A stretch of DNA of 64,000 nt from Candidatus Marinacidobacterales bacterium (GCA_965219415.1 OZ244742.1:832001-896000); one strand, 5' to 3'. Positions 1 to 64,000 are shown, counted from the first letter of the stretch. The notes: a model not told the origin generated them from the letters alone. Numbers and translations are program-made.

Positions 1-257
1 AGGATTTCGGCCGTGGGGGATGTCACCCCTTTCCAGGAGCGCGACACTTCGAAAACGTAGCGATGGAAGGGAAGGCGTTGCGGTCCGTGTGCGATGCGCT
101 CCTCCACCGCCACGACTCCTTCGAAGACGACCGCGGCGGCCTCGAACGCTTCGCTGACGGTGGGTCGAGATGCGCAACTGCACGCTTCGATGAGTGCCTC
201 GCCGCCGAGAAACGCCAGCAGAGACATTGTGCTGATGAAGAGAAATGGGGAGCGCAT
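1..257 (-). CDS. Secreted TIMP-like (N-terminal CSC motif) protein, 3' part outside window
   Basis: Not in ORF track. Manual translation from ATG 257: MRSPFLFISTMSLLAFLGGEALIEA-CSCASRPTVSEAFEAAAVVFEGVV...YVFEVSRSWKGV. Signal peptide, then CSC, FxxAxxVFxGxV and YxFxVxxxWKG motifs of TIMP-like OB folds. Confidence 0.7.
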   Translation of the reverse strand, partial: MRSPFLFISTMSLLAFLGGEALIEACSCASRPTVSEAFEAAAVVFEGVVAVEERIAHGPQRLPFHRYVFEVSRSWKGVTSPTAEI

Positions 258-451
258 TCAACCAAGCTCCTTTCTGGTGAGACGTACCTACTTCCACGGG
301 CAAGCGTCCGCGGGTCGAAGCGTCGTAGATTAAGAAGGGATGATTGAGAATATTGTCTCACCATTGGGTCAGGACTGCCAGTGAATCCCGGCTTGTTCTC
401 GTAGCGGGCGGGCCATGCTACAATCGAGTCACACTGAAGAATTAGAAACAT

Positions 452-2144
452 TTGGGCGCGGGCGGATCATCGCGCTCTTCGATTCCGATCTCCAAGATCT
501 CACTCGAACGGAGAGGCGGCTACGGCTTTTGTCCGGTGTACAAGGTGACGTTCCACAAGCGGGGAGCGGCGGTGTACGAGGGTAAGAAGTACGTGGAGAG
601 AGAGGGTGAATATCTGGGAAGGATCAGCGTTCGGGAATACGGGAGACTCTGTCATCTGCTGCAGAAGATGGACATCAAGAGCTTCGAGGACTCCTACCAC
701 TCGCCAGAGTTCCACGGGACGAGCGTCGTTACTCGCGTATCGATGGAGGGCGGGGAAGAGAAAGTCATTCTTGACTACGGTCAGTGGGCGCCCGTCGATC
801 TATGGTCGCTTCAAAAGACGATTGACGCGATTAGCAACGATATCGAGTGGAAAGCGGTCGACGAGTCCTCGCTCATGACCGCCCTCGAGCTTGGCCATGC
901 CGGGCAGGTCCAGGATTTGATTGCCCAGGGCGCTGCGGTCAACGAGGCCTTCGAAAACGGTGGGACGCCACTCATGGTTGCGGCGCTCGAGGGTAACGCG
1001 AGCCCCGTGCGCGTCTTACTCGATGCCGGCGCCGATCCGACGGCAGAGATGGAAGGTTTGGGGAACGTCTTACTGCTGGCGGCCTTGGGGGGAGATGCCG
1101 AAACGACCCACGCCATACTCGATGCGGGTGGAGAACCTCCCGCCGAAACAAGACACGGTGTCACGGTTCTGATGGCGGCGGCAATGCACGGTCATAAAGA
1201 GATGTTGCCGACACTGCTCGCTCAAGGCGAGGACGCGAACGTGCGGGTCGCGCAAGAAATGTTCGACGTCGAGCCCGGGTGGACCGCTCTCATGCTTGCC
1301 GCCGAGGGGGGCCATGCGGAGTTCGTAGAGTCCTTGCTGAAGGTGGGCGCCGCCGCCAATACCAGCAGCGAGACGGGGGCCACGGCTCTGATCGCGGCAG
1401 CTTCCCAACCTCGCAGCGGCACCGTACGTCACCTGCTAGCCGCCGGCGCGGATGTGAACGCCCGGACTCGAACCGGCAAGACGGCGCTGATGACGGCCGC
1501 AGAAATCGGTCACCGAGAAATCGCGGACCTTTTCCTCGAGGCGGGCGCAGAGGTGAACGCCAAGGACCGAGGATGACGAAACTGCGCTGACATTCGCAGC
1601 GCTAAATCGTCACGTCGAGATTGTGCAGCTGCTGCTCAAGGCAAAGGCGGAGGTCAACCCGGAGGGTAAGTTGACCCCCTTGCTGTCCGCGGCAATGGGT
1701 GGGGATCTGCGAGTTGTCGAGACATTACTCGTGAAGGGTGCAGCGATGAACGGTGAGACCTCATTGGGCGGAACCGCTCTGATGGGCGCCGCGGCGAGCG
1801 GCTACCCCGATGTCGTCCGTTTACTTCTAAGCAAAGGGGCGGACGTGAATGCGCGAGACCAGAACGGTCACACACCGCTGACCGTGTCGGCCAGGGGCAA
1901 TCCGGAGGTTGTCAGTGTCTTGCTGGAACATGGCGCATCCGTCAAAGCAAGACTTGAAGGTGGCCTCACTCCATCAATACTCGCGGTAGGAGCCGGCTCG
2001 ACGGAAACGGCACGTCTTCTAGTACAGAGCGGTGCCGATCCCACTATCACGGCAGACGACGGCCGTTCCGCTCTCAAGATCGCGACTCAAATGGGCAACG
2101 ACGAAATGGTGGAACTGCTAAAGAAGGCCTACTCGAAGGAGTAG
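452..2144 (+). CDS. DUF6438-like N-terminal domain + ankyrin-repeat protein, split by a +1 frameshift near 1567
   Basis: ORF 452-1576 has ISLER..CPVYKV..YEG and repeated GxTxLxxAA ankyrin motifs. Removing one C at 1567-1568 reads through as NAKD-EDDETALTFAALNRHVEIVQLLL into ORF 1623-2144, which carries more ankyrin repeats. Confidence 0.85.
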
Positions 2145-2193
2145 AGAATTTCGGGAACTTGCGCATCAAGCTGCGCAGAAGCCCGCGCGGCAC

Positions 2194-3288
2194 TCAATTC
2201 ACAAACCGACGCATCCTCACGTTCAGGATCAAACCGAAGCCGACGAGCGTGGTCATCATCGACGATCCGCCATAGCTCACCAACGGCAACGGAAACCCCT
2301 TAATGGGTACTAATCCTCCCACCATAGCCATGTTGTAGAGCGCTTGGAAAACGAACATGGCCAAGATCCCGGCGACCAAATAGATTCCCAACCGATCCCG
2401 TGCTCGGCGACCCGCGTCGAGGCAACGAAGTGTGATCATCAAATAGAGAAGGACCACTGCAACGACCCCAACGAACCCGAACTCCTCCCCGATGACCGCG
2501 AACACGAAATCGGTGTGGGGAGCGGGCAAGAATTGTAGCTGGCTCTGCGAGCCCTTCAGCCAACCCTTGCCGGCCAGTCCGCCCGAACCCACCGAGATCG
2601 TCGATTGGATACTTTGATAGCCAGCCCCTCGTGGATCGAGGTTCGGATCTAGGAACGCCAGTACTCGCTCCTTCTGGTAGTCCTTGAGAACGAAGCTCCA
2701 ACCGAGAGGAAGAGCCAGGGCGAAGATGACCGAGGCCACCAGCACCAGTCGACCTCGCAGTCCGGCGAGAAGACAAAGGACTGCGTAGGCAAAGACCAGG
2801 GTGGCGGCTGTCCCGAGGTCCGGTTGCAAAATGACCAGAAGCGTCGGCACACCGACCAACGCGCCGGTGATGGCCACCTCCGCCGTACCCAACCGGTTCT
2901 TGCGCACCGCCGCAAAGTACTTCGCCAGCAAAGCCACCGCGGCGAGCTTCGCAAGCTCACCGGAATGCATTGTAAAAGCGCCGAGCTCGAGCCAGCGATT
3001 CGTTCCGGCACGCAACGACCCGAAGAAAAGCAAATACAGCAGAAGGCCGGTGACGACGACGTAGAAGAGCTCCGCGTGGTCCAGAAGAGAATGGTAATCG
3101 ATGGCCAGGACGAGCAACATCAAAACCAAACCCAGCACGGTCCAAAGAATCTGCCGCTTGTAGTAGTCCGGAGTTGGCCCTCCCTGCGTGGCGCTATAGA
3201 TGATCGCCACACCCAGTCCTGCGGCTAGAAGAAGCCCCAGGACCAGCAGCCAATCAATTCCGAACCAAAAGCGCCTGTCGAGCATCAT
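2194..3288 (-). CDS. rodA: Rod shape-determining SEDS protein RodA
   Basis: Polytopic membrane protein with QPDLGT, GSGG, HTDF and SYGGSS motifs; follows mrdA; likely start MMLDRR at 3288. Confidence 0.95.
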   Translation of the reverse strand: MMLDRRFWFGIDWLLVLGLLLAAGLGVAIIYSATQGGPTPDYYKRQILWTVLGLVLMLLVLAIDYHSLLDHAELFYVVVTGLLLYLLFFGSLRAGTNRWLELGAFTMHSGELAKLAAVALLAKYFAAVRKNRLGTAEVAITGALVGVPTLLVILQPDLGTAATLVFAYAVLCLLAGLRGRLVLVASVIFALALPLGWSFVLKDYQKERVLAFLDPNLDPRGAGYQSIQSTISVGSGGLAGKGWLKGSQSQLQFLPAPHTDFVFAVIGEEFGFVGVVAVVLLYLMITLRCLDAGRRARDRLGIYLVAGILAMFVFQALYNMAMVGGLVPIKGFPLPLVSYGGSSMMTTLVGFGLILNVRMRRFVN

Positions 3289-5113
3289 CGGCTTCGCGCC
3301 CTTTTTTTCCCTCGAAATAGGCTTGGAAGATCTTCTGAGCAATGGGAGCCGCCGCACGACCCCCCTGCCCACCGTGCTCTACCAAGACAGCTAGTGCGAG
3401 CTCGGGATTCTCGCGGGGAGCGTATCCGACGAACCAGGCGTGGTTTCTAAGGTGCTCGGGACGATCTTCATCCTTACGCTCAGTCAGGTTCGACATCGAG
3501 GCAACTTGCGCCGTCCCGGTCTTTCCAGAGACGGCCACGCCTTGCACGCGGGCTCGCCATCCCGTTCCACTCTCGTTGACGACGCCCCACATCGCTTGCT
3601 GCAGGACGCGCCAAGTCGAATCATGAAGCGCCATGCGCCGGATGGGCTCTCCGACCGCGGTGGGAGGAGCCGGCTCGGCGACCGTCCCGGCCGGAAGGGG
3701 TCGCAAAAAAACGTGTGGTCTGAAGACTTCTCCCGAGCTCCCAATGATGGCGGCTATCTGAGCCATCTGCATTGCAGTCACCAGCACCGAGCCTTGCCCC
3801 ACCGAGACCGAGACGGTCTCACCCGCGTACCACGGCTCCTTCCGCGCGCGGCGCTTCCACTCCGGACCCGGCACCAAGCCCGACACTTCGAAAGGCAAGT
3901 CGATACCGGTTGCACTCCCGAGACCGAAAGAGCGAGCGTAGCGGGCGATGGCCTCGATCTCGAGCTCCACCCCGACTTGGTAAAAATAGGAATTACACGA
4001 TTGCACCAGAGCCTGATGGAGGTTCACGAACCCATGACCTGAAGCCCAATGACAGGGGAACCATTTGCGATAGAGTCGTACCCCGCCGCCGCAGTAAAGG
4101 CGCGTTGCAGGAGAGATCTTCTCTTCTTCGAGCGCCGCCGCCGCGACGATCAACTTGAAGACCGAGCCCGGCGCATAGCGACCTTGGAGCGCGCGGTTTT
4201 GGAGACGGTGATCCTCGTCATTCATCAACGCCTGCCATGCGTCACCGTCGAAACGCCCGGAGAAAACGTTAGGGTCGAAGGAGGGCGAACTGGCGAGCGC
4301 TATCACCTCACCGTTGCGCGGATCGAGCACGACCGCTGCTCCCGCTTTGTCTTCGAATTCTTTCTCGGTCAACCGCTGGAGCTCAAGGTCCAGGGAGAGC
4401 TGAACGGAGTTGCCCCAGGTCGGCGGTCTCTCTTCGAGAGTCCTTTCTCGCCTTCCGTGGCTATTCACTACGACCACCTGGACTCCGTTTTGGCCCATGA
4501 GTTTTAGGTTGTAGCCAAATTCGATTCCCGACTGCCCCACGTACTCGTTGGCGATCGCCCCTTCGAAACGAGCCTGAGCGAGCTGAGCCTCGGTAATCCT
4601 GCCGACGTATCCGAGTGCATGGGCGCCGAGGCTGCCCAGCGGGTAGAACCGCCGCGGAACGAATTGAATCCTCGCACCAGGAAGCTCGAGCTGGCGGGAC
4701 TCCACCAACGCCACCTCTTCCAGAGGGATATCTTCTTTGACCAAGGCGGGTGTGGCGCCGGACATCCGTTTGCGCTGCTTCGCCAACTCCTCGAGCTCCG
4801 AGTCGGAGAACGACAAGAGCGCGAGTAGATCTGCCATTACCGCCTCGTCCCAATCCGTTTTCTCCATCGTGAGATTGAATGACGGTCGGTTCTCGGCAAG
4901 GATCTGACCAGAACGGTCGAGGATGAGCCCTCTCGGTGCATTCTCCGGAATCTGTCGCACGTGATTGGAGCGTGCCAACTCCTGATACATCGGGGCTCGA
5001 ACGATCTGGAGCTGCCAAAACCGAGCGCAAAGACCCACGAAGAGGGTGACTACCAGGATGCGCCACCACTTCAACCTCGACTGAAGCGGTCTCAGGTCTT
5101 CGTAGATATTCAC
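3254..5113 (-). CDS. mrdA: Penicillin-binding protein 2
   Basis: N-terminal TM, RGxIxDR, SVFK, SCN and KTGT transpeptidase motifs; mre operon context. Confidence 0.95.
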   Translation of the reverse strand: MNIYEDLRPLQSRLKWWRILVVTLFVGLCARFWQLQIVRAPMYQELARSNHVRQIPENAPRGLILDRSGQILAENRPSFNLTMEKTDWDEAVMADLLALLSFSDSELEELAKQRKRMSGATPALVKEDIPLEEVALVESRQLELPGARIQFVPRRFYPLGSLGAHALGYVGRITEAQLAQARFEGAIANEYVGQSGIEFGYNLKLMGQNGVQVVVVNSHGRRERTLEERPPTWGNSVQLSLDLELQRLTEKEFEDKAGAAVVLDPRNGEVIALASSPSFDPNVFSGRFDGDAWQALMNDEDHRLQNRALQGRYAPGSVFKLIVAAAALEEEKISPATRLYCGGGVRLYRKWFPCHWASGHGFVNLHQALVQSCNSYFYQVGVELEIEAIARYARSFGLGSATGIDLPFEVSGLVPGPEWKRRARKEPWYAGETVSVSVGQGSVLVTAMQMAQIAAIIGSSGEVFRPHVFLRPLPAGTVAEPAPPTAVGEPIRRMALHDSTWRVLQQAMWGVVNESGTGWRARVQGVAVSGKTGTAQVASMSNLTERKDEDRPEHLRNHAWFVGYAPRENPELALAVLVEHGGQGGRAAAPIAQKIFQAYFEGKKGREADDARQALLVRN

Positions 5114-5120
5114 AGGAGTT

Positions 5121-5594
5121 TCAGCGAGTCACGGTAAACCGGTCTACGGTGCTCAGTATCAGAGCGCCCATGAAACCATTCGTAGCACAAAGGTACAACA
5201 AATCGGCCGGCCCCCCAACCACGGTCGGTCGCTCCAGCACCTGACCGATGGCCGCCAGAATGGCGAGATCGACTGCCGTAGCCACGGCGAAAAAAACGAA
5301 ACGTCCGGCCCACCCGCGCACAACCAATCGGTGCCCCGCAATACCGGCGAGGTACCCCACCGTCGTTTTCGAAGCGCCGTTCAGTCCGAGCAAGCCACCG
5401 GAAAAAGCATCTTGAACCAAACCAGTGGCGGCGCCGGCGAACATTCCGGACTGCCGTCCGTGGATCAATCCGAAGGTCGCTGCCACGAGCAAGAACAAAT
5501 CCAAGTAGTCTCGGATGGGCCAGAAGTACCGGCCTCCGAGAGTCTGAACCAGGTAGGCGCCGACGAGGGCGAGAACGACCGCGAGCCCCTTCAC
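5121..5594 (-). CDS. mreD: Rod shape-determining protein MreD
   Basis: Hydrophobic 157-aa protein with GLxxD...G motif, between mreC and mrdA. Confidence 0.9.
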   Translation of the reverse strand: MKGLAVVLALVGAYLVQTLGGRYFWPIRDYLDLFLLVAATFGLIHGRQSGMFAGAATGLVQDAFSGGLLGLNGASKTTVGYLAGIAGHRLVVRGWAGRFVFFAVATAVDLAILAAIGQVLERPTVVGGPADLLYLCATNGFMGALILSTVDRFTVTR

Positions 5595-6430
5595 TCGACC
5601 TTCTTGGTCAATTCGAGATTCTGCCCGACCGGCTCGAGGATGAAGACCTCTTCTAACCGATTCAGGCTGGCTGCAGGTTCGACCGTGATGTCTTTGAACA
5701 AGCGGGGCCCGTTCGCGACGGAAGCCACACGCCCGATAACGATCCCCTTTGGGTAAAAGCCGTCGATCCCCGAGGTCACCACCAAGTCTCCCACCGCGAC
5801 GTCTTCGAGATTGCTCACGTACTTCAACTGAAGCTCGGCGCCTCCTTGGCCGGAAACAATGCCCCGGGTCCTAGTGCGGACCAAGAGCGACCCCACCGAG
5901 CAATCGCTATCTGATAGCAGCTGGACTTGCGCCACGTGTGGACCCACCGCGATAACCCGTCCGACCAACCCACCAGGGCCCACGACGGGCGCGTTGAGCT
6001 CGACACCGCGATCCTCCCCTCGATTAACAGTGATGGTACGGAACCAAGAGCTCGCATCCACGCCAGTCACTTCGGCAACCACCGACTCGAAGGGGAGACG
6101 TTCGGCCAGCTGCAGCACGCCGCTCAGCCGGTCGTAACGGGCTACCACCTCTCGCTCCATCCACAAGGCTTGTTCGAGTCGCGTGGCCTTTTCTCGAAGC
6201 TGGCGATTCTCCTCACGCACCGCTCTCAGGTCGACGTACCCGTACCACACCGAGCGAGCGCCGTTCACGATCGCCTCGCACGCACGTTGGAGCGGAGCGA
6301 AAACCGAGAGGATCGCGCTTTGGAGCGCAGAGTGTCCCTTGGGGGTAGTGACCTGAGACGATAGGAGCAGACCGTGGCCGACGATGAGGGCAATGAAAAC
6401 GACGTGGCCGCCCCGTCGGCGGATAGCCAT
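5591..6430 (-). CDS. mreC: Rod shape-determining protein MreC
   Basis: TM, coiled coil (ENxxLR), GLVGRV and TSGxDGxYPKG motifs; start 6430 or 6445. Confidence 0.93.
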   Translation of the reverse strand: MAIRRRGGHVVFIALIVGHGLLLSSQVTTPKGHSALQSAILSVFAPLQRACEAIVNGARSVWYGYVDLRAVREENRQLREKATRLEQALWMEREVVARYDRLSGVLQLAERLPFESVVAEVTGVDASSWFRTITVNRGEDRGVELNAPVVGPGGLVGRVIAVGPHVAQVQLLSDSDCSVGSLLVRTRTRGIVSGQGGAELQLKYVSNLEDVAVGDLVVTSGIDGFYPKGIVIGRVASVANGPRLFKDITVEPAASLNRLEEVFILEPVGQNLELTKKVE

Positions 6431-6507
6431 CCCGTTAGAGGCCACTGGTCTCTATCCCCCGCACCGTTTTGTTGCCGGCGCAGCCGGTGCTGCCGGGTAA
6501 CAGTTCC

Positions 6508-7533
6508 TCAATCCAGAGAGATCTTCCTAAGGAGCTTCAAATCGGCGAGCATTTTGCCCGTCCCCAGCACCACCGACGAGAGCGGGTCCTCGCTCGTCGA
6601 AACCGGAAGCCCGGTCTCCTCGCGGAGCCTCCGGTCGAGGTTCTTTAGCAGGGCCCCTCCTCCGGTCAGTACGATGCCGCGATCGACGATGTCTGCCGAA
6701 AGCTCGGGAGGCGTTCGCTCGAGCGCTACCCTCACCGCGTTCACGATGACCGCGAGCGTCTCTTCCAACGCCTCCCGTATCTCCTCATCCGTTACTACCA
6801 GCGTTTTCGGAACACCCTCGATCAGGTTCCGCCCTTTGATCTCCATGGTCATCGGCTTGTCCAATGGATAGGCGGACCCGATCTCGATCTTGACTTGCTC
6901 GGCGCTTCGTTCTCCGATGAGCAGGTTGTACTTCTTGCGGAGGTGCTTGATGACCGCCTCGTCCATTTCATTGCCGGCCACGCGCACCGAGCTGCTGTAG
7001 ACGATGCCGGCCATCGAAATAACGGCAATATCCGTTGTCCCGCCGCCGATATCGACGACCATGTTCCCCGACGGTTCGGTGACCGGAAGACCAGCCCCGA
7101 TGGCGGCCGCCATCGCTTGATCCACCAGGAAGACCTCGCTGGCCTTCGCACGCAAGGCACTGTCCTTCACCGCGCGTTTCTCGACCTGCGTGATCTCGGA
7201 AGGGATCCCGATCACGATCCTAGGTGCGACCCATACCTTTCGGTTGTGGGCCTTTTGAATGAAGTACGCCAGCATCTTCTCAGTGATCTCGAAGTCGGCG
7301 ATCACTCCGTCCTTCATCGGCCGAATCGCAGTGATATTGCCCGGCGTGCGACCGAGCATTTCCTTCGCTTCCCTACCGACCGCCTCGACTCTCCCAGTAA
7401 CCTGGTTAATGGCAACGATCGACGGCTCGGAGACTACGATTCCTTTACCTTGGATGAAGACCAGTGTGTTCGCCGTCCCGAGGTCGATGGCGAGCTCGTT
7501 AGAAAAAGCACTGAAAATAGAACGCAGATTCAT
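6508..7533 (-). CDS. mreB: Rod shape-determining actin-like protein MreB
   Basis: [17 protein letters not shown] and LTGGGALL motifs. Confidence 0.98.
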
Positions 7534-7671
7534 CTTTGCCTTTCGGCAGTATTGAGTGGTTACCGAGTGCCTCGCCGGCCCGCTTCTCGGGTCTCAAGGC
7601 TGAGAGCTCACTGTGTCCGGCCGGATGAGGCAATCGACAAGTTTCACCAGCGGGCTAGAGGCTTAAGGATA

Positions 7672-9275
7672 TCACGGCTCGGTCGGGCTTCTAGCTACCG
7701 CAACTGCGTCTTTCCCCCTTTCTTTGACACTATACATGACCTGGTCTGCCTTTTGAATGAGATCCTGCGGCGTCCGGCCGCGCACGGGAAAACTGCTAAT
7801 CCCAAAGCTGGCGGACAGATGCACGGCGAGACCGAATTCTCCAAGGAACTCGTGCGCCTTGAGGCCCTCGCGAATGCGGCGGGCGATGGAGAGGGCTCCC
7901 TGGCCGTCGGTGTTCGGAAGCACCACCACGAACTCATCTCCCCCGTAGCGGCTCACAACGTCCTCTTCTCTGACCGCTTGCCTAAGAATCGAACCCACTT
8001 CGAACAGGGTCCGGCTCCCACACAGGTGTCCGTGCTGATCGTTGACCTCCTTGAACCCGTCGAGGTCTAGAAAAATCAACGCCAAGGACGTCCGTTCGCG
8101 GCTGGACCGCTCGATCTCTCTATCGAGGCAGGTGTTCAAGTAGTGGGAGTTGTAGAGTTTCGTAAGGTCATCGGTGATGGCCAATTTTTCAGCCCGTTGA
8201 AACAGGAGCGCGTTCTCTAAGGCGATGGCGGCCGGCTCGACCAACGTAAGAAGCAAATCGAGATCTTGTTTGGTGAATCGACTTCCCGAGGCGCGATTCA
8301 GGATCTCCACTACCCCAATGGTTGCACCCCTCGAAACTAGCGGGGCACAAAGAATGGAGCGCGTCTGGAACTGAGTTTGCGCGTCGTAACTCCCTTGAAA
8401 GCGAGTGTCGCTAGCGGCGTTGTTCACGATCGCCGGCTTGCCGGTCTCGGCCACCCAACCCGCAATGCCCTCCCCGATCTTCAGGCGAATGTCACTGAAG
8501 TCGTCTCCCTTCTCCCCCAACGCCATTTCGAAAGTGAGCTCTTTTTTCTTCTCGTCGACCAGCAAGATCGACCAAGCTTCGGAAGGTATGAGCCGTTGGA
8601 TATGGGACATGATCACTGCAACGACGCGCTGAGGTTCTAGCACCGAGTTGGCGGTGGCGACTATGTCTCCGAGCACCTGGAGGCGCCGGGTTGTTTCCCT
8701 CAGCCGCCGAGCAAGCAAGCCGGACTTCCGGCTCAAACGATGATGACGTTGCGCATCGCTCAGAATCAAGGGCAGAGATTCGGTCCTCGGTAGCTCCGTC
8801 AGGTGAAGGGATACGCCAGGTTGTTCCTTAGCCACCGGCGACGCCGATGACGCGTACGCTAGGATGGGGGTTTCGGGAACGGCCTTGCCCAGCCAGCGCA
8901 CTAGTTTTTCGTAGCTGCGAGATTGGTCCGACTGCTCGACGACGATAGCCTCGAAGCGCTCGCCCTTCTTCCAACTCTTGTGCGGTGAATCGACGCGACG
9001 CCGGTCCTTGCCGGTACCCAGGGCGAACCGAGAGATCTCGAAGGCCTCTACTTCGACCCCTTCGCCGGAAAGCACTGAAACGAGTCCCGCACTTCGGGGT
9101 TGGAGTAGAAGAGGGCCAGACGACGGGCGCTCGTTCGTTTGTCGGTATGGGCGCGGCCGTCCTCGGTAGCGGCGATATCGGAGGGCTTCTGTAGGGGTAC
9201 GACGAATCCTTGCCGAGCTCGAGGCTCGGATTTGACAAGCCGCCAGGAATCGGGCCTTGTGGCCTTCAAAGTCAC
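7672..9275 (-). CDS. GAF + GGDEF diguanylate cyclase, probable frameshift near 9075 in the N-terminal region
   Basis: ORF 7672-9075 has a GAF domain, TDDLT linker, RxxD I-site (REED) and GGDEF. ORF 9048-9275 (..RRLALFYSNPEVRDSFQ) joins it if one G is restored (CAG GTG CTT TCC). Confidence 0.85.
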
Positions 9276-9357
9276 TTCTTCCTAATTACTCGGTTGCTTG
9301 TTGCATTAATAATCAGGGGTAGCCGGGGGGAACCGGGATGGACTCTGGTGCCCCCGT

Positions 9358-10623
9358 TCAAGGCCCTTCGGAGCCGATGGTTACCTGAAAGACCTTCTCC
9401 GCAGTGCCCCCACTACGTTTGAACGCCTTCACGATGATCTCGTGACGACCGGGTCTTCCGATAATGAAATAGTGCTGAAAGGAACCATCGGGCCTAACCG
9501 ACACCCGCTCGTTGTTCACCGTTACTACAGCATCAGGATCGGTCGTTCCATTGAACGTTACGACGCCGTCGAGGGTTGCCGTCGGCGGGGCCACCAGAAG
9601 CTTTGGTGGTGTGTTGGTCCTCGCCCGCGAGCTAATAATGAACTTCGCGAAGTCGCTGTAGCCGCCCTGCCGTTCTTCGCCATCCTCAGCGCTGACTTTC
9701 CAATAGTAGGCGCCGGGCGCTAGCCCAGGGACGACTGCGCTCAGCCCTCGAACCTTGCTATCCCACAAGGGGTCGGAGAAGTTTGGCGTACGATCGAGCA
9801 GGACGTGGTATCGGTGAGCTCCGTCCACGCGGCCCCACTTCAGTTCGGTGTTCGAACGTGCCGGATCGCGGTGGACAATAGTCGAGAGATGGGCGGGCGA
9901 CGTGGCGGATGGGATCCCGGGCAGTCGGACTATTTCCGAGAACGTATTCTCCGCCGAAATTTCCACTTCCTCGCTAGAGCCGAGCTTCACGCTCTTACCG
10001 CCTGCCTCCAGATCCGTCGCACCTCGGAAGATGGTGAAACCGGACACTCGATTCGATTGATCGTACCGAACATCGGCAACCGTCCGCTCATCGAACCTCG
10101 CCTCGGTGTTCGGCGTTGCCAACTCGGAAATGGAACCTTCGACGTTCTTGGTCGGTGTCTGGAGATTCACCTGCCCTGCGGTCAACTTCACCGCAACGCG
10201 TCTTACGTTGGTGGCCGGGTCTTCGTGCGATTCTTCGATCACCAGAATCGTGTCCGGCTTCACCAGGTACTCCGTGCCATCGAAGAAACGAATGCGAGCC
10301 GTCGCCTTACTATTGGTCCTCACATGGTCATCCCGCGTAAGCGGGATTCCCATTCGTGCGTCGACCCACGCATAAGTCGCCGCCTTGCGAACGGTGACGT
10401 TTCCCGAGATTTCTATGAAACGAGCGCTGGTGTTGAGCGCAACCTCTGGTTCGGAGGCGGTCCCAATTTCGGGAGGCGCGTGGAAAACGAAGTAGTAAAA
10501 CGCGCCAGCACCGCCGAGCAGAAGAACGGCAGTGGCCAGCAACGAGTAGATGGTCCTGTGCCGGATGGTCACCCACTCCACGTGGATGCCGGGGCGGTCA
10601 TCGTACTGTCTTCGCTGCGACAT
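9358..10623 (-). CDS. Membrane-anchored FecR-domain protein with C-terminal FN3/Ig-like domains
   Basis: Single TM, FecR-like GxVxV..W..A..G..L...D.VRT...A.I.F.DG segment, beta-rich YYWKV and GTTDPDAVVTVN modules. Confidence 0.75.
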   Translation of the reverse strand: MSQRRQYDDRPGIHVEWVTIRHRTIYSLLATAVLLLGGAGAFYYFVFHAPPEIGTASEPEVALNTSARFIEISGNVTVRKAATYAWVDARMGIPLTRDDHVRTNSKATARIRFFDGTEYLVKPDTILVIEESHEDPATNVRRVAVKLTAGQVNLQTPTKNVEGSISELATPNTEARFDERTVADVRYDQSNRVSGFTIFRGATDLEAGGKSVKLGSSEEVEISAENTFSEIVRLPGIPSATSPAHLSTIVHRDPARSNTELKWGRVDGAHRYHVLLDRTPNFSDPLWDSKVRGLSAVVPGLAPGAYYWKVSAEDGEERQGGYSDFAKFIISSRARTNTPPKLLVAPPTATLDGVVTFNGTTDPDAVVTVNNERVSVRPDGSFQHYFIIGRPGRHEIIVKAFKRSGGTAEKVFQVTIGSEGP

Positions 10624-10827
10624 TTGAGCTTAAAGCTATACTGTACATGAGTTTAACATACCGCCGCTCACTTTTCAAAGCTTACTGGCGACATCCCGGA
10701 CGCCAATCCCGTTGAAAAAACGGGGGTTAAGGCTCCACCCTGGCCGACATCGCTTGGCAACGCCCCGTCGATCGAGCTTGATCGAGTCTGCACGATTCGT
10801 TAGCATTGTTGGTTTGGAGTCAACTAA

Positions 10828-12744
10828 ATGCTGAAGTACTTTCGAAATCGCCAGACGATGGGCTACCTGGTGGGCGTGATCCTGCTGGGGCTTGTTATCT
10901 TTGCTTTCATCGCTTTCTACATTCCTGATTTCCTCGGACCGGCGGGCGGAGCCGGCTTGACCGGTGAGATCGCGCGCGTCGAGGGGGTAGCGATCTCGGC
11001 GCAACAGTTCCAGCAACGCTACCGTCTTCAAGAGCAGGTCTATCGAGCCCAGCTCGGTCAACAGTACTCGGCTGCGCTGATGCGGCAATTGGGGCTGGAG
11101 GACCTCGTCCTGCGCGGGCTCATTCAGGACGCCCTGCTCGTTGTGGAAGCCGAACGGCAGGGTCTAACGGTCAGCGATGAAGAGCTGGCGGCGCGCATCG
11201 TTCGAGATCCGACATTCCAAAGTAACGGCCAATTCATCGGACGGGGCGCCTACATGCAGACGCTATCCCAAAATGGATGGACGGCGGGACAGTACGAGGC
11301 CGAGCTTCGCAGTCAAATCCTGCGCCAGAAACTGCAGACGCTCATCACCGATGGCGTCCTCGTTGGTTCCGAAGAAGTCGAGCGCGAGTATCGCAACCGT
11401 AACGAGATGGCCAAGTTAGAGTACGTGTACGTGCCCAAGGAACCGATCGACGCAAGCAAGGAAGTTGCCGACGAAGAGGTCGCCGCTTTCTTCGAAGAAA
11501 ACAAAGAACGATATCGGCTCCCCCTGCAACGCAAGATCCGATACCTAGCGATTACCGCTCAGCCCTTCCAGGCTTCGGTGACGGTTAGCGAGCGCGAAAT
11601 AGAACGTGACTACAACCGGAATCTTAGTCTCTACGAAACACCCATACGGTTAAGGGCCAGCCATATTCTGTTCAAGACCGCGGACAAGGACGAAGAGGAA
11701 GTTCGGCGCCAAGCCGAGGCGGTGCTAGCTGAGGTGAAGTCGGGTGGTGACTTCGCGGCTCTGGCAAAGGAACATTCCGAGGATACATCGGCGGAGCAGG
11801 GTGGGGATCTCGGCTTCTTTGGCCGAGGAGAGATGGTGCCCGAGTTTGAACAGGCGGCCTTTTCGTTGAGCATCGGAGATACCTCAGGGTTAGTAAAGAG
11901 CGCCTACGGTTTCCACATCATCAAGGCGACCGAACGGCAAGAGCCATTCGCCCGGGAGCTCGCCGACGTGCGAGACGAGATAAGGAGTCGGCTGACTCAG
12001 GAAAAAGCCGTGGCGCTGATGGGCGATGCGGTGACCCAAGCCGGCGAATACCTGCGTAGCACAGAGAACTTGGAAGGATTGGCACAGCAGTACGATCTCC
12101 TGACCACGCAAGAGACCGAATTCTTCGGGCGCCAGGACGCAGTCCCGCAGCTCGGTGGCTCCCAAGGTCTCAGAAGCTTGGTCTTCGAGCTCCCCATCGG
12201 CGAAGTATCGCCACCGCTCCGCCAGGGGCAAGACTATGTCTTCTTCGAAGTACTCAAAGAAAGAGAGTCCCACGTTCCCGAGTTCGAAGACGTTCGGGAG
12301 CAGGTGAAGAAAGACATGTTGGACGAAGGAGCGGTGGACGCTGCACGCTCGAAGGCCCAAGAGATCCGTCTCAAGTTGGCCGACGCTCGAACCGCGGCCG
12401 ACGCAACCAAGGCGGCGGGCGCCGAGCTCAAGACCGCGGATAGCTTTTACCGAGGAACGCAGCTACCCGAGGCCGGTCGCTCGCCAGCGGTGCAAGATGC
12501 CGCATTTGGTAATGAGACCGGCACTTTTTCCGCGCCACTTCCGTCGCCCAACGGTTTCATCGTCCTCCGTGTGGTAGAGCGAACCGGATACGATCCCGAG
12601 AAGTTCGCTTCCGAAAAAGACACCTTTACCGAACAAGTGCTCACCCAAAAGCGGCAGCAGTTCTGGGCCGCCTATCTGCAGGCTCTCCAGCAGCGTTCGT
12701 CGGTCGAAGTAGACCGAGACACCCTCCGGGCCCTAACGGGATAA
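10828..12744 (+). CDS. ppiD: PpiD/SurA-family periplasmic folding chaperone (parvulin PPIase)
   Basis: N-terminal TM, SurA N domain, RASHIL...SED..SA.QGGDLG...MVPEFE...YGFHII parvulin motif. Confidence 0.88.
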   Translation: MLKYFRNRQTMGYLVGVILLGLVIFAFIAFYIPDFLGPAGGAGLTGEIARVEGVAISAQQFQQRYRLQEQVYRAQLGQQYSAALMRQLGLEDLVLRGLIQDALLVVEAERQGLTVSDEELAARIVRDPTFQSNGQFIGRGAYMQTLSQNGWTAGQYEAELRSQILRQKLQTLITDGVLVGSEEVEREYRNRNEMAKLEYVYVPKEPIDASKEVADEEVAAFFEENKERYRLPLQRKIRYLAITAQPFQASVTVSEREIERDYNRNLSLYETPIRLRASHILFKTADKDEEEVRRQAEAVLAEVKSGGDFAALAKEHSEDTSAEQGGDLGFFGRGEMVPEFEQAAFSLSIGDTSGLVKSAYGFHIIKATERQEPFARELADVRDEIRSRLTQEKAVALMGDAVTQAGEYLRSTENLEGLAQQYDLLTTQETEFFGRQDAVPQLGGSQGLRSLVFELPIGEVSPPLRQGQDYVFFEVLKERESHVPEFEDVREQVKKDMLDEGAVDAARSKAQEIRLKLADARTAADATKAAGAELKTADSFYRGTQLPEAGRSPAVQDAAFGNETGTFSAPLPSPNGFIVLRVVERTGYDPEKFASEKDTFTEQVLTQKRQQFWAAYLQALQQRSSVEVDRDTLRALTG

Positions 12745-12770
12745 GACGGAATGATCGGACGAGACCGCCC

Positions 12771-13121
12771 ATGAAGCTCGATCTACGCGAGAAAAAAAGT
12801 GTGGCCATCCTCGACGTCTCGGGGCCGGTCACTTCGGGCGGCGGCGACGCGATGATTCAGGAAGCTATCGACACGCTGGTAGCGTCCGGGATGACGAAGA
12901 TCCTGCTCAACTTATCCAAAGTCGACTTCATGGACAGCGCAGGAGTCGGTGAGCTGGTAGCCAGCCATCGCATGGTGGAACGGTTCGGCGGCAAGCTCAA
13001 GGTCTTGAGCGCCTCTCCCAAGGTGCGGAGCTCTCTCTCCACTGCCAAGCTCCTCCCCCTCTTCGAAGTATTCGAGGATGAGGCGGAAGCCCTCGAGAGC
13101 TTCGGCGACAGCGAATCCTGA
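12771..13121 (+). CDS. STAS-domain anti-sigma factor antagonist
   Basis: NLSKVDFMDSAGVGEL motif with the phosphorylatable Ser. Confidence 0.9.
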   Translation: MKLDLREKKSVAILDVSGPVTSGGGDAMIQEAIDTLVASGMTKILLNLSKVDFMDSAGVGELVASHRMVERFGGKLKVLSASPKVRSSLSTAKLLPLFEVFEDEAEALESFGDSES

Positions 13122-13123
13122 CC

Positions 13124-14339
13124 TCACTCGTGTCTTAGAGCGTCGACCGGGTTCTTACTCGCCGCCTCCCACGCAGGGAAGATCCCAAATCCCACTCCGG
13201 TTGTTCCCGCCAAGATCAAAGCGGTGAGCAATGTCGCACCGCTGGTGGCCGTCGGCCAACCTGCGAACCGGGATACCGCGAACGAGGCCACGACACCAAG
13301 AAGGATCCCGGCTGCGCCTCCCGCTCCGGTCAGGAGCACCGCTTCCGCCAGGAACTGCTCGACGATGTCGACTCGACTAGCTCCCAGAGAGCGCCGTATC
13401 CCTATCTCCCGCGTGCGCTCGCTGACATTGGCCAGCATGATGTTCATGATGCCAATCCCGCCGACGAGAAGCGAGATGGCCGCCACCGTCCCCAACCACC
13501 ACATTAAACTGAAAACGTGCCCGTTCGTAGCCAGCGAGCAAATCCTTTGGCACTACTACGTCGAAATCGCTCGCTCCCCGATGGCGTCTTCGCAAGACAG
13601 AGTCGATCAACCGTGCCGAACCGCTCACTTCGTCAGAATCGACTATCGTGATCGCGATCTCGTCGACAAGCCCCCGCGGCATTGGTAGAGAAGTCAGCGG
13701 AGTCAAGGCGGACCGATTGATGTCCCGCCCTCCAATGCGATTCTCGCGTTTCGATCTTTCGCGCCCCCCGAGCGTTCCGACCACCGAGTACCACTCCTCC
13801 CCGACCCGCACTCTTTTCCCCATTGCATCCTGATACGGAAACAAACCCTTGGACAGATCGTGTCCCAGCACGATGACGCGTTTGGCATCTCGCAAGTCAG
13901 AGTCGGAGAGGAATCTTCCGCTTGCGATCACCACCTCTTCGGTACTCTCGAACGAAGGTGTCGTCGCAATCAGCAGTGCCTCGACTCTCCGATTTGACGC
14001 GACAACCTGAACCGAGCGTACCCGCAACGGTGCAAGGTTCGCCACGGTTGGACAAACCTCCGAGATCGCTTCTGCATCTCGGAGGGTGAGCCCCGGCGAT
14101 TGAAGAGCCACCGCCTCGCTCTCCGCTTCTTCGGAGAGCCCGCCCGCCCGGACCGAGATTCTCGTCAACCCCAATCGTCCGATCTCGGCGAGGATTTCGC
14201 GGCGCGCTCCTTCCCCAACCGACATCATCGAGACCACGGCGGTGACACCGAAGACGATTCCGATCGCCGACAAAGTCGAGCGCAGTTTATGGAGAGCGAG
14301 TCCTTGCCATGCCAGCGGCCCGAGTACTCGTGGGCTCAT
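13124..14339 (-). CDS. MacB-type ABC transporter permease, frameshifted at a G4 run (13490-13493)
   Basis: ORF 13377-14339 (LRSTLSAIGIVFGV, periplasmic domain) joins ORF 13124-13504 (GGIGIMNIML..ERTREIGIRRSLGA) by removing one G. Confidence 0.9.
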
Positions 14340-15040
14340 GACGTGACCGAACCCGGGGTTCGGGTTCCCACTAAACTTCCGTCGTTCAGCTCTATGACGC
14401 GCTCGGCCCGACGGCCAACCGCATCGTCGTGCGTGATCAAAACGATCGTCCGTCCTTGGTCGCGGAGCTCGAGTAAAAGGTCGAGAACATTTTCACCCGT
14501 TCGGGAATCAAGGTTTCCCGTCGGCTCGTCGGCCAAGAGGATATCGGGCTCATTGACCAGCGCCCTGGCCAGCGCGACCCGTCGGGCCTCTCCACCCGAA
14601 AGCTCCGCCGGACGGTGGGATGCCCTCTCGAGGATCTCGAGCCTTTCAAGAGCCGCCAAGGCCCTGCGCCGCCACTCTCGCTGCGGTCGATCGCTATAAA
14701 GAAGGACCGTCTCGATGTTCTCCACGACGTTCATCTGCGGGATCAAGTTGAACGATTGAAAAAGAAAACCGATGCGCCGACTACGGAGACGGCTCGCGGC
14801 GCGATCATCTAGCCCCGCAACATTTTCGCCGTCGAGAAGGATTCGACCCGAGGTCGGGGTGTCGAGACAACCCAGAAGGTTAAGGAGAGTCGATTTTCCG
14901 GAGCCGGACGGCCCCATGATGGCCAGGAAGCTCCCGCGCTCGACCCGCAGGCTGACACCGACAAGCGCAATGAGATCGTTTCGCGGACGAGTGTAGACTT
15001 TGCCCACGTCGATGGCCTCGAGCAAAGGTGAAGCCCCCAT
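14336..15040 (-). CDS. ABC transporter ATP-binding protein (MacB/LolD type)
   Basis: GPSGSGKST Walker A, LSGGE signature, DEPTGNLD. Confidence 0.95.
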   Translation of the reverse strand: MGASPLLEAIDVGKVYTRPRNDLIALVGVSLRVERGSFLAIMGPSGSGKSTLLNLLGCLDTPTSGRILLDGENVAGLDDRAASRLRSRRIGFLFQSFNLIPQMNVVENIETVLLYSDRPQREWRRRALAALERLEILERASHRPAELSGGEARRVALARALVNEPDILLADEPTGNLDSRTGENVLDLLLELRDQGRTIVLITHDDAVGRRAERVIELNDGSLVGTRTPGSVTS

Positions 15041-15057
15041 CGGCGACGGGATTCGCC

Positions 15058-15606
15058 CTAAGATCCCATGGGCGATACGATGTCCAAGAAGCCGGTCCCT
15101 TTGTTCCCGAGTGAACCGTCGTCGGTCGGGTCACGGAGAAGCACCCTTTCTCCTTGCTCCAGGCCGGCTTCGATCACGATGTGGTTCTCGTTGCTCGGAC
15201 CGGTCAAAACCTCCCGCACCTGTGCCTTTCCCTGGCGAAGCACAAAGCAGTAGCGGCGGCCGCCCTTTTCGAACACCGACTCCAGGGGAACGTAGCGGGC
15301 GTTGTCGATTTGTTCGACGAGTAGCTCGACGCGCGCACTCATGCCGGGCCGAAGACGAGGATCAACCCTCTTGACCAGAATCGTCACCCGGAAGTACTTA
15401 CCCGATGGACCACCTGGCTCCTGCTGGGCGAGCGCTCCAATGAAACTGACATCGCCCTGCAGTTGGAGTTGCGGGTAGGCCTCCACGAAAATGAGAACGC
15501 GCTGGTTCTTCTCCACCTTGTAGATGTCGGTTTCACGAATCTGGGTTTCGGCCACCATTTGAGACAAATCTGGCACCATGACGATGGGCTGATTCGGCCA
15601 CACCTC
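15058..15606 (-). pseudogene. C-terminal fragment of a MacA/HlyD-type periplasmic adaptor
   Basis: VWPNQP..PDLSQM...E.DI..V, LRPGMSA and GLEQGERV match adaptor C-terminal halves; TM and helical hairpin are absent and replaced by kinase sequence. Confidence 0.8.
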
Positions 15607-16646
15607 CCGGCGCGGCCCATTGCGGTGGGCGGTACCGAGGTTCCACGTGCCGTCCGGTAACCGCGGCCGGTGCTGCCGGGAGAAGTGCGTCCCATGCGAC
15701 CGGAGCTTCCGGGGCGCATAGTGCCCCGCCGTCCACTTCCTACGCCGGAGGGAGTGTCCCGCGGCGGCGCCGACTCCGGGTCGAACGCAGTATCAAAAAG
15801 AGTATCTTCGGAAATTGCGCCTTCGAAGACGCGGAGAAACTCCTTGATGTCATCCGCCATTGTCTCGGCGGACTCGTATCGCTCATCGGAGTCTTTCGCC
15901 AAGGCAAGGCCGACGATGTCTTGGAGCTGGTCGATCTGTTGTCCATCCGGTAGAACGAGCAGCGGTGGTTCGTTGGTCAGGATCTTATAGAACGTCGCTT
16001 GAATGTTCTCGCCGGTGAAGGGCTTCTTGTTCGTTAGCAGCCGATAGAGAATGATGCCGACGCTGAAAATGTCGGAACGACCGTCGACCTTTTGTCCGCG
16101 TATTTGCTCCGGAGACATGTAGTCGGCAGTGCCAAGTATGGCGCCGGTTTGGGTCTGCGAGGACTGCATCCACCGCGCCACGCCGAAGTCCATGATCTTG
16201 ACTCCACCGCCCTCCATGACAAAGACATTGGCCGGCTTGATGTCGCGGTGAACGATCCCGGCGCCGTGGGCATGCGCCAGCCCCCGACAAACCTGAGCCA
16301 CGATTTCCAAGCGTTGCCCGAACGAAGGAGGGTCCTTGCGAATTCTTCTTTCGAGGTCGGTGCCCTTGAGGAGCTCCATCGCGATGAAGGGAGAGCCTCC
16401 CTCGTCGTAGCCAAGGTCGTAGATGGTGACTATATTGGCATGCTGGAGCCTGGCCACCGCCTTGGCCTCACGCTCGAAACGCTGGCGCAAGTCATCGTCA
16501 GAGACGATAGTGCTGGCCATGACCTTGAGCGCCACTTCGCGCTCGAGAACGGGATCCCAGTCGAGATACACAACGCCCATCGCACCTTTGCCAAGATCCT
16601 TTCGGATCTCGTACTTGCCGAGTTTGCCGATGGGTGTTTGAGACAT
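15607..16646 (-). CDS. Hanks-type Ser/Thr protein kinase, apparently truncated at its C-terminus
   Basis: GKGAMGVVY, VALK, HRDIKPAN, DFG, YMSPEQ; a G/R/P/T-rich linker runs out of frame into the adaptor fragment (ORF ends 15384). Confidence 0.88.
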
Positions 16647-16806
16647 ATGTCCTTGGCGATATTCACGCCTTTAGCTATTTTAGCAAAGAATTTCGAGCTT
16701 GTTGACCCCCATGCCGGACCCTAAACAGGTGTCGCCCCCACCCCTTGGGGGCAGAAACTGCGGCATTTCGCCCATCCCGTATCGCCTCCCAGGCCGACCT
16801 GGGAGG

Positions 16807-16835
16807 TTGACTGCCAGCCATACATCCATTAGATT
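16807..16835 (+). promoter_or_regulatory. sigma70-type promoter for gdhA leader
   Basis: TTGACT (16807-16812), 17 nt, TAGATT (16830-16835). Confidence 0.6.
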
Positions 16836-16840
16836 AGCGC

Positions 16841-16928
16841 CGCCCTGAACGGCCGCCGGTGCAAGGATCGAAACGGGGCCCCCACGCGGGCCGGAACCAA
16901 ACTTGCACGCGGTCGTTCCACGAGGACG
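16841..16928 (+). ncRNA. Candidate structured RNA / 5' leader hairpin
   Basis: GAACGGCCG (16847-55) pairs with CGGTCGTTC (16910-18); GTGCAAG (16859-65) with CTTGCAC (16902-08); GGCCC/GGGCC apical stem; starts at the predicted TSS. Confidence 0.4.
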
Positions 16929-16933
16929 AAGCC

Positions 16934-16990
16934 CAGCAGAAGGGTTGAAGAATTCACGGCACCCCGGCGCGAACGGAGCGAGCACTCTAA
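16934..16990 (+). repeat. Short copy of the MITE/REP-like repeat family
   Basis: AGCAG..GTTGAAGAATTCACGGCACCC matches the 5' ends of the copies at 23251 and 27967. Confidence 0.6.
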
Positions 16991-17184
16991 ATGTCACCGA
17001 AGGCGGCTCCAACCGGACGGACCGCTCCCAAGCTCTCTATGGCGAAGAACTGCCCATGGGACGCCCTCGCTACAAAACCGTGACCGCCCTCATTCGACGG
17101 CCTGCCGCGATGCCCCAGAGTCGCGACCGCTCGTCGTTCGCTAACATCCGAAAGGCCAGTTGACACCCCACGCGGAGGAAAATA

Positions 17185-18450
17185 ATGGCGACCACACAAA
17201 TCAAGGAAAACCTGAATCCTTTTCACATCGCTTCGCAACAATTCGACAACGCGGCTGAAATCCTGAATCTGAGCTCGGGGATGCGCGAGGTGCTCCGAAG
17301 CCCGAAGAGGCAACTCGTGGTCTCCATTCCGACAAGGATGGACGATGGTCAAGTGAGAGTCTTCGAAGGCTATCGTGTGCAGCACAATATTGCGCGAGGC
17401 CCAGCAAAGGGTGGCATCCGATACCACCCCAACGTCACTTTGGACGAGGTGAAGGCGCTCGCGGCTTGGATGACGTGGAAGACCGCGACCGTGAACGTCC
17501 CCTACGGCGGTGGAAAAGGCGGAGTTATCTGCGATCCTAAGAACATGTCCGAAAGAGAGCTCGAGAATATGACGCGGCGTTTCGCAGCCGAGCTCTCGAT
17601 CATCATCGGGCCCGATCGAGACATCCCCGCTCCCGATGTCTACACCAACGCTCAAACCATGGCCTGGATCATGGACACCTATAGCATGATCCAAGGACAC
17701 TCCACTCTCGCCGTCGTAACCGGCAAGCCGATCGAGCTAGGCGGATCGCGTGGTCGGCACGAGGCGACTGCCCGGGGTTGTCTCTTCACCATCCGGGAAG
17801 CGTGCAAGGAAAAAGGGATCAACCTCGAAACCGCCACCGCAGCAGTACAAGGCTACGGGAACGCCGGGTACATCAGCGCAGACTTGCTAGCCAAGGACGG
17901 TGCGAAGATCATTGCGGTATCCGATTCCCGCGCCGGTATATTGAACACGAATGGGCTCGATCCCAAGAAGGTTCTCGCTCACAAACAAGAGAACGGTTCG
18001 GTTGCGGGTTTCCCTGGCGCCGACGAGATCACCAACGAAGAGCTCCTTCAACAAAAATGTGACGTTCTAGTCCCGGCCGCGCTCGAGAACCAAATCACGA
18101 TGGATAACGCTGCTTCGGTCCAAGCCAAGATCGTGGCGGAGGCAGCGAACGGGCCGACCACGCCCGGCGCCGATGACATTCTTCACGACAAGGGCATCTT
18201 CTTGATCCCCGACATCTTGGCCAACGCCGGCGGCGTGACGGTTTCTTACTTCGAATGGGTTCAGGATATGCAGGGCTTTTTCTGGGATGAGGACGAAGTG
18301 AATCGGCAGTTGGAAAAAATCATGATCCGCGCATTTCAGGAAGTAGGTCAGTCGGCGAAAAAGCACAAGGTTCACAGTCGAATTGGGGCGTACGTTTTGG
18401 CAGTCGGCCGCGTTGCCGAAGCCACGAAGGTTCGGGGTCTCTTTCCGTAG
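17185..18450 (+). CDS. gdhA: Glu/Leu/Phe/Val dehydrogenase (glutamate dehydrogenase)
   Basis: GPAKGGIR, GGGKGG, DIPAPDV, QGYGNAG, EAANGP, ANAGGV; RBS GGAGG. Confidence 0.93.
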   Translation: MATTQIKENLNPFHIASQQFDNAAEILNLSSGMREVLRSPKRQLVVSIPTRMDDGQVRVFEGYRVQHNIARGPAKGGIRYHPNVTLDEVKALAAWMTWKTATVNVPYGGGKGGVICDPKNMSERELENMTRRFAAELSIIIGPDRDIPAPDVYTNAQTMAWIMDTYSMIQGHSTLAVVTGKPIELGGSRGRHEATARGCLFTIREACKEKGINLETATAAVQGYGNAGYISADLLAKDGAKIIAVSDSRAGILNTNGLDPKKVLAHKQENGSVAGFPGADEITNEELLQQKCDVLVPAALENQITMDNAASVQAKIVAEAANGPTTPGADDILHDKGIFLIPDILANAGGVTVSYFEWVQDMQGFFWDEDEVNRQLEKIMIRAFQEVGQSAKKHKVHSRIGAYVLAVGRVAEATKVRGLFP

Positions 18451-18499
18451 GCTCGGAGAGCCCCTTACAAGAACTTTGTCGGTTGTAAAATAGGAGCTC

Positions 18500-20770
18500 G
18501 TGACCCGCCTCCTTCCAATAATTCTCGTACTTCTGGGAGGTTCGTTAGGCGCGCTCCTACCGCTCGCCGACGGCGGCTACCTCGACCTCGCCCAGGGCCG
18601 TCAAATAAGTGTTACTGGCCGGCCGGCCCCCCCCCCGACACGGTCCTCTCGCTGGGGATCGCCGAGAAGACAGCTGGCTGGCTGGGAAGTTGGCTCCTCT
18701 TTCAGGTCCATCGTCTCGGCGGTGAACTCGGTCTGCGCGTCCTGGCCTCGGCCTGTTTGGGTGGCGGAGCCTTATTGTTGTTATTCGTTCGACCAGGCAG
18801 CGTTGGCTTCGTAACCGCGTGCGGCGCGGTTACGCTAGCCGCCACCACCCTTGACTTGTCCACGTTCCTCTTTTCTTGGCCGCTCCTGTCCGCGGTGGTC
18901 CTTTGCTTGACCACGCTCCGCGAGAAAAACAAAGTGGTGGCTACTACTACTTCTCGTGCCCCTGAGTGCCTGGTCCTTCCTCAACCGCGACGCGTTGCTG
19001 GGGCTAGCCTTGGCGGGCCTTGCCATATTCACGTTCCTGGTTCGCGCGATCACACTGGCGGGCGCTGCAGAACCGAACAAACGCTGGGCGGTTTTCAAAG
19101 AACCACTGATCTTGGCCGGGGTGGGCGTCGTCACGGCGGTTCTCATCAGCGCGAGTCCCCAAGGGTGGCAGAACATCGGGAACCCGCTCACCGAGATGGC
19201 GCTCTTGCAGCAGGCCGGAACCTCCGGTTGGACCCCGGTGTCGGTTCGAGAAGACACATTGTTCTTCGTTCTGGCCACGGCCACCGGCTTCCTCGCCCTC
19301 ACCGCACCACCTCTCGCTGTGCCGTTCGAGACCTTAGCGATGAGCTCCTTTCTCGTCCTCTCGCTCTTCTCCAAGCACTTCGTGCTGTTCTTCGCCGCGG
19401 TTGCGATGCCACCGAGTAGCCGTTACCTAGTCGCCCTCGGGGAGAAAATTCCGGCGACTCCGGGTCGATTACGGAGCGTGCTCACGAGCCCCGCAGCAGC
19501 GCTCGCCTTGGGCCTCGTACTCGTGCTCCCCCATGCGATGACATCACCGCAAGGACACCCCTTCCACACCGCAATGAGCTTCATCACGGAGCACGGCCTG
19601 GAGCGCCCGATCTTCAACGTTCCAAGCTCGGGGGGACTTGCCAGCTGGCGGGGTGAGTTGACGCCGCTCGCGTACTTGCGTCCCGAGTCCCTTGGGGCAT
19701 TCGAGGACGAGATTGTTTCGCATCGCCTCGCCGAGACTCTCGAGAACCATGACCTCGATTTCGTTCTACTCGATCGAGATTTCGCGCAACGGGCGAGGAG
19801 GCAGCTGACCGAGATCCCGGATCTGAAACCGCTGTTCTTCGATGACACCGCCCTTCTGTTTACGCGCAAAGGGGATGACTCAGGGCCACTCTCGGATCTA
19901 GCCTTTCGTTATTTCGATCCTCTCAAGATGCCCTCGGATTACGAGCCGGAAACGGTGCCCTTGGCGATCCAGGAGCTTTTCGAGCACTACGATCGGTATT
20001 CTCCCTCGGCAACGACCCTGTGGAAGTTAGGAAGTTTGCTTCTCCGAGTCGAGCGGCGAGAAGAAGCCTTGGAGGCCTTCGAGGCGGCGCACCGGCTCGA
20101 TCGAGACGAACTCCGAACGCTGCGGGCGCTTTCCCGCCTCTACATCGACAAGGGGATGTACCGTCTTGCCGAGGAGTCCGCTCGCCAAGCACTTCGTCTC
20201 ACCCGAGACGAAGAATTCACCTACAACCTCGCGCTAGCTCTCTACGGTCAGGGGCGCTATGCAGATGCTTCCCGACAGTTCGAGCGCGTGCTCGAGTTGA
20301 ATAGGGACAACCTCAAGGCCCGAAGAGCACTCGTCGATCTGTACGGTCAACTCGGTCAACTCGAGGAGTCATTCTCTCAGAAGGAAACGCTGACTGCCAT
20401 GGAAGAAACGAGAACCGGAGCCCTTCTAGGTAAGGCCCAGGAACATTACGAATTGCTCGACTTCGAAGGTGCGGCACACTTTCACCGACGAGCTCTCGAC
20501 GTGCGCCGAGATCAACCGGAGCTCCTCTGGAACCTCGCCATGATCCTCCTCACCGACGATCGCACCGAAGCGACATTGGAGGTGTTACGAGAGCTCCTCG
20601 ACCTCGCGCCGCGGCATAGCGATGCCCAACTTACCCTCGGAGTGCTCTGTGCGAGAGAGAAGAACTGCGACACGGAGGAAAGTAGGGCTCACCTGGAAGC
20701 TTTCCTCATCCTTTCACCCGATGACCTCAATATGGAGCTGGCGAAACAGGAACTTGAGAACCTCCAATAG
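18500..20770 (+). CDS. Polytopic membrane protein with C-terminal TPR repeats (GT-C/TMTC-like architecture), two compensating frameshifts
   Basis: Reading passes from frame 18500 through a C10 run (18627-36) to the frame of ORF 18757 (DTVLSLG..WLGSWLL), then near A-rich 18925-33 to the frame of 18956 (KWWLLLLLVP); TPR motifs such as YNLALALYGQGRY. Confidence 0.7.
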
Positions 20771-20859
20771 GGCCGGGCCCTATTTCACCCCGGCGCTGGG
20801 TTCCTCCACAACGAAGTCTCACCCGACGCTTGTTCGAAAGCCTTTGTACCCACGCCTCT

Positions 20860-20888
20860 TTGACTTCGAGATTCGCTTTCCCTAGAAT
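20860..20888 (+). promoter_or_regulatory. sigma70-type promoter for lpxD-moeA-moaC
   Basis: TTGACT, 17 nt, TAGAAT. Confidence 0.6.
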
Positions 20889-20933
20889 GCCTCCCGAGAC
20901 CCGAGCCCGATCGGCAAGAGAGAGAAAGACGTT

Positions 20934-21971
20934 TTGAGTAACCGGCGGTCCTTCCGCGTCGACGAGTTAGCGAAACAGGTTGGAGGGAGCCTGGTCGGTG
21001 ACGGTAGCGTCGAAATCACCGGGGTAGCATCGCTTGCAGACGCGGGACCGACCGACGTCAGCTTCTTTGCCAGCGCCAAGTACTCCGATGCGCTGGCACG
21101 CACGCGCGCAGGAGCCATCCTCTCGGTCGACAACGATCCAGAGTTAGCCATCCCTAAAATCCTCGTGTCCGATCCGTTTCTGAGCATCAATCGACTCGTT
21201 GATCTCTTCAATCCCCCAGATCAATTGAGACCACCTCCCGGTATAGATCCTCAGGCAAAGATCCCGGCCTCGGCCAAGATTGGTTCAGGAGTTTCGATCG
21301 GCCCATTCGTCTGCATCGGAGCCGAGGCAGCGATCGGTGCGAGAACCGTGCTTCACCCCGGGGTGTACGTCGGCCAGGGAGTCCAATTGGGGGACGATGT
21401 GACGCTATGGCCGAACGTCGTGATCCGCGAAGGCACTTCGATCGGTTGTCGAGTAACCGTGCATCCGGGCGCCGTAATTGGTGCGGACGGTTTCGGCTTC
21501 GCTCGGCGAAACGGTCACTTCATCAAGATCCGCCACGTGGGCACGGTGGTCATCGAGGACGACGTCGAGATTGGCGCCAATGCAACGATCGACCGTGCAA
21601 CCTTTGGTCGAACGTTGATACGACGCGGGGTTCGGCTCGACAATCAAGTCCACATCGGTCACAACGTCGAGATAGGTGAGGACACAGTCATGGCCGCGCA
21701 GTGTGGCATATCCGGCAGCACCGTCATTGGAAAGCGGGTCATGATGGGCGGTCAAGTCGGCCTAGTCGATCATTTGAACGTGGGCGACGATGCGATTTTC
21801 ATCGCCCAGTCAGGCGTGATCGGCGACATTCCTGCTGAGGCCCAGGTCTCGGGATATCCCGCCCGTTCCCATCGCGAAGTCTTGCGAGCGCAGGCGGAGA
21901 TGCGAGCCCTCCCTCGTTTGAAAGCGAAGCTCCGCGAGCTCGAGGAGAAAATCCAGCGACTCTTGAGCTGA
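20934..21971 (+). CDS. lpxD: UDP-3-O-acylglucosamine N-acyltransferase
   Basis: Hexapeptide repeats, IGADGFGF, DDVEIGANATIDRA, DNQVHIGHN, GYPA. Confidence 0.96.
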   Translation: MSNRRSFRVDELAKQVGGSLVGDGSVEITGVASLADAGPTDVSFFASAKYSDALARTRAGAILSVDNDPELAIPKILVSDPFLSINRLVDLFNPPDQLRPPPGIDPQAKIPASAKIGSGVSIGPFVCIGAEAAIGARTVLHPGVYVGQGVQLGDDVTLWPNVVIREGTSIGCRVTVHPGAVIGADGFGFARRNGHFIKIRHVGTVVIEDDVEIGANATIDRATFGRTLIRRGVRLDNQVHIGHNVEIGEDTVMAAQCGISGSTVIGKRVMMGGQVGLVDHLNVGDDAIFIAQSGVIGDIPAEAQVSGYPARSHREVLRAQAEMRALPRLKAKLRELEEKIQRLLS

Positions 21972-22017
21972 GCGCAACCCACCGATATTTTTGACACTCG
22001 ATCCACGTTTGGATACG

Positions 22018-23265
22018 ATGGGCGCTCTCCAGGAGCCGCATTTGATCCCCGTTCAAAAAGCCCTTGAAATCGTTCTCGACAACGCTCGCGTACTCCCATC
22101 CGAAATCGTCGACTTTCAAGACGCACCGGGGCGCGTGCTGGCCGAAGACATCGTTTCCGATCTCGATCTCCCTCCCTTTCCTCGCTCTGCGGTAGACGGT
22201 TTCGCACTCCGTGCTGCAGATGTGAAGTCACCACCATCCCAGCTTCGCGTCGTCGGTGTCGTACCTGCGGGAGCGTCGCCCGCATTCCGGGTGAATGCCG
22301 GCGAAGCCGCTCAAGTAATGACTGGCGCGCCTGCACCCGAAGGAACGGACGCGGTACAGATGGTAGAGAAAACACGCGTCGAGGGAGAGCGCGTCGGGAT
22401 CCTTGAGACGGTACGTTCGGGGCAAAACGTCGCGCCCCGCGGCGATGAAGTCAAAGAAGGCGACATCGTTCTTTGCAAGGGGACTCGCTTGGACGCGGCC
22501 TCGGTGGCAGTCGCCGCCACGGTCGGCAAGGTCAAGCTGCCGGTCGGTGGTCGCGTTCGGCTCGCCGTCATCGCGACCGGCGACGAGCTCGTCGATCCTG
22601 CCTCCAAACCCGGGCCTGGAAAGATTCGGAACAGCAACGGTTTTTCTCTAGTCGCCCAGGCACGCTCCGCTGGAGCGGAGGTGCGGTATCTAGGTGTGGC
22701 GAAAGACACGGAGGAATCGCTGCGGGAGTTGATCCGAGATGGACTGCGTGCCGATGTGCTCTTGCTGTCCGGCGGTGTCTCGATGGGTCGCTTCGATCTG
22801 GTGGAAGGCGTCCTCGGCGAGCTCGGCGTCCGGACGCTTTTCGATCGTGTGGCCCTCAAACCAGGAAAACCTCTTGTTTTCGGGAACTCTGTCGGCGACC
22901 GCAGCCTCGTGTTCGGCCTTCCCGGCAATCCCGTATCAACCATGGTGACGTTCGAGCTCTTCGTTCGTCCCGCCCTGGCTAAAATGGAAGGCTGCAGCGA
23001 ACCGCACCGCCCTCTCCTTTCGGCCACCCTCCGAGATTCTCTATCGAGTAAAGGAGCTCGCCGTGCGTTCCTACCCGGGTGGATCGAACCTGAAGGCTCG
23101 GGTATGGCGGCCCATCCGATCTCGACACGCGGGTCCGCCGACATCGTCGCGTTTTCGAAAGCGAACGCGCTGTTGATCGTGCCCGAGGATGAGGAGCGGC
23201 TCGACGCGGGACAGACGGTCCAGGTGTATCCCTTGGACCGATTTCTTTACCTAGCGGGGTGCTGA
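22018..23265 (+). CDS. moeA: Molybdopterin molybdotransferase MoeA
   Basis: PPFPRSAVDGFA, TGDEL, SNG, SGGVSMG, KPGKP, GLPGNPVS; the last codons derive from the adjacent repeat. Confidence 0.95.
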   Translation: MGALQEPHLIPVQKALEIVLDNARVLPSEIVDFQDAPGRVLAEDIVSDLDLPPFPRSAVDGFALRAADVKSPPSQLRVVGVVPAGASPAFRVNAGEAAQVMTGAPAPEGTDAVQMVEKTRVEGERVGILETVRSGQNVAPRGDEVKEGDIVLCKGTRLDAASVAVAATVGKVKLPVGGRVRLAVIATGDELVDPASKPGPGKIRNSNGFSLVAQARSAGAEVRYLGVAKDTEESLRELIRDGLRADVLLLSGGVSMGRFDLVEGVLGELGVRTLFDRVALKPGKPLVFGNSVGDRSLVFGLPGNPVSTMVTFELFVRPALAKMEGCSEPHRPLLSATLRDSLSSKGARRAFLPGWIEPEGSGMAAHPISTRGSADIVAFSKANALLIVPEDEERLDAGQTVQVYPLDRFLYLAGC

Positions 23266-23450
23266 AGAATGCACGGCACCCTGCGCGAGGGAGCGTCAGC
23301 TGTCCCGCAGCCGCTTGTCGGCGGAGGGACCGCGGTGGGTGTCAGATCCTGCCGGCCGCCAAATTGCGTGGTTGCTTTAACCGGAGCGAGCCAGGCGGCG
23401 GTGGGGCCCCGCGCCATTCATCGAGGAGTGAGCGCGCACTGAGGAGCTAG
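23251..23450 (+). repeat. CTAG-flanked MITE/REP-like element
   Basis: CTAG at both ends; GCTGAAGAAT.CAC.GCACCCTGCGCGAGG..CAGCTGTCCCG..GCCGCTTG..GGCG.AGGGAC and GGTGGGGCCCCGC shared with 27967-28110 and 62670-62774. Confidence 0.8.
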
Positions 23451-23459
23451 AGAGGATCG

Positions 23460-23951
23460 ATGGCACGCCGCACAACCAAGCTAACCCACGTTTCCTCGAC
23501 CGGGCAGGTCCGCATGGTGGACGTGGGGGATAAGACCGTCTCCCGGCGAGAGGCGATCGCAGCGGGCACCGTCCGCATATCTCCCGAAGCGATGGACAAA
23601 GTGAGGGAGGGGCAAATCGCCAAGGGTAACGTGGAGGAAACCGCTCGCTTGGCCGGCATCATGGCGGCGAAGAAGACCTCGGAGTTGATTCCACTTTGTC
23701 ATGCGCTCCAGCTGGAGCACGTAGAGATCGAAATTCGAGACATCGGGACCGGCTTCCAAATCGAGGCCTCGGTGCGCACGAACGCGAAGACAGGCGTCGA
23801 GATGGAAGCACTGACTGCCGTTTCCGTTGCGGCGCTCGCTATCTATGACATGGTGAAAGCCGTCGATCGGGCGGTCGTCATCGACGAGGTTCGCCTCCTC
23901 AGAAAATCGGGTGGGCGAAGTGGGCTCTACGTACGTCAGGAAGCAAAGTGA
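23460..23951 (+). CDS. moaC: Cyclic pyranopterin monophosphate synthase MoaC
   Basis: LTH...MVDV..K, LIPLCH, TGVEMEAL, IYDMVKAVD, KSGG. Confidence 0.97.
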   Translation: MARRTTKLTHVSSTGQVRMVDVGDKTVSRREAIAAGTVRISPEAMDKVREGQIAKGNVEETARLAGIMAAKKTSELIPLCHALQLEHVEIEIRDIGTGFQIEASVRTNAKTGVEMEALTAVSVAALAIYDMVKAVDRAVVIDEVRLLRKSGGRSGLYVRQEAK

Positions 23952-24782
23952 GACCACGAATGAAACCTGCTAGACGAACCAGAAGCATCGTCGGCCGAGG
24001 CCCCCGACCGCCTCGTCCTCCGGGTGGAGGTAGAAAGCTCCCGCCACACCTCGCGCACCCGGCGCGCCGAAGCGCCCTGCCGCGCCGCTTCCATCTAGAA
24101 AGCCACCGCGTAAAAAAGCCCCCCCTCGACCTAAGCAACCGCGGGGATCTATGCCGCGATGGCTGAGGCTCCTCTTCCTGCTACTCGTGCTTGCTATCTT
24201 TGGCAGTGGTGGCTACCTGTACTACCGCGGCCGGGCTTCACTACCTCAGCTCGACGGCTCGCTAAAGCTGACCGGACTTTCCGCTCCCGTCGAGGTGCTT
24301 CGCGATCCTTTCGGCGTCCCTCACATATTCGGGACCGCTGCCGAGGATATCGCCCGCGCCACCGGTTTCGTCCATGCGCAAGATCGTTTGTTCCAGATGG
24401 AGCTCTCGCGCCGCCTGGGTACGGGAACGGTCGCCGAGGTGCTGGGGGAGCCCGGCCTATCCCTCGACCGTAGAGTTCGTCGGATCGGCCTCGGGCTCGC
24501 CGCCCAGACCGAGTTGGAACGAACCGATCCGGAGGCCCGTGCCATCCTGGATGCGTACGCGCAAGGCGTGAACGCCTACTTGACCGCACAGGAGGACAAC
24601 CTTCCGCCGGAGTTCCAGATACTCGGCTTGAAACCGCGCCCCTGGGAACCGGCCGACAGCTTGGCGATCGTCAAATGGATGTCGCTTCTGCTCTCCGAGA
24701 ATGCATCGGTCGAGCTCTTGCGCGCACAACTAGCCGAAACTTTGGGGGCCGAAGGTGCCTACCTCCTTACCGGACTCACACC

Positions 24783-26242
24783 GGGGATGTCCCGCCGGAT
24801 GTTGAATTTGGGGTAGCGGCGGCTCCTTGGCCGGCCTAAGAATAGGTCTGCCAAACAACCGTCTCCAGAGGGGGACAAGGAGCCACCAATGCCTAGGAAA
24901 TCAAAGAAGCCAGTAAGAAAGCAAACGCACTCGCCTACGGGCAAGGTAGTTGGCCAAGTCGGTCAGATACTGCTACCGATGATAGCTGGGATCGCGGCCA
25001 CGAAGGCGGAACTGACGGAATGGGTGTACGAGCAAGGACTGACAGCTCTGCACCTACTGCTCAGAGAGGACGCCGAGGAGATCGCGGGGCTCAAGGGCAA
25101 GCACGAGAAGGAGCGAACTCATAACCACTGGGGGAGCACGAACGGAGAGCTGAGCTTCGGTGGTCGTCGCATCCAAGTGTCGCGACCTCGAGTTCGCTCG
25201 AAGTCGGGCGAGGAGGCGTCGCTTCCACACTTCGAAGCCTTCCGCGAAGAAGACCCGCTTCCAGAGCGAGTGTTGAATCAGATCTTGGTGGGGGTATCGA
25301 CCCGAAATTACGAATCGAGTCTGAACAAACCCGCGGCCAAGTTGAAGTCTCGTGGCACGAGTAAGAGTGCCGCCAGCCGTCACCTCGTGAGCCAGACGAC
25401 TAAGAAGCTCGAGGAATACCTGTCTCGGCGGCTAGAGGAGTTCGAGCTTGCGGCACTGATGCTGGATGGCCTTGAGGTGGCCGGACAGACCGTCGTCGTA
25501 ACTCTAGGTATCACAATAGATGGAACGAAGGTGCCCCTGGGTATATGGCTGGGCTCGACGGAGAACTCTCGGGTGTGCACCGCGATGTTGCAGGACCTTC
25601 TCGAGCGGGGCTTGCGCGTCGATGAGTCGATTCTCTGCGTAGTGGACGGAGGCAAAGGCATCCGCAAGGCACTCGTCGACGTTTTGGGGGACCTCGCGGT
25701 CATCCAAAGGTGCCAGATCCATAAACTCCGGAATCTTCGCTCGTACCTTCCCAAGTCTCGTCACGCCTACGTACTCCAGACGATGAAGGAAGCCTACAAG
25801 TGCAAGAGTGCCGACAAGGCGCGCAAGCGACTTCAGGCATTGGTGTCGTGGCTCGAGCGAAACGGCTACGACGAAGCTGCCGGAAGCCTTCGTGAAGGGA
25901 TGGAAGAGACACTCACGGTCGTGAAGCTCGCGCTGCCCGCCTTACTTCGCCAGTCTCTTGCCACGACGAACGCCATTGAGAATCTCAACGGAACCATTCG
26001 CAGAGTATCGAGAAACGTCAAGCGTTGGAAGAGTCCTTCCATGGTTCGCCGATGGACCGCTCTTGGCGTCGTCACCGCGCAGAAAAAGTTCCGGCGTATC
26101 AAAGGCTATCGCCATATGGGCGCTTTCGTTCACGCGCTTAGAAGCAAACAGAAATCTCTTGACAGCGATGAGTTTGCTGCCTAAGAGTATTCACAGGTGC
26201 CGCCGCTACCCGACCAAATTCAACAGCGGCCGGGACATCCCC
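24783..26242 (+). mobile_element. IS256-family insertion sequence, 1460 bp, 8-bp target duplication
   Basis: Imperfect TIRs GGGGATGTCCCG..TGTTGAATTTGG..GTAGCGGCGGC at both ends; TSD CTCACACC at 24775-82 and 26243-50. Confidence 0.95.
24889..26184 (+). CDS. IS256-family DDE transposase
   Basis: GVSTR, LDG, VDGGKG, QRCQIHK, TTNAIE motifs. Confidence 0.95.
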   Translation: MPRKSKKPVRKQTHSPTGKVVGQVGQILLPMIAGIAATKAELTEWVYEQGLTALHLLLREDAEEIAGLKGKHEKERTHNHWGSTNGELSFGGRRIQVSRPRVRSKSGEEASLPHFEAFREEDPLPERVLNQILVGVSTRNYESSLNKPAAKLKSRGTSKSAASRHLVSQTTKKLEEYLSRRLEEFELAALMLDGLEVAGQTVVVTLGITIDGTKVPLGIWLGSTENSRVCTAMLQDLLERGLRVDESILCVVDGGKGIRKALVDVLGDLAVIQRCQIHKLRNLRSYLPKSRHAYVLQTMKEAYKCKSADKARKRLQALVSWLERNGYDEAAGSLREGMEETLTVVKLALPALLRQSLATTNAIENLNGTIRRVSRNVKRWKSPSMVRRWTALGVVTAQKKFRRIKGYRHMGAFVHALRSKQKSLDSDEFAA

Positions 26243-27966
26243 CTCACACCACCGCCAACGGACAGCGCGAGCCACTTGGAAGCGGACAGGGGTTGGGGAA
26301 GGCTAGCCTCTGGGTCGGCTCTCGCCGGTCATCGCTTTCTGCGGCTCGGCGCTAGCAGTGCTTGGGTCGTTTCGGGTAGTCGATCGACGACCGGGGCGCC
26401 CCTACTCGCCTCCGACCCGCACTTGGGACTCGGTATTCCCTCGGTGTGGTATGAAGTCCATCAGTCCGGCGCGGGTCTCAACGTGGCGGGAGCAAGTCTC
26501 CCCGGCCTCCCCATGGTTGTCATCGGACACAACGATCGCATCGCTTGGGGAGTCACCGCGCTCTATGCGGACGTCCAAGATCATTACGTCGAGACGATCA
26601 ACCCGTCCGACCCGGGCCAATACGCGGCGGGGGATGTCTGGGAAGACTTTCAGAGCTTTCAGGAGACCATCTCGGTAGCTGGAGGCACTCCGGTCACGCT
26701 GCCGATCCAGCATAGTCGACACGGTGTAGTCGTTTCCGATCAACCGCGGAACGGCCAAGTACTTTCCCTCCGGTGGGACGCCCCGTGGAACGGAGATAGT
26801 GCGCTCGCACTGCTAAGGTTGAACCGCGCGGGCGGTTGGTTTGAATTCACTGAGGCACTTCGGACATTAACGAGCCCCACCCTCGCTTTCCTCTACGCCG
26901 ACGTCGAAGGCAACATCGGATTCTTCCCTGCTGGCGAGGTGCCGGTTCGAACGGGGTTCGACGGAACCATGCCCGTCGACGGAGCCTCGGGGCAGTTCGA
27001 ATGGCAAGGTTATATCCCGCGCGAGATGAAGCCACTCGTCCTGAATCCCGAAGAGGGATTCATCGTTTCCGCAAACCACAAGATGGTGCCGGACGAAACG
27101 GACTACCCCTTGGGCCGGGATCAACTGGCGCCGTTCCGAGCCAACCGCATTGCGGCACTCGTCGGAGCGCGGGCTCAGCTGGGAGCCGCCGACTTCCAGG
27201 CGATCCAGGCCGATCGATACGACACCTCAACCGAGTCTCTCCTCCGATACGTGGTGGCACTGAACGTAGCCCCCGGTGATGCGAGTGACGCACAGAGTTT
27301 ATTGAGAACCTGGGACCGGAAAATGGGACGCGGCGCCGCTCCCGCACTCTATCAGGCATTCTACGTAAGGTTGCTGGCGAATACCTTTCAAGACGATGTT
27401 TCGGACGCTCTCTATCCAGATTTTTTGGACTTCGTCGAAATGGGGCATCCGGGTGGCATCTATGCGATCGTCGACGACCCCAATTCTGAATGGTGGGACA
27501 ATCGCACCACGCCTGCCGTGGAAGATCGCAAGGCAATTTTCATGCAGAGCTTCGAGGAGGCGGTCGCGCTGCTAGGCACTCGGCAAGGACAAGATCCATC
27601 TGGGTGGGACTGGGCGGCGCTGCACGGTGTATTGTTCGAGCATCCCCTAGGACAGGGGCCCCTACTCGGTTGGATATTCAATCGCGGCCCCTCACCTTTC
27701 GGCGGCTCGACCTACACCATTGCGAACGCGATGGTTTCACTCAGCGATCCGTTCGCCGCCCCTGCTGGGACGTCTTTGCGTTTAGTGATGGATGTCGGGA
27801 ATTGGAATGCGACGAGCTCGGTGATCCCCGCCGGAGCCTCGGGCCACCCTTTGAGTCCCCACTATTTCGACCAGAATGGAGACTGGCAATCGGGTCGCAA
27901 CCATCCTCTGTTATTCGATCGTGTGCAGATCGAAGGAACCGTGGAAGGCCGCCTTCTCTTGAACCC

Positions 27967-28210
27967 CTAGCAGCGCGCTGAAGAATTCACTGCACCCTGC
28001 GCGAGGAGCCATCAGCTGTCCCGAAGCCGCTTGCCGGCGAAGGGACGGCGGTGCGGGTGGGGCCCCGCCGCATTGATGAAGGAGCGAGCCCGAGTGGGCC
28101 GCCAAACTAGGTCGTTGCTAAAACTCGCCGTGGCCAGGCGGCGGGCCGACGACGGGAGGCCGAGCGAGGAGCGAGGCCAAGCGCGCGAACGCGGAGTGAG
28201 CGCGCACTAA
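27967..28210 (+). repeat. MITE/REP-like element(s): CTAG-flanked copy 27967-28110 plus adjacent related segment
   Basis: Similar to 23251-23450; GGAGTGAGCGCGCACT shared with 23425-23440; its first TAG is the acylase stop codon. Confidence 0.8.
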
Positions 28211-28214
28211 TTCA

Positions 28215-28619
28215 TTAGGATTGGCGTCGGTCGGAAGCGTGATGATGGACTCTCAACCACCGGCCCTCACGGAACACCATCACATCGGTAACCCATCCCT
28301 CCCAGTTGAACTCGATGTCATGAACGCTGCTGTATATTTTCTGTTTGTAGTCGATGATGGCCACGTCTCCGAAAAGCGACACTTGGGGTTCTTGGACGGT
28401 CGTCTTCGAGTGCTGGAACTCGCCCAGCAAGGTCTCCAGTCGGTCTCGAACCGCTTCCCAACCGCTTGCCCGAGCGCTCACACCGGCGGGAATGATGCTC
28501 GACTCGGATCCCTGATAGTGAGCGGCAATCAAGCTGTCGAGATCGCGGCGATCGAAGGCGGAGGCGATTTGAAGAACGGCATCCAACACGTCCCGCGCTT
28601 TGTCGTCTAGCTCCGTCAA
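28215..28619 (-). CDS. NTF2/SnoaL-like fold protein
   Basis: AF...D...L...Y, GWEAVR, GDVA, T.V....G.W...HHHAS pattern. Confidence 0.8.
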   Translation of the reverse strand: MTELDDKARDVLDAVLQIASAFDRRDLDSLIAAHYQGSESSIIPAGVSARASGWEAVRDRLETLLGEFQHSKTTVQEPQVSLFGDVAIIDYKQKIYSSVHDIEFNWEGWVTDVMVFREGRWLRVHHHASDRRQS

Positions 28620-28688
28620 CCTCTCCCCCCTTTCGGGCCGTCGAATCTAAAGGATTGATTCTAAATAGTATCGAGAATTATGGCAAGC

Positions 28689-28718
28689 TTGCGATGACAT
28701 TTCGGGAGTTGCTATAAT
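28689..28718 (+). promoter_or_regulatory. sigma70 promoter with extended -10 for the lysW-like/larE operon
   Basis: TTGCGA, 18 nt, TATAAT (28713-18) preceded by TGn. Confidence 0.6.
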
Positions 28719-28841
28719 TCCCCTCCGAACCAGTGGCAGGGATCCATAACGAGCTCATGACGTTCTATCTAAGCCCAAGAACGTCGGCGAAGCGAAATTC
28801 ATTGACCAAATTCTGTCTCATCGTGCTCCGCGGGAGAGCCC

Positions 28842-29015
28842 ATGCATCCTGATTGTCCAGAATGTGAGTCTGAGATCGAAATTGATAATCTGGATGTCGA
28901 CCAGGGTGAGGTGATTAGCTGCCCGGAGTGCGGTGTAGATCTCCGAGTGTTGAGTGTAGGCCCGATTGAATTGGAGCTGGCACCGGTCGAAGGCGGGGAA
29001 TGGGGTGAGATTTGA
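28842..29015 (+). CDS. LysW-like zinc-ribbon amino-group carrier protein (57 aa), atypical C-terminus
   Basis: Not in ORF track (<60 aa). MHPDCPECESEIEIDNLDVDQGEVISCPECGVDLRVLSVGPIELELAPVEGGEWGEI; two CPEC motifs, acidic, WGE motif; RBS GGGAG; stop overlaps larE TTG. Confidence 0.88.
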   Translation: MHPDCPECESEIEIDNLDVDQGEVISCPECGVDLRVLSVGPIELELAPVEGGEWGEI

Positions 29016-29893
29016 AAGAACAGAACACGATGAGAGATGGAGCAGGACCGGTGGAGACGGTGGTTGAGCAAGCGGAGACGAAGCGCGCAAAGCTGGAATC
29101 GATCCTGAAGGAGATGGGCTCCGTTGTGGTGGCCTTCAGCGGCGGAGTAGATAGCGCTTACTTGGCCTATGCGGCCCACCATGCTCTCGGCGAAGCTGCG
29201 CTCGCGGTCACCGGTGAAAGCCCGAGCTACCCCGACTACCAAAGGCAAATGGCAAAGCGGATTACTTCGCAATTCGAGATTCCCCACCTCTTCGTCCAAA
29301 CGCGTGAGGTCGAAATCGAGGCCTATCGTGCCAATGGAAGCGACCGATGCTTTCACTGCAAGAACGAGTTGTACACGCGACTCACGAACTTGGCTAATGA
29401 GCGAGGTTTCGACTTCGTCGCTGACGGCTCGAACCTAGATGATTTAGGGGACTTCCGCCCGGGACGACGGGCGGCAAAGGCCTTGAGCGTGAGGAGCCCA
29501 CTCGAGGAAGCGGGTTTGACGAAGTCAGAGATCCGTTACCTCTCTCGGCAAGTCTCTCTTCCAACCGCCGACGAGCCCGCGTCAGCGTGCTTGTCCTCGC
29601 GCATTGCTTACCAGAGTCCGGTGACGCCCGAAAAGCTCAGAACGGTGGAAGACGGTGAGAGCGCACTGCGCGAGCTCGGATTTCGTCATTTTAGAGTACG
29701 CCATCACGACCAACTCGTACGCCTCGAGTTCGCACCCGAGGAAATCGCCCGCGCTTTGTCCCCAGACATGGTCCCAAAGTTGCTGACGAGGTTCAAAGAG
29801 CTCGGTTTCACGTTCGTGACGGTCGATCTCCAGGGTTACCGCACTGGAAGCCTGAACGAGGTGCTTCCTCCCTTGCAGCTGCCGGTGGTATAA
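29012..29893 (+). CDS. larE: ATP-dependent sulfur transferase LarE (PP-loop, CxxC-C type)
   Basis: SGGVDS PP-loop, RCFHCK, DDLGDFRPG, ACLSSR, RVRHH, GYRTGSLN. Confidence 0.92.
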   Translation: MKEQNTMRDGAGPVETVVEQAETKRAKLESILKEMGSVVVAFSGGVDSAYLAYAAHHALGEAALAVTGESPSYPDYQRQMAKRITSQFEIPHLFVQTREVEIEAYRANGSDRCFHCKNELYTRLTNLANERGFDFVADGSNLDDLGDFRPGRRAAKALSVRSPLEEAGLTKSEIRYLSRQVSLPTADEPASACLSSRIAYQSPVTPEKLRTVEDGESALRELGFRHFRVRHHDQLVRLEFAPEEIARALSPDMVPKLLTRFKELGFTFVTVDLQGYRTGSLNEVLPPLQLPVV

Positions 29894-29935
29894 TCCGACC
29901 CTCCGAAACGATAAATCGGTTCTCCGTTTCAGGCG

Positions 29936-30259
29936 ATGCACTTTATGGCGATTGAGATCCGCATCGAGAGCTCCTGGCAGACTGATGATGGTGAAGGCCG
30001 TAGCATCGAGGTATTGACGTCCGAACGCGGTCACCCGGGGGAGGATCCGAGCGAGGATTCCAAGTGGTTCGCGGGTGGGGACCTCGCCGACCTCAAGCGC
30101 TATCTCACCGAACTGGTGGACCGTAAGGCGGAGTGTTTCCGGGGACGGGACCGCAGGGAATGTGCTGGTTGTTCGCGCGTAGTCAACACCGATAGCCCCA
30201 ACCCGAGGTTCCTTTGCGAAGACTGCGCCGCTTCACCCCCCTCCCCCCCAAAAAAATGA
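29936..30259 (+). CDS. Small hypothetical protein with C-terminal zinc ribbon
   Basis: CAGC-x14-CEDC; stop overlaps the next ATG (ATGA). Confidence 0.65.
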   Translation: MHFMAIEIRIESSWQTDDGEGRSIEVLTSERGHPGEDPSEDSKWFAGGDLADLKRYLTELVDRKAECFRGRDRRECAGCSRVVNTDSPNPRFLCEDCAASPPSPPKK

Positions 30260-31689
30260 CCCGGGTTGGCCCGTCCCGCCTCACACTGAGGCTCGTTAGC
30301 CTCGCCGGAATCGGCGTAGCCATTTGGAGCTTTCCGTACGCTCACGGATCGTCTCCACCTGACCAGAGAACTGAAGAGCTCCTCGTACCGGGATTACGGC
30401 ACACGCGAGTCCTTCGGGGTAGCACAGCTTCATCTGTCCGCTACCGGATCCTGGTCGGCTCGTTCGACTCCCAAGCCGCGGCGGATGCAATGCTCGCCCG
30501 GCTGAAAAATGCTGGAGTGGCTGCCGCACCTCACTACCGTGGCCTTCGCTATCGCATCTGCGTGGAAGCCTTGCCCGATCGGAAAGCCGCCGAGACTCAA
30601 CGACAGATACTGAGCGCAGCGGGCTTCCCCCCTGAGATGACCATCGAGGAATACCTTCAGGACGTGACCAACGCCGATGGCCCTTGGGAGATCCACATCC
30701 TCGAGGCCGATCCAAATCAAACCCGGGTGCGGGTTGCCCACGCCTACGATGCGGCCATCGGGCTCGAGACAACGAGTGGTCTCGCCCGTCGACGCGGCGC
30801 CATCGCCGCCATCAACGGCGGTTACTATGTGCGGACCGGAATACTCCAGGGTGACGCTCTGGGTGTGCTTCGAGTGGAAGGCGCGCTCCTTTCCGAGCCT
30901 GATCGGGGACGTGCGGCCTTGGGCATTTCGGATAGCGAGGGGAGAACTCAATTTCTCTTCGGGAGACTTCGCTTTCGAGGAGATCTGGTCTTCGAGAACG
31001 GTACGCGTGAGAAACTTGACGGTCTCAATCGCCGCCGAGGACGGAAGGAAGTCGTCCTTTATACGCCGGAGTTCCATCGAACAACCCTTACCGCGCCGAG
31101 TGGCGCGGAAGTGGTGGTGCGCGAAAACCAAATCGCAGAGGTCAGGCTGGAGAGCGGAAGCTCCGTCATACCGCGGTCGGGGTTTGTCATTTCCCTCGCG
31201 GCATCGCGAGCCGTGGATTTGATCTCTCGATTCCAAGTCGGTCACAACGTGACTCTCGATTTTTCTCTCCTGCCATCCCGAACCGATCACCGAAGGAGCT
31301 GGAATGAGACGACCTCGATAGTCGGCGGAGGACCTCTGCTTCTTTCCGAAGGGAAGCGGATCGAAGACCCAGGCACCGAATCTATATCTCAAGTCTTCTA
31401 CCACTCTCGTCACCCGCGAACGGGGGTCGGGGCACGAGCCGACGGAACGTTGCTGTTCGTCACCGTCGATGGCCGCCAACCCCAAACGAGCGTCGGAATG
31501 TCGCTTCCCGAGTTTACGGATCTATTCATCGAGCTCGGTGCGGTTTCTGCAATGAACCTGGATGGCGGCGGGTCTACTGCGATGGTCGCGCGCAACCGAC
31601 TGGTGAACTCACCCTCCGATCCAACCGGCGAGCGACAAAACGCAGACTCGATCCTTCTTTTCCCTCGTAACTCGAAACCACCGTCCTAA
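30256..31689 (+). CDS. Secreted SPOR + phosphodiester glycosidase (NAGPA-like) protein
   Basis: Signal peptide, SPOR-like YRILVGSF...A, AINGGYY, HPRTGVG, VDGRQ, AMNLDGGGS. Confidence 0.88.
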   Translation: MTRVGPSRLTLRLVSLAGIGVAIWSFPYAHGSSPPDQRTEELLVPGLRHTRVLRGSTASSVRYRILVGSFDSQAAADAMLARLKNAGVAAAPHYRGLRYRICVEALPDRKAAETQRQILSAAGFPPEMTIEEYLQDVTNADGPWEIHILEADPNQTRVRVAHAYDAAIGLETTSGLARRRGAIAAINGGYYVRTGILQGDALGVLRVEGALLSEPDRGRAALGISDSEGRTQFLFGRLRFRGDLVFENGTREKLDGLNRRRGRKEVVLYTPEFHRTTLTAPSGAEVVVRENQIAEVRLESGSSVIPRSGFVISLAASRAVDLISRFQVGHNVTLDFSLLPSRTDHRRSWNETTSIVGGGPLLLSEGKRIEDPGTESISQVFYHSRHPRTGVGARADGTLLFVTVDGRQPQTSVGMSLPEFTDLFIELGAVSAMNLDGGGSTAMVARNRLVNSPSDPTGERQNADSILLFPRNSKPPS

Positions 31690-31708
31690 ATCGAAAGCGG
31701 AATCCCAA

Positions 31709-32443
31709 TTGAGAGTCCTCTTCCTAGGAACGGGAAATGCTTTCGGAAGTGGCGGCCGAAATCCGATCTCCATCCTCGTTCAGTCCGATGAGGTGAGCAT
31801 GCTCCTCGACTGCGGCCCTTCCGCCCTTCGAATGATGAAACATTTGGATGAGTCGCCATCGTGTATCGACTTGATCTTCATCAGCCATCATCACGGGGAC
31901 CACTTCTCGGGAGTGCCTTTCCTCTTGCTCGAGTTCCAGTACCAACAGGTCCGTGATCGCAAGCTGACGGTGGTGGGGCCCGACGGCACCGAGAACAAGA
32001 TCGCACAAGCCATTTCTCTTCTGTTTCCAGGGCTCCAGGCAAAGCCACGAAACTTCGATTTGGTCTTTCGAGAGATGAAGGCGGGAGAAACCGATCGGTG
32101 GGGCAACCTGGAGGTGAAGGCGTTCCCGGTGCGCCATTTCCCGCAGGGCATGGCGTTCGGCTACCGACTAAGCCTGAACGGACGCACCTTGGTCTATTCC
32201 GGAGATACCGAGTGGACGGATGAGCTTGCCCATCAAACACAGGGCGCAGACCTGTTCATTTGCGAGTGCTCGTCCTATGAGGAAAAAATCGAATACCACA
32301 TGTCCTATAAGGAGCTGGAAGAACACCACAGTGAGATCCGTGCAAAGCGGACACTCTTATTACATGCGGGGGACGACGTCCTCAGCCGGCGCTCCCAGCT
32401 TCGCTTCGACCTAGCGGACGACGGCCAGGAGGTAAATTTATGA
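31709..32443 (+). CDS. MBL-fold metallo-hydrolase (RNase Z/BN-like)
   Basis: LGTG, LDCG, SHHHGDH, YSGDT, ICEC. Confidence 0.88.
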   Translation: MRVLFLGTGNAFGSGGRNPISILVQSDEVSMLLDCGPSALRMMKHLDESPSCIDLIFISHHHGDHFSGVPFLLLEFQYQQVRDRKLTVVGPDGTENKIAQAISLLFPGLQAKPRNFDLVFREMKAGETDRWGNLEVKAFPVRHFPQGMAFGYRLSLNGRTLVYSGDTEWTDELAHQTQGADLFICECSSYEEKIEYHMSYKELEEHHSEIRAKRTLLLHAGDDVLSRRSQLRFDLADDGQEVNL

Positions 32444-32961
32444 CGATGTCGACGGTGCTCTTGAGCCTGCTGCTCGTGCAGTCGTCCACTGTTCCCGCGG
32501 AAGGGAATTCACAGGCTGCAGAGGCTTCCGAAATTCTCATCGACCTCGACATGAAAGACGCAGACGTGTTGGACATTCTGCGGCTCATCGCCAAGTTAGG
32601 CGACTTCAATTTGATCGCGGATCCGGAAGTGCGGTGTCAATTCACGCTGGCGTTGAAGGCCGTTACCTGGCGTCGAGTGATGGAACTCACGCTTCGAAAC
32701 TGCCGGCTGGGCGAAGACAGGATGGGCGAGAACCTGATCCGCGTGGCAACTCTGGCGCAGTTGACCCGAGAGCGGGAGGAGCGGAGAAAGTACGAAGAGG
32801 AAAAGCGTCTGTCCGGTCCGCTCCAAACCAGTTATCGTCGCCTATCTTACGCGCGGGCGCGCGACCTCGCCCCAGTCCTTCAAAAGACCCTATCTCCCCG
32901 CGGGGAGGTCGCCTTCGACGAACGCACCAATACTCTGATCATTAGAGATGTTGCGCAGTAA
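32440..32961 (+). CDS. Short secreted protein made only of secretin N-terminal (STN/N) domains
   Basis: IDLDMKDADVLDILRLIA...NLIADPEV and LSPRGEVAFDERTNTLIIRD resemble PilQ N0/N1; no barrel domain. Confidence 0.75.
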   Translation: MTMSTVLLSLLLVQSSTVPAEGNSQAAEASEILIDLDMKDADVLDILRLIAKLGDFNLIADPEVRCQFTLALKAVTWRRVMELTLRNCRLGEDRMGENLIRVATLAQLTREREERRKYEEEKRLSGPLQTSYRRLSYARARDLAPVLQKTLSPRGEVAFDERTNTLIIRDVAQ

Positions 32962-33002
32962 CGGAGGCGACTCGAGCGAATGGAGACTCTACGCGGGGAC
33001 GG

Positions 33003-33203
33003 TTAGTCTTCCTTTTCGTTCGAGTCCTCAGGAGGTAGCTCCTCGCTATCTCCCTTGATGGATTTCTTGAAGTTCTTAATCCCCTCCCCCAAACCAGCAC
33101 CTAGTTGGGGAAGCTTGTTCGCACCGAAGATCAGAAAGACGATGAAGAGGATGATTAGGAGCTCGGGTATGCCTAGCGGTCCAAACACCAATGGTAAGAG
33201 CAT
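33003..33203 (-). CDS. tatA: Twin-arginine translocase subunit TatA
   Basis: [38 protein letters not shown]; RBS GGAG before ATG 33203. Confidence 0.93.
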
Positions 33204-33267
33204 CTTAGTCTCCGTGAAGCAGTCAGTCCTACTCGGGCGCCGATCGGGAACACCCAGGCGGATCCTA

Positions 33268-33882
33268 TCACGAGCGCCCACGCGCGTAAATCAACGGTAA
33301 GCTCAACACCGTCACCCCCATCTTGATAATGTAGTTGCCGATGACGAGAGGCAGTAACGGAAAACGACCATAGAAGGCGAGCGTGATGAAAAGTACGCTA
33401 TCCAAAAGCGTCCCTACCGCATTGCTGCCCAGAACCGGGAGCCAGCGATGACCATGGATTCTCCTTTTGAGCCATGCATAGACCTCGGTATCGACCAGCG
33501 ATGCCAGCAAGAACGCAGTGAGGCTGGCGGCCACAATGCGTGGAGTCGCCCCGAGCACTTGCCGATAGCTCTCCTGGCCTTGGTAGAAGGACGGATACGG
33601 GAGCTGTACCGTAACATGTATATACGCGGCGAGAAGCAAGTTGCCAGCAAAGGCGGCGATCACCAGCTTCTGTGCTCCCCTTTTTCCCTGCCTCTCGTGA
33701 AACAGGTCGAGCAAAGTGAAGGTGAGAGCATAGATAAGCGTGCCGCCGTCGACGGTGAGTCCCCACAAAAGGACCGGCTTGGCCTCCGACACGTTGGCCG
33801 CCAGCTCTGCCCCAATGTAGAGGCCCATAAGAACTGTGTCGCCCAGCGTAAGGGGCACCACTAGTGAATTCTTGCTCGTCAA
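33268..33882 (-). CDS. yhhQ: Queuosine precursor transporter (YhhQ/VUT family)
   Basis: [34 protein letters not shown] motifs; RBS GGGGAGG before TTG 33882. Confidence 0.85.
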
Positions 33883-33899
33883 CGCGCCTCCCCTATATT

Positions 33900-33952
33900 G
33901 ACTCCCTCGGGGCCTCACTCTTCGCCTGGCGCGGGGCCCCACCCCCACGCCT
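33900..33952 (-). repeat. Core of the GGTGGGGCCCCGCGCC repeat family
   Basis: GGCGCGGGGCCCCACCCC on + strand is the reverse complement of the core at 23399-23415 and 36811-36828. Confidence 0.65.
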
Positions 33953-34072
33953 CATGGGCTCAAGGCCGCGTTCGGCCCCTGGCCTGCTCGACCAGCGGCG
34001 TCTGCGGCCGGCAGACGGCTTCGCGCTGGCTCAAAGCTGCTCCGTCCATAACATATCAACTGGAGTGAAACA

Positions 34073-34471
34073 GTGTCTCTGTCGGACGAGATTCTTGCGC
34101 GCCCTGGAGCCATCGCACCGATTCGCGATCTGCTCGCCGACCTGGTGTCGCAGCTCGGTGCACGCTCGGCCTTCCTAGTAGACGAGGCGGGCACTCCCTT
34201 CGGCGCTTTCGGGAACGTTGACTTTCCGCTCCCGCATCCCCTTTCGTCTCTAACGCCGCTACTGGGGGCACTCGTTGGTGAGGGAAAAGAAGACCCCTAC
34301 CCGACCGTGTTGGTGCACCGGGTAAGCTCGCGGGCGCTGCTGACGGTCGTGCTCGCCGAAGCGCTGACTGACAAACCTCGCCAAAAGGCCATCGAGCAAG
34401 TCGAACAGGCTACGGCCCGACTCCTACCACTGTTAAGTACCTCGTTGAATTCCGACAGCCCCCAGACATAG
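34073..34471 (+). CDS. Hypothetical protein, roadblock/LC7 (MglB)-like
   Basis: LLADLVSQLGARSAFLVDEAG pattern and C-terminal beta-beta-helix; RBS GGAG. Confidence 0.55.
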   Translation: MSLSDEILARPGAIAPIRDLLADLVSQLGARSAFLVDEAGTPFGAFGNVDFPLPHPLSSLTPLLGALVGEGKEDPYPTVLVHRVSSRALLTVVLAEALTDKPRQKAIEQVEQATARLLPLLSTSLNSDSPQT

Positions 34472-34483
34472 GATAGGGCACCC

Positions 34484-34963
34484 ATGGGGAATGAAAGGAG
34501 CTTCCACATCGAGCGCAGCACCAAGATCGCACGGCCAATCGGCGAGGTCTTCGCGTTCTACGACACTCCGGAAAACCTTCGGCTCATCACCTCCAGCACA
34601 TCGGGCGTCGAGCTGGAACGGCTCCCGAAAGATCTTCGACCCGGGGCAATCTTCGGATACCGTCTTCGCGGTTGGCCACTGGAGTTCCGCTGGGAAGCAC
34701 TGGTGTCGGAATACCAACCACCCGCGCGCTTCGTCAACGTTCAGCGCCGTGGTCGATTCACACAATGGAGCCATGAGCATCATTTCAAGCCGGAAGGGAC
34801 GTCGACGTGGGTCCGCGAGCTGTTGAAGTATCAGATGCCTCATGGACTTCTCAGTTCGCTCGCCCACAAACTCTATGTACGAGAGAAACTTGAAGAGCTA
34901 GTCAGCACCGGACTGGAAAACGTGAGGGTAGCACTGGAACGAGGGAAGACCGACCAGCCATGA
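34484..34963 (+). CDS. SRPBCC/START-fold protein
   Basis: EVFAF...ENL..IT, RW, YQPP.RFV..Q..G.F..W.H.H.F. Confidence 0.85.
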   Translation: MGNERSFHIERSTKIARPIGEVFAFYDTPENLRLITSSTSGVELERLPKDLRPGAIFGYRLRGWPLEFRWEALVSEYQPPARFVNVQRRGRFTQWSHEHHFKPEGTSTWVRELLKYQMPHGLLSSLAHKLYVREKLEELVSTGLENVRVALERGKTDQP

Positions 34964-35424
34964 GTCGAGTCGAGCGAACTACCCTAATCGATAGCCGGAC
35001 AGAGCTGGTCTTTCAATTCCACGACGATCCACGTAACCTCCTAAAGATCCTTCCTGCTTATCTTCGAGTCGACATCGTCGAGGTGCCCAAGAGCCTGAAG
35101 CGAGGGTCCGTCTTGAAGTACGCGATGTACGTCGGTCCCTTACGGTTCGACTGGACCGGTGAGATCGTCGAGTACGCAGCCCCTTCACAGTTCGTGGACG
35201 TTCAGGCAGCCGGGCCTTTTCAGAGCTACCGCCACACTCACGTGTTCGCCCCCGAAGGGCCCGGAACGCGCATGACCGACATCATCGAGTATGAGCTCCC
35301 GCTCGGGCCGCTAGCGGAGCTGGCCAACCGCATCCACTTTCAAAGTCGTCTGGAGGAAGTGCTCGAGCATGGGCAGCAAATCACGCGCACCTTGCTGGAA
35401 GAAACTCCCAAGTCAAAAGGGTAG
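34960..35424 (+). CDS. SRPBCC/START-fold protein (tandem paralog)
   Basis: VFQFH.DPRNL, FVDVQ..GPF..Y.H.H.F, MTD.IEY.LP.GPL. Confidence 0.85.
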   Translation: MSRVERTTLIDSRTELVFQFHDDPRNLLKILPAYLRVDIVEVPKSLKRGSVLKYAMYVGPLRFDWTGEIVEYAAPSQFVDVQAAGPFQSYRHTHVFAPEGPGTRMTDIIEYELPLGPLAELANRIHFQSRLEEVLEHGQQITRTLLEETPKSKG

Positions 35425-36363
35425 TGCTTGGCCTAGTCCACGCTCGCGTCCTAACTCAAGAACCCAGCGCGCGACCGCGACGTCCTCGATCGCGATTCCT
35501 TGCGATTCGAAAAGCGTAATGTCTTCCTCCGTCCGGCGACCCGACGCTTTCCCACACACCAGCTGACCGAGCTCCGAGACGTCGTCCCACGCGAGCTCAC
35601 CCTCTGATATCGGAGCAATTAGATCGCCGCACTCTAGGAGTGCCTGCTCCTCGGAGTCGACGACGATGCACGACGAGCGGCGCACCACCTCGACGTCCAC
35701 TTCCCTCTTGTACGCGACGTTCGCGCCGATGGCATTGATGTGTTGCCCAGGGCGCAACCAATCCCCGTGCAAGACCGGCTCTCGCGACGTCGTTGCGACT
35801 ATGAGAATGTCGGCCCCCACAGGAACCTCCTCCGGTGCGCCCGCCGGTTGCACGTCAATGCCCAAGGACTCACTCATTTCTTCGCAAAACCGGCGCCGGC
35901 GTTCTCCGTCGCGGCCAAAGACACGGGCCCGGCTCAGCGGTCGGACTGCCGCCACCGCCTCCAGCTGCGTGCGAGCCTGCCCGCCGGTCCCGTACATGCC
36001 AACCGTCGCAGCGTCGTCTCGAGCCATGAATCGTGTCGCGACTCCGCTCGCGGCACCCGTCCGCATCTGTCCCAAGCGGTCGGCCTCTATCACCGCCTGG
36101 AGCTGCCCGCTCGTATCATATAGGTGGAATAGGAACCAGGCGCCGGTGCTCTTTGCAATGTAGGCTTTGAGCCCCAGCAAGCCCCACTCCGCGCTTCCCG
36201 CGGGCATCACGTGAAGCATCGTCCCGGGAAGACCAACCCGCGCCCGCGGACAATTGACCGCGCTTCCTTCGCCAAGCTGCCGAAACGCATCTTCAACCGC
36301 CGACACCGCGTCGGTCATGGTAAGGAGACTTTCTACATCTTCTTCGGTGAAGAACAGAGCCAT
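35413..36363 (-). CDS. Ornithine cyclodeaminase/mu-crystallin family protein
   Basis: RTGAASGVA, GTGGQA, HINAIG, FESQGIAIEDVA. Confidence 0.92.
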   Translation of the reverse strand: MALFFTEEDVESLLTMTDAVSAVEDAFRQLGEGSAVNCPRARVGLPGTMLHVMPAGSAEWGLLGLKAYIAKSTGAWFLFHLYDTSGQLQAVIEADRLGQMRTGAASGVATRFMARDDAATVGMYGTGGQARTQLEAVAAVRPLSRARVFGRDGERRRRFCEEMSESLGIDVQPAGAPEEVPVGADILIVATTSREPVLHGDWLRPGQHINAIGANVAYKREVDVEVVRRSSCIVVDSEEQALLECGDLIAPISEGELAWDDVSELGQLVCGKASGRRTEEDITLFESQGIAIEDVAVARWVLELGRERGLGQALPF

Positions 36364-36492
36364 TGGTGTTCATCCTTTCTCGACCTAAAAGAAGGCGCCG
36401 GTTCGTTGACACTGGCGGAACGGCAGTGATACATTCGCCGCTTCATCGTCGGTGAGTCAAATCGTTTCTTCCAATTTTCAAAGGGACGATCC

Positions 36493-36745
36493 TTGGCGGA
36501 CGAAGAGTACAAGTTTTGTCCTCGTTGTGGCGGGCGACTGGAATCAAGGCTCCTCAATGGTATTGGTCTTCGCGGCGGACGTCATCGGCGGCAAGCTCAT
36601 GGCAGCCGACGAATGCCTGGAAGTGCGCGGCTACGAGCCCGGGAGCATCCCTTGGGACGAGCTCGCGTTCACGAGTACAAGGGATGCCGTCCGTGATTAT
36701 ATTCGTCGTTTCATGCCCGGCGCACCGGGCATGGTTCGGCCTTGA
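36493..36745 (+). pseudogene. NUDIX hydrolase remnant with internal deletion
   Basis: N-terminus YKFCPRCGGRL joined out of frame to C-terminus ECLEV..Y....IPWDELAF.ST.DAVRDY; the Nudix box is missing. Confidence 0.75.
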
Positions 36746-36797
36746 CACTGGCGAGGCACCTGTCGGCCGCCAAAATACGTGGTTGCTTCGACCGGGG

Positions 36798-36880
36798 CTA
36801 GCCAAGCGGCGGGGTGGGGCCCCGCGCCATTGATTGAAGAGCGAGGGCCGTGAGCGAGCCGAGGAGGCGAGCGAGCATTA
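36798..36880 (+). repeat. Copy of the GGTGGGGCCCCGC repeat family
   Basis: CTAG...GCGGGGTGGGGCCCCGCGCCATTGAT..GAGCGAG. Confidence 0.7.
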
Positions 36881-36884
36881 ATTC

Positions 36885-37661
36885 ATGAAAAGATTCATAG
36901 GAAAAGTGGCACTCATCACTGGCGCCAGCCGCGGCATCGGTCGCGCGGTCGCCGAGGCCTTCGCCGCCGAGGGAGCCCAGGTGGCCCTGGCGGCACGGAA
37001 CGTAGAACAGATCGAAGAGTTGGCGGAGTCCCTCAATGGAGAGGAACGGCGCGCCATCGCGCTTCGTTGTGACGTTCGAGTCAAGTCAGAGGTCGAAGAG
37101 GCGGTAGCCGACATCGGCCGCACATGGGGAAAGCTTCATGTGGTCGTGAACAACGCCGGCGTGTCCGGCCGCACTCCGATCGACGATCCCACCGATGAGC
37201 GTTGGCATCAAATATTGGACACCAATCTGACCGGAGCCTATCTCATCACCAAGGCATCGCTCGAGCTTATGAGCTCGGGATGGGGCCGTATCATCAATGT
37301 CTCTTCAGTCCTGGGACGGTTTGGAGTGCCTGGTTTCGCTGCCTATTGCGCCTCCAAGCACGGCCTGCTTGGTTTTACTCGCGCCTTGGCGCTGGAGCTC
37401 GCCGCTCGGCAGATCACGGTCAACGCGATTTGTCCCGGCTGGGTCGCAACCGACATGGCGGAGCAGGGCATCCAGGAAACGGCGACTGCTCTGGGGATCT
37501 CGGCGGAGGCTTTTCGCGAGGAGGCGATCGCGGGAGTCCCTCTGAAGCGGTTCATCGAGCCGGACGAAGTGGCCAAGTTGGCGCTCTACTTAGCCTCCGA
37601 TGACGCCTCGATGATCACCGGCCAGACGTATAACCTCTGCGGCGGCCAAATTATGGACTAA
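36885..37661 (+). CDS. SDR family oxidoreductase
   Basis: TGASRGIG, NNAG, YCASK, VNAICPG. Confidence 0.93.
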   Translation: MKRFIGKVALITGASRGIGRAVAEAFAAEGAQVALAARNVEQIEELAESLNGEERRAIALRCDVRVKSEVEEAVADIGRTWGKLHVVVNNAGVSGRTPIDDPTDERWHQILDTNLTGAYLITKASLELMSSGWGRIINVSSVLGRFGVPGFAAYCASKHGLLGFTRALALELAARQITVNAICPGWVATDMAEQGIQETATALGISAEAFREEAIAGVPLKRFIEPDEVAKLALYLASDDASMITGQTYNLCGGQIMD

Positions 37662-37670
37662 GAGCACTGG

Positions 37671-37717
37671 AAGTAATCAGTCAGCAGTGACCAATATGTA
37701 CTGATGACTGGTGACTT
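37671..37717. repeat. Heptamer-built imperfect palindrome
   Basis: AAGTAATCAGTCAGCAGT ... ACTGATGACTGGTGACTT; related element at 54300-54363. Confidence 0.6.
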
Positions 37718-37737
37718 TTCATTGACTCTTCACTGCT

Positions 37738-37746
37738 TGATACAAT
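37738..37746 (+). promoter_or_regulatory. Extended -10 promoter giving a leaderless transcript of the selenoprotein gene
   Basis: TGaTACAAT ends 6 nt before ATG 37753; no Shine-Dalgarno. Confidence 0.55.
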
Positions 37747-37752
37747 GAAGCC

Positions 37753-37977
37753 ATGGAAAACGGAGTTATCATCTTCGGCAAGGCCGGCTGACCCTACACC
37801 ACGGCAGCCCGTGAGGATTTCGCCAAGAAGAACACCCCAGTCGACTACGTCGACGTCAAGAGGGATCCCGAAGGAATGAAGCGCATGCTCGAGCTCTCAG
37901 ACGGGAGGCGGAGCGTTCCGGTGATCGTCGAAGACGAAAATGTAACCATCGGCTGGGGTGGAACCTGAGCCGTCTAA
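37753..37977 (+). CDS. Glutaredoxin-like selenoprotein with two Sec (UxxT active site and C-terminal GGT-U-xx-stop)
   Basis: Not in ORF track. MENGVIIFGKAG-U-PYTTAAREDFAKKNTPVDYVDVKRDPEGMKRMLELSDGRRSVPVIVEDENVTIGWGGT-U-AV*. UGA at 37789 occupies the CPYC Cys position; cis-Pro VP motif; SECIS-like hairpins after both UGAs. Confidence 0.85.
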
Positions 37978-38003
37978 GCCCCCTCCGGTCGCAGGGTCCC
38001 TTA
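37975..38003 (+). promoter_or_regulatory. Bacterial SECIS-like hairpin for UGA 37966
   Basis: TAAG/CTTA lower stem, CCCT-C/G-AGGG upper stem, GGTC loop starting 18 nt after the UGA. Confidence 0.65.
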
Positions 38004-38106
38004 ACCACTCTCCAGAGTTTCCTTCCCTCACAAAAACCACCTAAGCTGACTCGCAGCTGGAGCCATGGGGTGTGATAGGATAGCGCCCTTAGGAACTCAA
38101 TCGAGG

Positions 38107-39672
38107 ATGGTTACAGAGCCCGCCCAGCAAGTCGCCAAGCAATCGCCTCGGATTCGACTCCTCTCTTTCTTCAGCGATCCCTTCGACCTTTCGATAGCCG
38201 CCGCTCGTACGTGTTATATGCCGCGAGTCGTGGAGAGCTCGGAGATCACCGACCGCCAGCGGGATTCCATCAGTAGGTCCACCTATGGCGGCGGGCATCA
38301 TACCGTTTACCAGCACGCGCATTTCGTGTTCGGAATGGAGAATATCTCTCGCCAGTTCGTTTGGAGCTTCCTGCACAGCTACCCATTCTACAACTCCGAA
38401 CAGTCGAGCCAACGCTTCGTCCGGCTGGACGAAGTGCAGGCCTTCATTCCTCCCATGAATGCGGACGCCGCGGCAGTTTACGAGTCGGCCATCGTGAAAG
38501 CCTGGGAAAACTACCGACGACTCACAGAGATCCTAAAAATCGACACCTGGAAGATCATGGCCGATCTACGCAACTTCAACGAGACCGGGTCAACGAAGAA
38601 CGAAAAGCGGCGGAAGCGAATTGCGAGGGAAGCAGAAAAAAAGGCCATTGAGACGGCGCGCTACGTCATCCCGATCGCTGCTTTTACCTCCATGATTCAC
38701 ACCATCTCCGGGATCACCCTTCACCGGCTTCGACGCATGCAGCGGGCCAACGACGTTCCTTACGAAGCAGGCCTGGTGATCGACGCCATGGTCAGTGCGG
38801 TCCGGGAAATCGACCCCCTGTTCTTCGAAAAGATTGGCGAGCCCCCGCTCGGCAAGGACGAGCTTCCGGAGTTCGGTTTCCCACACCTGCAGCAGGACGC
38901 CGACTCTTTCTGCGAGGAGTTCGATCGCAAGCTCGATGGACGCACCGCGAAACTCATCGACCATTCCGATGAAGCGGAAACGGTCGTCGCCGATGCGTTG
39001 CGTGCGGTCCTGGGCCGGTCGAGTGAACAGCTCACGACCGAGGAGGCAATCGCTCGCATATTGGATCCGCATCTCAATCCTCTCCGAACCGACACGATGA
39101 ACGTCGCGGTGCACTCACCCATCATGCGCGCGCTCTACCATGCGAGCTACGCCTTCTCGAAGAAGATCAGCCATACGGCGGATTCTCAGGATCAGCGCCA
39201 CCGCATGGTCCCCGGCTCACGACCGCTTATGACCCTGACCGACACCGCACGGCCCGACTACATCGTCCCCATGTTGATCGAGGCCAACTCCGCTGCCCTA
39301 TCTCTCTATCGCGAGGCGATGGACGAGGCTTGGGGCACGAAGAATCGGCTTTTGGAACTGGGGGTCCCGCTCGAATGGGCGCTCTATGTGTTGCCCAATG
39401 CGAAGTCGGTTCGCTTCATAGAGTCCGGTTCGCTGATCTACCTCATGCATAAATGGACGATGCGGACGTGTTTCAACGCCCAGGAGGAGATCTATCGATC
39501 CTCCATGGACGAGCTCGAGCAGTTACGACAGGTGCACCCTCGCATCGCACGCTACATGGGACCGCCGTGCGTTATACGGAACGGCGTCGCCTCACCGCGA
39601 TGCACCGAAGGCGATCGGTTTTGCGGAGTACCGGTGTGGCAGAATTTCCCGGAAGTGGAACGACGAATATAG
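38107..39672 (+). CDS. thyX: FAD-dependent thymidylate synthase-like protein, tandem ThyX domains
   Basis: AARTCY, GHHTVYQHA, SEQSSQRF, ETARYVIP in domain 1; QRHR, ALYVLPNA, RTCFNAQEEI in domain 2. Confidence 0.8.
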   Translation: MVTEPAQQVAKQSPRIRLLSFFSDPFDLSIAAARTCYMPRVVESSEITDRQRDSISRSTYGGGHHTVYQHAHFVFGMENISRQFVWSFLHSYPFYNSEQSSQRFVRLDEVQAFIPPMNADAAAVYESAIVKAWENYRRLTEILKIDTWKIMADLRNFNETGSTKNEKRRKRIAREAEKKAIETARYVIPIAAFTSMIHTISGITLHRLRRMQRANDVPYEAGLVIDAMVSAVREIDPLFFEKIGEPPLGKDELPEFGFPHLQQDADSFCEEFDRKLDGRTAKLIDHSDEAETVVADALRAVLGRSSEQLTTEEAIARILDPHLNPLRTDTMNVAVHSPIMRALYHASYAFSKKISHTADSQDQRHRMVPGSRPLMTLTDTARPDYIVPMLIEANSAALSLYREAMDEAWGTKNRLLELGVPLEWALYVLPNAKSVRFIESGSLIYLMHKWTMRTCFNAQEEIYRSSMDELEQLRQVHPRIARYMGPPCVIRNGVASPRCTEGDRFCGVPVWQNFPEVERRI

Positions 39673-39679
39673 TTGCCGA

Positions 39680-40546
39680 CTAGTTGCTACTTACCTTTTC
39701 CCGATACGCCCTCAGAAGCTCCAGCGTCACCGAGCCCGGCCGTCCATCACCGATTTGCTTGTCATCGACCGCTACCACGGGCAGGATCTCCTTGGTGCTG
39801 CTGGTAAGGAAGATCTCGTCAGCCTGAAGAAGCTCGTCGGGAGATATGATGTCCTCCCTTGTCCCGATCCCCGATTCTTTGGCCAAGCTTAGAACCAACT
39901 CTCGGGTGATTCCGGCCAGGATCCCGGCACGCACCGACGGGGTGCGGGCGGTCCGTTCCCGAACGAGAAAAATGTTGGTCTGAGATCCCTCTGCGACCTC
40001 CCCGCGATAGTTCAACATGACGGCTTCCTCGGCACCTCGAGAATGTGCTTCCCGCATCGCAAACATATTGTTGAGGAGGCTCGAAGACTTGATGCGCGGG
40101 CTCACGCTCTTCGGATGGTTTCTAACCACACTCACGAGAGCTACTCGGACCCCTTCCTCGTAGAGCCGGGGCGGCACCTCGGGGAGGGGCTTTACGAGAA
40201 TCACAACCGTCGGGGGAGGCACGTCGCCTTCGCTTTGCCGATAGTCGAGCGCGCCCACGCCCGCCGACACAATGATGCGAACGTAGGATTCGGGGTTCGA
40301 CGCGGCGGCCAAAGTCTCTTCCACCCGTTCAGTGAGCTCTCCTACGTTCGCATCGAGATGAATGTGAACGCTATTCGCGGACTCTCGAAGACGCTTCAGG
40401 TGCCTCCCCAAAAGGAACGGGCGACCGTTATAGGTACGAATGGTCTCGTAGACGCTGGCCCCAAATACGAAACCCAGATCCAACGGCGACAGCATCAAAT
40501 CGGTCTCGTTACCCAACTTCCCGTTCACATTGATCCGAATGGCCAT
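39680..40546 (-). CDS. Class IV PLP aminotransferase (IlvE/PabC/D-amino acid family)
   Basis: FGASVYET.R, HLKRL, IKS, EGSQTN, LAGITR, DEIFLTSS. Confidence 0.93.
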   Translation of the reverse strand: MAIRINVNGKLGNETDLMLSPLDLGFVFGASVYETIRTYNGRPFLLGRHLKRLRESANSVHIHLDANVGELTERVEETLAAASNPESYVRIIVSAGVGALDYRQSEGDVPPPTVVILVKPLPEVPPRLYEEGVRVALVSVVRNHPKSVSPRIKSSSLLNNMFAMREAHSRGAEEAVMLNYRGEVAEGSQTNIFLVRERTARTPSVRAGILAGITRELVLSLAKESGIGTREDIISPDELLQADEIFLTSSTKEILPVVAVDDKQIGDGRPGSVTLELLRAYREKVSSN

Positions 40547-40646
40547 GGGACTCTCTCCGATATCTCTCAGAAGTGCTCAAGCCTAGACTGCACCGCAGGG
40601 TGCGTCAAGACGCTGTGACCACCAACTAAACGACGAGATATAATAT

Positions 40647-42030
40647 GGGTTTACGCGGATTCGTGTGGGTAAGTTCTGACGGAAAAACAGTGTAACTCAT
40701 TGTGTGGAAAAGGTATCGAGTACTTCATCAGGTGCTGAAAAGTGGTCCATTTTTAGGATAGGCTAGCCGAGTGAAAAATTCCCAGTCGATCCGCTCGCTG
40801 TTTGCGCTGCCAGGTTTCGTGGTTGGTGCCGGATTGAAGGGTCTATTCGGTGACCGATACGCCCGCGTCATCCAGCTCAAGAGGCGAAAAAAACAGCTGT
40901 GTGCTCTTACTGTGGGCAACGGTGCCGGGGGCGCTATGACAAGCAAGTGTGCCGGGTCCGCGACCTGTCGTTGGCAGGCTGGCGGATCTATCTGGAATAC
41001 GAGCGTTGGCGCGTCAACTGTTCTGGGTGCGGCGGTGTGCATGTAGAACACCTAGACTGGCTGGCGAACAACTCGCGCTACACCCAGCGTTTTGCGACGC
41101 ATGTGGGCAAGCTGTGCCGGGATATGCCGAACAAGGCGGTGGCCGAGATGGAACGTCTGCACCACGGTACGGTGAAGGCTCTGGATACGCTCTACATGCA
41201 AGAGCAGGTCGACCGGGCGGGGCTACCGGCGCCTCGGGCCATCGGTGTCGATGAGATCTCCATCCGCAAGGGACATAACTATCGCGTCATTGTCAGCGAC
41301 CTGGAGCGGGCGCGTCCCATCTGGGTGGGCGGTGAGGGTCGCAAAGAAACCGACATCGATTTGTTCTTCAAGGCGCCGGGCGGAAAGAAAAGCGCCCGTA
41401 TCAAGCTGGCCGCCATGGATACGTGGAAGCCCTTCCGGAACTCGGTGATTCACAACGCGCCTAATGCGCGGATCATCTTCGACAAGTTTCATATCATGCG
41501 TCATCTGTCAAAGGCCTTCGATGAGGTCCGGCGCGGTGAGTACAAACGCCTCAGCGGCAAGGACCGGTCGTACATCAAGGGGCAGCGTTACACTTTGCTT
41601 TCCCGGCGGGAGAACCTGAGCCTAGACGGTCGCCGCGCACTCAAAAAGTTGCTCCAGGCCAACCGGCGCCTGAACACCGCCTATATTTTGAAGGAGGTCT
41701 TCGGGCAACTCTGGGATTACCGCACCGAACGCGGCGCTCGCGCCTTTTTCACTCGTTGGAAAGACAGCCTCAAATGGCAACGCCTGCATCCGTACCAGAA
41801 GTTCGCCGGTATGATTGAGTCCCATTGGGATGGTATCGCCTCCTACTGTCATCCGGAGAACAAAGTCAGTCTCGGCCTAGTTGAAGGGGTCAACAACAAA
41901 ATCCGTGTTCTGCAACGACGCGCCTACGGCTATCGCGACGAGGAATATCTCAAGCTGAAGATCGTGGCGACTTTCCTTCCGCCATTACCCAGAAATGCAG
42001 TTTTCAACCCACACGAATCCGCGTAGACCC
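40647..42030 (+). mobile_element. ISL3-family insertion sequence, 1384 bp, 8-bp TSD
   Basis: TIRs GGGT(T/C)TACGCGGATTCGTGTGGGT; TSD TATAATAT at 40639-46 and 42031-38. Confidence 0.95.
40771..42026 (+). CDS. ISL3 transposase, needs a -1 shift at an A7 run (40887-93)
   Basis: orfA ..IQLKRRKK continues in -1 frame as TAVCSYCG..; IGVDE, DKFH, EGVNNKI..RRAYGYR motifs. Confidence 0.9.
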
Positions 42031-42044
42031 TATAATATTAGATC

Positions 42045-43592
42045 ATGCATGTGCTGACAGCTTCCGAAATGCGTGAGGCGGATCGCCGCACCATCGAAGA
42101 GATCGGCATACCCGGCCGCGCTCTCATGGAGAGTGCCGGGCAGGCGGTGGTAAGGACGCTCGAGCGAACGCTGCCCGATCTTCGCTCGCGAAGAGTCGCG
42201 GTGCTATGCGGAAAAGGCAACAACGGAGGCGACGGGCTAGTGGTTTTGAGATATTTGGCGACCCACGGCATCGCCGCCCGCGCTTGGGTCCTCTGCAGAT
42301 TCGAGGAGTTGAAAGGCGATGCGAAAGCCAATCTTGAAGCCGCTCAGAAACTCGGTCTCTCCGTCGAGGCCGTTCCCAACGAGTCGAAATGGCACGCCGT
42401 CCTCCCCCAGGTCGCTCACTCCGAACTCGTCGTCGACGCTTTGTTGGGAACCGGTTTGGCCAGTGCTGCACGCGGCCTGCTCCAAACAGCGATCCATGAC
42501 CTCAACGGGATTCCCGCCTTCACGGTATCGGTGGATGTGCCTTCCGGCCTCTCTTCGGATACAGGAGAGGTGCCCGGCGAGACGATCGGAGCCGACCTCA
42601 CCGTAGCCCTGGCGGCCCCGAAGGTCTGCCACATACTTCCTCCCGCTTGTACACGCGCGGGTCGGCTCGAGGTGGTGGACATCGGAATCCCGGAACCCGT
42701 TCTGGAAAGCGTCGGCAGTCGTCTTCAAACCATCGAGGCCGAGTCTTTGACACCCTTCCTGCCCAAACGAAGGCCCGATGCGCACAAAGGTGACTTCGGC
42801 CACCTCTTGATTGTCGGTGGATCGGTAGGCAAACCTGGAGCTCCAACCATGGCGGCGAATGCCGCACTCCGTTCAGGGGTAGGCCTGGTGACCGTGGCGT
42901 CGGCGCGCGGAGCGCTGCCCCTGATGGCGCCCGCTCTACCGGAATCCATGTGGGAGCCTCTCGCGGAAACCAGCGACGGTGCCATCTCCCAAGCTGCCTA
43001 CCCGCGGCTGCAAGAATTGTTGGAGGGTAAGACCGCACTGGCGATCGGTCCCGGGCTCGGTCGCCATCCAGAAACCATCGCCTTGGTGAAGAAGTTGGTG
43101 CAAGAAACGAAGCTCCCCATGGTGATCGACGCGGATGGCCTCAACGCTTTCGAAGGAGAGGTAGCCTCTATTCCACCGAACAGACCTGTCGGTCTCACTC
43201 CGCATCTCGGCGAAGCCGCCCGGTTACTCGGATGCGCAGCGAGCGACATTCAAACGAACCGGCTCGAGTCAGCGCGCAAGCTCTCATCGCTGACGAAGGC
43301 ATTCGTCGTGCTCAAGGGTCATCGCAGTCTCATTTCGGACCCCGCCGGCCAGGTTCACATCAATCTGACCGGGAACCCCGGGATGGCAACTGGGGGCACC
43401 GGAGATGTACTGACCGGTATCGTGGGAGCACTTCTCTCGAGACTACCGACCGGCGAGGCCCTGCGCCTCGGTGTCTTCCTGCACGGCCTTGCCGGCGATC
43501 TCGCGGCTGGAGAAACAGGGGAAACGTCTCTCATCGCAACCGATTTGATTCGCAAGCTGCCGAACGCCATTCGCAGCTTGGAGGACGATTGA
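42045..43592 (+). CDS. nnr: Bifunctional NAD(P)H-hydrate epimerase/dehydratase
   Basis: LMESAG, GKGNNGGDG, DALLGTG, HKGDFG, DADGLN, TPH.GE, GMATGGTGDVL. Confidence 0.95.
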   Translation: MHVLTASEMREADRRTIEEIGIPGRALMESAGQAVVRTLERTLPDLRSRRVAVLCGKGNNGGDGLVVLRYLATHGIAARAWVLCRFEELKGDAKANLEAAQKLGLSVEAVPNESKWHAVLPQVAHSELVVDALLGTGLASAARGLLQTAIHDLNGIPAFTVSVDVPSGLSSDTGEVPGETIGADLTVALAAPKVCHILPPACTRAGRLEVVDIGIPEPVLESVGSRLQTIEAESLTPFLPKRRPDAHKGDFGHLLIVGGSVGKPGAPTMAANAALRSGVGLVTVASARGALPLMAPALPESMWEPLAETSDGAISQAAYPRLQELLEGKTALAIGPGLGRHPETIALVKKLVQETKLPMVIDADGLNAFEGEVASIPPNRPVGLTPHLGEAARLLGCAASDIQTNRLESARKLSSLTKAFVVLKGHRSLISDPAGQVHINLTGNPGMATGGTGDVLTGIVGALLSRLPTGEALRLGVFLHGLAGDLAAGETGETSLIATDLIRKLPNAIRSLEDD

Positions 43593-44071
43593 AGGCTTCA
43601 TCCGCCTCGAAGGAGACTGTCCATTGCAGCGGGTCGCCCGAGGCGACCATCGCTCTCGGGAAGTCGCTCGCAGAACTTCATCCCGACGGAGCTTGTTTTT
43701 ATCTCGACGGGGATCTCGGCGCCGGGAAAACACTGCTCGCCAAGGGAATCGCGGCCGGCTACGGAGTGGAGCCCGACCGCGTGGTCAGCCCGACATTCGC
43801 CTTGGTAAACCGGTACAGCGGCGGAAGTCGCGTCGTATATCACGTCGACCTCTACCGTATTGAAAACGAACGTGAGCTCGAAGAGCTGGGACTCGAAGAG
43901 CTGGAAGAGGAAGTAGAAGGACGGGGTGCGGCGATGGTGGTAGAGTGGCCCGGCAAACTCGACGAGCTGGGGCGCGGTTCTAGCACTGCCGCGGTGCGGA
44001 TCCACTTGCAAGTGTTGGACGAACAAACACGCGAGATTAGGGTCTCCGAAGCCAAAGCGAGAGGAGCGTGA
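43589..44071 (+). CDS. tsaE: tRNA t6A biosynthesis ATPase TsaE
   Basis: GDLGAGKT, SPTF, HVDLYR, VEW; TTG overlaps the nnr stop. Confidence 0.95.
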   Translation: MKASSASKETVHCSGSPEATIALGKSLAELHPDGACFYLDGDLGAGKTLLAKGIAAGYGVEPDRVVSPTFALVNRYSGGSRVVYHVDLYRIENERELEELGLEELEEEVEGRGAAMVVEWPGKLDELGRGSSTAAVRIHLQVLDEQTREIRVSEAKARGA

Positions 44072-44072
44072 A

Positions 44073-44975
44073 GTGAAAGAGTTGAGAGGCATCATCGCAC
44101 CTATCCCGACCGCTTTCGATGACGACGAAGCTTTGGCGCTCGATCGCATGGCCGACAACATCAAGCGCTGGAGCGAGACCAGGCTCGCCGGTTTCGCGGT
44201 GCTCGGCTCGACCGGTGAGTTCGTTTACCTAACCGAAGAAGAGAAAAAGAGGGTGCTGGGACGAGCCCGACAAGAAATCGGGAGCAACAAGATCATGTTG
44301 GCGGGGACAGGCTGCGAGTCGACGCGCCAAACCGTTGCGCTTACACGTTGGGCGGGAGAGACGGGGGTAGACCTCGCAATGGTCATCACGCCCGCCTACT
44401 ACAAACGTGCGATGACCTCAGACGCGTTGCGAGCCCACTATTTGGAGGTCGCGGAACAGAGTCCGATACCGGTCGTGCTCTACAACGTGCCCATCTTTAC
44501 GATGCTTAACATGGGTGCCGAATTGGCGGTGGAGCTCGCCTCCCACCCGAACATCGTGGGGATGAAAGACAGCGCGGGAGACATGCTCCAACTACAGGAG
44601 ATCTGTCGCCTCGCCCCACCAGAGTTTTCGGTCTTGACCGGTTCGGGTAGCCTTCTGCTGGCCGCGTTGACCGTGGGCGCACGGGGCGCGATCCTCGCGG
44701 TGGCCAACATCGCCTACGATCTCGCGATCGATCTCATGGAGTCTTTCGAACGCGGAGACTTAGAGCGTGCGCGCAAGCTCCAGCACGCGCTAGTGCCAGT
44801 CCACCAGGCCTTGGCGATCGATTTCGGCATTGCGGGCCTCAAATTCCTCCTCGATCAAATCGGCTTTTACGGGGGCCCTCCGCGAACACCACTTCGCCGC
44901 CCGAAGCAGGACGCCCAACAGAAACTCGTCGAGATCCATTCGAGGGCGGCGAAGGTGGAAGTGAGCCGTTCATGA
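44073..44975 (+). CDS. DapA/NAL-family class I aldolase
   Basis: GSTGEF, YNVP, GMKDS Schiff-base Lys. Confidence 0.9.
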   Translation: MKELRGIIAPIPTAFDDDEALALDRMADNIKRWSETRLAGFAVLGSTGEFVYLTEEEKKRVLGRARQEIGSNKIMLAGTGCESTRQTVALTRWAGETGVDLAMVITPAYYKRAMTSDALRAHYLEVAEQSPIPVVLYNVPIFTMLNMGAELAVELASHPNIVGMKDSAGDMLQLQEICRLAPPEFSVLTGSGSLLLAALTVGARGAILAVANIAYDLAIDLMESFERGDLERARKLQHALVPVHQALAIDFGIAGLKFLLDQIGFYGGPPRTPLRRPKQDAQQKLVEIHSRAAKVEVSRS

Positions 44976-46420
44976 GATGTTGGGGGGCGACCCTCTTGGT
45001 CGCTCAACTTCTCGCTCTAGCCGGCTGTCGGAGTGAGCCTGACGATGTCGAGCCGGTAGCGACCAACGCCGGCGTCAACGTATTGCTCCTCACCATTGAT
45101 ACGCTTCGCGCCGATCACCTGAGCTCCTACGGTTACCCTCGGCAGACGAGCCCGGCGATCGACGGCTTGGCGGCCCGTGGCGTCCTCTTCGACAACGCAT
45201 TTACCTACTGGCCGAAGACGCGTGGCAGCTTTGCGGCGATGTTCACATCACTCTATGCCGCGCAGAACGGTCTCACCGTACGCGACCGCGATTTGCCGGA
45301 TTACAACCAAACCCTAGCCGAGGTGTTGAAAGACGCCGGGTACTCGACGGCCGCCGCCGTGGACAATGGCAACCTAGACCGCGCACTAGGCTTTGCTCAA
45401 GGATTCGACCGCTACCAACAGGTCTGGCTCACCGGGGGGGCCGAGGTGGAAAAAACCGAGGAGCTCACGAGCTTCGCAGTCGACTTCTTTGCGAGCTACG
45501 AAGAGACGAAACCGTTTTTCCTCTGGATCCATTTTGTGAACCCCCACACTCCTTACGACCCACCGGAGGATTTCCTGAACGCCTTCCGGGACGATGAGGT
45601 CGTCCCCCGCGGACCGGAACTAGAACCGGTGGTTGGCTACCACGGAGGCGTCAACCGCCGTCTCTTCGTTCCCGGTGAGACACGCTGGGGCGATTACGTC
45701 GACCGTTACGACGCCGAGATCGCCTTCGCCGATCGTCATGTCGGGCGCGTCCTGGATGCTCTCGAGGAGAGTAGCCAACACAACTCCACGCTCGTCGTCT
45801 TCACTTCGGATCACGGTGAGAGTCTTGGCGAGCACGATTACTTCTTCGATCACGGCCACGATCTCTTCGATCCGTCGCTGCGCGTTCCTCTGATCCTCTC
45901 CTTCCCGGGGATTCTTCCTCAAGGCGAGATTGTTCAAGCCGCCGTCTCGACCTTGGACATCTTTCCCAGCGTATTGGATCTCGCGCAAGTAACTTTTCCG
46001 CCTGGTTTGCAGGGCCGATCACTCCTAACGTTGGTGCGGCGCAGCCAGGATCGCTTGCACGACCGACTCTTCCTTCAGAACGATAGGCACCAGGTGGGAA
46101 TTTCCAACGGCCGCCTGAAACTGATCCTCTACCCAGAAACGCCGGAGACAAAGAGTCGCTACGAGCTCTTCGATACGTGGCGCGATCCGGACGAGCTGAT
46201 AAACCGCTACGTTGACTCAGAGGATGCGGTCGCTCCACTTCAGGCAGAGCTCGGGAGTTTTCAGATTCGAACGGTAGCCTGGCAACAGGAGACCGATCGC
46301 AATCGCGGTGGTGCTCCTGCGCGACAAGATGAGGAGCTGTCACAAGAAACACGTCGGAACCTAGAGGCGCTCGGCTATTTGGGAACGAGCAGCAAGAAAA
46401 AGGGGACGGAAGAAAACTAG
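44972..46420 (+). CDS. Sulfatase-like (alkaline phosphatase superfamily) lipoprotein
   Basis: Lipobox LAGC, IDTLRAD, PHTPY, SDHGE, C-terminal LEALGY; no C/SxPxR motif. Confidence 0.85.
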   Translation: MRCWGATLLVAQLLALAGCRSEPDDVEPVATNAGVNVLLLTIDTLRADHLSSYGYPRQTSPAIDGLAARGVLFDNAFTYWPKTRGSFAAMFTSLYAAQNGLTVRDRDLPDYNQTLAEVLKDAGYSTAAAVDNGNLDRALGFAQGFDRYQQVWLTGGAEVEKTEELTSFAVDFFASYEETKPFFLWIHFVNPHTPYDPPEDFLNAFRDDEVVPRGPELEPVVGYHGGVNRRLFVPGETRWGDYVDRYDAEIAFADRHVGRVLDALEESSQHNSTLVVFTSDHGESLGEHDYFFDHGHDLFDPSLRVPLILSFPGILPQGEIVQAAVSTLDIFPSVLDLAQVTFPPGLQGRSLLTLVRRSQDRLHDRLFLQNDRHQVGISNGRLKLILYPETPETKSRYELFDTWRDPDELINRYVDSEDAVAPLQAELGSFQIRTVAWQQETDRNRGGAPARQDEELSQETRRNLEALGYLGTSSKKKGTEEN

Positions 46421-46559
46421 GCTCGGCCTAGCCCCTACACAAAGACCCGAATAAGCTTCGAGATTCGCCGGCCGTCCCACAAGATGGGGAACCTGGAAAC
46501 TGTGTACCGGTAGCGGTAACGATACTCACCTTGAACAAGAGCTCGGGGAGACCTGGCGC

Positions 46560-47100
46560 GAGCGCGTCTGGCACGACGTGAAGCCGGTGGCCGCGTCTCA
46601 ACTCCGTCCGGAAAGAGTAGAAACGACGGCTTCGGTTCACGGACCCGGGTTCAGGGGCTAAACTACTCTTTCCGGACGGAGTACTTTCGGCGCCTGACAT
46701 ACGGTGTTCACTTGCCGGCGTCTGTCGCGACCTCGGAAGCTTCCGGATGGAGGGCGCGACATCCGGCTTCGGCGCAATCTCCGCCACCAGCACCAGAAGC
46801 TCGCGCTTGGTCTTGTGGGTTGCTCGAGCCAAGAGCTCCTCGCAATTGGCGTCGGTAAGATGCGGCGCCAGCGCCGCGATGCCGCTCAAGTGAAGACGCC
46901 CATCGTCGAGCATCGTCAGCAGCACCGGATGTCGGCGCGACGCCCGTGCGGCGGCTATCCGTAGGTAGGCTTCTGCCTCGGATAAGTGCAACACGTCAGT
47001 GGCGTATTTAAACATCGATGACGAAGCTTCTCGGGCATACAGTCGCCGCCCGTCCACTTTGGCAATATGTGCGACCAACTCTGACTCGACACGCCATGAC
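46560..47100 (-). pseudogene. Remnant of a DUF222/HNH-associated mobile-type gene
   Basis: ESELVAHIA.VD.RRLYAREA.SSMF.Y...VLHLSEAEAYLRI.AARASR..P.L..ML.DGRLHLSGI segment; both ends degenerate; no HNH domain. Confidence 0.65.
46601..46682. repeat. Perfect 20-bp inverted repeat, 42-bp spacer
   Basis: ACTCCGTCCGGAAAGAGTAG (46601-20) and CTACTCTTTCCGGACGGAGT (46663-82). Confidence 0.9.
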
Positions 47101-47291
47101 GCCACAATCCCTATCCCGAAGCCCTCGGCCCCCGGTGGCGATCTTCGTTGTGCACGACCGCCTCGGAGTTGACGCATGGGAGCACGGTTGGTGAAGGCGT
47201 CCAGGCGCTGGGCCGCTGAGGAGGATACTCGGGGACAGGCCGAAGCGAGAAAAAAGGGGAAGCCGAAAACTAGGCCGGGGGCAACAAACGC

Positions 47292-48884
47292 CTACACCGA
47301 GATCTGAACTAGCTTCGGAGCCTCGACACCTTTACATACTCGGCAGGTCTCGTTCTCGAGTACGTCGTTCCACATCTGTTCTCGCATGTGACGCCATCCG
47401 GGACCGTTCCAAATCTCCTCGATGGTTTGCTTCTTGATGTCCCCTACCGACAACCGGCCCTCGTAGTCGGTGCAGCATACCGTGACCCGACCGTCCCATA
47501 AGATGACGAACTGCTCGTTCGGTGCGGGGCAATAGCCATCCACTGTCTTTCGGACTTCCTCCGGTTGGATGATATTGCCCCAGGTATGGAGGCGCTTCCA
47601 GATGAGGTCCACTCCCGGCAACAAGGTGTACCGGCCAGTGTCCTCGTCATGGTCGAGGAAACGGAAGCCCCCCTGAACGGAGTCCATGTTGTGCGATGTG
47701 GGCGGCAAGCCGTACTTTCTCTCGAGCGAACGGGCAAACGCTATCCACTCGAGTAGAACGCGGCTGGCGCGGGTCTCCTCGTTGACGATTTGGATCTCGG
47801 AGGAGCCGGCGGTGTTCATGACATCGATCTCGAGATAGGTGGACGCGGAGAGCGCCACCTTGCGCTCCACTGCCATCCGAACCTTTTCCATGTAAATATC
47901 GAACGTCAGATTCTTATTGATTACCTTCCGTGTCTTGAAGGACTCTTCATCCGGTGTCTGGTAGCTCAGAATGAAATTCGTCAGACCGGCCTGGTAGAGT
48001 CCGTCCACTAGTTCCGAGGTCAGCAAGCTGCAATTAGTATTGAGCTCGATGGGAATACCTTGCGACTCCGCATAGGCAACGATCTCGACCAGCTTCGGAT
48101 GAAGCGTCGGCTCGCCCATTTGGTGTAGTTTGACTGGATAGAGTGGCCCGATTCTTTGCTTCTCCTTCGCGATCATGTCGAAGATGCGACGCGCTTCCTC
48201 GAAATCCATCATTCCGCGTTTGCGGTCCATGATTTCGTCTGGGCAGAACGTGCAGTGGAAGTTGCAAACGTTGGTGAGCTCCACGAAGAGCCACCAGATG
48301 GGGTAGACCCGATGGGGCGACTTGCGTAGCGAAGGAAGCGGCGCCTGAACGGAGAACACCGTGGCGTCTTCGGGCAGCTCGGGTGACACCGCAACCCTCG
48401 ACACGTGGAAGTCTTGCCTTAGCTCAAGCCGGAAGCTCGCGTCCAGGTTCTGAGGACGGTCCGCGTCAAAATCTTCAACGACGAAAAGGCACTTCCTCCA
48501 TGTCGGCTCAGCCGTTTCCTCACCTGTCCAAAACTGCTCGGCTTCTTTGTATAGCCCGTCGTACGGTGCGGACCGATCCGTCGAGCTGTACTGCAGCCTA
48601 AACGTTCCGGATGACTTCCCGTAGTATTCGATCTCTATGACCAGACGTTCTGCCAGCTTGTCCCTCAACTTCGGCGCCAACTGGAGGTACAAGTACTGAG
48701 AATGCCGCTCCGGAGTGGCACCTAAGCGGTCGGAGAGCTTGACCAGCTCGTATCTGCCGTCGCCCTCGTTGGCAAGCCCAAGCGAGCCGTCGGCGCTCTT
48801 GGGGCCCGCCTCGACAGACACAACCGTTCGGGCATCGGACTTCCGCCCTAGCAGCGCGCCAACTCGTTCAAATACAGTAGCCAT
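47292..48884 (-). CDS. Radical SAM protein with SPASM/Twitch domain and N-terminal beta-sandwich domain
   Basis: CNFHCTFC, GEPTLHP, C-terminal C..P...DG.V..CC.D...GD...IW...CRVC. Confidence 0.9.
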   Translation of the reverse strand: MATVFERVGALLGRKSDARTVVSVEAGPKSADGSLGLANEGDGRYELVKLSDRLGATPERHSQYLYLQLAPKLRDKLAERLVIEIEYYGKSSGTFRLQYSSTDRSAPYDGLYKEAEQFWTGEETAEPTWRKCLFVVEDFDADRPQNLDASFRLELRQDFHVSRVAVSPELPEDATVFSVQAPLPSLRKSPHRVYPIWWLFVELTNVCNFHCTFCPDEIMDRKRGMMDFEEARRIFDMIAKEKQRIGPLYPVKLHQMGEPTLHPKLVEIVAYAESQGIPIELNTNCSLLTSELVDGLYQAGLTNFILSYQTPDEESFKTRKVINKNLTFDIYMEKVRMAVERKVALSASTYLEIDVMNTAGSSEIQIVNEETRASRVLLEWIAFARSLERKYGLPPTSHNMDSVQGGFRFLDHDEDTGRYTLLPGVDLIWKRLHTWGNIIQPEEVRKTVDGYCPAPNEQFVILWDGRVTVCCTDYEGRLSVGDIKKQTIEEIWNGPGWRHMREQMWNDVLENETCRVCKGVEAPKLVQISV

Positions 48885-48922
48885 ACGGTTGATAGCGAGT
48901 ATATATCACCCCGTCGATCGCC

Positions 48923-49951
48923 TCAACGAGCCTCACCCATCTCTAAACCAGGCGGAAACGATTTGGCGATTTCCTCGATCCAGGGCTCGATCTGAGTGTA
49001 AACGACGTTTTGAACGATAAACTTGTAGACAAAGCTCTTGTCGTCACGCACGAAGTAGAAGGTCCTTTCCAAGTAGCTGGCGAGTTGAGTCTCGGTACCG
49101 TAGAGATTGGAAATACCTTTTCCGCCCGCCACCTGCTCGTGACGAACCAAACGGTAGTTGTCCCCCAAGGTGTCGGTCCGTTCCGTGTAAAAAGCCTCCA
49201 AAGTGGTTCCCGGGGAAAGAGTGTTCACGCTGACTTCGAGCGTCGCGTGGATGCCTCTAGCCAAAGCCGGGCTGCGGAAACCAACGTAAAAGGATTTGCC
49301 AGGATCCCCTAGAGATTTCGTCCTATGCCAGGAACGAGGATGGCGAAACTGCAACGATAGCTCCGGCCGCGAGTAGACTCCGAAAAACGGTTCCCGCTCA
49401 ACCGAAAATTGATTCCACATCGCGTCCAGAACCGAACTGTAGGACGCAACTGTCCCCGCTTCGCCGTGGGCGTAGATGCCGTACAGTATTCCCTCGATCG
49501 GGGTCAACATGAGACGTGACTGCTCGGCACCATCCTGAGACGAGAAGTACCAACTCTTACCGGCGAAACCGTGCAAAGAATAGCCGCGCGCGAGGGACAC
49601 CTCTTGTCCTTCCACGTACCGTTCCGCGATCTCTTCCACAGTTCGCCCGCTCGGTATTGGGCCGGTCATGACCTGCACGCGGATTCCCGGCCGCTCGGGC
49701 ACATCGACTGAGGGCCCGGTGAAGATCTGCATCTTGAATCCAGCCTGGGAACCGACCTCCGTGCTCCAACCGGCGGGGATAGGTATGGATATCGACAACA
49801 GAGGACTGTAGACGGTGACGAGTGTTTGGGAAACACCGGCGCACGTCGAAAGCGAGGCGGTCGCCACCACCGCGATAACAAACCAAGAACGGAACGACGC
49901 AACCACTTGGGGGTTTCTCAGGATAATTTCTCTAAGGTGAGGAGTTCTCAC
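48923..49951 (-). CDS. Exported hypothetical protein with two PsbP-like repeats
   Basis: Hydrophobic N-terminus with Cys; duplicated xSI/F.xPxxW ... F modules; start uncertain. Confidence 0.6.
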   Translation of the reverse strand: MRTPHLREIILRNPQVVASFRSWFVIAVVATASLSTCAGVSQTLVTVYSPLLSISIPIPAGWSTEVGSQAGFKMQIFTGPSVDVPERPGIRVQVMTGPIPSGRTVEEIAERYVEGQEVSLARGYSLHGFAGKSWYFSSQDGAEQSRLMLTPIEGILYGIYAHGEAGTVASYSSVLDAMWNQFSVEREPFFGVYSRPELSLQFRHPRSWHRTKSLGDPGKSFYVGFRSPALARGIHATLEVSVNTLSPGTTLEAFYTERTDTLGDNYRLVRHEQVAGGKGISNLYGTETQLASYLERTFYFVRDDKSFVYKFIVQNVVYTQIEPWIEEIAKSFPPGLEMGEAR

Positions 49952-49966
49952 CGTGAGGCTCTTGTC

Positions 49967-51427
49967 TTAGTCGCGCTGGTAGTTGGGGGCTTCCTTAGTG
50001 ATGATGACATCATGGACGTGGCCTTCCCGGTGCCCTGCCTGAGTGACACGCACGAACTTGGCGCGCGTTTTCAACTCTTTGATGTTTCTGCAACCACAAT
50101 AGCCCATGCCCGCCTGCAGCCCACCGACTAGCTGGGTTACGACGCCGGACAAACTCCCCTTGGATGGAACCCGCCCCTCGATCCCCTCCGGAACCAACTT
50201 CGAGGCATCCACCTCTTGCTGGAAATATCGGTCCCGAGTGACATCGCTCATGGCTCCTAGAGAACCCATTCCCCGATAGGTCTTGAACGTGCGGCCCTGG
50301 TACAGGATCGTCTCTCCGGGACTCTCATCGGTGCCGGCAAACAGACCGCCGAGCATGACCGCGTCGGCCCCCGCGGCGATGGCCTTGGTGATATCACCGC
50401 TGAACTTGATTCCCCCGTCCGCGATCAGGGGAACGTCGGACTGGCTCGCAGCACCGGCACAATCGATCACCGCGGTGATCTGAGGTACGCCGGCGCCCGA
50501 GATCACTCGCGTTGTACAGATCGAGCCCGGCCCCATGCCGATCTTCACCGCGTCGGCTCCCGCTTGAACCAAATCACGGGTCGCTTCGCCAGTGCCAACG
50601 TTTCCCGCCACCACCTCAACGTCGGCATGCTTGCTCTTGAGCTTCTCGACGGTCTCCAGGACTTTCTTGCTGTGACCGTGCGCGGTGTCCACCACCAGGG
50701 CATCCACCTGAGCATCTACCAATACGTTGGCTCTCTCTATAGCCTCCTCCCCCACACCGATGGCTGCTGCGCATCGGAGGCGGCCCAACTCATCTTTGCA
50801 GGCAAGAGGGTACTTTATGGCCTTTTGAATATCCTTGACGGTGATCAATCCTTTCAGGTTGTACTCCTCGTCCACCACCAGCAGTTTTTCAACTTTGTGC
50901 TGGTGCAGAATCTCCTTGGCTTCGGCGAGATTCGTTCCAACCGGAACGGTGATCAGATTGTCCTTCGTCATGACGTCGGAGATTAGAAGATCCATTCGGG
51001 TCTCGAATCTGAGGTCGCGGTTGGTGAGAATGCCGACGAGCTTTCCGTCCACCACCACCGGGACACCCGAGAACCGATACTTAGCCATGACCGCCTGCGC
51101 TTCGGCAATGGACCGATCGGGGGTCATGGTAATCGGGTCGACGATCATCCCGCTCTCCGAGCGCTTTACTTTGTCGACCTCGTCCGCTTGTTGCTCCCGA
51201 GTCATGTTGCGGTGAATGACGCCCAGTCCGCCAAGCTGGGCAATAGCGATGGCCAAGCGCGATTCGGTCACGGTGTCCATCCCCGAGCTCACGATGGGGA
51301 TGTTGAGTTGAATGCGACGGCTGAACTTGGTCTTGGTATCGACTTGGGAGGGCAGGACGTCAGACTTCTGGGGGACCAAGAGGACGTCTTCAAAAGTGAG
51401 AGCGATTGGAAACTTGTCGTCGTTCAA
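49967..51427 (-). CDS. guaB: IMP dehydrogenase
   Basis: [11 protein letters not shown] pair, [15 protein letters not shown]. Confidence 0.98.
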
Positions 51428-51458
51428 GGCTCACGCTCCCTGCTGATAATGCCGCGGA

Positions 51459-54197
51459 CTAGGCGCCGCAGCACTTTTTGAACTTCTTTCCGCTTCCACA
51501 AGGGCAAAGTTGATTCCTACCGACTTTGGCCGCTGATCTTTTGACGGTCTTCACCGCGGCGTTGGCACCGCCTTGTGACTCACGTCTAGCAAACACAGAC
51601 GGCGACGCCCCCGGATCGTTGAACTCCAGTCGCGAAGGGCGTCGGGTCGGTGCGGGCTCGCTGACCCGTTCACGAACTGGCTGCAGAAGGAACAGGTAAC
51701 GAACGATCTCTTCTTCGATGCGATCCCAGGTCGCCTCGAACATCTGGAAACTTTCCTTCTTGTACTCGATGAGGGGATCGCGCTGTGCGTAGCCCCGAAG
51801 CCCGATCCCTTCCTTCAAGTGGTCCATCGCGTAGAGATGGTCCTTCCACTGCGAGTCCACGATCTGGAGCATCACGATGCGCTCGTGAGTACGCATCAGG
51901 TCGGCACCAATAAGAGTTTCCTTCTCTTCGTACTTTTCCTTGAGTTTGGTGCGAAGGGCTTCACGAGTTTCGTCGCGATTGAGCCCGTCCCAATCCAGGC
52001 TCTGCAGCTGCTGGCTATCGAAACCATACTGCCGCCCTAGCTCCCTTTTGAACCCATCCAGCTCCCACTCGCTGGGGTCTGCGTCCTCCAGCAAGAAGCG
52101 GTCGACGTTGAAGTCGAGCAACGCATCGGCTAGCTCCAACACGTACTCTCGCTCGTCCTTCCCTTCCAAGATTTCGCGTCGCAGTCGGTATACAGCCACC
52201 CGCTGCTTGTTCATCACGTCGTCATATTCGAGCAGATGCTTCCGGATGGAGAAGTTCTGGCCTTCCACCTGTTTTTGAGCGCGTTCGATGGCTCGGGTCA
52301 CCATGTTATGCTCGATGGGCGCTCCCTCCTCCATGCCCAGTCTCTGCATCAATCCGCTGATGCGATCGCTTCCGAAGATACGCATCAAATCATCTTCCAG
52401 CGAAAGAAAGAACCTGGAGCTGCCTGGATCGCCCTGCCGACCGGCCCGACCGCGGAGCTGGTTGTCGATGCGACGCGCCTCGTGTCGCTCGGTAGCCAAA
52501 ATGTGGAGCCCTCCTACCGCCACGACCCTATCGTGCGCTTCTGAGACTTGCTTCGTGGCCTTCTTGAACTCTTCCTCCCAAACTCCTTCTTCTGCCTCGC
52601 GGTAGTCCACTCCCTTGTCCTTGAGCGCGGTTCGCGCCATGTACTCCGGGTTGCCTCCCAAGAGAATGTCCGTACCGCGGCCCGCCATGTTGGTGGCGAT
52701 GGTAACCGCGCCACTCCGCCCCGCTTGCGCCACGATTTCGGCCTCCATCTCGTGGTACTTCGCATTCAGCACGACATGCTTCACACCGGAGCGCTTGAGA
52801 AGTTGGGACAGCTTTTCGCTCTTGCCGATGGACGTGGTACCGACCAAAATGGGTCGGCCCGCCCCGCTGAGTTCCTTGATCTCGTCGACCACGGCATTGA
52901 GCTTCTCTCGTTCAGTACGGTAGACGAGATCGGCGTATTCATCACGAATCAGATCTCGGTTCGTTGGCGCCACCACGACTTCCAAGTCGTAAATCTTCTC
53001 GAACTCGGGAGCTTCCGTTTCTGCGGTTCCCGTCATGCCTGCCAACTTCTCGTACATTCGAAAATAATTTTGGAAAGTGATGGTGGCGAGTGTCTGGTTC
53101 TCTCTTTCGATCTTGACGTGCTCTTTCGCTTCGATCGCTTGATGGAGCCCATCGGACCAACGTCGCCCGGGCATCAATCGACCCGTGAACTCGTCGACGA
53201 TGACGACCTGCCCGTCTTTCACCATGTAGTCGACGTCCCGCTTGTACAACGAGTGCGCACGGAGGGCTTGGTAGACGTGATGGAGGATGTGCATCTGAGA
53301 AGGCTCGTAGAGGTTCTCGACTTCCAACAACGATTCACAGTGAGGCACACCGTCCTCGGTCAAGGTGACGGTGCGTGATTTTTCGTCAACGGTGAAATCG
53401 AAGTCTCTTCGGAGTTTGGGAATGATGCGGTCGATCTGGTAGTACAGGTCGGTCGACTCCTCCGCCGGTCCGCTGATGATCAGCGGGGTGCGGGCCTCGT
53501 CGATGAGAATCGAATCCACCTCGTCCACGATAGCGAAGTTGAAGAGTTTTTCGACCTCTTTGCCGTCTCTGTCCTTGGTAGTGCGAGGAAAAATTCGATG
53601 CACGAAGAGCGAAGGGTCGAACTTCATGTTGTCGCGTAGGTAGTCGAACCCGAACTCGTTGTTGGTGCCGTAGGTCACGTCCGCCCGGTAGGCGCGTTGC
53701 CGATCGGCATCCGTGAAGTCGTGCTGGATGGTATCCACCGTAAGGCCGAGAAACTTATAGAGCGTACCCATCCACTCCGCGTCCCGACGAGCGAGGTAGT
53801 CGTTCACGGTTACGACGTGCACGCCCTTGCCAGCAAGAGAGTTGAGGTAAACCGGGAGCGTGGCGACAAGGGTCTTACCCTCCCCGGTCTTCATCTCGGC
53901 GACCTTCCCCTGATGGAGCACCATCCCGCCGATGAGTTGGACGTCGAAGTGACGCATGTGGAGCACGCGACGACCGACTTCCCGGCAAGCCGCGAAGGCC
54001 TCGGGCAAGAGGTCATCGAGAGATTCGCCACGAGTTACCCTCTCCCGGAACTGGGGAGTCCTTGCCGCCAACTCCGAATCGGAGAGGGCTTGCATCTGCG
54101 GTTCGAGCTCGTTGATAACAGTGACCCGCGGTCGGAGCCGCTTGAGCTCGCGCTCGTTCTTGCTCCCGATTATTTTGGTGAGAATACTGTTATACAT
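51459..54197 (-). CDS. secA: Preprotein translocase SecA
   Basis: [57 protein letters not shown]. Confidence 0.99.
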
Positions 54198-54236
54198 AAG
54201 AAGTAATTGGCCTTTTGCTCCGATTGATAGTCCGCC

Positions 54237-54265
54237 AGTCTAGCAAATGGCCGGAGGCTAATCAA
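54237..54265 (-). promoter_or_regulatory. sigma70-type promoter for secA
   Basis: TTGATT, 17 nt, TAGACT with TGn on minus strand. Confidence 0.55.
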
Positions 54266-54299
54266 CATCTCCCGGCCTGGCGGACGAACGGCCTGGTGA

Positions 54300-54363
54300 T
54301 AGTAAAACAGTGAGCAGTAATCAGTACTGTACTGATTGCCGATAACTGATAACTGGTTACTTT
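54300..54363. repeat. Heptamer-built imperfect palindrome
   Basis: CAGTGAG-CAGTAAT-CAGTAC followed by ACTGATT..ACTGATA-ACTGGTT. Confidence 0.6.
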
Positions 54364-54373
54364 CGTGGGGGAA

Positions 54374-55144
54374 CTAAAAGTCGATGTCTTTCACGACCTC
54401 GAACCAGGTCTCGGCGATGAGCTTGTAGCCGTTGTCGTTAGGGTGAAGCCCGTCGCTCCCCAGAAGCGAGGCTGCGTCGTTGCGGAAAGCGATCTCGTGT
54501 CCGGCAACCGGAACCCGCTCCGCGTTCGCTTCTTGACGAATGATGGTATTGAGGCGTGCCACATTCTCCGGGGCAAGGGCGCGGAACCCTTCAGGATCCA
54601 TGGGAGGATAGGTTCCGATCACGACCGCAGCTCCATCGCGCTGAATCATTCGCATCATCGCGACGAGGTTCTCGCGTAGCCGAGTGAACCGAGCCTTATC
54701 GTTCGTGTTGATATCGACGACGCCCAGCCATAACAGAACCAAGTCGGGGTTGTGAATGCGGAGTTCGTTTGGAAGCCGCGTCAGCCCCTCGTTGCTATCC
54801 CCTCCCCCACGGCTGGAATTGACCATTGTCAGCTTTCCATCCAGCTCGTCCTCCAAAAGGCGCTGCAGCTTGGGAACGTAGCCTTCAATCTGGGATAGGG
54901 TCGCGAATCCGGGCGCCGCCCGGCTCGTCGTACCGAAAGTCAAACTATCGCCCAAACATAGGATCGTCCTCTTGGCACCTTCCCGCGTAGGTATGGCGGA
55001 GACTTGGCCGAGCGAGCCTGAGCTGGACGCGTCGGGCCCCACTGCAGACGGAGCCAAGGGCGCGGCACTAGGGCCGCATCCCACCGCCGCGAAAGCAGAG
55101 ATGGTAGCGAGCCCGAGGATCGTGGGAACAGCGGGAAGCTTCAA
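54374..55144 (-). CDS. SGNH/GDSL hydrolase lipoprotein
   Basis: LGDSLTFG, DGLHPN; lipobox AVGC; RBS AGGAG before TTG 55144. Confidence 0.85.
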   Translation of the reverse strand: MKLPAVPTILGLATISAFAAVGCGPSAAPLAPSAVGPDASSSGSLGQVSAIPTREGAKRTILCLGDSLTFGTTSRAAPGFATLSQIEGYVPKLQRLLEDELDGKLTMVNSSRGGGDSNEGLTRLPNELRIHNPDLVLLWLGVVDINTNDKARFTRLRENLVAMMRMIQRDGAAVVIGTYPPMDPEGFRALAPENVARLNTIIRQEANAERVPVAGHEIAFRNDAASLLGSDGLHPNDNGYKLIAETWFEVVKDIDF

Positions 55145-55220
55145 TGAAGTGTCTCCTGGGTGCACTGAACGGCGAAGCAACGTACGGAAAGACGAAGGCA
55201 GCGTAGTGGGTCCGCTCGAG

Positions 55221-56162
55221 TTATGGTCCCCCGGCCGATCTGGTACCGCGGCCTGAAACCGAGAAGTTCTTACTATACTCGAGAATGTAGTTGAGCGGGT
55301 GCGTCGGGCGATCGGACACCCAAATCTCGTAGTGGAGGTGCGGCCCGTTGCTCCTCCCGGTGCTGCCAACGTAACCGACGACATCCCCCCTCTTCACCCT
55401 TTTCCCTGGGCGCACGTTGAAGCGAGAGAGATGCGCGTAACGGGTCATCATCCCAAACTTGTGGTCGATAACGATGACGTTGCCGTAGCTTCCACGCTTC
55501 CCCGCGTAGAGCACAACCCCGTCGGCCGGGGCCACTACCGACCGTCCAATGGGAGTCGAGACATCGATTCCATGATGAAACTCGCGCTCACCAGTGAACG
55601 GATCGCGGCGACGACCGTACGACGATGATAAGTAACCGCGCACCGGCCATATTGACGGCGTCGAGGCAAGCATGAGGGAATGCTCTTCGTAGAATCTCTC
55701 CAAGACGCGGCCTTTTTCGTCGAGAGCGGTCAAGTCGCTGGCCATTTGATGAAGACTGCCCTTGACTTGCTCGTAGGCGCTCGCTGGCGAGGCGCCGTCC
55801 TCGTCCCGAAATCCACCCATTCCGGCGCCCGATTCGGCCGTCAACTCCGTGCCTAGCCCCGCCATCACCGAAAGCTTCTTGACGAAATCCTGGAGGGAAG
55901 TGACTCGATTGTTCAGATGCTCGACTGAGACTTCGTAGTCCAGGTTTTGTCGTCGCAGCTCGGCATTGATCATTCTCAATCGCCGGAGCTCCCGCATGTC
56001 CCCGTAGAACTCCACGTAGTGAAAAGTCAACGCTCCAGCAACGATGGCGACCAGACCAAGGAAAGAACCTAGAAGAATAGCGGTACGCTTAGATAGATGA
56101 ATCTTGCGGAACTTCGCCTCCGCATGCGGCACTAAGATGAACGTATAAAATCGTTTAGCCAT
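55221..56162 (-). CDS. M23 family metallopeptidase (coiled coil + LytM domain)
   Basis: HHGID, YAHL, GPHLHYE. Confidence 0.93.
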   Translation of the reverse strand: MAKRFYTFILVPHAEAKFRKIHLSKRTAILLGSFLGLVAIVAGALTFHYVEFYGDMRELRRLRMINAELRRQNLDYEVSVEHLNNRVTSLQDFVKKLSVMAGLGTELTAESGAGMGGFRDEDGASPASAYEQVKGSLHQMASDLTALDEKGRVLERFYEEHSLMLASTPSIWPVRGYLSSSYGRRRDPFTGEREFHHGIDVSTPIGRSVVAPADGVVLYAGKRGSYGNVIVIDHKFGMMTRYAHLSRFNVRPGKRVKRGDVVGYVGSTGRSNGPHLHYEIWVSDRPTHPLNYILEYSKNFSVSGRGTRSAGGP

Positions 56163-56339
56163 ACCACCGACCTCTCGCGGTTGGCTCCTTCAAGAGAACA
56201 ATTGGCCCACAATGCACAAAAAAACGCCCTTTTTCCTACTACAGCCGTGAGACAGCTGTCAAGCCAAAAAGAAGAACCCCAATTCTTCAGAGGTTCCGAC
56301 CAGGTTCTTCCTTAGATGCTCCGCAAGGCGCGTGCCCCC

Positions 56340-57731
56340 TCAAGACACGTAGCCCAGGGTCTTCAGTTCTTTCAAAATGTCCTCGTCGACGGGGCTTCGG
56401 CGGGGCTTCCCTCCACGCATGCCGGTGTCGTGAGTCGGGGTCCACTCCACGGGCCTCTCCGCAAGTAGCTCAGGGGCTAGGACTTCGACTAGGACCCTGC
56501 CGTCCATATCCTCCCCGACGGGCAGTCCCAGGAGATAGAGAGCGGTTGGCGAAACATCGAACACCGTCGCGTTGGTGAGCCGGGCACCGCCTCGGATCGG
56601 CGGACCCCATAGGAAAATCACCCCAGGAGGGGCCAGAGTCTCCACACTTCCCGGTGACCTCACTCCCGCCTGACCCAGAGCGTAGTGATAAAAGCCGTAG
56701 TTGCGGAACTGAAACCCGTGATCGGAAACCACGATTACGACGGTGTCTGGCCCGGCCGTGGCCATCATCCGCCCCAGCCGGCGGTCTTCGTGGACGTAAA
56801 CCGCCTCCAAGACAGCGGCGTAGGCTTCGTTCATCGCCCGCTCGACTTCCGGAGTGAGCGGTAGCTTTTCCTCCCTGAGGTGCTGGTACACCTGGGTGGC
56901 CAATCGCACATCGATGAATCGCCACAGGAAGTGTGAAAAAATATCCGCATTCCGGAAGATCACACCAAAGAGATCCCTTTGTCCCCGGGTCTCCATGAGG
57001 TGGTTGGCAACTCTCTCGACGAGCATATCCTCGGCGAAGAGTCCGACCGAAGCCTGAAATCGCCCCCTGAAAACCTCGGAAGGACGAAAGACGCTCGACG
57101 CGAGCTCATCCGAATACACTGGGATTCCCGCCGCCCTCATCTCCTGGTGAAGCCGGTCGTCGCCGAGTCCGACGAGCGGTTCCAGCTCGTCATAAAGAGT
57201 TGCTGGGTACGTCGATTTATCGATGCGAGTCTTACCTGCCTTCGTGAAATGATTTGAGACCATCTCACCATTCACGTGTTCCGCTGGCCAGGTCGCCCAC
57301 CAGTTGATCAGTTGTACGCTCCTGCCAGCCGCGGTGGCAATATTCCAAAGCGCCTCAGTGCGCCTCTGGTTTCCCGTTGTCAGAAGCCTCTCGTGGCCAT
57401 CGTCGGACAGCACCATCCAATCGATGATGCCGTGCTTTTCCATGCGCTTGCCGGTGGCGATGGAAGTCCAAATCACATTCGACTTCGTAGGCTTGAAGGT
57501 ACGGCAGGGGCCATAGGCTCCTTCCCGATGGAGCCGCCCGAAGTTCGGGAGCTTGCCCTGCGACATCAGGGAGTGGAGAAACTCGGGATCCATTCCATCG
57601 AAGCCGAGAATGATGACTCGATAAGGCGACGCCGCCCTCGGTTCGATTCGATCGGCTCGCTGAACGGCGACGTCGAGATATAGAAATAGGCCGGAAAGGA
57701 GAACGACGACTACAGCGTACGCCTTCTTCAT
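56340..57731 (-). CDS. Alkaline phosphatase superfamily (type I phosphodiesterase-like) protein
   Basis: GFDGMD, PTKS..IWTSIATG, VSDHGF, C-terminal LKTLGY. Confidence 0.85.
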   Translation of the reverse strand: MKKAYAVVVVLLSGLFLYLDVAVQRADRIEPRAASPYRVIILGFDGMDPEFLHSLMSQGKLPNFGRLHREGAYGPCRTFKPTKSNVIWTSIATGKRMEKHGIIDWMVLSDDGHERLLTTGNQRRTEALWNIATAAGRSVQLINWWATWPAEHVNGEMVSNHFTKAGKTRIDKSTYPATLYDELEPLVGLGDDRLHQEMRAAGIPVYSDELASSVFRPSEVFRGRFQASVGLFAEDMLVERVANHLMETRGQRDLFGVIFRNADIFSHFLWRFIDVRLATQVYQHLREEKLPLTPEVERAMNEAYAAVLEAVYVHEDRRLGRMMATAGPDTVVIVVSDHGFQFRNYGFYHYALGQAGVRSPGSVETLAPPGVIFLWGPPIRGGARLTNATVFDVSPTALYLLGLPVGEDMDGRVLVEVLAPELLAERPVEWTPTHDTGMRGGKPRRSPVDEDILKELKTLGYVS

Positions 57732-57786
57732 TGGTGTCTCATTGGTCTTGAGTCTTGGCCCGGCGACGAACCGGGGGGATACGATC

Positions 57787-58152
57787 CTACACCAACCGGC
57801 GGTAATTCATCCTAGGAACGTCCTCCGCTGTCCACTCCGGAGAGGCGTGGTTCTCGAGCTTCTCGAGACATCGCGCGGCGGCGATGATGAGGCTCTCCAC
57901 ATCGAGTCCTTCCCAATGCGGGCGAAACGGCTGGAGGGCGCGCACTCCCTGATCGAGCTGGCTCACTGCTCCTTTCCGGTTGCCCGCCGCAACGTGGTAC
58001 ATGCCGACTGCGATGTGTATCAACGCTTGCAGGAAATCGCGTTCCTGCCCACGGGCTCCCGTCCAGGCATCCTCGAGGATGTCATGGCACTCGAAATACA
58101 GCTTTCGATTGAAGAGAGCGACTGCCTCGGCGAGGACATTTTCGTCGAGCAT
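57787..58152 (-). CDS. DUF309 domain protein
   Basis: LFN...YFECHD.LE..W, QALIH.AVG.YH. Confidence 0.88.
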   Translation of the reverse strand: MLDENVLAEAVALFNRKLYFECHDILEDAWTGARGQERDFLQALIHIAVGMYHVAAGNRKGAVSQLDQGVRALQPFRPHWEGLDVESLIIAAARCLEKLENHASPEWTAEDVPRMNYRRLV

Positions 58153-58171
58153 TGGCAGATGCTAACACCTG

Positions 58172-60163
58172 CTACGCTTGCCGACTCTCCAGGATACGGT
58201 ACTGGATGGCCTCGTGAAGATGCGATTCCTTAATACTCCCACCCCCTTCTAAATCGGCCATCGTTCGCGCCACCTTGAGTATCCGGTCGAACGCACGAGC
58301 CGACAGGCCCAAGCTGTCCACCGCTCGGCGTATCGAGATCTTTCCGGTGCGGCTCAACTCGCAGAACCGCGTCACTTCCGGTGGCGACATCCAAGCGTTG
58401 AGACGATGATCGGAGCCTGCGAAGCGTTCCATCTGCAATTCCCTGGCGCTCATCACTCGGTCCCGGACAACCGAGGAGTCAAGCCCATTCTTAGTTGAAA
58501 CTCTCCACGGCTCACGTTTAAGCGACCTTCTTCTTCGATACGGTTGATGTCTTCGCCTCGATCTTCAGTTCCCGCTTGAGAGCTTCGCGAAGCTTGGGAA
58601 GATGGCGGTAGCCCACCACCTTCCTCAAGCGCGGTTCGATGTCTACGAGCGCCGTTGCCAACCAGCGCTGGCGTTGGCTCGAGTTCTTCCAGTGGTCGAC
58701 CTTCGCGCAGCGTTCCTCGACGAGAGCATTGACGGACTCAAGGCAGTTCGTCGTCTTGAACGAACGGCCCAGCACCGCGTGCACGCCGAGTCGATGCAAC
58801 GTCAGCGTCTCCTCGAGGCCTTCCTCCAGGCTGCCAGCTGCGGATTGGTTCCGCTCTTCTAACTCACCGTGGAGTTGCTCGAGCGCAGTGAGGGCCTCTT
58901 CGTACTCCGGCCTGTTGTAGGCCCACTGGAGCCGCTTGCGCCATGACGCCTACTCGCCCTTGGACAGGTAGCTCACTACGTTTTCACGTTTGTGCCACTG
59001 GCAGCGTTGTATCAGGGCCCGCTTACGGAATGCCTTCTTGACTGCCGCTTGGAGACCCTTGCCGCCGTCGATGATCACCAGCAGACCCTGGGAGATATCG
59101 AGTCCCCGCTCGAGCAGTGAACGCAGGAACGGCGTCAACACCTGCGCGTTCTCCGTGTCCGTCTCCACGAAGCCCAAGAAGCGTTTTTCCCCGCAAAGCG
59201 TGATGCCCAGAGCCACGACCATCGTTGCCTCGGCGAATGTCTTCCCATCCAGAAACAGCGCCACCACATCCTCGCCGGTCAGATCCCGTTCCTGCATCTC
59301 CCGCAGCTTCGCAGCGCTCGCTTGCACGAACCCTCGGGACACCGTTGAGCTCGACAGCCCGATGGCGCCCGGAATCGCTTCCGCTGCCGCCTCGTAGTTG
59401 CGACAAGAGATTCCGTAGAGAACTCGTTTCAGCAGAAGATCATTCACCTCACCGCCGTGGCTCACCGCCTCGTAGCAGCGAAGCGGAATCTCTCCTCCCT
59501 CGATGCTCCGAACCCGTGGCACACGGATCGGTACCCGGCGACCAACTCGAGAGCCCGTTTTGCTTGGTACTGGGCCTTTACGTCCGCGAGATCGCGCAAC
59601 GGTTTCCGCCTCGACCAATACGTCCCGTTTGTTGGCCGGGGCGCTGGAAGGTTCTCCGCGGACAGGAGGTCCACCACCTCGCGGAGAGAACCCACCGAGT
59701 ACACCGCCAGACCATCCACCATGGCCGCCTCGACTCCGTTCGCGTGCGGCACCACCGCCATCCGAACTCCTTCCGATCGAGCCTCGACCGCCACCGGAAG
59801 TACCCCTCTCACCGGACGAAGCGTCCCATCGAGGGCCAGCTCGCCCATCAAGAGCGTGCCGCTAAGTCGGCTGGTGGGCACGTGATCCCTCGCCGCCAAA
59901 AGCCCGATAGCGACCGCGAGGTCGAAACCGGCACCTTGTTTTGGAACCTCCGCCGGCGCGAGGCTAAGCGTGATCCGCCCTCCCGGATATTCGAAGCCAC
60001 TCGTTCGGAGCGCGGCGCGCACCCTTTCGCGGGCCTCCCGGACCGATGTGTCCGGCAGGCCCACGGTGCGGAAGGACGGCACCCCGTCACTCAGGTAGAC
60101 TTCCACCCGCACCAAGAGTCCTTCAATGCCTCGGGTCGCCCCGGTTGCCGTACGTGCGAACAC
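58172..60163 (-). pseudogene. comM: ComM/YifB Mg-chelatase-like AAA ATPase disrupted by IS256 and deletion
   Basis: 5' part VGLPDTSVREARERV, DLAVAIG, GELALDG, ends at AKRALELVA; 3' part LSARAFDRILKVARTMADL..EAIQYR; central Walker motifs are missing. Confidence 0.9.
58476..59537 (-). mobile_element. Decayed IS256-family element (left end deleted, premature stop)
   Basis: Right end TTTCAACTAAGAATGGGCTTGACTC; transposase GISCR, LDGK, IDGGKG, QRCQWHK, TTNCLES with in-frame TAG at 58950-52. Confidence 0.9.
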
Positions 60164-60259
60164 ATTCGAGGAGACGAGAAAAACGGTCAGAAACCTCCCT
60201 CGAAGAACGCGCCGGCCCGATTTCCGGAGCTCGATTAAGAATGGAAAATAGGAAAGGAG

Positions 60260-60649
60260 CTAAGTGGCAGTCTCGATATCTAGCGTGGCTACGACTGGAT
60301 AGCCGTTCCGGCACTGGAACACTTCGCGAAAGATGCGGTTTGCCAGGTCGGCACCTAAGTTGGTATCGGTGCCCACTTGAAGCAGGTAGGAAGTCTCGGT
60401 CTTGGTAACCGCCTCCATTCCTTCGAGGTCGGTGAGCTTTTGCTGCTCCTCGCCAGACATGCTCACCCGTGGCAGATCGAAGGTAAGTCCTTCCCCCATA
60501 TTGTAGGTGAGTTGGAGAAATTTGCCGCCGTCAGTCTCGAAAATCACGAACCCCTCTTCCGCACCGACCGCACCGGCCTTGATCAATTCGTCCATGGCGG
60601 ACTTCAGATGTTTCTCGTGCTCGGTTTTGAACTCTTTTGCCGCTTCCAT
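60260..60649 (-). CDS. Hypothetical acidic protein
   Basis: 129-aa ORF with RBS GAGG and an upstream promoter; FVIFE...FLQ alpha/beta pattern. Confidence 0.7.
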   Translation of the reverse strand: MEAAKEFKTEHEKHLKSAMDELIKAGAVGAEEGFVIFETDGGKFLQLTYNMGEGLTFDLPRVSMSGEEQQKLTDLEGMEAVTKTETSYLLQVGTDTNLGADLANRIFREVFQCRNGYPVVATLDIETAT

Positions 60650-60757
60650 GCCTCACCAACTCTTCATTCCTTCGGAGAGTGAAGGCACAAGGCGTTACCT
60701 TGAGCATTAAGGGGTTCGTACTCTTCCGGTCGAGGACCTTCACGCGAAGCTGCCACG

Positions 60758-60786
60758 AACCTACCACCGGACCAGGGGCGTGTCAA
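60758..60786 (-). promoter_or_regulatory. sigma70-type promoter
   Basis: TTGACA, 17 nt, TAGGTT with TGn. Confidence 0.6.
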
Positions 60787-60837
60787 GACCGGCCTCCTCC
60801 CCCCCGAGTGTGAGTCATCTGTCCCACGCAATGTCGC

Positions 60838-62628
60838 CTAGACGCGGACGAAAACGCCCTTTTCGTTGCCGAGCTCACGAGCCGAGGGCGTCACGATCGT
60901 GTCCGGTCCGACAGGAAGCTTCCGCTCATCGCCGAGTGCCTGGCGGACGTCTTCCTCGGAAACGAATTCCAAAGCCGCGGTCGGGGCGGCGGGCGATGAG
61001 GACGTCGGGTTCGGGTTTCGTGTGGCCTGAGATGAGTTAGCCGGATTGCCAACCGGCCCGGCAGCAGAGGCGGAGCCACTCGTCAAGTTTGAGGGGTTTG
61101 TCGCGCCTGCCCTGCTTAGCAGGCCGCGACTCGTCAAGTAACCCGCGACTTGCTCCTCAACCGATTCGCCAGATGGAGGGTCCGCCGTGGCCGCTCTCGT
61201 CCTCGGTGCGCCCGCCGAACGACCCCCACTTTCAAACCCATACTCCTTCAACGCCGCCTGCAAATCGACCGGCCGTATCTCGAACGCCAGCCGTTTGATG
61301 TTAATGAGATGCAACGGAGTGATGTTGTCGGAGGTGATGTTGCCACCGTATGCGCCGCAGCCGAGGGTCATCGCCGGCGCCAGCCCAGTGCTGAACCCCA
61401 CCGCCCCGTGCGTTGCGGGAGAGTTGACGATGATGCGGAAGGCGGGTTTCTGAAGACCGAACTCCATGATGATGTCCCGGTTTTGGGAGTGAATGGATAA
61501 CGTGTGTCCCATTCCACCGTAGCGCAGTATTTCCTTCGCCCGCTCGCACCCACCGCGCCAATCTTTGACGACGTAAAACGCCAAGATCGGTGAGAGCTTC
61601 TCGATCGAAAGCGGGTAGTCTCGGCCCACACCTTCGAGCTCCGCCACCAAAACCCTTGTTCCCTGCGGGACCTGGATCTCCGCCTTCTCGGCAATGAACG
61701 TCGCGCTCTTGCCGACAATTTGAGGGTTGGCGAGGCGACTTGGCAGGATTGCGACTCTCTCCACCGCACGCATCTGCTCCGCGGTCAAGAACGCGCCGCC
61801 CTCCGCTACCACCCGTTCCCTAACTTGCTGAGAGATCGCCTCGTCGCAGAGAAGCGCCTGCTCGGAACAACAAAGAGTCCCGTTGTCATAGCTCTTCCCG
61901 TTAATGACGTCCCTCACCGCTTTCACCACGTCCGCCGAGGACTCTATGTACGCGGGCACGTTTCCTGGACCTACTCCGAAGGCGGGCTTTCCCGAGCTGT
62001 AAGCGGCGCGCACCAACCCCATTCCGCCCGTGGCCAGAATGACCGACGTTGCTCGGTTCCTCATGAGCTCCTGGGTGCCCTCGATCGAAACGTGCTCCAT
62101 ACACTCGATGGAGCCTTCGGGCGCGCCGGCAGCGAGCGCCGCCTTACCCATGATTTCGGCAGTGGCACAAATGCAACGCTTGGCCGCCGGGTGAGGTGAC
62201 AGCACGATCGTGTTCCGTGCTTTGAGGCTGATCAGGATCTTGTAGATCGCCGTCGAAGTTGGATTGGTCGAGGGAATGACCGCCGCCACCACGCCGACCG
62301 GCTCCGCAATCTCGTAGAGTTTCTTCTCGGGAACCTCGCGGATCACACCCACGGTCTTCATGTCTTTGATGAAATCGTAAACGTCAACCGCGGCGAACTT
62401 ATTCTTAACGAACTTGTGCTCGATGACACCATATCCGGTCTCTTCCACCGCCAGTTCGGCCAGCTCCAAGGAAGCGTTCGAAGCCGCCTCCGCTGCGGCT
62501 GCAACGATGCGATCGATTCTCTCTTGGGAAAAATGAGCGAGCGTATTCCAGGCCGCTCGCGCCCGGCGCAATAGGGTCCGAGCCTCCTGTAAGGAGAGGA
62601 GGTCTTGGTCTTTCACACTCGTCACCAC
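60838..62628 (-). CDS. CoA-acylating aldehyde dehydrogenase with C-terminal microcompartment-type extensions
   Basis: [51 protein letters not shown]; amphipathic [10 protein letters not shown] and [16 protein letters not shown] tail. Confidence 0.92.
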
Positions 62629-62669
62629 TTGACAGCCTCCCGAAGGATAGTCACTTCAGTCTCTCGATT

Positions 62670-62774
62670 GCCTCGGGGCTCGCTCCGACATCAGTGCGGC
62701 GGGGCCCCACCACCACCGCCGTCCAGCCGATGGCCCCTCGCGCAGGGTGCACTGAATCCCTCACCACTCTGCTA
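62670..62774 (-). repeat. Copy of the MITE/REP-like repeat family
   Basis: Minus strand TAGCAG..GATTCAGTGCACCCTGCGCGAGG..GGTGGGGCCCCGCCGCA.TGATG..GGAGCGAGCC matches 27967-28094; starts at the BMC-H stop codon. Confidence 0.8.
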
Positions 62775-63062
62775 CACCGGCGGCCGCGGGAGGATCCGTT
62801 CCACTTCACCGGCCGGGGCTGGAATAATGTGGACCGAGACGAGCTCGCCGACTCGTCGCGCCGCTCCAGCTCCAGCGTCCACGGCGGCCTTGACGGCTCC
62901 CACATCTCCGCGCACGAAGACGGTGACTAGCCCCTGCTCGATGTATTCCCGGCCGACAAGTGTGACATTGGCGGTCTTGACCATGGCATCTGCCGCTTCG
63001 ATGGAGCCAACGAGCCCCTTGGTTTCGACCATGCCCAACGCTGCACCAGTTATTTCCATCAT
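62772..63062 (-). CDS. Bacterial microcompartment hexameric shell protein (BMC-H)
   Basis: ALGMVETKG...[30 protein letters not shown]. Confidence 0.95.
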
Positions 63063-63165
63063 CTCTCCCTATTGTCGGACGAGCACCCGGCAAGGTCCCT
63101 CGTGGCACTCCACGTTTGGGCCCCCACCCATACCCGAGGCGTCGACCGCGGCAGAGTCCTTGGGC

Positions 63166-63195
63166 TTTATAGCATCGCCCGGAAGAGCCCGTCAA
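63166..63195 (-). promoter_or_regulatory. sigma70-type promoter for BMC-H/aldehyde dehydrogenase
   Basis: TTGACG, 18 nt, TATAAA with TGn. Confidence 0.55.
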
Positions 63196-63356
63196 GGCAT
63201 GACTTAGCCGCGCCCACCGACCCGGGGAATACGCCGAGGAATTGACTCGGAGCCCCGCCTGTGACATAGTCGTGCGCTTGCTTAGCCCCACGGAGCACCT
63301 CCGGGGCCGCCGAAGCACAGAACTCAAACTATTCGTATCAAAGAGGTGAACGCAAG

Positions 63357-64000
63357 ATGAAGGTATTTCAGCATCGGGTTACTCAAATCGTTCTCGCGGG
63401 GGTGGCTACCCTGGCCGCCGCTACCATTCAAGGTTGTCAGGGCAACGGAGGGACCGAAGTCACACCAGTGACTCCGGGGGTCGAGCTCAACAAGCCGCGA
63501 GCGCCGATCGGCAGTCCAATCGAAGTGACGTATCGCTTCGAAGTGGGCTCGGACTTCGAATCCTACCCGCGGGACTACATGGCTTTCGTGCACTTTCTCG
63601 ACTCTCATGATGAGCTTCTATTTACCGACGATCACCAACCTGCGGAGCCAACCAGTTCGTGGAAGGCAGGATCGACCGTCCAATACTCCAGAACCGTTTT
63701 CGTTCCGCTCTACCCCTACCTGGGAACAGCTACTATCGAGATGGGACTCTACGATCCCGAGACCGGCGAACGCGTGGGGCTGAGCGGAACCGATACCGGT
63801 CAATCGGCCTATCAGGTTGGAGAGCTCACTCTTCTCGACCAGAAGGAGAACATCTTCTTGGTCTACAAGGAGGGTTGGCATCCCCTGGAATCCTCACCGG
63901 AAAATCCCGCCATCGAATGGCAATGGACGAAGCAAGAGGCGGTATGCTCTTTCAAGAACCCGAAAGTGGACGCTCTCCTCTACCTGAAGGCGGACACCAA
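63357..64000 (+). CDS. Hypothetical lipoprotein, 3' end outside window
   Basis: Not in ORF track. MKVFQHRV..LAAATIQGC lipobox, FVHFLD...TDDH.P..PT..WK.G..YSRTVFVP; open to the window end; RBS GAGG. Confidence 0.8.
   Translation, partial: MKVFQHRVTQIVLAGVATLAAATIQGCQGNGGTEVTPVTPGVELNKPRAPIGSPIEVTYRFEVGSDFESYPRDYMAFVHFLDSHDELLFTDDHQPAEPTSSWKAGSTVQYSRTVFVPLYPYLGTATIEMGLYDPETGERVGLSGTDTGQSAYQVGELTLLDQKENIFLVYKEGWHPLESSPENPAIEWQWTKQEAVCSFKNPKVDALLYLKADT

Follow-up and report, generated by a model that had tools for sequence, protein, structure and literature searches.

A small acidic zinc-ribbon protein related to LysW as a probable helper of the sulfur insertase LarE in a class of soil Acidobacteria

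Introduction

LysW is a carrier protein of lysine biosynthesis, and the glutamate at its C-terminus is the attachment site. In the stretch of DNA analysed here, a gene for a LysW-like protein lies not in a lysine operon but directly upstream of larE, which it overlaps, and the locus raises the question of what a protein of this ancestry does beside a sulfur insertase.

According to the available parts of PMC9283937 and PMC11796402, LarE first adenylates a carboxylate and then transfers sulfur. In the available text of PMC9283937, a desulfurase whose gene lies at another place provides the sulfur, the step that yields the [4Fe-5S] state "would presumably require additional reductant", and the sole LarE partner demonstrated to date is a heterologous cysteine desulfurase. 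The available portions of the LarE literature that was found describe no protein partner other than the cysteine desulfurase, and those of the literature searched draw no link between LarE and a LysW-type or zinc-ribbon partner. The comparisons reported below suggest that the small acidic zinc-ribbon protein is probably an undescribed helper of LarE in a class of soil Acidobacteria.

The locus and its two genes

The window, meaning the whole stretch of 64,000 nucleotides, corresponds to positions 832001-896000 of contig 1 in an 8.05-Mb genome of three contigs. Three features, numbered from its first nucleotide, are discussed here.

28689..28718, plus strand: sigma-70-like promoter site, TTGCGA-18-TATAAT with TG before the -10 (consensus match only)
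28842..29015, plus strand: LysW-like zinc-ribbon gene, 57 aa (open reading frame, PF21344 profile and fold match)
29012..29893, plus strand: larE, [4Fe-4S]-type (CxxC..C) ATP-dependent sulfur insertase (TIGR00268, 313.6 bits)

The first-pass annotation had described an acidic protein of 57 amino acids with two CPEC knuckles and the ending GGEWGEI, whose stop codon overlaps a TTG start of larE, and both descriptions are borne out. The product begins MHPDCPEC, has a second knuckle CPECG and ends ...APVEGGEWGEI; its knuckles lie at C5/C8 and C27/C30, its cysteines number four altogether, and it contains 16 aspartate and glutamate residues, one arginine and no lysine. The TGA stop (29013-29015) overlaps the TTG (29012-29014), giving a 4-nt overlap of the two genes at 29012-29015. 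From this TTG the larE reading frame encodes 293 amino acids and stops at 29893, with an in-frame ATG at 29030 as an alternative start. An identical 4-nt overlap is found in the close relatives L018, L019 and L024, with the alignment beginning at the first residue. The putative promoter lies about 120 nt upstream of the small gene and agrees with the consensus at 10 of 12 positions; two sigma-70-like sites were found in 28500-30300, where 0.5 were expected from shuffles. A search of 28550-29100 against Rfam returned nothing credible: the only match, to a snoRNA, fell below threshold (17.3 bits, with 40 required) and is taken as chance. The neighbours of the small gene in the window are SnoaL and LarE.

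A reading frame this short could be spurious or misread, and two comparisons bear on this point. In family pairs with unsaturated dS, dN/dS of the small frame is 0.02-0.21, and its nearest relative differs by 15 synonymous and 2 non-synonymous changes; judged by these substitutions it is under purifying selection and hence a real gene. Contigs from four runs of four studies, one of which (X1) may be the source assembly, span 28842-29015 with no indel and have identical last codons and larE overlap. Differences occur in two runs only, at 28852 (Asp4Gly), 28887 (Asn16Asp) and 28958 (synonymous). Because the contigs of all four runs and the relatives agree on the tail, the EWGEI ending is not a sequencing error, and a hidden EDWGE stop, the case that the first-pass annotation had named against itself, is excluded.

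A LysW paralogue outside lysine biosynthesis

The small protein matches the family Zn_ribbon_LysW (PF21344) with 52.2 bits against a cut-off of 27, and a profile match to LysW has an E-value of 2e-10, yet it misses both the TIGR01206 lysW equivalog (47.6 bits, cut-off 53.2) and NF041070 (45.2 bits, cut-off 75). An AlphaFold2 model built with 59 homologues has a pLDDT of 82.3, falling below 50 at residues 51-57, where the tail is predicted to be disordered. The top six PDB matches of this model in Foldseek are all LysW chains, with TM-scores of 0.70-0.76 and identities of 33-42%. Where these proteins carry a database name, it is "alpha-aminoadipate carrier protein LysW".

The closest comparison is with the solved structures 3wwl, 5k2m and 3vpb, which are LysW from Thermus thermophilus, Thermococcus kodakarensis and Sulfolobus tokodaii, respectively. 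The predicted zinc-ribbon fold is common to all, as are the four cysteine ligands, the acidic surface and a flexible acidic tail with a tryptophan near its end, and the size is similar (57 amino acids against 53-56 in LysW). The small protein differs from LysW in a two-residue insertion between the knuckles and in its tail: solved LysW chains end ...EDWGE, whereas the small protein ends EWGEI and lacks the terminal glutamate. Many of its relatives also carry an Asp/Glu spacer of 25-45 residues that LysW does not have. Its gene lacks the LysX/ArgX ligase and lysZYJK context of lysW, and its constant neighbour is LarE.

The genome itself separates this gene from the lysine pathway, as the first-pass annotation had proposed. 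It has one PF21344 gene and no RimK/LysX-type ligase over cut-off genome-wide, the best matches scoring 43 bits (cut-off 143.4) and 45.4 bits (cut-off 275.6) and falling in long reading frames of 472-1120 amino acids. It does have lysA (460.9 bits), and the lysX-lysY-lysZ operon context is absent around the small gene in the window. LysX was likewise not found in any of five further pair-bearing genomes, which are 94-100% complete.

Canonical lysW genes do occur in relatives of the same order. In family f2, two genes of the LysW type are found in each genome; the second, with an identity of about 36%, is placed in lysW-lysX(318-321 bits)-argC/lysY-..-lysZ operons. In family f3, a canonical lysW with the tail EEDWGE adjoins lysX (324.9 bits) and argC. 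Because relatives keep another, canonical lysW with a lysX operon, the LarE-linked gene is, on this genomic evidence, a separate LysW paralogue outside lysine biosynthesis.

LarE and the nickel-pincer nucleotide pathway

The larger gene raises less doubt. It scores 313.6 bits against the LarE model TIGR00268 (cut-off 150) and matches the Lactobacillus plantarum LarE structures 5udq and 6b2o with an E-value of about 1e-35. Across 59 cognate LarEs, the PP-loop S43-G-G-x-D47-S48 (S43, G44, G45, D47, S48) is invariant, as are S196, R228 and R230, which correspond in the alignment to S180, R212 and R214 in the L. plantarum enzyme, identified as P2CMN phosphate-binding residues in the available text of PMC9283937. 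Equally invariant are the cluster ligands C113, C116 and C193; they form the CxxC..C motif defined in the available text of that paper. The PP-loop, the CxxC..C motif and the phosphate-binding serine and arginines are thus common to the window's LarE, the [4Fe-4S] LarE of Thermotoga maritima (PMC9283937, available part) and the sacrificial LarE of L. plantarum (5udq); the Vicinamibacteria locus differs from both in the dedicated small gene that precedes larE.

The first-pass annotation had found neither lysX nor larA, larB or larC in the window and took this to point to a new system. The observation is correct for the window, and lysX was found nowhere in the genome, but the lar genes lie elsewhere in it: a larA-like gene (Lar_N, 128.6 bits) and larB (296.6 bits) on contig 3 and larC (177.1 bits) on contig 2, all over cut-off. 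The argument for a new system is thus unsupported, and the genome's only LarE is the one beside the small gene. Since the genome encodes larA, larB and larC and has no further LarE, this enzyme most likely performs ordinary synthesis of the cofactor nickel-pincer nucleotide (NPN). Among 61 relatives, LarE occurs in all and LarB in 60.

When linked LarEs are compared with others, only four clade-specific positions stand out (R78, F88, E188 and S191). No extra basic patch is seen in the linked LarEs (pI 5.9-6.8), a comparison confounded by relatedness.

Conservation of the gene pair

The first-pass annotation had proposed a coupling of the two genes, and surveys of related genomes uphold it as conserved far beyond what chance would give. 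Thirty loci of relatives were returned, 27 with a homologue of at least 54% identity and three with canonical LysW. LarE lies directly downstream on the same strand in 25 of the 27, including L021, which comes from the unpublished genome G007. A scan with one genome per species gave 304 relatives of the small protein, of which the best 80 were examined; LarE is directly downstream at 64 of these best 80 loci, 62 on the basis of the gap criterion and the other 2 by read-through. The records of these linked loci are labelled Vicinamibacteria and other Acidobacteriota. The 16 unlinked loci of the best 80 include nine canonical ...EEDWGE genes, mostly from Chloroflexota, and four genes with ...DGDFS or ...EDGDL(S) tails in records labelled Terriglobales, Acidobacteriales or "uncultured Acidobacteriota"; the others are L101, L117 and L077, the last at a contig end.

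Within the 61 relatives, all of which have LarE, coordinates combined with direct reading show an intact pair in 26. The counts by family are as follows.

f1: 8/8
f2: 14/19
f3: 0/28
f4: 0/1
f5: 2/2
f6: 1/1
f7: 1/1
f8: 0/1

In three of the 19 f2 genomes the small gene is disrupted, by a split frame in G010 and G014 and by an internal deletion in G012. All 28 genomes of f3, which belongs to the same order as the window, have LarE and LarB, and none has a linked small gene.

An even sample of the phylum comprised 151 genomes (one, G107, unpublished), 110 of them with LarE and 59 with a PF21344 match. The match adjoins LarE in six genomes of the same class and in G120, of another class; an eighth adjacent copy, in G179, is divergent and escaped the HMM, and came to light when the DNA was read directly. 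The adjacent small gene is thus present in 7 of 10 LarE-bearing genomes within the class. Outside it, an adjacent PF21344 match was found by coordinates in 1 of 100 LarE-bearing genomes, which may be an undercount because the HMM missed the G179 copy, and direct reading of upstream regions found an adjacent small gene in none of 12. By these counts the pairing is nearly confined to the class Vicinamibacteria, where it spans several orders and has been lost or broken several times.

Where present, the pair holds together at LarE identities down to about 48%, and the two genes are close, with an approximate median gap of 17 nt and 19 of 75 gaps negative, as measured up to where the LarE match begins. 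The remaining genes around the pair in the window (penicillin amidase, SnoaL, orf107, NAGPA and MBL) recur only in the window's own order. In Pfam scans of seven loci from other orders, the upstream flanks carry a PilZ response regulator and CNNM, a sulfatase-TPR or MoeA, and the downstream flanks OmpA, a kinase, a methyltransferase or others; the annotated flanks of these seven loci contain no gene of sulfur, iron-sulfur or lysine type. Outside the window's order, to judge from these scans, only the small gene and larE stay together. A quick tree places the linked LarEs in three well-supported clades, a topology with which a single origin is compatible, and the LarEs of three in-class genomes without the partner (f9) come from a different clade.

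Two genomes show the small gene apart from larE. In G008, larE is missing between an intact small gene and orf107, and LarE is found elsewhere in the genome; in G060, an intact small gene keeps its OmpA-kinase downstream context and larE adjoins larB. As the gene is intact after LarE has left in both, it may not need an adjacent LarE. LysW-like paralogues also follow a polyprenyl synthetase, among unrelated neighbours, in G056, G058 and G060; a search for LysX in one of these three, G056, found none.

The C-terminal tail

Tail statistics were drawn from 73 unique LarE-linked homologues, reduced from 75 rows by removal of duplicates. Exactly four cysteines are present in 70 of the 73. The tail that follows the ribbon is 10-50 residues long, with a median of 38 and at least 25 residues in 44 homologues, and its median share of aspartate and glutamate is 74% (75-row count). 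A tryptophan lies within the last five residues in 55 of 73 tails, and a hydrophobic or aromatic residue within the last four in 69, although some tails, such as ...DEEE and ...DDDD, have no hydrophobic tip. At the final position stand E (44 homologues), S (8), I (7), D (6) or another residue (8); across the linked homologues E, S, I, D, N, F, A, Q, P, H and K are seen, and glycine in none of the 73.

The terminal isoleucine, which the first-pass annotation had read as a sign of a repurposed carrier, is therefore a minority feature. A W-x-E ending as in LysW is found in 32 of 73 tails and the window's W-x-[DE]-x in 21; EWGE[I/M/L/F/A] is a trait of the window's family, a sister family has EW[KRQ][DE][SNKQPH], and other orders have LysW-like W-x-E or simple acidic ends. 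A conserved acidic stretch that carries a hydrophobic tip while the last residue is free to vary is more in keeping with a docking motif than with a chemical site, and a C-terminus that varies and is never Gly-Gly argues against chemistry on the terminal carboxylate.

No genuine gene fusion was found: the 27 "longer" matches are all singleton clusters, and nine of them were read. Eight (P0023, P0024, P0025, P0028, P0031, P0034, P0038 and P0041) are garbled rather than fused: past the acidic tract they show runs of arginine or threonine, and they slip into and out of the LarE frame. The ninth, P0048, is garbled too, with upstream CoA-binding domains and no LarE part. The read-through frames L060 and L061 resemble the garbled matches, as do the Arg/Thr runs in L070, L072, L078, L085, L089 and L107, and the apparent fusions are taken to be assembly frameshifts in a GA-rich tract.

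Proposed role and alternative explanations

The reading preferred here, to which we give about even weight, is that the small protein is a LysX-independent LysW paralogue that serves as a non-covalent accessory subunit of [4Fe-4S] LarE. Having left lysine biosynthesis, the paralogue would be co-expressed with the [4Fe-4S]-type LarE and would probably bind it, in the manner in which LysW meets its enzymes. Its acidic zinc-ribbon domain would dock electrostatically, and the flexible acidic tail of 10-50 residues, usually tipped by tryptophan or another hydrophobic residue beside aspartate or glutamate, would extend into a pocket of LarE or of the protein that supplies its sulfur. Two jobs are the most likely for such a subunit: it may shield the oxygen-labile three-cysteine cluster at its open iron site and substrate groove, or it may bring in the cysteine desulfurase by which the cluster is reloaded with sulfide. 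It would help LarE yet not be essential to it, because many LarE-bearing relatives lack the small gene. Weighing against this reading are those relatives, the disrupted copies in f2, the intact small genes apart from larE in G008 and G060, the missing extra basic patch on linked LarEs, the lack of a genuine fusion and the tails that vary at their ends or have no hydrophobic tip. A two-protein prediction of LarE with the small protein, made from 59-row alignments and without controls, gave an ipSAE of 0.00 in two runs, a value that is given no weight for or against binding. A more specific proposal, that the tail carboxylate caps the open cluster iron or that LarE makes the tail a thiocarboxylate that feeds sulfur into the cofactor, is decidedly unlikely.

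A comparable arrangement is that of TtuA, which like other PP-loop [4Fe-4S] sulfurtransferases uses a small carrier protein; its carrier, TtuB, is ubiquitin-like, has the beta-grasp fold and a Gly-Gly C-terminus, and needs an E1-like enzyme for activation. In both systems a PP-loop enzyme bearing a three-cysteine cluster would be joined by a small protein, the flexible C-terminus of which could come near the open iron. Unlike TtuB, the small protein is a predicted zinc ribbon, has neither the beta-grasp fold nor the Gly-Gly end of ubiquitin-like sulfur carriers (ThiS/MoaD/TtuB) and shows no terminal glycine in any of its 73 linked forms; no E1-like gene occurs in the annotated loci (the window and the seven loci from other orders).

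The small protein might instead be a covalent carrier, the idea of the first-pass annotation. A carboxylate of its tail would be adenylated by LarE or another enzyme and converted to a thiocarboxylate, so that the protein would be a sulfur donor or store or a carrier of intermediates; the site would be the terminal alpha-carboxylate or the side chain of a Glu/Asp placed two residues before the end. Its ancestor LysW is loaded covalently on the C-terminal glutamate (PDB titles name LysW-gamma-AAA), the tail is predicted to be flexible, and an acidic residue is common either two before the end, in the window's order, or at the end (32 of 73 with W-x-E). LarE itself adenylates a carboxylate before transferring sulfur, according to the available parts of PMC9283937 and PMC11796402. 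Such loading would have to proceed with no ATP-grasp ligase in the source genome or five other pair-bearing genomes, and the genome's single LarE must still serve P2CMN. To our knowledge, every protein thiocarboxylate carrier ends in glycine, but the terminal residue here varies widely and is never glycine; some tails are pure Asp/Glu runs, and P0014 has glutamine at -2. A persulfide relay is excluded, since the only cysteines are the four metal ligands (exactly four in 70 of 73). A covalent carrier, and with it either proposed site, is judged quite improbable. Only slightly less so is a redox or iron helper, in which the four-cysteine site would hold iron in the manner of rubredoxin and give the electrons that turn a persulfide into cluster-bound sulfide, or the acidic tail would deliver iron for repair of the LarE cluster. 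Many tails are long Asp/Glu runs, and frataxin-type proteins bind iron by acidic surfaces. The CPxC...CPxCG knuckles do resemble those of rubredoxin, and [4Fe-5S] formation needs an as yet unidentified reductant in the available text of PMC9283937. Yet by family and by fold the protein matches LysW, which has been deposited with zinc (Zn is named in the title of 3vpb), the only rubredoxin-type match, NF033497, reaches 17 bits against a cut-off of 32, and Pfam rubredoxin is absent among the 15 families listed in the locus scan.

The two genes might also have no functional link, the pair being an inherited gene order in one class and the zinc ribbon serving another enzyme or acting as a regulator. 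The near limitation to one class is what this would predict, and the intact small genes without adjacent LarE in G008 and G060, together with the LysW-like paralogues beside unrelated genes in G056, G058 and G060, point the same way. Inherited order accounts less readily for a pair kept at LarE identities down to about 48% while all neighbours change, for a stop and start that overlap or lie close (median gap about 17 nt, 19 of 75 negative), or for the absence of the partner from genomes with a different LarE lineage, and this explanation seems unlikely.

Implications

The locus probably combines a known enzyme and a lineage-specific accessory protein, hitherto undescribed, whose origin lies in a known carrier. 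The label "alpha-aminoadipate carrier protein LysW" wrongly suggests that genomes without an aminoadipate pathway to lysine possess one. If the small protein is indeed a partner of LarE, the LysW scaffold has been reused outside amino-acid biosynthesis without an ATP-grasp ligase, and a ligase-independent, LysW-derived partner with a part in LarE chemistry would be the first amino-group-carrier scaffold in cofactor sulfur insertion; a partner of the thiocarboxylate type, if that were true instead, would be the first zinc-ribbon sulfur carrier. For the question of how a [4Fe-4S] LarE obtains sulfide and electrons, or is protected from O2 in aerobes, the pair, found in aerobic soil Acidobacteria, offers a concrete two-protein test system.

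Genes flanking the pair

Among the genes of the window around the small LysW-like gene and larE are the first three listed here, upstream, and a 107-aa ORF downstream:

24889-26184, (+), Mutator-family transposase (PF00872, 145.8 bits)
25958-27970, (+), penicillin amidase gene (Pfam match)
28215-28619, (-), SnoaL-like gene (PF13474, 39.1 bits)
29936-30259, (+), 107-aa ORF, beginning 42 nt 3′ of larE

The transposase and penicillin amidase genes abut each other, and the Pfam match of the amidase does not begin until position 168 of the 675-position profile; the amidase gene looks truncated at its 5′ end by insertion of the transposase. The amidase occupies the same position upstream of the pair in relatives. 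The SnoaL-like gene is oriented divergently from the pair, has its own predicted promoter-like site at 28686-28658, and is kept at this position only within the window's family (8 loci).

The product of the 107-aa ORF has a C-terminal CAGC...CEDC pair and gave no family match over the cut-off, with NCBIfam likewise returning none. In 14 loci from the window's order, this ORF lies 3′ of larE, and it comes immediately after the small gene at L040, where larE is deleted. It may be a third operon gene in this order.

Apparent fusions and unlinked LarE copies

Apparent frameshifts, seen as Arg or Thr runs, are frequent in assemblies at the GA-rich tract encoding the poly-Asp/Glu tail of the LarE-linked small proteins (loci L060, L061, L070, L072, L078, L085, L089, and L107; proteins P0023-P0047), and gene callers then report false LysW-LarE fusions. 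The assemblies affected are mostly records bearing "MFD" isolate names.

Two genomes of family f2 encode a second LarE apart from the small gene:

G022, C2:645938-646714
G016, C4:1827519-1828292

The sole LarE of G008, which belongs to the same genus as G022, is an unlinked one.

Other LysW-like zinc ribbons

A third kind of LysW-like ribbon, ∼50 aa with a short tail, occurs in three genomes:

G056, L158 2983-3123, tail ...AGEEE
G058, L160 2444-2572, tail ...ADEDEE
G060, L161 2796-2921, tail ...ETVD

In G056 and G058, it follows a polyprenyl synthetase gene. LysX, the ATP-grasp ligase of the lysine pathway, was not found in G056, the one genome of the three searched for it. LysW-type ribbons have diversified in the class to which the window belongs. 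A further LysW-like group (loci L111, L112, L121, and L126; proteins P0019-P0022), from records that carry Terriglobales, Acidobacteriales, or "uncultured Acidobacteriota" in their titles, ends in ...EDGDL, ...DGDLS, ...DGDFS, or ...DGDDS, and LarE is absent within 2.9 kb downstream.
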